This document shows positions 1 through 12,984 of a DNA stretch of 12,984 bases, piece after piece. The position numbers and the translations under genes are program-made. Origin of the DNA: an uncultured Aquificales bacterium (GTDB lineage Bacteria > Thermosulfidibacterota > Thermosulfidibacteria > Thermosulfidibacterales > Thermosulfidibacteraceae); the NCBI GenBank assembly GCA_964453345.1, contig CAYVOC010000038.1, positions 1-12,984 of the forward strand, written 5' to 3'. The notes below the pieces were generated by a model. It had not been told where the DNA came from. It worked only from the letters and a program-made list of their open reading frames with translations, and made no database searches. Position 1 is the stretch's first letter. Each line of letters starts with the position of its first letter.

Positions 1-8
1 GGGGTGGC

Positions 9-37
9 TTGACACATCTTTTGGTGTGCACTATTTA
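9..37 (+). promoter_or_regulatory. Putative sigma70 promoter for the tRNA-Ser pair (and possibly the trp operon by read-through)
   Basis: Perfect -35 TTGACA at 9-14 and a 17-nt spacer to an imperfect -10 TATTTA (32-37), in an AT-rich patch about 24 nt upstream of the first tRNA. Confidence 0.6.
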
Positions 38-60
38 GTTTATTGCCTCCTCTTGTGTGG

Positions 61-153
61 GGAGGGGTGGCCGAGTGGACGAAGGCGGGTGACTTGAAAT
101 CACCTGAGGGCTTAGAAGGCCCTCCGTGGGTTCGAATCCCACCCCCTCCGCCA
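61..153 (+). tRNA. tRNA-Ser, anticodon TGA
   Basis: Acceptor GGAGGGG (61-67)/CCCCTCC (143-149), discriminator G150, encoded CCA 151-153. D arm TGGCCGAGTGG; anticodon arm GGTGA-CT-TGA-AA-TCACC; long variable arm GAGGGC..GCCCTC; T arm GTGGG-TTCGAAT-CCCAC. Confidence 0.97.
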
Positions 154-181
154 AGAGGTGGTTTGCGGGCGCCGGTTTTGC

Positions 182-273
182 GGAGAGGTGGCCGAGTGGT
201 CGAAGGCGCTCGCCTGCTAAGCGAGTGGCCGGGTAAAACCGGCCCGCGGGTTCGAATCCCGCCCTCTCCGCCA
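182..273 (+). tRNA. tRNA-Ser, anticodon GCT
   Basis: Acceptor GGAGAGG (182-188)/CCTCTCC (263-269), discriminator G270, encoded CCA 271-273. Anticodon arm CTCGC-CT-GCT-AA-GCGAG; long variable arm GGCCGG..CCGGCC; T arm GCGGG-TTCGAAT-CCCGC. Confidence 0.97.
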
Positions 274-298
274 TATTTTTGTTTGCGGGGTGCTGCAG

Positions 299-346
299 GT
301 GAATAAACTTGTAAGCTTTGAATGCTGGTGGTGGCAGGCCCTTTAA
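299..346 (+). CDS. trpL: trp operon leader peptide, MNKLVSFECWWWQAL (15 aa)
   Basis: GTG AAT AAA CTT GTA AGC TTT GAA TGC TGG TGG TGG CAG GCC CTT TAA. Three tandem Trp codons at 326-334, SD-like GGGGTG at 287-292, overlaps attenuator hairpins directly upstream of trpE. An in-frame GTG at 290 is an alternative start. Not in the supplied ORF track. Confidence 0.9.
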   Translation: MNKLVSFECWWWQAL

Positions 347-377
347 GGGGCCTGCCCCTTTAGGCGATAGAAGACAG

Positions 378-412
378 GCCGTGGGCAGGCTCCTGCCCAC
401 GGCTTTTTCTTT
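378..412 (+). terminator. Attenuator intrinsic terminator T1
   Basis: 11-bp stem GCCGTGGGCAG (378-388)/CTGCCCACGGC (393-403), 4-nt loop, followed by TTTTTCTTT (404-412). Confidence 0.9.
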
Positions 413-453
413 GGGCCGTGGGTCCTGGTGATCCACGGCCCTTTTTATTTTTT
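413..453 (+). terminator. Second, tandem intrinsic terminator T2
   Basis: 12-bp stem GGGCCGTGGGTC (413-424)/GATCCACGGCCC (430-441) with one G-U pair, 5-nt loop, followed by TTTTTATTTTTT (442-453). Ends immediately before the trpE SD. Confidence 0.88.
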
Positions 454-465
454 GGGAGGCGGGGA

Positions 466-1863
466 ATGGACAGGGAAAGGTTTGCAAGGCTCTGGGACGG
501 TTATGACAGGGTGCTTCTATTCAGGGAGCTTATGCTGGATCTTGCCACCGTTCCGGTGGTGCTTGCCGGGGTGAGGGGTCCCTTCTTCCTTCTTGAAAGC
601 GCCAATACGAAGAAGGAGTTTTCCAGATACACCTATTTGGGGTTTCCCGACGCCATGTTTTCCTTAGAGGATGAGGACCCCTTCTTTTTTGTTGAGGAGA
701 TGGTTAAGGGCAGTGCCCCCAAGGTTGCGGAGCTCGGCGATTTTTCCGGCGGAGCGGTCTTTCTTCTGGGGTATGGGGCCTCCAACTACACGGGGCTTTT
801 GAGGAGGCCCGTGAGGACGGGGGAGGACCTTGCCCTGGTGATGCAGGTTAACAGATTCGTTGTGCTGGACAACTACACCCAGAAGATCTTCGGGTGCGTC
901 GTCAAGGAGAGGGGGCTTAGCTGGCAGCAGGATTATGCGGAGGCCTCCGACATTCTGGACGGGCTTGAGGCGGATTTGAGGTCGGTTCTTAGGAGGGGAC
1001 TGAGGGAGGGGCTGTCCTCTGTGAGGCATGATCTCAAGGGGCTTTTCTGGGAGATGGAGAGGGAGGCCTTTGAGGAGACGGTGGCGCAGGTTAAGGGGAT
1101 GATCGCCGATGGGGAGGCCATACAGGTGGTTTTGAGCCAGAAGCTTGAGGCTTATGGTGCGCTGGATCCTGTGGGCTTCTACAGGTATCTGAGGAAGCTG
1201 AACCCCTCCCCCTACATGTTCTTTTTGCGGGGAGATGGGGTCGTTTACTGCGGCTCCTCCCCCGAGGTGCACCTGAAGGTGATGGGGGGCAAGGCGCTCA
1301 TGAAGCCCATCGCCGGCACCTATCCCGTGGGGGAGGATCTGGACGCCATTATAGAGGCTCTGAAATCCGACGAGAAGGAGCGGGCCGAGCATCTGATGCT
1401 GGTGGATCTTGCGAGGAACGATCTTTACACCCACTGCACCCCTGAAAGCGTGGAGGTTCCCGTCTTTATGGAGGCGGAGGTTTACTCCCATGTGGTCCAT
1501 CTGGTCTCCACGGTGGTGGGAAGACTCTCCGAGGGCATCCATCCCGTTGAGCTTCTAAGGATGACCTTCCCCGCGGGCACGGTGAGCGGCGCCCCGAAGG
1601 TGAGGGCCATGGAGATCATAGACGAGCTTGAGAGATCCCCCAGGGACTTTTACGCGGGGTGCGTGGGCTACTACAGCTACAACGGCAATCTGGATACATG
1701 CATCACCATAAGGTCGGCCAGGTTTGCGGGAGAGGTGTGCACTCTGAGGGCGGGAGCGGGGATAGTCTATGACAGCGTCCCCTCCCGGGAGTTTGAGGAG
1801 GTGCGCAACAAGCTCATGGCCCTGAGCGTTGCCTTGAAGAAGCTTTCCGCCATGGAGGTGTGA
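466..1863 (+). CDS. trpE: Anthranilate synthase component I
   Basis: Motifs LLES (Trp feedback site), NPSPYM, GSSPE, PIAGT (Ala, as in TrpE, rather than the PabB PIKGT), EKERAEHLMLVDLARND, FPAGTVSGAPKVRAMEII, AGAGIV. Start moved from 418 (inside T2) to ATG 466, which follows GGGAGG at 454-459. Confidence 0.95.
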   Translation: MDRERFARLWDGYDRVLLFRELMLDLATVPVVLAGVRGPFFLLESANTKKEFSRYTYLGFPDAMFSLEDEDPFFFVEEMVKGSAPKVAELGDFSGGAVFLLGYGASNYTGLLRRPVRTGEDLALVMQVNRFVVLDNYTQKIFGCVVKERGLSWQQDYAEASDILDGLEADLRSVLRRGLREGLSSVRHDLKGLFWEMEREAFEETVAQVKGMIADGEAIQVVLSQKLEAYGALDPVGFYRYLRKLNPSPYMFFLRGDGVVYCGSSPEVHLKVMGGKALMKPIAGTYPVGEDLDAIIEALKSDEKERAEHLMLVDLARNDLYTHCTPESVEVPVFMEAEVYSHVVHLVSTVVGRLSEGIHPVELLRMTFPAGTVSGAPKVRAMEIIDELERSPRDFYAGCVGYYSYNGNLDTCITIRSARFAGEVCTLRAGAGIVYDSVPSREFEEVRNKLMALSVALKKLSAMEV

Positions 1864-1865
1864 GG

Positions 1866-2441
1866 GTGATTCTGCTTGTGGATAACTACGATTCCTTCAC
1901 CTACAACCTCTACGCCCTCTTCAGGCTGGCGGGGGCGGAGGTGAAGGTGATAAGGGAGAACGAGCCTGTTCCGGAGGCCGATTTTAAGGGGATGATCCTT
2001 TCCCCCGGTCCCTCAAGGCCTGAGAACATGCCCGGTGCCTGCGAGAAGCTTGAGAGGGTGCTGGGGAAGGTGCCGGTTTTCGGGGTCTGTTTGGGGATGC
2101 AGATTATAGCCCATCTTCTGGGACACGAGGTTTCGAGGGCGAAAACCATCCAGCACGGCAAGGAGGACAGGATCCTGAAAAGGGGTGATTCCGTGATTCT
2201 TGCAGGTGTTCCCGACGGCTTCAGGGTGGTGAGGTATCATTCTTTGAGCGTGAAGCTGAAGGGCGACAACCTCGTTCCCGTTGCCTACTCCCAAAAGGAC
2301 GGGGAGCTAATGGCCTTTGAGAACAGAAGACTTAGGGTTTTCGGGGTGCAGTTTCACCCTGAGTCCATCCTCTCTGAATACGGCGATAGAATCGCAAAAA
2401 ACTTCTTAGAGGTGTGCTATGGTGCTGAGGAAGGTTCTTAA
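1866..2441 (+). CDS. trpG: Anthranilate synthase component II (class I glutamine amidotransferase)
   Basis: DNYDSFTYNL, LSPGPSRP, GVCLGMQ (catalytic Cys), RYHSL, GVQFHPES (His/Glu). GTG 1866 preferred because of GGAGGTG at 1854-1860; GTG 1860 is the alternative. Confidence 0.94.
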   Translation: MILLVDNYDSFTYNLYALFRLAGAEVKVIRENEPVPEADFKGMILSPGPSRPENMPGACEKLERVLGKVPVFGVCLGMQIIAHLLGHEVSRAKTIQHGKEDRILKRGDSVILAGVPDGFRVVRYHSLSVKLKGDNLVPVAYSQKDGELMAFENRRLRVFGVQFHPESILSEYGDRIAKNFLEVCYGAEEGS

Positions 2442-3411
2442 GGGGGAAAGGCTCTCCTTTGAGGAGGCCGTGGAGCTTTTCTCCGGTATTTTTGACGGGA
2501 AGCTGTCCGAGGTGCAGACGGCGGCGGTCCTTTCCGTCATGGCGGTGCGGGGCGAGTCCCCTGAGGAGCTTGCGGCTGCGGTGGAGTGCGCTCAGAAGCG
2601 CAAGGTGAGGGTGGAGGTGGATCTGCCGAGGCTGGTTGACACCTGCGGGACTGGCGGGGATGGTAGGGGCACCTTCAATGTCTCCACGGCTTCGGCTCTG
2701 GTGGTGAGGTCCCTGGGGATTCCCGTGGCCAAGCACGGAAACAGGGCGGTTACGGGCAGTGTGGGTTCTGCGGATGTGGTTCAGATGCTGGGGCTTCCCG
2801 TTGCGGAGGATGCGGATTCCGCCAGGGCCATGCTTGAGGAAAGGGGCTTCGCCTTTCTTTTCGCCCCGAAGTTTCATCCCGCTTTTGCCAGGGTTGCGCC
2901 GGTGAGGCGTCAGCTTCCCGTTCCCACGGTGTTCAATCTTGTGGGACCCCTTATCAATCCCTGCCCGCTGACGGCCCAGCTTGTGGGGGTCTATTCTCCC
3001 GAAAAGGCTGAGGTTGTGGCCCGGGCTCTGGCACTTCTTGGAAGGAGCAATGTGGTGGTCGTCTGTGGTGAGGATGGGATAGACGAGGTGGACACCAAGG
3101 GCGCAACCCTCATCTTTGAGGTGGAGGATGGCAGGGTAAAAGGCTGGAGGTTTGAGGCGAAAAAGATTGTGGGAAGGGAGTTTGAGATACCGAGGGTGAG
3201 CAGCCCCGATGAGGCGAAGGAGACCCTCATGGGCGCTGTTTCCGGTGAGTTTGAGGAGGCGTCTGTTGCAGCGGCTATTAATGCCGCCTTTGTTCTTTAC
3301 GCCCAGGGGATCTGCGATGTTTCAGAAGGCTTTGGAAGGGCCATGGAGGCCATAAAGGAGGGCGCCGTTGTCAAGACCCTTGAGGAGCTGAGGGATGGGG
3401 TTTCTGGATGA
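2419..3411 (+). CDS. trpD: Anthranilate phosphoribosyltransferase
   Basis: DTCGTGGDG, FNVST, KHGNR, GSADV, FHPA, TVFNLVGPLINP, GIDE. GAGGTG SD upstream; overlaps trpG by 23 nt. Confidence 0.96.
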   Translation: MVLRKVLKGERLSFEEAVELFSGIFDGKLSEVQTAAVLSVMAVRGESPEELAAAVECAQKRKVRVEVDLPRLVDTCGTGGDGRGTFNVSTASALVVRSLGIPVAKHGNRAVTGSVGSADVVQMLGLPVAEDADSARAMLEERGFAFLFAPKFHPAFARVAPVRRQLPVPTVFNLVGPLINPCPLTAQLVGVYSPEKAEVVARALALLGRSNVVVVCGEDGIDEVDTKGATLIFEVEDGRVKGWRFEAKKIVGREFEIPRVSSPDEAKETLMGAVSGEFEEASVAAAINAAFVLYAQGICDVSEGFGRAMEAIKEGAVVKTLEELRDGVSG

Positions 3412-4168
3412 GATGAGGTCTTTGAAGGAAGGGGAGGTGCAGGGCCTGGATCCCGCCTCCTTCGGGGAAAGGGAAAGGGGCGTATACAATCCTCTGAGGT
3501 TTTTGAGGGAGGCGCCCGTTATAGCGGAGGTCAAGCCCGCATCGCCCACGGCGGGAAGGATAAGGGACGTTGACCCCGTAAGGCAGGCCATTGCCTACCA
3601 GAGGGGCGGGGCGGGCGCCGTGAGTGTCCTCGTGGATGAAAGTTACTTCGGGGGAAGCTGGCATAATCTTAGGAGTGTTGCACATGGCGTTAACCTCCCC
3701 GTTTTGTGCAAGGAGTTTATCCTTTCGGAGAAGCAGATAGACGCCGCCTACAGGTGCGGGGCGGATTTTGTTCTTCTGATATACGGGTTTGTGGAGGAGG
3801 GCAGATTATCCGAGCTTGCGGCCTTTGCGAAGGAGAAGGGGCTTTTTGTGCTTCTTGAGGTCTTTGATCCTGAGCAGCTTGATGGGGCGTTGGAGCTTGA
3901 TTTCTGGGATATGCTGGGCGTCAACAGCAGGAATCTTCAGGACCTGACGGTGGATCTGGGAAGGGCAGCTGGTATGCTTTCCCGCATTCCGGAGGGCGTC
4001 TTCAAGGTGGGGGAAAGCGGAGTTAGAAGCCTTGAGGACGCAAGGTTTCTGTTTGATGCGGGCGCCGATGCTCTGCTTGTGGGGGAGTTTCTCATGAGGC
4101 AGGATAATCCAGAGGTTGTGCTTAGGGAGCTTGTCCATGTTCGTGAAGATATGCGGCATCAGGGATGA
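3395..4168 (+). CDS. trpC: Indole-3-glycerol phosphate synthase
   Basis: IAEVKPASPTAG, AVSVL, LPVLCKEFI, GAD, LLEV, GVNSRNL, ESG, LLVGEFLM. Overlaps trpD by 17 nt. Confidence 0.95.
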   Translation: MGFLDEMRSLKEGEVQGLDPASFGERERGVYNPLRFLREAPVIAEVKPASPTAGRIRDVDPVRQAIAYQRGGAGAVSVLVDESYFGGSWHNLRSVAHGVNLPVLCKEFILSEKQIDAAYRCGADFVLLIYGFVEEGRLSELAAFAKEKGLFVLLEVFDPEQLDGALELDFWDMLGVNSRNLQDLTVDLGRAAGMLSRIPEGVFKVGESGVRSLEDARFLFDAGADALLVGEFLMRQDNPEVVLRELVHVREDMRHQG

Positions 4169-4688
4169 AAGGACCGCCCTTGTTGCGGCGGAGGCCGGTG
4201 CGGATGCCATAGGCTTCGTTTTTCACAAGAATAGCCCCAGGTTCGTGGAGTATAGGGTGGCTGAGAAGATAGCAGAGAGACTGTCCGGCAGGGTTCTTAT
4301 CGTGGCGGTTTACAAGAGGAGGGATGAGATTGACGGAGGGGTTCTCGATTTCTGCGATCTTGTTCAGGTCTATGAGCCTGTGGAGGAGCTGAGGGACAGG
4401 CTCATTCTCGGTGTGTCCGGCTACACCCGTGAGCCTGCGGCATACTATCTTCTTGATGTGAGCCACGGCAGGGGCAGGTTCTTTGAGCATCCGCAGGATC
4501 TATACGGGCTTCCAAAGGAGAGGGTCATACTCAGCGGGGGGCTGAATCCCGAAAATGTGGCGGAGGTTGTGGAAAGATACTCCCCCTTCGGGGTGGATGT
4601 CTCAAGCGGGGTGGAAAGCTCCCCCGGGGTGAAGGACGAAAGACTCATAAGGGAGTTTATCAAAAGGGCCAAGGGGGAAGTCGGATGA
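4137..4688 (+). CDS. trpF: Phosphoribosylanthranilate isomerase (compact, 183 aa)
   Basis: VKICGI (catalytic Cys), [15 protein letters not shown] (catalytic Asp), [27 protein letters not shown] 4137 follows GGGAG and overlaps trpC by 32 nt. Confidence 0.94.
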
Positions 4689-5842
4689 GGAAGGGTTTTT
4701 ACGGCGAATACGGGGGCAGGTTCGTGCCGGAGACTTTGATTCCCGCCCTTGATGAGCTGGAGGAGGCCTTTGAGGCCTTCAAGAAGGATAAAGAAGCGGT
4801 GGAGAGGTTCGAGGGGCTTCTTAAGAGCTATGCGGGAAGGCCCACTCCTGTAACCTATGCGGCGAGGTTCTCTGAAAAATACGGCTTTGATCTGTATCTC
4901 AAGCGGGAGGACCTTCTCCACACCGGCGCCCACAAGATAAACAACACCTTAGGGCAGGCGGTGCTTACGCAGTTCATGGGAAAAAGCAGGATCATCGCCG
5001 AAACCGGCGCCGGTCAGCACGGGGTCGCAACCGCCACGGCCTGCGCCCTTTTGGGCCTTGAGTGTGTGATATACATGGGGGCGGTGGATGCGGAAAGGCA
5101 AAGGATGAATGTTGAGCGCATGAGGCTTCTGGGGGCAGAGGTCAGGGTGGTGGAGGAGGGAAGCGCCACCCTGAAGGATGCCATAAACGCCGCCCTGAAG
5201 GACTGGGTGACCAACGTCAGAACCACCCACTACATGCTGGGGTCCGTTGTTGGTCCCCACCCCTTCCCTGAGATGGTTGCCTACTTCCAGAGCGTCATAG
5301 GAAAAGAGGCGAGGCGGCAGTGCGAAGAGATGGGCTTTCTTCCCGATGCCGTTGTTGCATGCGTTGGAGGTGGAAGCAACGCCATAGGGATCTTCAGGGG
5401 CTTTCTGGATGCCGATTGCGAGCTTATAGGGGTGGAGGCGGGCGGCACCTCAGACGATCCGGGCTGCCATGCAAGGACTTTGGGTCTGGGAAGGCCGGGG
5501 ATTCTGCACGGCGCCTACAGCTACCTGCTCTACGGCGAGGATGGGCAGGTGCTTCCCGTTCACTCGGTCTCCGCGGGGCTTGATTATCCCGGGGTGGGAC
5601 CGGAGCACAGTTTTCTTAAGGATTCCAAGCGGGTGAGATACGAGTTCTGCAGGGACCGGGATGCCTTGGCCGCCTTCAGGGAGCTTTCGAGGCTTGAGGG
5701 GATTCTCCCCGCCCTTGAGAGCGCCCATGCGGTGGGCTTTGTGATGAAAAACAGCGCCGAGTTCAGGGGCAAGAGGGTGCTTCTGAACCTGTCGGGAAGG
5801 GGAGATAAGGATCTGGGAATAGTTCTGGGGGTTGAGGGATGA
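4685..5842 (+). CDS. trpB: Tryptophan synthase beta chain (TrpB1 type)
   Basis: [15 protein letters not shown] (PLP lysine), [44 protein letters not shown] overlap with trpF. Confidence 0.98.
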
Positions 5843-6558
5843 AGGGGCTTTACCTTGTCTTCGGGTATCCGGATGTTGAGGCCTTTGACAGGGCGGTTGC
5901 CCTTGCGGAAGGAAGCGGCTTTGACTTCCTGGAGGTGGGCGTTCCCTTCAGCGAGCCTGTTGCCGACGGACCCTACCTGAGCGCCGCATCCAAAAGGGCC
6001 ATAGAGAGGGGAGTGACCCTTGAAAACGCCCTTGAGTGGATCGCCTCATACAAAGGCGGCTTGAAGATCTATGTGATGACCTACGCCAACATCCTTCTGG
6101 CCCGCGGCCTGGAGCGGGTCTCTCGGGAGATGAGGGATGCGGGGGTGAGGGGGGTTATCGTTGCCGATCTTCCCAACAGGGAGCAGTGGTTCTTCAGGGA
6201 GCGGGGATTTGAGCTTCCCATCATTCCCTTTGCCACCCCCGAGAGCCGCCGCCAGGACATTGAGATGATAGCGGATCTTGATGCGGACTTTGTCTATTTC
6301 GTTTCTGTTAGGGGGACAACCGGCTCCGGCTTCAGACTGGAGAGGGAGGTGGTGGAGAAGATAGGCTTTTTGCGCGAGATCTGCAAAAAGCCCGTGGTTC
6401 TGGGGTTCGGAATCTCGGAGCCGGAGCATGTGAGGGCTGCCCTGAAGGTGGCGGACGGCTTTGTGATAGGCACCCGCGCCGTCAGGGAGCTGGACAGGGG
6501 ACTGGACTTCTTCGAATCTTGGTGCAACTCGTTGACAATGTGTTTTAAAGCTGTCTAA
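5839..6558 (+). CDS. trpA: Tryptophan synthase alpha chain (short, 239 aa)
   Basis: [19 protein letters not shown] (catalytic Glu and Asp), [34 protein letters not shown] overlap with trpB. Confidence 0.95.
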
Positions 6559-6561
6559 GGT
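6532..6561 (+). promoter_or_regulatory. Putative sigma70 promoter for aspC-leu-cdsA, embedded in the 3' end of trpA
   Basis: Perfect TTGACA at 6532-6537, 18-nt spacer, TAAGGT at 6556-6561 (includes the trpA stop codon), in a locally AT-rich stretch about 40 nt upstream of the aspC start. Confidence 0.6.
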
Positions 6562-6587
6562 AGGCTTGTAAAAATTATAACAAGCCT
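6562..6587. promoter_or_regulatory. Palindromic candidate operator AGGCTTGT-N10-ACAAGCCT
   Basis: Perfect 8-bp inverted repeat (6562-6569/6580-6587) with AT-only spacer AAAAATTATA, between the putative -10 and the aspC SD GGAGGT (6588-6593). No U-tract follows it. Confidence 0.5.
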
Positions 6588-6599
6588 GGAGGTAGGATC

Positions 6600-7805
6600 A
6601 TGCAGGTAAAGCTTGCAAAAAGAACAGCGCTAATCAAGCCCTCGCCCACCTTGGCCATAACCGCCAAGGCCAAGGCCATGAAGGCTGAAGGCATCGATGT
6701 GGTGGGGTTTGGTGCAGGAGAGCCCGACTTTGACACCCCCGAAAACATAAAGGAGGCTGCCATAAGGGCAATAAAGGAGGGCTTCACCAAATACACCGCC
6801 GTCCCCGGAATAGACGAGCTGAAGGACGCCATAATAGAGAAGTATAGGGCAGAGCAGGGGCTCAGCTATGAGCGCTCCGAGGTGATTGTTTCCTGCGGTG
6901 CCAAGCACACCCTCTACAACATCGCCATGGTCCTGTTTGAGGAGGGGGACGAGGTGATAATACCTGCCCCCTACTGGGTCACCTATCCGGATCAGGCGGT
7001 TCTTTGCGGTGCAAAGCCCGTCTTCATCTACACTAAGGAGGAGAACGAGTTCAAGGTGCTTCCCGAACAGCTGGAGGAGGCCATAACCGACAGGACCAAG
7101 GCCATAATCCTCAACTACCCCTCCAACCCCACCGGTGCCACCTACACCAAGGAGGAGCTGGAAAGATTAGCCGAGGTGATACTGAAGAAGAACCCCAACA
7201 TGTGGATCATATCCGATGAGGTTTACGAGAAGATCATCTACGACGGCAGAAGGCATGTCTCCATCGCCACCATCTCCGACGAGGTGAAGGCCAGAACCCT
7301 TGTGGTGAACGCCGTATCCAAGACCTACTCCATGACCGGATGGCGCATAGGCTGGATGTGCGGAAACAGAGAGGTTGTGGCTGCCATGAGCAAGATACAG
7401 AGCCAGTCCACATCCAATCCCACATCCATCGCCCAGAAGGCCGCCGTTGAGGCCCTCACCGGTCCCCAGGATGCGGTTGAAGAGATGAGGAAGGCCTTTG
7501 AGGAGAGGAGGAACTACATAGTGGAGCGCCTCAACTCCATGCCCGGCGTCTCCTGCTTCAAGCCCCACGGTGCCTTCTATGTTTTCCCCAACTTCTCCGG
7601 CGTTTACGGCAAATCCTACAAGGGCAAGAAGATAGAGAACTCCATGGACTTTGCGGCCTATCTGCTTGAGGAGTATAAGGTGGCCATTGTTCCCGGTGCG
7701 GCCTTCGGGGATGACAACTGCGCCAGGTTGTCCTACGCCACATCAATGGATAACATAAAGAAGGGGCTTGATAGGATAGAGGAAGCCATAAAGAATCTGG
7801 AGTAG
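6600..7805 (+). CDS. aspC: PLP-dependent class I (subgroup I-beta) aspartate aminotransferase, possibly also prephenate aminotransferase
   Basis: GAGEPDFDTP, TKYT, CGAKH, PYWVTY, NYPSNPTG, SDEVY, SKTYSMTGWRIG (PLP lysine), GAFYVF, VPGAAFG, RLSYA. SD GGAGGT upstream. Confidence 0.9.
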   Translation: MQVKLAKRTALIKPSPTLAITAKAKAMKAEGIDVVGFGAGEPDFDTPENIKEAAIRAIKEGFTKYTAVPGIDELKDAIIEKYRAEQGLSYERSEVIVSCGAKHTLYNIAMVLFEEGDEVIIPAPYWVTYPDQAVLCGAKPVFIYTKEENEFKVLPEQLEEAITDRTKAIILNYPSNPTGATYTKEELERLAEVILKKNPNMWIISDEVYEKIIYDGRRHVSIATISDEVKARTLVVNAVSKTYSMTGWRIGWMCGNREVVAAMSKIQSQSTSNPTSIAQKAAVEALTGPQDAVEEMRKAFEERRNYIVERLNSMPGVSCFKPHGAFYVFPNFSGVYGKSYKGKKIENSMDFAAYLLEEYKVAIVPGAAFGDDNCARLSYATSMDNIKKGLDRIEEAIKNLE

Positions 7806-7809
7806 GGGT

Positions 7810-9291
7810 ATGGAGAAGGTCTTTATACTTGACACAACCCTGAGGGACGGGGTGCAGTCGCCCCTTGTTACCCTCACACCCCACGAGAGGCTTGAGCTGG
7901 CAAGGGCTCTGGCGGATCTGGGGGTGGATGTCATAGACTGCGGCTATCCCGCCATGGGCAAAGAGGAAGAGGAGACGGTGAGGCTGGTGGCCTCCGAGGT
8001 GGAGGGGCCCGTCCTTTCGGTGCTGGCTAAGTCCGTGTCTGAAGTTGAGCAGGCGGTGAAGCTGCTTGAGGGGACCAAGGGCAGAATACACATTCCCGTT
8101 CCCACCTCCGAGATAAGGCTCGCCTTTGTGGCCGGTAAAGACAGAAAGCAGCAGCTTGCGGAGGCCATCCAGGGAGTAAGAATCGCCAAGGAGGCGGGCC
8201 TTGAGGTGGAGCTGACCCTTGAGGACGCCTTCAGGGCGGATGAAGGGTATCTCATGGAGGCCTTTGAAGCCGCCTTGGAGGGGCGGGTGGATGTGATCAA
8301 TCTTTCGGACACCGTGGGCGTTGCCACCCCCTCCATGGTGAGGGAGCTTGTGGGAAAGATGGCTTCCAAGGCGGGCGGCGCCCTTTTGAGCATACACTGC
8401 CACGATGACCTCGGCATGGCCACCGCCAACAGCTTCGCCGCCGTTGAGGCGGGTGCCCGGCAGGTGCATCTGACCTTAGCCGGTGTGGGAACAAGGGCGG
8501 GCAATGCGGCCCTTGAGGAGTTTGTGGTTGCCCTTGAGCTGCACAGGGAAAGGCTCGGACTGTATAGCGATGTGAGGCTCGAAAGGCTCTACAGAACGGT
8601 CAGGCTCTTTTCCAAGCTTGCCGGATACTTCATCCCGCCCCACAAGGCGGTGGTGGGCGATGCGGTGTATGTCCACAAGGTTGACTACATGAGGATAGCC
8701 GTGGTGAGGGAACCCAGAACCTACCAGATAATAGACCCCGAAAGGGTGGGGTATCCCAAGCAGCAGATCACCCTCTCCAAGCGCTCCGGCAAATACATGT
8801 TCAGGAGCAAGGTGGAGGAGCTGGGATACAGGTTGACCGACGAGCAGCTGGAGGAGGCCTTCAGGCGCTTCAAGGAGCTTGCCGCAAGAAAGTCAGAGAT
8901 ATACGAGGCGGACATCATCGCCATAGTGGAGGATGTGCTCCTTTCCACCGAAGAGAGGGTGAGCCTTGTCTCCTACTCGGTTAAGACGGGAACGGAGATA
9001 GGGGTTGAGGCGACGGTCAGGTTGAGGATAGATGGCTCCGAGGTTGAAAGCAGCGCCACAGGGGATGGCCCCGTTGATGCCGCCTTCAGGGCCATAGACG
9101 AGGCGGTGGGGCTGACCGGAAGGCTCCTTGACTACAGAGTCTCCTCTGTCAGCTTCGGCAAGGACGCCCTTGGGGAGGTCTTCATAAGGGTGCTCTTCAA
9201 GGGCAAGGAGTTCACAGGGCGTGCCATCGGCACCGATATTCTTCAGGCGAGCATAGAGGCCTACATAAACGCCGTAAACAAAGCGCTTTGA
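7810..9291 (+). CDS. leuA: Divergent 2-isopropylmalate synthase-family (DRE-TIM) protein with LeuA C-terminal regulatory domain; activity uncertain
   Basis: [34 protein letters not shown]-terminal [24 protein letters not shown]; directly upstream of leuCDB. Several family motifs are altered (see findings), so the gene symbol reflects homology only. Confidence 0.7.
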
Positions 9292-9304
9292 TCGGAGGAT
9301 GCGC

Positions 9305-10564
9305 ATGGGAATGACCATTGCCGAGAAGATCCTGGCCGCCAAGTGCGGCAAAGACGCCGTGAAACCGGGAGAGCTTATAATGGCGAGGGTTGACATTGCC
9401 CTTGCCAACGATGTGACGGCACCCCTTGCCATAAAGGCCTTTGAGGAGGTGGGGGCAAGGGAGGTCTTTGACAGAGACAGAATCGCCCTTGTGCCCGATC
9501 ACTTCACCCCAAATAAGGACATAAAGGCCGCCGAGCAGGCGAAGATCGTTCGGGAGTTTGCCAGAAGGCACAACATAACCCACTACTTCGAGGTGGGAAG
9601 GGTTGGCATAGAGCATGCCCTTCTGCCGGAGCAGGGGATTGTGGTTCCGGGGGATCTGGTGATAGGCGCAGACTCCCACACCTGCACCTACGGGGCGCTG
9701 GGAGCCTTTGCAACGGGCGTCGGCTCCACGGATTTAGGATGCGCCATGGCAACGGGTGAGATATGGCTTAAAGTCCCGCCCACCGTGAGGTTCGAGATAA
9801 GGGGCAAAAAGAACCGCTATGTCACCGGCAAGGACATAATCCTGCACATAATAGGCATGATAGGGGTGGACGGTGCTCGCTACAAGGCCATGGAGTTCGC
9901 AGGCCCCGTGATAAGGGAGCTTTCCATGGACGAGAGATTCACCATCTGCAACATGGCCATAGAGGCGGGCGGCAAAACGGGGCTGATAGAGCCCGATGAT
10001 GTAACAAGGTCCTACGTTGAGGGGCGTGCCAAAAGGGAACCCGTTTACTACGCTTCCGATCCCGATGCCGAATACGAGAAGGTGTATGAGGTTGACATAA
10101 GCGACCTTGAGCCTGTGGTTGCCCTGCCCCACCTTCCCGAGAATGTGAAGCCCGTGAGGGAGGTCAACAACATACCCATAGATCAGGTGGTCATAGGTTC
10201 CTGCACCAACGGGAGAATCACTGATCTGAGACAGGCGGCTGAAATTTTGAAAGGCAGAAGGGTTCACCCAAATGTTCGTCTCATCATTATCCCCGCCACC
10301 CAGGCCATCTGGGAGCAGGCCATGAAGGAGGGGCTTTTCGAAATATTCCTTGAGGCGGGAGCCGCCATATCCTGCCCCACCTGCGGGCCCTGTCTCGGCG
10401 GGCACATGGGGGTCCTTGCCGAGGGAGAGAGGGCGGTCGCCACCACCAACAGAAACTTCGTGGGCAGGATGGGCCATCCGAAAAGCGAGGTCTATCTTGC
10501 AAGCCCCTATGTTGCGGCGGCCTCCGCTGTTGCAGGAAGAATAGCCCATCCCGACGAGCTTTAG
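9305..10564 (+). CDS. leuC: 3-isopropylmalate dehydratase large subunit (short type-2 LeuC/HacA family)
   Basis: [42 protein letters not shown] (Fe-S cysteines), [14 protein letters not shown] 9305 chosen because GGAGG (9294-9298) lies 6 nt upstream. Confidence 0.95.
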
Positions 10565-10574
10565 GAGGAAGAGG

Positions 10575-11078
10575 ATGCAGATAAAGGGAAGAGCCTTCAA
10601 GTTCGGGGACCACATAGACACCGATGTCATAATCCCTGCAAGGTATCTCAACACCTCCGATCCTAAGGAGCTTGCCGCCCACTGCATGGAGGATGCGGAT
10701 CCTGAGTTTGTCAAAAAGGTGAAGCCCGGGGACATCATCGTTGCAGGGGAAAACTTCGGCTGTGGCAGCTCAAGGGAGCACGCTCCCATAGCCATAAAGT
10801 ATGCAGGGGTATCCTGTGTTATAGCCAAAAGCTTCGCAAGGATCTTTTACAGAAACGCCATAAACACGGGGCTTCCCATCATAGAGGCCCCTGATGCTGT
10901 GGACAGAATAGACGAGGGAGACGAGCTGGAGGTGAGCCTCAAGGACGGGATTATAAAGAACCTTACCAAAAACGAAACCTACTCCTTTGAGCCGCTTCCT
11001 GAGTTTATGATGAAGCTTCTCACCTTGGGGGGACTCATCCCCTTCGTGAGGGAAAGACTCAAAGCTAAGGGGGCTTGA
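10575..11078 (+). CDS. leuD: 3-isopropylmalate dehydratase small subunit (type 2)
   Basis: [54 protein letters not shown] upstream. Confidence 0.95.
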
Positions 11079-11079
11079 A

Positions 11080-12162
11080 ATGGCTTACAGGGTGGCTGTT
11101 CTTCCCGGAGACGGGATAGGTCCCGAGGTGATGGATGAGGCGCTCAGGGTCCTTGATGCTGTATCTAAAAAGTTCGGCGTGGAGTTTGAGTATAAAGAGG
11201 CTCTCATAGGCGGCGCCGCCATAGACGCCAAGGGGGACGCCTTCCCCGACGAGACCAAGGAGATTTGCGACTGGGCGGATGCAATCCTTTTCGGCGCCGT
11301 TGGCGGTCCCAAGTGGGAGAGCCTTCCTCCGGAGAAGCAGCCGGAAAGGGCTGCCCTTCTGCCCATAAGAAAAAGATACGAGCTTTTCGCCAATCTCAGA
11401 CCCGCCATAGTCTTTCCGGCCCTGATAGAGTCTTCCCCTCTCAAGAGGGAGATACTGGGGGAAAAGGGTTTTGATGTTCTTGTGGTGAGGGAACTGACGG
11501 GCGGCATATACTTCGGCCAGCCCAAGGGCATCTTTGAAGAAAACGGCCGCAAAAAGGGAATTGACACCCTCGTTTACTACGACTGGGAGATAGAGCGCAT
11601 AGCAAAGGTCGCCTTTGATGCGGCGATGAAGCGCAAAAGGAGGGTCGCCTCCATAGACAAGGCGAATGTCCTCACCTCCATGGTTCTGTGGCGCCAGGTG
11701 GTGGAGGAGGTTGCCAGGGACTACCCCGATGTGGAGCTGAGGCACCTTTACGTGGACAACGCCGCCATGCAGCTCATAAGGGATCCCCACCAGTTTGACG
11801 TGATACTTGCCGGCAACATGTTCGGGGACATCCTTTCCGATGAGGCCGCCATGCTCACGGGATCCATAGGGATGCTGCCGTCTGCAAGCCTCGGGGAAAA
11901 CAAGGGCCTGTATGAGCCGGTGCACGGCTCTGCCCCCGACATAGCGGGACAGGGCATAGCCAACCCCTGCGCCATGATACTGTCTGCTGCCATGATGCTC
12001 AGATACTCCTTCAACCTGCTTGACGCTGCAGATGCGGTGGAGAAGGCCGTTGAGCAGGTTCTGAACGAGGGCTTCAGAACAGCCGATCTCTACAGGGGCA
12101 GGCAAGGGGAGAAGAAGGTGGGAACCAGCGAGATGGGTAAACTTATAGCCGAAAGGATATGA
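11080..12162 (+). CDS. leuB: 3-isopropylmalate dehydrogenase
   Basis: [74 protein letters not shown]. Confidence 0.97.
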
Positions 12163-12917
12163 GTCCTGAGCTAAAGAAGCGCTGGATAACGGCTATAGTT
12201 GCCATAGCGGTTGTGGCCTTTTCCCTTTTCAGCAGGGCTTCTGTCTATCTTTATCTGCTCTGCCTCTTTGTGGGGCTTGTGGGTGTCTGGGAGGCGGGAA
12301 GGCTCCTTGCCCTCAGCGTGGACGATGTGGTGGTTGCCTCGGTCTCCCTTGCCTTAGGCCTTCTTTCTGGAACGGCTCCAAAGTTTCCTCTTTTCGCCGT
12401 TGCCATCTTTTTGCCCCTCTTCTACCAGGCCCTGAAGCTCTGGACCGACAGGGAGATAAGACTCGATGCGGTGTTCCCGGTCATATACCTTGCCGCTCCC
12501 CTATCCGTTGCCCTTTACGCAAAAAGCCTCCACATGGAGTGGCTGCTTGTGGCGGCAGCGGTTTCCGTCTGGGCGGGGGATGCGGCTGCTTACTTTGTGG
12601 GAAAAGCAGTAGGGAAAAGGAAGCTGCATCCTGTAAGTCCCAAAAAGACAGTGGAGGGCGCCATAGGCGGCCTTTTGATAGGCGGGATTCTGTCGGCGAT
12701 CACGGCTCTACTGTTTTTGAAGTGGGGCTTTTTAAAGGCTGTCGGCTTCGGGTTTGCCACAAACATTGCGGGGCAGATGGGCGATCTTTTTGAGTCTTAT
12801 CTGAAAAGAAAGGCCGGGGTCAAGGATTCCGGCACCCTCTTTCCCGGCCACGGCGGCGCCTTGGACCGCATAGACAGTTTGCTTTTTGCGCTGATGGTGG
12901 CGGATTTGTTTATTTGA
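12159..12917 (+). CDS. cdsA: Phosphatidate cytidylyltransferase (CDP-diacylglycerol synthase)
   Basis: Multiple hydrophobic segments; [53 protein letters not shown] overlap with leuB. Confidence 0.95.
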
Positions 12918-12919
12918 AC

Positions 12920-12984
12920 TTAATTTGCTTCCTCGTTCTCGTCGTTTGAGAGTTGATACATGCGCTCTAATAGTCTGGTTTCGC
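12920..12984 (-). CDS. Probable 3' end of a convergent gene truncated by the window edge (...ETRLLERMYQLSNDENEEAN*)
   Basis: Minus-strand frame open from the window edge to TAA at 12922-12920, 2 nt from the cdsA stop, with a protein-like acidic C-terminus. Only 20 codons are visible, so it could be chance. Confidence 0.4.
   Translation of the reverse strand, partial: ETRLLERMYQLSNDENEEAN

Follow-up and report, generated by a model that had tools for sequence, protein, structure and literature searches.

A Candidate Six-Segment Tryptophan Leader with Two Like-Armed Terminators before trpE in an Uncultured Thermosulfidibacteraceae Bacterium

Introduction

To our knowledge, nearly all worked examples of attenuation involve a single terminator. 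In the best known of them, the trp leader of Escherichia coli (trpL), a short open reading frame (ORF) with two tandem Trp codons precedes three mutually exclusive pairings (1:2, 2:3, and 3:4), the last of which is a terminator placed before trpE, and the outcome follows a logic of stalling versus read-through.

Some described leaders are more elaborate. The his leader of E. coli and Salmonella is presented as six segments pairing as AB, CD, and EF or, alternatively, as BC and DE, the decision of the ribosome being relayed to a distal terminator (PMC10989985). The ermK leader of Bacillus licheniformis is presented as a leader-peptide attenuator with two adjacent Rho-independent terminators (PMC4335068), and the rimP-leader as having, in some Gammaproteobacteria, two tandem terminators along with a potential antiterminator (Naville and Gautheret 2010, PMC2965389). 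In the open-access full texts searched, we found no amino-acid leader with double or tandem terminators, and supplements (e.g., the attenuator lists of PMC2965389) may contain cases; the passages searched in a survey of Actinobacteria (PMC1262725) hold nothing of the kind.

In this work, we analyze a leader in which two predicted intrinsic terminators with shared arms stand one behind the other upstream of a trp operon. An earlier note on this DNA had proposed that both terminators are disarmed in a cascade by one stalled ribosome, and knew of no described six-segment attenuator with a leader peptide. The accounts of the his and ermK leaders cited above lend no support to the view that such attenuators are new.

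The locus resembles the E. coli trp leader (RF00513) in its short tandem-Trp ORF, its exclusive pairings 1:2, 2:3, and 3:4, its terminator before trpE, and its stall versus read-through logic, but it has three Trp codons and one terminator more, the 5' arm of which could pair with the 3' arm of the terminator before it. With the his leader it shares the six segments, each inner one having two alternative partners, and a putative relay by exchange of neighbors; in the published passages on the his leader, however, uridines stand behind EF only, whereas here the middle hairpin 3:4 is followed by TTTTTCTTT and looks like a terminator as well, and the arms are shared. With ermK it has in common that a single leader peptide is followed by a pair of adjacent intrinsic terminators; the ermK text concerns macrolide-induced stalling and a resistance gene instead of Trp codons and trp genes. 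For the rimP-leader no leader peptide is described, and motifs, genes, and taxa differ. The parts are known (trpL logic, a his-type relay, two terminators as in ermK); what is new is their combination as an interlocked variant, not a principle.

Materials and Methods

The window, that is, the whole stretch of DNA analyzed, comprises 12,984 nt of contig CAYVOC010000038.1 (GCA_964453345.1), forward strand, from an uncultured Aquificales bacterium of the Thermosulfidibacteraceae. The phylum sample consisted of 18 genomes in three families, designated f1 (the family of the window), f2, and f3; TrpE was found in 17 of them.

Pair counts were made on two alignments. The first (A2) holds 18 independently aligned leaders, from segment 3 to segment 6. 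The second (A4) holds 27 elements, including trp leaders, aromatic leaders, and elements from outside the phylum; left out of it were L008, L010, and L153 because of their register, L152 and L166 as near-duplicates, L225 because its T2 is non-homologous, and L227 and L235, which are not attenuator-like. In the alignment of segments 1-3 across families (A3) registers shift, and concerted changes were read from the sequences themselves, without pair counts.

Results

The Leader and Its Two Hairpins

The features of the locus are collected in table 1. Depending on the start codon, the leader ORF has 15 or 18 codons; upstream of its GTG start (GTG299 or GTG290) only the G-rich GCGGGG is present as a candidate ribosome-binding site. 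The sequence TGGTGGTGGC at the Trp codons shows no variation across all aligned leaders.

Table 1. Positions of the leader elements and genes at the trp locus, with the related aromatic leader of the same genome
Feature	Position	Strand	Remarks
Two tRNA-Ser genes	60-153, 182-273		window start
trpL-like leader ORF	299-346	+	GTG299 (or in-frame GTG290) to TAA344-346; peptide MNKLVSFECWWWQAL followed by stop, ending ...CWWWQAL
Three consecutive Trp codons (TGG TGG TGG), putative sensing site	326-334	+	in frame with TAA 344-346
Segment 1	333-342	+	partner: segment 2; loop holds the stop codon
Segment 2	347-357	+	partner: segment 1 or segment 3
Segment 3: T1 5' arm (376-388) plus loop	376-393	+	383-393 can pair with segment 2 (putative first antiterminator)
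Segment 4: T1 3' arm	393-405	+	396-405 able to pair with segment 5
T1 U-tract TTTTTCTTT	404-412	+	doubles as loop of the 4:5 helix
Segment 5: T2 5' arm	413-424	+	best conserved of the four arms
Segment 6: T2 3' arm	430-441	+	partner: segment 5
T2 U-tract TTTTTATTTTTT	442-453	+	
Shine-Dalgarno GGGAGG (455-460) and trpE start (ATG466)	455-468	+	
Regulated operon trpE-G-D-C-F-B-A	466-6558	+	Pfam Chorismate_bind, GATase, Glycos_transf_3, IGPS, PRAI, PALP, Trp_syntA
Paralogous aromatic leader, own genome	C31:16167-16352	-	leader ORF ends ...YFYFWWYFSRVPVQAPL followed by stop

The pairings 1:2 (333-342/347-356), 2:3 (347-357/383-393, 11 pairs), and 3:4 exclude one another, and the putative stall site lies just upstream of segment 1. 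Hairpin 3:4, or T1, pairs 376-388 with 393-405 (13 pairs, tail TTTCTTTGGG) and is directly abutted by T2, which pairs 413-424 with 430-441 (12 pairs, tail TTTTTATTTT). In a consensus terminator scan of the window these hairpins rank first and second among 23 terminator-like sites, and both look like the terminators that the earlier note had taken them for. The gene trpE, which opens the structural genes of the cognate pathway, is preceded by a predicted intrinsic terminator, that is, a G+C-rich hairpin followed by a U-tract.

The arm GGCCGTGGG is present at 377-385 and again at 414-422, and CCACGGC at 397-403 and 433-439; on re-reading the sequence, every coordinate and shared arm reported earlier for T1 and T2 was correct. 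The complementarity of 10 bp noticed between the 3' arm of T1 and the 5' arm of T2 was likewise exact: the 4:5 helix (396-405/413-422) has eight Watson-Crick and two G-U pairs, with a 7-nt loop. A reading of 'TGG TGA' in the T2 loop as a second mini-ORF was rejected, as it is not conserved.

The ORF with three consecutive Trp codons, the mutually exclusive pairings, and the position before trpE support the earlier proposal of a ribosome-sensed Trp attenuator, and we consider it very likely that this leader controls trpEGDCFBA in that way.

A Candidate Relay to Two Terminators

When charged Trp-tRNA is plentiful, the ribosome would reach the stop codon at 344-346 and cover segment 2, and T1 would form and terminate transcription; polymerases leaking past T1 would be met by T2 (5:6), which would be free to form while T1 locks segment 4. 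Under starvation, a ribosome stalled on the three Trp codons would cover segment 1, and segment 2 would pair with the loop of T1 and the upper part of its 5' arm. With 2:3 formed, T1 could not nucleate, and the freed segment 4 would pair with segment 5 once this is transcribed (4:5, the T1 U-tract being the loop), so that T2 would be delayed or prevented. One stall would in this way be relayed to two terminators. T2, read ~40 nt later, would moreover offer a second look: if the stall were over by then, 3:4 would re-form, segment 5 would be freed, and T2 would terminate, thereby filtering short ribosome pauses. Termination at T1 and T2, the ribosome footprints, and the kinetics of this scheme are predictions from the sequence.

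We give a probability of about 0.65 to the reading that T2 is coupled through 4:5 to the same ribosome decision as T1, which would make the leader a six-segment attenuator. The main alternative, to which we assign a distinctly smaller share, is a classical four-segment trp attenuator followed by an independent, essentially unregulated back-up T2 that lowers output; the likeness of the arms would then go back to a local duplication maintained by concerted evolution, with no function for 4:5. Tandem terminators acting as plain fail-safes are well known, which favors this alternative. On the other side, a strong T2 that is never disarmed, a 12-bp G+C-rich hairpin with U5AU6 before trpE, would throttle the operon, or even block it if constitutive.

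Chance, Assembly, and Annotation

The minimum free energy fold of 285-470 holds 1:2, T1, and T2 (-100.5 kcal/mol, z = -6.7), and none of 200 shuffles was as stable. A scan of the whole 1.5-Mb genome for hairpins with a U-rich tail gave 260 strong terminator-like hairpins, among which the only tandem pair (at most 45 nt apart) is T1/T2 of this locus. The absence of a second such pair among the 260 speaks against a plain back-up terminator.

The earlier note had considered that T2 might result from misassembly. The T1-T2 pair is not an assembly artefact, since contigs from four DNA runs of four studies (covering 251-512 or 245-700) show neither indel nor substitution over 305-485, and an independent metagenome contig (L152) has an identical T1-T2. 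With E values of up to 10 allowed, Rfam gave 30 matches, none of them to RF00513 (Trp_leader), and only tRNA passes its threshold; for annotation, this means that leaders of such design escape Rfam.

A scan of the genome contigs with a 16-mer gave chance matches only, in unrelated genomes, and these loci were not used. Three other candidates were rejected as copies of the element: a second TGGTGGTGGCAG in the genome of the window (C39) and, on C1, a close pair of GCCGTGGG, both of which lie inside coding sequence, and nine metagenome contigs with 'GATGGTGGTGGCAGGCCCTGAAGGACCTGCCTACG', which are without terminators.

Conservation within and outside the Phylum

Within the phylum, 15 genomes have the region upstream of trpE assembled, and each of them shows the six-segment layout there (seven of f1, three of f2, and five of f3), after setting aside two genomes with trpE at a contig edge (G003, G008) and one without detectable TrpE. 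In f1, a leader with three Trp codons, T1, and T2 precede trpE in 7/7 assembled upstream regions, and the same holds, with three or four Trp codons, for the five assembled cases of f3. Family f2 has the same two hairpins in its three genomes, yet GTCCCC, TTCGATCC, or TTTAATCC takes the place of a U-tract behind the first, and U7-8 stands behind the second hairpin only. Beyond the phylum, three metagenome contigs carry a leader with three or four Trp codons together with T1 and T2, two of them (L150, L168) before trpE-trpG and one (L153) before trpB-trpA.

In 21 of 22 related leaders examined there is a leader ORF, 14-30 aa long, with 3-4 Trp codons in a row close to its C-terminus, and 19 of these 21 ORFs have an in-frame ATG; the leader that gave none (L183) lacks a nearby stop codon. 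The possibility that T2 serves as terminator for the upstream tRNA genes was rejected, as the layout is kept where there are no upstream tRNAs (L003, L004, L005, L150, and L168).

Among genomes outside the phylum, one (G139) has a leader with three Trp codons and two hairpins before trpE, and another (G069) has such a leader before the gene of a class-I Trp/Tyr tRNA synthetase, with both hairpins built from arms unlike those of the window (GCCACGGG/CCCGTGGC). The pattern of an arm, its complement, and the arm again occurs in 17/18 genomes of the phylum and in 63/383 others, a count to be read with the fact that a reversed-pattern control also matches G+C-rich genomes. At five of seven outside loci inspected, those of G139 and G069 included, the first hairpin has a second one behind it that starts with the same arm.

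Segments 1 to 3, together with the upper portion of segment 4, changed in concert between f1 and f3, reading GGCAGGCC, GGCCTGCC, GGGCAGGC, and CCTGCCC in f1 and GGTGGC, GTGCCACC, GGGTGGCACC, and GTCACCC in f3. Such changes speak for 1:2, 2:3, and 3:4, the classical pairings. Additionally, in L005 a C-to-T change in segment 1, a G-to-A change in segment 2, and a C-to-T change in segment 3 occur together.

Conservation of the Pairings

In the 18 leaders of A2, 94.4% of the cells of T1 and T2 are paired and eight pairs are doubly changed, a level reached by none of 500 shuffles. The covariation in related trpE leaders that the earlier note named as a check is present, then, for the two terminators, whereas for 4:5 the same 18 leaders give values barely above the shuffles: 93.3% of the cells are paired against 92.2% after shuffling, 61 of 500 shuffles were as high, and a single cell has changed on both sides. 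With four arms this conserved, the shuffle control discriminates little. The cross-control 3:6 is paired in 86.4% of the cells, under the shuffle mean.

The 8-bp core of 4:5 is complete in 15 of the 18 rows; it has 6/8 pairs in L008 and L010 and 4/8 in L153. In the case of L008 and L010 their own 3:4 likewise has 6/8 pairs in A2, which points to a register problem, and all three leaders are off the fixed 4:5 register, having weaker alternative 4:5 helices only.

The number of non-consensus core cells, of 144 for each segment, is 13 in segment 3, 11 in segment 4, 5 in segment 5, and 21 in segment 6. Segment 5 is far more constrained than segment 6, its partner in T2, as a second partner would cause; a fourfold difference in variability is not what an independent back-up hairpin would lead one to expect. 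The changes in segment 4 are C-to-U and A-to-G, and wobble keeps its pairing with both neighbors.

In the 27 elements of A4 the 4:5 core is paired in 215/215 cells, nine of them doubly changed, and neither value was reached in any of 500 shuffles, with the qualification that 13 of the 27 rows had been found by a pattern fixing six of the eight core positions. In the same elements 3:4 is paired in 99.1%, 5:6 in 97.7%, and the 3:6 cross-control in 95.3% of the cells. That 4:5 is free of mismatches while 5:6 and 3:6 are not again speaks against a 4:5 without role. However, the double changes (C-G to U-A and A-U to G-C) go back to about three events, which also preserve 3:4 and 5:6. Read from the alignment, they indicate that the two hairpins stay alike and are by themselves no proof of 4:5 forming; covariation of 4:5 independent of 3:4 and 5:6 is almost absent, as an unregulated T2 with arms kept alike by concerted evolution would predict.

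In G139 and in the aromatic leaders of f3, T2 leaves a GU or U in the center of segment 5 bulged out, whereas in 4:5 the same bases would be paired. Such bases, which match segment 4 although T2 has no use for them, seem to us more telling for 4:5 than the counts of double changes, and they are difficult to accommodate with a back-up T2. The long-range pairing 3:6, tried as a third alternative, was rejected as less well kept than 4:5 in both alignments. As judged by eye, a helix 377-382/435-440 alongside 2:3 would be a pseudoknot.

Natural Variants before Genes of Aromatic Biosynthesis

The genome of the window has a second, paralogous leader (table 1) upstream of a DeoC-family aldolase gene and a 3-dehydroquinate synthase II gene, which together represent the archaeal-type entry into the shikimate pathway. 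Its first hairpin, of the 14-bp class with arms GGCCATGGG/CCCATGGCC, has no U-tract (tail CCCTCCAGCC), and the second has the same arms followed by T6. The same aromatic leader is present in G001, G002, G003, G004, and G007, and in 6/6 cases at most four U stand behind the first hairpin. These f1 aromatic leaders carry CCATGG arms. Across f1, f2, and f3 the arm sequence otherwise hardly varies, and the trp leaders share it with the f3 aromatic leaders and with f3 leaders before an outer-membrane protein gene.

In the f1 aromatic and the f2 trp leaders, the sole terminator lies ~75-100 nt past the stop codon. As their first hairpin has no U-tract (3/3 f2 trp and 6/6 f1 aromatic leaders), only 4:5 links the leader peptide to the single terminator, and both groups are of the his type, in which the last hairpin alone terminates. 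They would need an exchange of 2:3 and then 4:5, as the his leader does, and the element of the window is for that reason best understood as a relay of the his type in which the middle hairpin was also turned into a terminator. Under the alternative of a back-up T2, it is hard to see why these leaders keep the layout with a first hairpin that is no terminator.

Predicted Energetics

Predicted energies in the window at 37 degrees C are about -21 kcal/mol for 1:2 (-20.9 to -21.7), -22 to -24 for 2:3 (helix -22.1), -26.3 for T1, -18.6 to -20.0 for 4:5, and -24.9 for T2, and their order is unchanged at 70 degrees C. Helix 2:3 covers the loop and the loop-proximal half of T1, and the barrier from 2:3 to 3:4, a direct-path estimate as are all barriers given here, is ~23 kcal/mol (22.8, findpath). 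In this model the first antiterminator is a strong kinetic trap.

The second antiterminator is predicted to be much less secure. T2 is more stable than 4:5 by 2.7-18 kcal/mol across f1 and by ~5 in the window, and the findpath barrier from 4:5 to 5:6 is ~8-9.5 kcal/mol in the window and 2.5-9.5 in f1; it is low because 4:5 leaves the top of T2 free (2-9 pairs) as a toehold. A rough Arrhenius estimate, with an assumed prefactor of 1e6-1e7 per second, suggests that 4:5 would switch to T2 in ~0.03-0.1 s, the same order as the dwell of the polymerase on the U-tract. Since these times are comparable, T2 may fire in a considerable share of stalls, and its disarming would perhaps be partial. The thermodynamic advantage of T2 in f1 and the low estimated barrier are points in favor of T2 as an unregulated back-up.

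Nevertheless, in f2, in L012, and in three of four f3 trp leaders the stability of 4:5 matches or exceeds that of 5:6, the barriers there being 11.6-14.2 kcal/mol, and 4:5 is likewise equal or stronger in L153, with which the barriers span 9-14. Moreover, the imbalance of f1 does not settle the matter against the relay: the aromatic leaders of that family, which have no other route of regulation, show the same imbalance as the f1 trp leaders (5:6 at -25 to -30 against 4:5 at -21 to -24.5).

Discussion

The cascade disarming put forward in the earlier note stands in part. It is favored by a 4:5 helix conserved enough to look selected and by variants without a first U-tract that could be regulated only through it; it is weakened by the window itself, where 4:5 is predicted to fall short of T2 in stability (-20.0 against -24.9 kcal/mol) and the estimated barrier to switching is low.

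Could the palindromes with identical half-sites (GGCCGTGGG...CCCACGGCC) be protein sites instead, either a pair of repressor operators or RNA hairpins bound by an attenuation protein? In favor of this, the arm sequence is nearly invariant, beyond what pairing demands, in three families and in the leaders of several operons, and Naville and Gautheret (PMC2965389) mention attenuators whose palindromes had been listed as sites of transcription factors. However, the spacing of the half-sites varies from 3 to ~11 nt, the T1 loop covaries with segment 2, and the substitutions are such as an RNA would show (G-U wobbles, C-to-U, A-to-G). Additionally, every hairpin bears a U-tract and lies downstream of a Trp-codon ORF, and G069 keeps the layout with different arms. 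We therefore regard protein sites as very improbable.

Equally improbable, in our opinion, is that leader RNA released at T1 or T2 has an effect in trans on like-armed leaders, as rnTrpL of Sinorhizobium meliloti is reported to have (PMC6614838): its arms are complementary to such leaders (f3 aromatic and outer-membrane-protein leaders and, through G-U pairs, the CCATGG aromatic leader of its own genome, C31, whose arms are related), and like arms do occur within one genome (L187, L012, and L007 in G014), but common descent and constraints in cis explain shared arms more simply.

Returning to the six-segment relay, one may ask how far it extends. It is conceivable, though we would rather bet against it, that the leader represents a widespread and undescribed family of 'interlocked' attenuators in which the arms are deliberately shared. 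In such a family the middle hairpin would be switchable between relay and terminator, T2 would act as a time gate akin to kinetic proofreading, with read-through only if the stall outlasts the ~40 nt between the U-tracts, and like-armed leaders might cross-talk in trans.

The relatives form a natural variant series, in which the first hairpin has or lacks a U-tract and the second gate is a terminator or a helix hiding a Shine-Dalgarno sequence; such a series makes the design testable. In the leader of the window, one ribosome-sensed decision is apparently passed to two serial terminators, raising the question of whether a delayed second terminator reduces leakiness and filters short ribosome pauses. 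The design is conserved across the phylum and present elsewhere too, and it extends leader-peptide attenuation to an uncultured lineage, the DNA of which comes from runs labelled as hydrothermal vent metagenomes, and to the genes of the archaeal-type shikimate entry.

Probable Relay Attenuators and Related Leaders

The genome that carries the window also holds a second probable relay attenuator, a leader whose ribosome stall would be passed on to a downstream terminator. The start of its leader peptide is lost at the contig end; what is left is rich in aromatic residues and ends in YFYFWWYFSRVPVQAPL followed by a stop codon. Two hairpins with CCATGG arms lie 3' of the leader, only the second bearing a U-tract, and the genes downstream encode a DeoC-family aldolase and DHQS II. 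In an unrelated genome (locus L226), a leader with three consecutive Trp codons (WWW) precedes two U7 terminators with identical arms, GCCACGGG/CCCGTGGC, which differ in sequence from those of the window, and a gene for a class-I Trp/Tyr tRNA synthetase follows.

Coordinates of the loci and upstream features
Feature	Location	Remarks
Second relay attenuator of the same genome (L236)	G000:C31:16167-16352	minus strand
Double terminator in an unrelated genome (L226)	G069:C101:1-900	WWW leader MFRMLVSSANLILWWWRWRVGEVCPSGLRC*
trpE leader (L183)	G012:C57	
tRNA-Ser (UGA) gene	window 60-153	
tRNA-Ser (GCU) gene	window 182-273	
Promoter-like site upstream of the tRNAs	TTGACA 9-14, N17, TATTTA 32-37	by eye
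Weak promoter-like site across the tRNA 3' end	TTCGAA 251-256, N17, TATTTT 274-279	by eye

Five further WWW leaders with the first terminator hairpin (T1) were found in family f3 and genome G001 (L007, L009, L011, L013 and L006). None has a second terminator downstream of T1; its place is taken by a helix in which the Shine-Dalgarno sequence is sequestered and whose tip is made by a segment complementary to the 3' arm of T1. The 4:5 pairing of these leaders, computed for two of the five, amounts to -27 to -28 kcal/mol vs -23 kcal/mol for T1. A gene for a Phenol_MetA_deg outer-membrane protein stands behind leaders of this group (Pfam matches for L007 and L013). The gene behind L006, of which just 32 amino acids are assembled, gave no Pfam match, and the fragment presumably resembles the TrpB2 N-terminus.

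In three trp leaders of family f2 (L184, L186 and L233), the spacer between the hairpins contains CATCCCCTCCTT. Its complement, AAGGAGGATGTG, lies 3' of the terminator in the Shine-Dalgarno region of trpE, and this match may provide an extra translational lock.

The trpE leader L183 has CAG where the TAG stop is expected, its reading frame thus continuing through the hairpins, and a C-A mismatch in T1; it is either a decaying attenuator or an assembly consensus error. Nine metagenome contigs (L147, L158, L159, L161, L163, L165, L167, L170 and L172) have in common the conserved stretch GATGGTGGTGGCAGGCCCTGAAGGACCTGCCTACG, often preceded by CGTAGGCGGGTCGTTTACGGCCCGC, and lack terminators.

Upstream Context of the Window Leader

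Only 25 nt separate the pair of tRNA-Ser genes from the leader GTG at 299. The same synteny occurs in G002, G004 and G007 and is absent in G001, G005 and G006, where TTGACT-type promoters are found in place of the tRNAs. The tRNAs and the trp leader of the window may be co-transcribed.

What the first reader, a model, noticed from the sequence alone, without database searches (positions are those of the whole stretch)
7810..9291. LeuA homolog with eroded signature motifs: pseudo-enzyme, regulatory subunit or altered-specificity synthase
Seen, versus the bacterial isopropylmalate synthase consensus recalled from memory: RDGEQ to RDGVQ (7843-7857), IEAGFP to IDCGYP, RIHTF to RIHIP, NIPDT to NLSDT, VECTINGIGERAGN to [14 protein letters not shown] (8464-8505), AFAHESGIHQDG to [12 protein letters not shown] (8665-8700), LGKHSG to LSKRSG. 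Retained: the DRE Arg/Asp, the HxH metal ligands, the Glu of xED, DTVG, the downstream Tyr (YQI), and a well-conserved C-terminal leucine-binding domain. The ORF is full length with normal codon usage, and the flanking leuCDB are canonical. Established: the HESGIH segment contributes a His to the partner subunit's active site and is conserved across IPMS, citramalate and homocitrate synthases. Inference: a selected non-canonical function, such as an inactive leucine-sensing partner of a LeuA/CimA encoded elsewhere, one half of a heterodimer, or a synthase for a different acyl-CoA or 2-oxoacid.
Basis: partly seen in the sequence, partly recalled or inferred. Interest (0 to 1): 0.75.

Follow-up and report, generated by a model that had tools for sequence, protein, structure and literature searches.

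The report
Remodelled LeuA paralog in leu operon
This gene is a fast-evolving but long-conserved extra copy of the first leucine-pathway enzyme that has swapped out its usual catalytic histidine, in a hydrothermal-vent bacterium that also keeps a normal copy, so it most likely does a modified or auxiliary job rather than being broken.

Summary
Through alignment to PDB 6E1J, the proposed general-base His maps to Met294.

It is not the only synthase. The genome also has a canonical LeuA, a CimA, and one LeuCD/LeuB set.

It is not decaying. It belongs to a sharply bounded clade confined to the Thermosulfidibacter lineage. The gene is intact in 17 of 18 genomes of the phylum and lies between an aminotransferase gene and leuCD in 8 of 8 loci examined. 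dN/dS is about 0.12-0.2 (dS saturated). It evolves 3-5 times faster than LeuA or CimA, and one genome has deleted it.

Metal, 2-oxoacid and regulatory-domain residues are invariant. The cap loop and part of the substrate pocket carry fixed new residues: GER to GTR, Gly to Glu/Asp292, Ser to Thr136, Glu to His220. His to Met, with Ile to Tyr next to it, is specific to this family.

Best reading (0.5): a still-catalytic, remodelled auxiliary synthase. Rivals: a regulatory pseudo-enzyme or heterodimer partner (0.25), or a redundant copy drifting towards loss (0.2).

The scan earlier noted a different dead LeuA paralog on other DNA (e1-2658621).

The parts
7810..9291 (+). leuA' : divergent LeuA-family paralog, 493 aa (P0001)
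   Evidence: ORF and translation; Pfam HMGL-like + HCS_D2 + LeuA_dimer; below all NCBIfam LeuA cut-offs
7799..7802 (+). GGAG ribosome-binding-like site 7 nt before the ATG; the stop of the upstream aminotransferase gene is at 7803-7805
   Evidence: sequence read directly
7843..7857 (+). RDGVQ: R12 (= BjMAMS Arg89), D13 (metal ligand, Asp90), V15 (canonical Glu), Q16 (Gln93)
   Evidence: alignment to 6E1J; roles from PMC11532901 passages; R12, D13 and Q16 invariant in 17 of 17 genomes
8083..8097 (+). RIHIP (canonical RIHTF); H94 is the pocket His (Nme H99)
8209..8235 (+). [12 protein letters not shown]134 (IPMS-type Glu), T136 (canonical Ser, fixed Thr in the clade), E138 (= Glu227; Gly in family f3)
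8299..8319 (+). NLSDTVG: N164 pocket Asn, S166 (canonical Pro), T168 (= Thr257, 2-oxoacid contact)
8395..8409 (+). HCHDD metal-binding motif (H196, H198 = His288, His290)
   Evidence: among the most conserved windows of the clade
8464..8505 (+). [15 protein letters not shown]220 (canonical Glu), T228 (canonical Glu of GER), R229 and N232 retained
   Evidence: exactly 25 of 123 retrieved proteins have GTRAGN
8638..8646 (+). PHK (canonical PNK): H278 fixed in the clade, K279 invariant in both groups
8665..8700 (+). Cap loop [12 protein letters not shown] (canonical AFAHESGIHQDG): H289 kept, D292 (Glu in 36 of 37 clade rows; Gly in 107 of 107 canonical), Y293, M294 (= general-base His388), R295, I296 (canonical Asp/His), A297
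8722..8724 (+). Y305 = BjMAMS Tyr399, which stacks on the catalytic His; Phe or Val/Ile in other genera
8896..9288 (+). C-terminal LeuA allosteric/dimerisation domain (363-493) with GDGPVDA and GKDALGE motifs shared with canonical LeuA
   Evidence: Pfam PF08502, E 2.6e-36; invariant columns; entropy 0.49-0.62
6600..7805 (+). class I aminotransferase, conserved upstream neighbour
   Evidence: Pfam and NCBIfam; adjacent in 8 of 8 loci, and also in G006
9299..10564 (+). leuC, the only LeuC in the genome
   Evidence: TIGR02083 720.8 > 610.65; own-genome scan
10575..11078 (+). leuD
   Evidence: TIGR02084 263 > 245.85
11080..12162 (+). leuB, the only PF00180 member in the genome
   Evidence: TIGR00169 528.8 > 353.2

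Best explanation
leuA' encodes a still-catalytic third member of the LeuA family. It is an auxiliary 2-oxoacid:acetyl-CoA condensing enzyme, co-transcribed with the genome's only LeuCD/LeuB, which it feeds. It sits alongside a housekeeping LeuA and a CimA encoded elsewhere. Shown: the barrel keeps every residue that binds the metal and the 2-oxoacid, and the leucine-type regulatory domain is kept. The substrate pocket and the trans-acting cap loop are remodelled with residues that are fixed across the clade. Inferred: in the clade ancestor the cap was re-wired (Glu of GER lost from the barrel, an acidic residue gained at 292 in the cap). That made the classical Glu-Tyr-His arrangement less critical, so it could erode differently in each family. 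In this family His became Met, with a neighbouring Ile to Tyr change and mostly an Arg at 295. The acetyl-CoA methyl would then be deprotonated by Glu/Asp292 or by a Tyr293/Arg295 pair. The enzyme probably has different kinetics, regulation or 2-oxoacid preference from LeuA, still for a small aliphatic 2-oxoacid. It is useful but not essential.
For: (1) Purifying selection over the depth of a phylum. The frame is intact in 17 of 18 genomes across 3 families and 7 genera. NG86 dN/dS is 0.12-0.20 against congeners, with dS saturated. Of the 40 shown out of 74 strain variants in vent metagenomes, the gene has 4 synonymous and 0 nonsynonymous.
(2) Synteny. The order aminotransferase, leuA', leuC, leuD holds in 8 of 8 loci from all three families. 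Gaps to neighbours are 4 and 7 nt, a GGAG lies upstream, and terminator-like sites are not clearly above shuffles (12 found against a mean of 7.3, sd 2.7).
(3) Ligand-site residues are invariant in 17 of 17 genomes: R12, D13, Q16, L72, H94, E134, N164, T168, H196, H198, R229, N232, K279. In BjMAMS2A the Arg89, Gln93 and Thr257 equivalents are needed for activity (passages of PMC11532901). The windows 194-207 and 222-240 are the most conserved in the clade, as conserved as in canonical LeuA across bacteria (entropy 0.27 vs 0.32).
(4) The cap is changed but not free to drift: H289, acid 292, A297, V298 and V299 are fixed. There are 11 positions with complete clade/canonical segregation.
(5) Tyr293 co-occurs with Met294 in 20 of 20 clade rows and 9 of 9 f1 genomes.
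(6) Family f2 keeps Glu and His, with Phe at the Tyr site. Phe also occurs there in 6 of 107 canonical LeuA rows. So the clade did not start as a dead enzyme.
(7) Pocket. Three of the 5 IPMS pocket residues are identical (L72, H94, N164), with Ser to Thr136 and Pro to Ser166 fixed. In the five-position selection table of PMC12961565 the clade reads L/E/T/N/H, that is IPMS at three positions and HCS-like at two.
(8) The AF2 fold is intact (pLDDT 86.7, pTM 0.84).
Against: The Met294 column is the proposed general base. In BjMAMS2A, H388A, H388Q, H388D and H388E had no detectable activity and H388N lost 25-35-fold in kcat (PMC11532901). PMC7826400 reports that His to Ala or Asn abolishes LiCMS activity and that a Gln to Glu change at the next residue inactivates an apple CMS allele. 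Here that next residue is Arg.
The proposed replacement bases are inference only. I had no coordinates, so I could not measure distances from residues 292, 293 or 295 to the substrates.
The protein evolves 3-5 times faster than LeuA or CimA in the same genomes, in all three domains.
One genome (G006) has deleted the gene and kept canonical LeuA.
No high-quality genome has it as its only LeuA.
There are no biochemical, transcript or protein data. The identities of the CoA-contacting residues could not be checked because the papers are not held.
Confidence: 0.5

Rival explanations
1. Regulatory pseudo-enzyme or obligate heterodimer partner. LeuA' no longer catalyses the condensation by itself. 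It binds metal, 2-oxoacid and leucine and acts as a sensor. Alternatively it pairs with canonical LeuA or CimA, whose cap donates the His in trans to the LeuA' barrel, giving a one-site heterodimer with altered feedback control.
For: The general-base His is Met in 9 of 9 genomes of this family. Family f3 has instead lost the Glu227 and Tyr399 equivalents (Gly and Val/Ile), so the classical triad is not under consistent selection in the clade. Mutagenesis shows these residues matter. A canonical LeuA-type gene is present in 11 of the 11 genomes that are at least 90% complete and carry the paralog. Constraint is relaxed in all domains. The regulatory-domain motifs are kept. From memory, not from any call: yeast Leu4/Leu9 IPMS paralogs form hetero-oligomers with changed leucine sensitivity. 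An unchecked earlier scan note describes another dead LeuA paralog elsewhere.
Against: Residues needed for chemistry and not merely for binding (R12, Q16, N232, R229) are invariant in 17 of 17 genomes. Family f2 keeps Glu and His. Barrel changes (E220H, E228T) and cap changes (N278H, G292E, G297A, L299V) are fixed together in the same protein. This is what one expects if its own cap closes over its own type of barrel, but that is an inference, because contacts were not measured. There is no evidence for any partner. G006 lost the gene without visible change to its LeuA.
Confidence: 0.25
2. A redundant second isopropylmalate synthase with tolerated or weakened activity. It drifts under relaxed selection because the stand-alone canonical LeuA carries the flux, and it is slowly heading for loss.
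For: dN against a congener is 0.22, compared with 0.06 for LeuA and 0.04 for CimA. Identity is 71/50/45% against 92/75/73% for LeuA. Canonical LeuA exceeds its equivalog cut-offs (819.3 vs 532) and is highly conserved. In G006 the paralog is reduced to an 82-codon remnant between the aminotransferase gene and leuC. The pocket is largely IPMS-like. A family f2 member, P0013, still passes one LeuA equivalog cut-off (576.2 vs 532).
Against: The 1.5-kb gene is retained intact in 17 of 18 genomes of 1.2-2.0 Mb across three families. dN/dS is well below 1. There are 11 fixed signature positions and a conserved new cap constellation, not random erosion. Strain variants are 4 synonymous and 0 nonsynonymous. 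Synteny is conserved.
Confidence: 0.2
3. A member of another characterised branch of the family: homocitrate synthase, Re-citrate synthase or citramalate synthase.
For: T136 and H220 are the residues that PMC12961565 Table 1 lists for HCS. His at position 220 also occurs in the genome's CimA.
Against: E134 stands where HCS has the Arg. NCBIfam scores for NifV, LysS and CimA models are far below their cut-offs (270 vs 463; 243 vs 414; 174 vs 450). In the 99.9% complete genome DapF is present and LysW absent, so lysine comes from the DAP route. A Si-type citrate synthase is present. A bona fide CimA is present (878.3 vs 450). The protein has a LeuA-type regulatory domain.
Confidence: 0.03

Closest known systems
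Bacterial 2-isopropylmalate synthase LeuA (TIGR00973 / NF002086; Neisseria meningitidis IPMS, PDB 3RMJ)
   Same: Same three-part architecture. Best family match. 41% identity to the genome's own LeuA. Metal ligands, Arg, Gln, Thr and 3 of 5 pocket residues are the same, and so is the regulatory domain. It sits in an operon with leuCDB.
   Different: Below all equivalog cut-offs. There are 11 fixed differences, including GER to GTR, QVE to QxH and Gly to Glu/Asp292. The general-base His is Met in this family. It evolves 3-5 times faster. It forms its own split in the tree (support 0.99), separate from the phylum's canonical LeuA.
Brassica juncea methylthioalkylmalate synthase (PDB 6E1J; mechanism in PMC11532901)
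   Same: Best solved-structure match (E 8e-69). Used for residue mapping. Shares PHK in place of PNK.
   Different: MAMS keeps His388, Glu227, Tyr399 and GER, and lacks the regulatory domain. MAMS enlarged its pocket. The substitutions here are conservative (Ser to Thr, Pro to Ser).
Paralogous IPMS isozymes: Leptospira LeuA2 (NF042434); yeast Leu4/Leu9 hetero-oligomers (recalled, not from any call)
   Same: More than one IPMS-type enzyme in one organism, with possibly different feedback control.
   Different: The score against the LeuA2 model is only 162 vs a cut-off of 500. I did not check whether those isozymes keep the catalytic His.
Citramalate synthase CimA (TIGR00977) and homocitrate synthases (TIGR02660, TIGR02146; PDB 6KTQ)
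   Same: Same superfamily and cap-in-trans design. His at position 220 and Thr at 136 resemble HCS.
   Different: Scores are far below their cut-offs. The HCS Arg is missing (E134). The genome already has a CimA and uses the DAP route for lysine.
Earlier scan note e1-2658621: catalytically dead LeuA paralog paired with an acyl-CoA ligase (another genome; AI note, unchecked)
   Same: A LeuA paralog with altered catalytic residues and a preserved allosteric domain.
   Different: By that note's own words it lost the metal-binding residues as well and has a ligase partner. Here the metal and 2-oxoacid residues are invariant and the partners are leuCDB.

Membership tests
Bacterial 2-isopropylmalate synthase (LeuA) | Architecture: HMGL-like TIM barrel + accessory subdomains + LeuA allosteric domain | tested here: met
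   PF00682 at 4-264, PF22617 at 281-361, PF08502 at 363-493
Bacterial 2-isopropylmalate synthase (LeuA) | Score above a curated NCBIfam equivalog cut-off | tested here: not met
   NF002086 488.9 < 532; TIGR00973 458.4 < 598.7; all others lower. The genome's P0002 scores 819.3 and 775.7. Family f2 member P0013 passes NF002086 (576.2).
Bacterial 2-isopropylmalate synthase (LeuA) | Metal ligands (Asp of RD, HxH) and the enolate-stabilising Arg | tested here: met
   R12, D13, H196, H198 are aligned to Arg89, Asp90, His288, His290 of 6E1J and are invariant in 17 of 17 genomes
Bacterial 2-isopropylmalate synthase (LeuA) | General-base His supplied by subdomain I (BjMAMS His388, Mtu His379) | tested here: not met
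   Met294. His in 107 of 107 canonical rows. Met in 9 of 9 f1 genomes and His in 8 of 8 f2 and f3 genomes.
Bacterial 2-isopropylmalate synthase (LeuA) | Glu and Tyr that position the His (Glu227, Tyr399) | tested here: met
   E138 and Y305 are present in this protein. They are not conserved across the clade: Gly and Val/Ile in f3, Phe in f2 and in genus g2.
Bacterial 2-isopropylmalate synthase (LeuA) | GxGERxGN motif | tested here: not met
   GVGTRAGN. Thr in 25 of 25 clade proteins and Glu in 98 of 98 others.
Bacterial 2-isopropylmalate synthase (LeuA) | IPMS 2-oxoisovalerate pocket Leu/His/Ser/Asn/Pro (Nme L75, H99, S141, N169, P171) | tested here: inconclusive
   L72, H94 and N164 are identical; T136 and S166 differ (mapping; residue list from PMC8490860)
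Bacterial 2-isopropylmalate synthase (LeuA) | Condensation of 2-oxoisovalerate with acetyl-CoA, inhibited by leucine | not testable with these tools
   Needs an enzyme assay
Homocitrate synthase | Arg that binds the distal carboxylate; no LeuA regulatory domain; a lysine (AAA) or nif context | tested here: not met
   E134 stands at the Arg position. PF08502 is present. LysW is absent and DapF present. Scores are below the cut-offs.
Citramalate synthase (TIGR00977 type) | Score above the equivalog cut-off | tested here: not met
   174.3 < 450. The genome's P0003 scores 878.3.
Pseudo-enzyme (catalytically dead paralog kept for binding or regulation) | Loss of essential catalytic residues while the fold is kept under selection | tested here: inconclusive
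   The general base is lost in this family, and the fold and selection are kept. But all other catalytic and binding residues are invariant and sister families keep the His. Absence of activity cannot be tested here.

The most novel reading that the evidence does not exclude
LeuA' is a catalytically silent subunit on its own. It keeps a metal/2-oxoacid site and a leucine site. It works either as a sensor or as one half of a heterodimer with the housekeeping LeuA or CimA, whose cap supplies the missing His in trans. That would make it a LeuA-derived regulatory pseudo-enzyme built into the leuCDB operon of a whole bacterial phylum.
Probability: 0.2. Interest if true: 0.75.

Novelty: new variant of a known kind. 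Interest (0 to 1): 0.55.

Why it matters
Public records name all members of this clade '2-isopropylmalate synthase'. Yet the protein fails the curated cut-offs, lacks the residue that mutagenesis identifies as the general base, and coexists with a true LeuA. If it is active, it would be a natural case of a DRE-TIM Claisen-condensing enzyme working without the classical His. That bears on the still-debated mechanism of IPMS, MAMS, CMS and HCS, and on how catalytic residues can be replaced. If it is inactive, it would be a regulatory pseudo-enzyme derived from the first enzyme of the leucine pathway. Either way it affects metabolic reconstructions of Thermosulfidibacterota, a lineage used as a model for ancient carbon metabolism. 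A cultured relative (T. takaii) makes it testable.

Tried and rejected
1. Homocitrate synthase, Re-citrate synthase and CimA roles were rejected from model scores, the missing HCS Arg, DapF present and LysW absent, and the presence of a Si-citrate synthase and a true CimA.
2. The low AF2 confidence of the cap loop (283-299, pLDDT below 50) is not a sign of paralog-specific disorder. The canonical LeuA, folded with the same 32 alignment rows, shows the same dip at 306-322.
3. Expression: no RNA holder is listed for the stretch, so nothing can be said.
4. CoA-contact residues: the structure papers (Plant Cell 2019, PNAS 2004, Biochemistry 2014, JBC 2010) are not held. Equating the five invariant basic residues (R12, R92, R142, R229, K279) with the 'four arginines and a lysine' mentioned in PMC11532901 remains a guess.
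5. Complex prediction was not run. A homo- or heterodimer of LeuA paralogs would be expected to pass through likeness to solved dimers, and only one job was allowed, so it could not tell the two models apart.
6. Fold search was not run. The sequence match to solved IPMS/MAMS (E 1e-68) already fixes the fold.
7. The class I aminotransferase as the only route to leucine was rejected. A class IV aminotransferase exists elsewhere in the genome.
8. dS is saturated for all available inter-genome pairs (pS 0.58-0.88), so the dN/dS values are rough. The strain-variant count is small and only 40 of 74 variants were shown.
9. Rooting of the FastTree tree on CimA did not behave, so I use only the unrooted splits.
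Full report
WHAT IS THERE. The window is a tight same-strand array: trpEGDCFBA (418-6558), a class I aminotransferase gene (6600-7805), the gene in question (7810-9291), leuC (9299-10564), leuD (10575-11078), leuB (11080-12162) and a cdsA-like gene. The ORF gives 493 residues without stops. It has the full LeuA architecture: HMGL-like barrel 4-264, HCS_D2 281-361 and LeuA_dimer 363-493. LeuC, LeuD and LeuB exceed their NCBIfam equivalog cut-offs. The ORF stays below every LeuA cut-off, with a best of 488.9 against 532. A GGAG lies 7 nt before the ATG. The gaps to the neighbouring genes are 4 and 7 nt. Terminator-like sites are not clearly above shuffles, with 12 found against a mean of 7.3 (sd 2.7). 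Codon usage matches the neighbours (RSCU r = 0.96).

All the listed substitutions are present at the stated coordinates. I mapped residues through the HMMER alignment to PDB 6E1J, whose numbering agrees with the mechanistic paper PMC11532901 (passages read).

| BjMAMS (6E1J) | This protein |
|---|---|
| Arg89 | R12 |
| Asp90 | D13 |
| Gln93 | Q16 |
| Glu227 | E138 |
| Thr257 | T168 |
| His288 / His290 | H196 / H198 |
| Tyr399 | Y305 |
| His388 (proposed general base) | M294 |

In that paper H388A, H388Q, H388D and H388E had no detectable activity and H388N lost 25-35-fold in kcat. PMC7826400 (passage) reports that the equivalent His to Ala or Asn change abolishes LiCMS activity, and that a Gln to Glu change at the next residue inactivates an apple CMS allele. 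In 107 canonical LeuA rows this His, the Gly two residues before it, and the Glu of GER are each present in 107 of 107.

IT IS A THIRD PARALOG. The genome (1.5 Mb, 99.9% complete) holds three HMGL-like synthases.
- P0002 on contig C8 has all canonical motifs and scores 819.3 against 532 for LeuA.
- P0003 on C15 scores 878.3 against 450 for citramalate synthase.
- Both are stand-alone genes among unrelated neighbours: mur genes and glyQ for P0002, gyrA and rnhB for P0003.
- There is one LeuC and one PF00180 dehydrogenase, both in this window. All three synthases must therefore share them.

IT BELONGS TO A BOUNDED, LINEAGE-RESTRICTED CLADE. The closest named relative is Thermosulfidibacter takaii at 70% identity (taxonomy). 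Of the 123 proteins in hand, exactly 25 carry GTRAGN together with the other derived motifs, and 98 carry GER. A profile of 24 clade members was searched against 1.84 billion representatives. It gave two clade representatives (826.9 and 767.1 bits) and then dropped to 557.1. None of the other 148 listed hits has the Thr228 plus acid-292 signature. In a FastTree of 150 rows the clade forms one split (37 of 37 rows, support 0.99). The phylum's canonical LeuAs form another split (support 0.999, with one metagenomic sequence inside). The paralog is therefore not a recent in-phylum copy of that LeuA. The 37 clade rows are 27 distinct sequences. Where public records give these proteins a name, it is '2-isopropylmalate synthase'.

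CONSERVATION AND RATE. Across the 18 genomes held for the phylum (3 families, 7 genera):
- The paralog is intact in 17 genomes, at 44-71% identity. In G014 it is split over two contig ends.
- A canonical-type LeuA (38-42% identity) is present in 16. The two without it are 71% and 73% complete.
- A CimA-type hit passes E 1e-30 in 10.

The order aminotransferase, leuA', leuC, leuD holds in 8 of 8 loci fetched from all three families.

| Identity to the window's genome | Same genus | Other genera / family f2 | Family f3 |
|---|---|---|---|
| Paralog | 71% | ~50% | ~45% |
| Canonical LeuA | 92% | ~75% | ~73% |
| CimA | 94% | ~80% | 74% |

The acceleration is similar in the barrel, the accessory region and the regulatory domain. 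NG86 against a congener gives dN 0.22 for the paralog, 0.06 for LeuA and 0.04 for CimA. dN/dS is about 0.12-0.20, compared with 0.03-0.04. dS is saturated, so these ratios are rough. Strains in vent metagenomes from several studies give, among the 40 shown of 74 variants, 4 synonymous and 0 nonsynonymous changes in the paralog. The neighbours give AT 8/2, leuC 5/1, leuD 2/0 and leuB 18/0. A 99%-identical metagenomic protein differs at three non-motif residues.

ONE NATURAL LOSS. G006 (family f2, 92% complete) gave no paralog hit. Its N-free contig carries only an 82-codon remnant between the aminotransferase gene and leuC. The remnant matches residues 1-78 at 55% identity and has the clade's fixed Tyr46 changed to Cys. 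G006 keeps a canonical LeuA. The gene is therefore dispensable in at least one lineage, provided the assembly is correct.

WHAT IS CONSERVED AND WHAT IS NOT. Invariant in 17 of 17 genomes: R12, D13, Q16, L72, H94, E134, T136, N164, T168, H196, H198, H220, T228, R229, N232, H278, K279, H289, an acid at 292, and A297. The metal/2-oxoacid segments are the most conserved windows of the protein and are as conserved as in canonical LeuA across bacteria. The classical Glu-Tyr-His arrangement varies by lineage.

| Lineage | Glu227 position | Tyr399 position | His388 position |
|---|---|---|---|
| Family f1 (this one) | Glu | Tyr or Phe | Met |
| Family f2 | Glu | Phe | His |
| Family f3 | Gly | Val or Ile | His |

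Met294 always comes with Tyr293, in 20 of 20 clade rows and 9 of 9 f1 genomes. Eleven positions separate the clade from the 107 canonical rows completely: E43D, F46Y, D78E, A98P, S136T, E220H, E228T, N278H, G292E, G297A and L299V. The cap loop has entropy 0.86, which is more variable than in canonical LeuA (0.37) but less than the clade mean (1.23). It holds fixed new residues. Two cautions apply. Some otherwise canonical LeuAs have Met at the Glu227 position, and Phe occurs at the Tyr position in 6 of 107 canonical rows. Those two changes are therefore not necessarily inactivating.

SUBSTRATE POCKET. The IPMS pocket residues named in PMC8490860 (Nme L75, H99, S141, N169, P171; passages) map to L72, H94, T136, N164 and S166. 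Table 1 of PMC12961565 lists five selection positions as Leu/Glu/Ser/Asn/Glu for IPMS and His/Arg/Thr/Ser/His for HCS. By alignment the clade reads L72/E134/T136/N164/H220. This mapping is mine: it rests on the alignments and on residue spacing. The pocket is mostly IPMS-like, has two fixed HCS-like residues, and lacks the HCS Arg. Lysine comes from the DAP route (DapF present, LysW absent). A Si-citrate synthase and a class IV aminotransferase are present. Homocitrate and Re-citrate roles are therefore not called for.

STRUCTURE. The AF2 model is confident (pLDDT 86.7, pTM 0.84) except in the cap loop 283-299. The canonical LeuA control shows the same dip. It is therefore a generic feature of folding a monomer whose cap segment works in trans on the partner subunit. 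The literature supports that arrangement: domain-swapped dimer in PMC9860122, adjacent-monomer CoA site in PMC8468904, and His292* of TtHCS in PMC8276798.

INTERPRETATION. Decay is excluded, and so is 'the only leuA'. Three readings remain.
- A remodelled but active auxiliary synthase (0.5). The residues needed for chemistry in the barrel are invariant, the cap carries a new fixed constellation, and the sister family f2 still has a near-canonical triad. The replacement base (Glu/Asp292, or Tyr293 with Arg295) is inference.
- A regulatory pseudo-enzyme or heterodimer partner (0.25).
- A redundant copy under relaxed selection (0.2).

I could not discriminate further without coordinates or assays. 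An earlier scan note (e1-2658621, unchecked) describes a different LeuA paralog elsewhere that lost its metal ligands as well. It shows only that LeuA-derived non-enzymes have been proposed before.

Noticed in passing
window 418-12917: Thirteen genes on one strand with gaps of at most 41 nt or small overlaps: trpEGDCFBA, aminotransferase, leuA', leuCDB and a cdsA-like gene. The trp genes adjoin the module only in family f1 loci (L019, L021, L024). The aminotransferase-leuA'-leuCD core is in all 8 loci.
   Followed up: partly
own genome G000: LeuB is the only PF00180 (isocitrate/isopropylmalate dehydrogenase) match in a 99.9% complete genome of a lineage known for a reversible TCA cycle. An isocitrate dehydrogenase of this family is therefore not seen, and another type may be used.
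   Followed up: no
proteins P0150, P0153, P0156, P0162, P0170, P0173, P0180, P0211, P0221, P0222, P0248, P0254, P0258: Thirteen of 148 other LeuA-like cluster representatives also show a non-His residue in the general-base column in a quick MAFFT alignment (not checked one by one). Loss of this His in LeuA paralogs may be recurrent in nature.
   Followed up: no
proteins P0068, P0087, P0099, P0119, P0123: Otherwise canonical LeuA proteins (GER and the His both present) carry Met at the Glu227-equivalent position (SPMD in place of SAED/SPED). One of them is labelled Candidatus Poribacteria.
   Followed up: no
L046 2768-3052 (- strand), genome G006: An 82-codon remnant of the paralog sits between the aminotransferase gene and leuC. 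This is a clean deletion of about 420 codons that leaves the leuC start and its upstream GGGAGAAG intact.
   Followed up: yes
window 9390-9575 (inside leuC): In two vent metagenome runs the summed contig depth over this 186-nt bin is 242 and 273, against about 15 and 5 alongside. High-depth contigs also join 9411 to 9515. These are probably conserved aconitase-family sequence from other, more abundant organisms.
   Followed up: no
window 4116-4168: The listed trpF ORF (TTG start at 4116) overlaps the end of trpC by 53 nt. The true start may lie further downstream.
   Followed up: no
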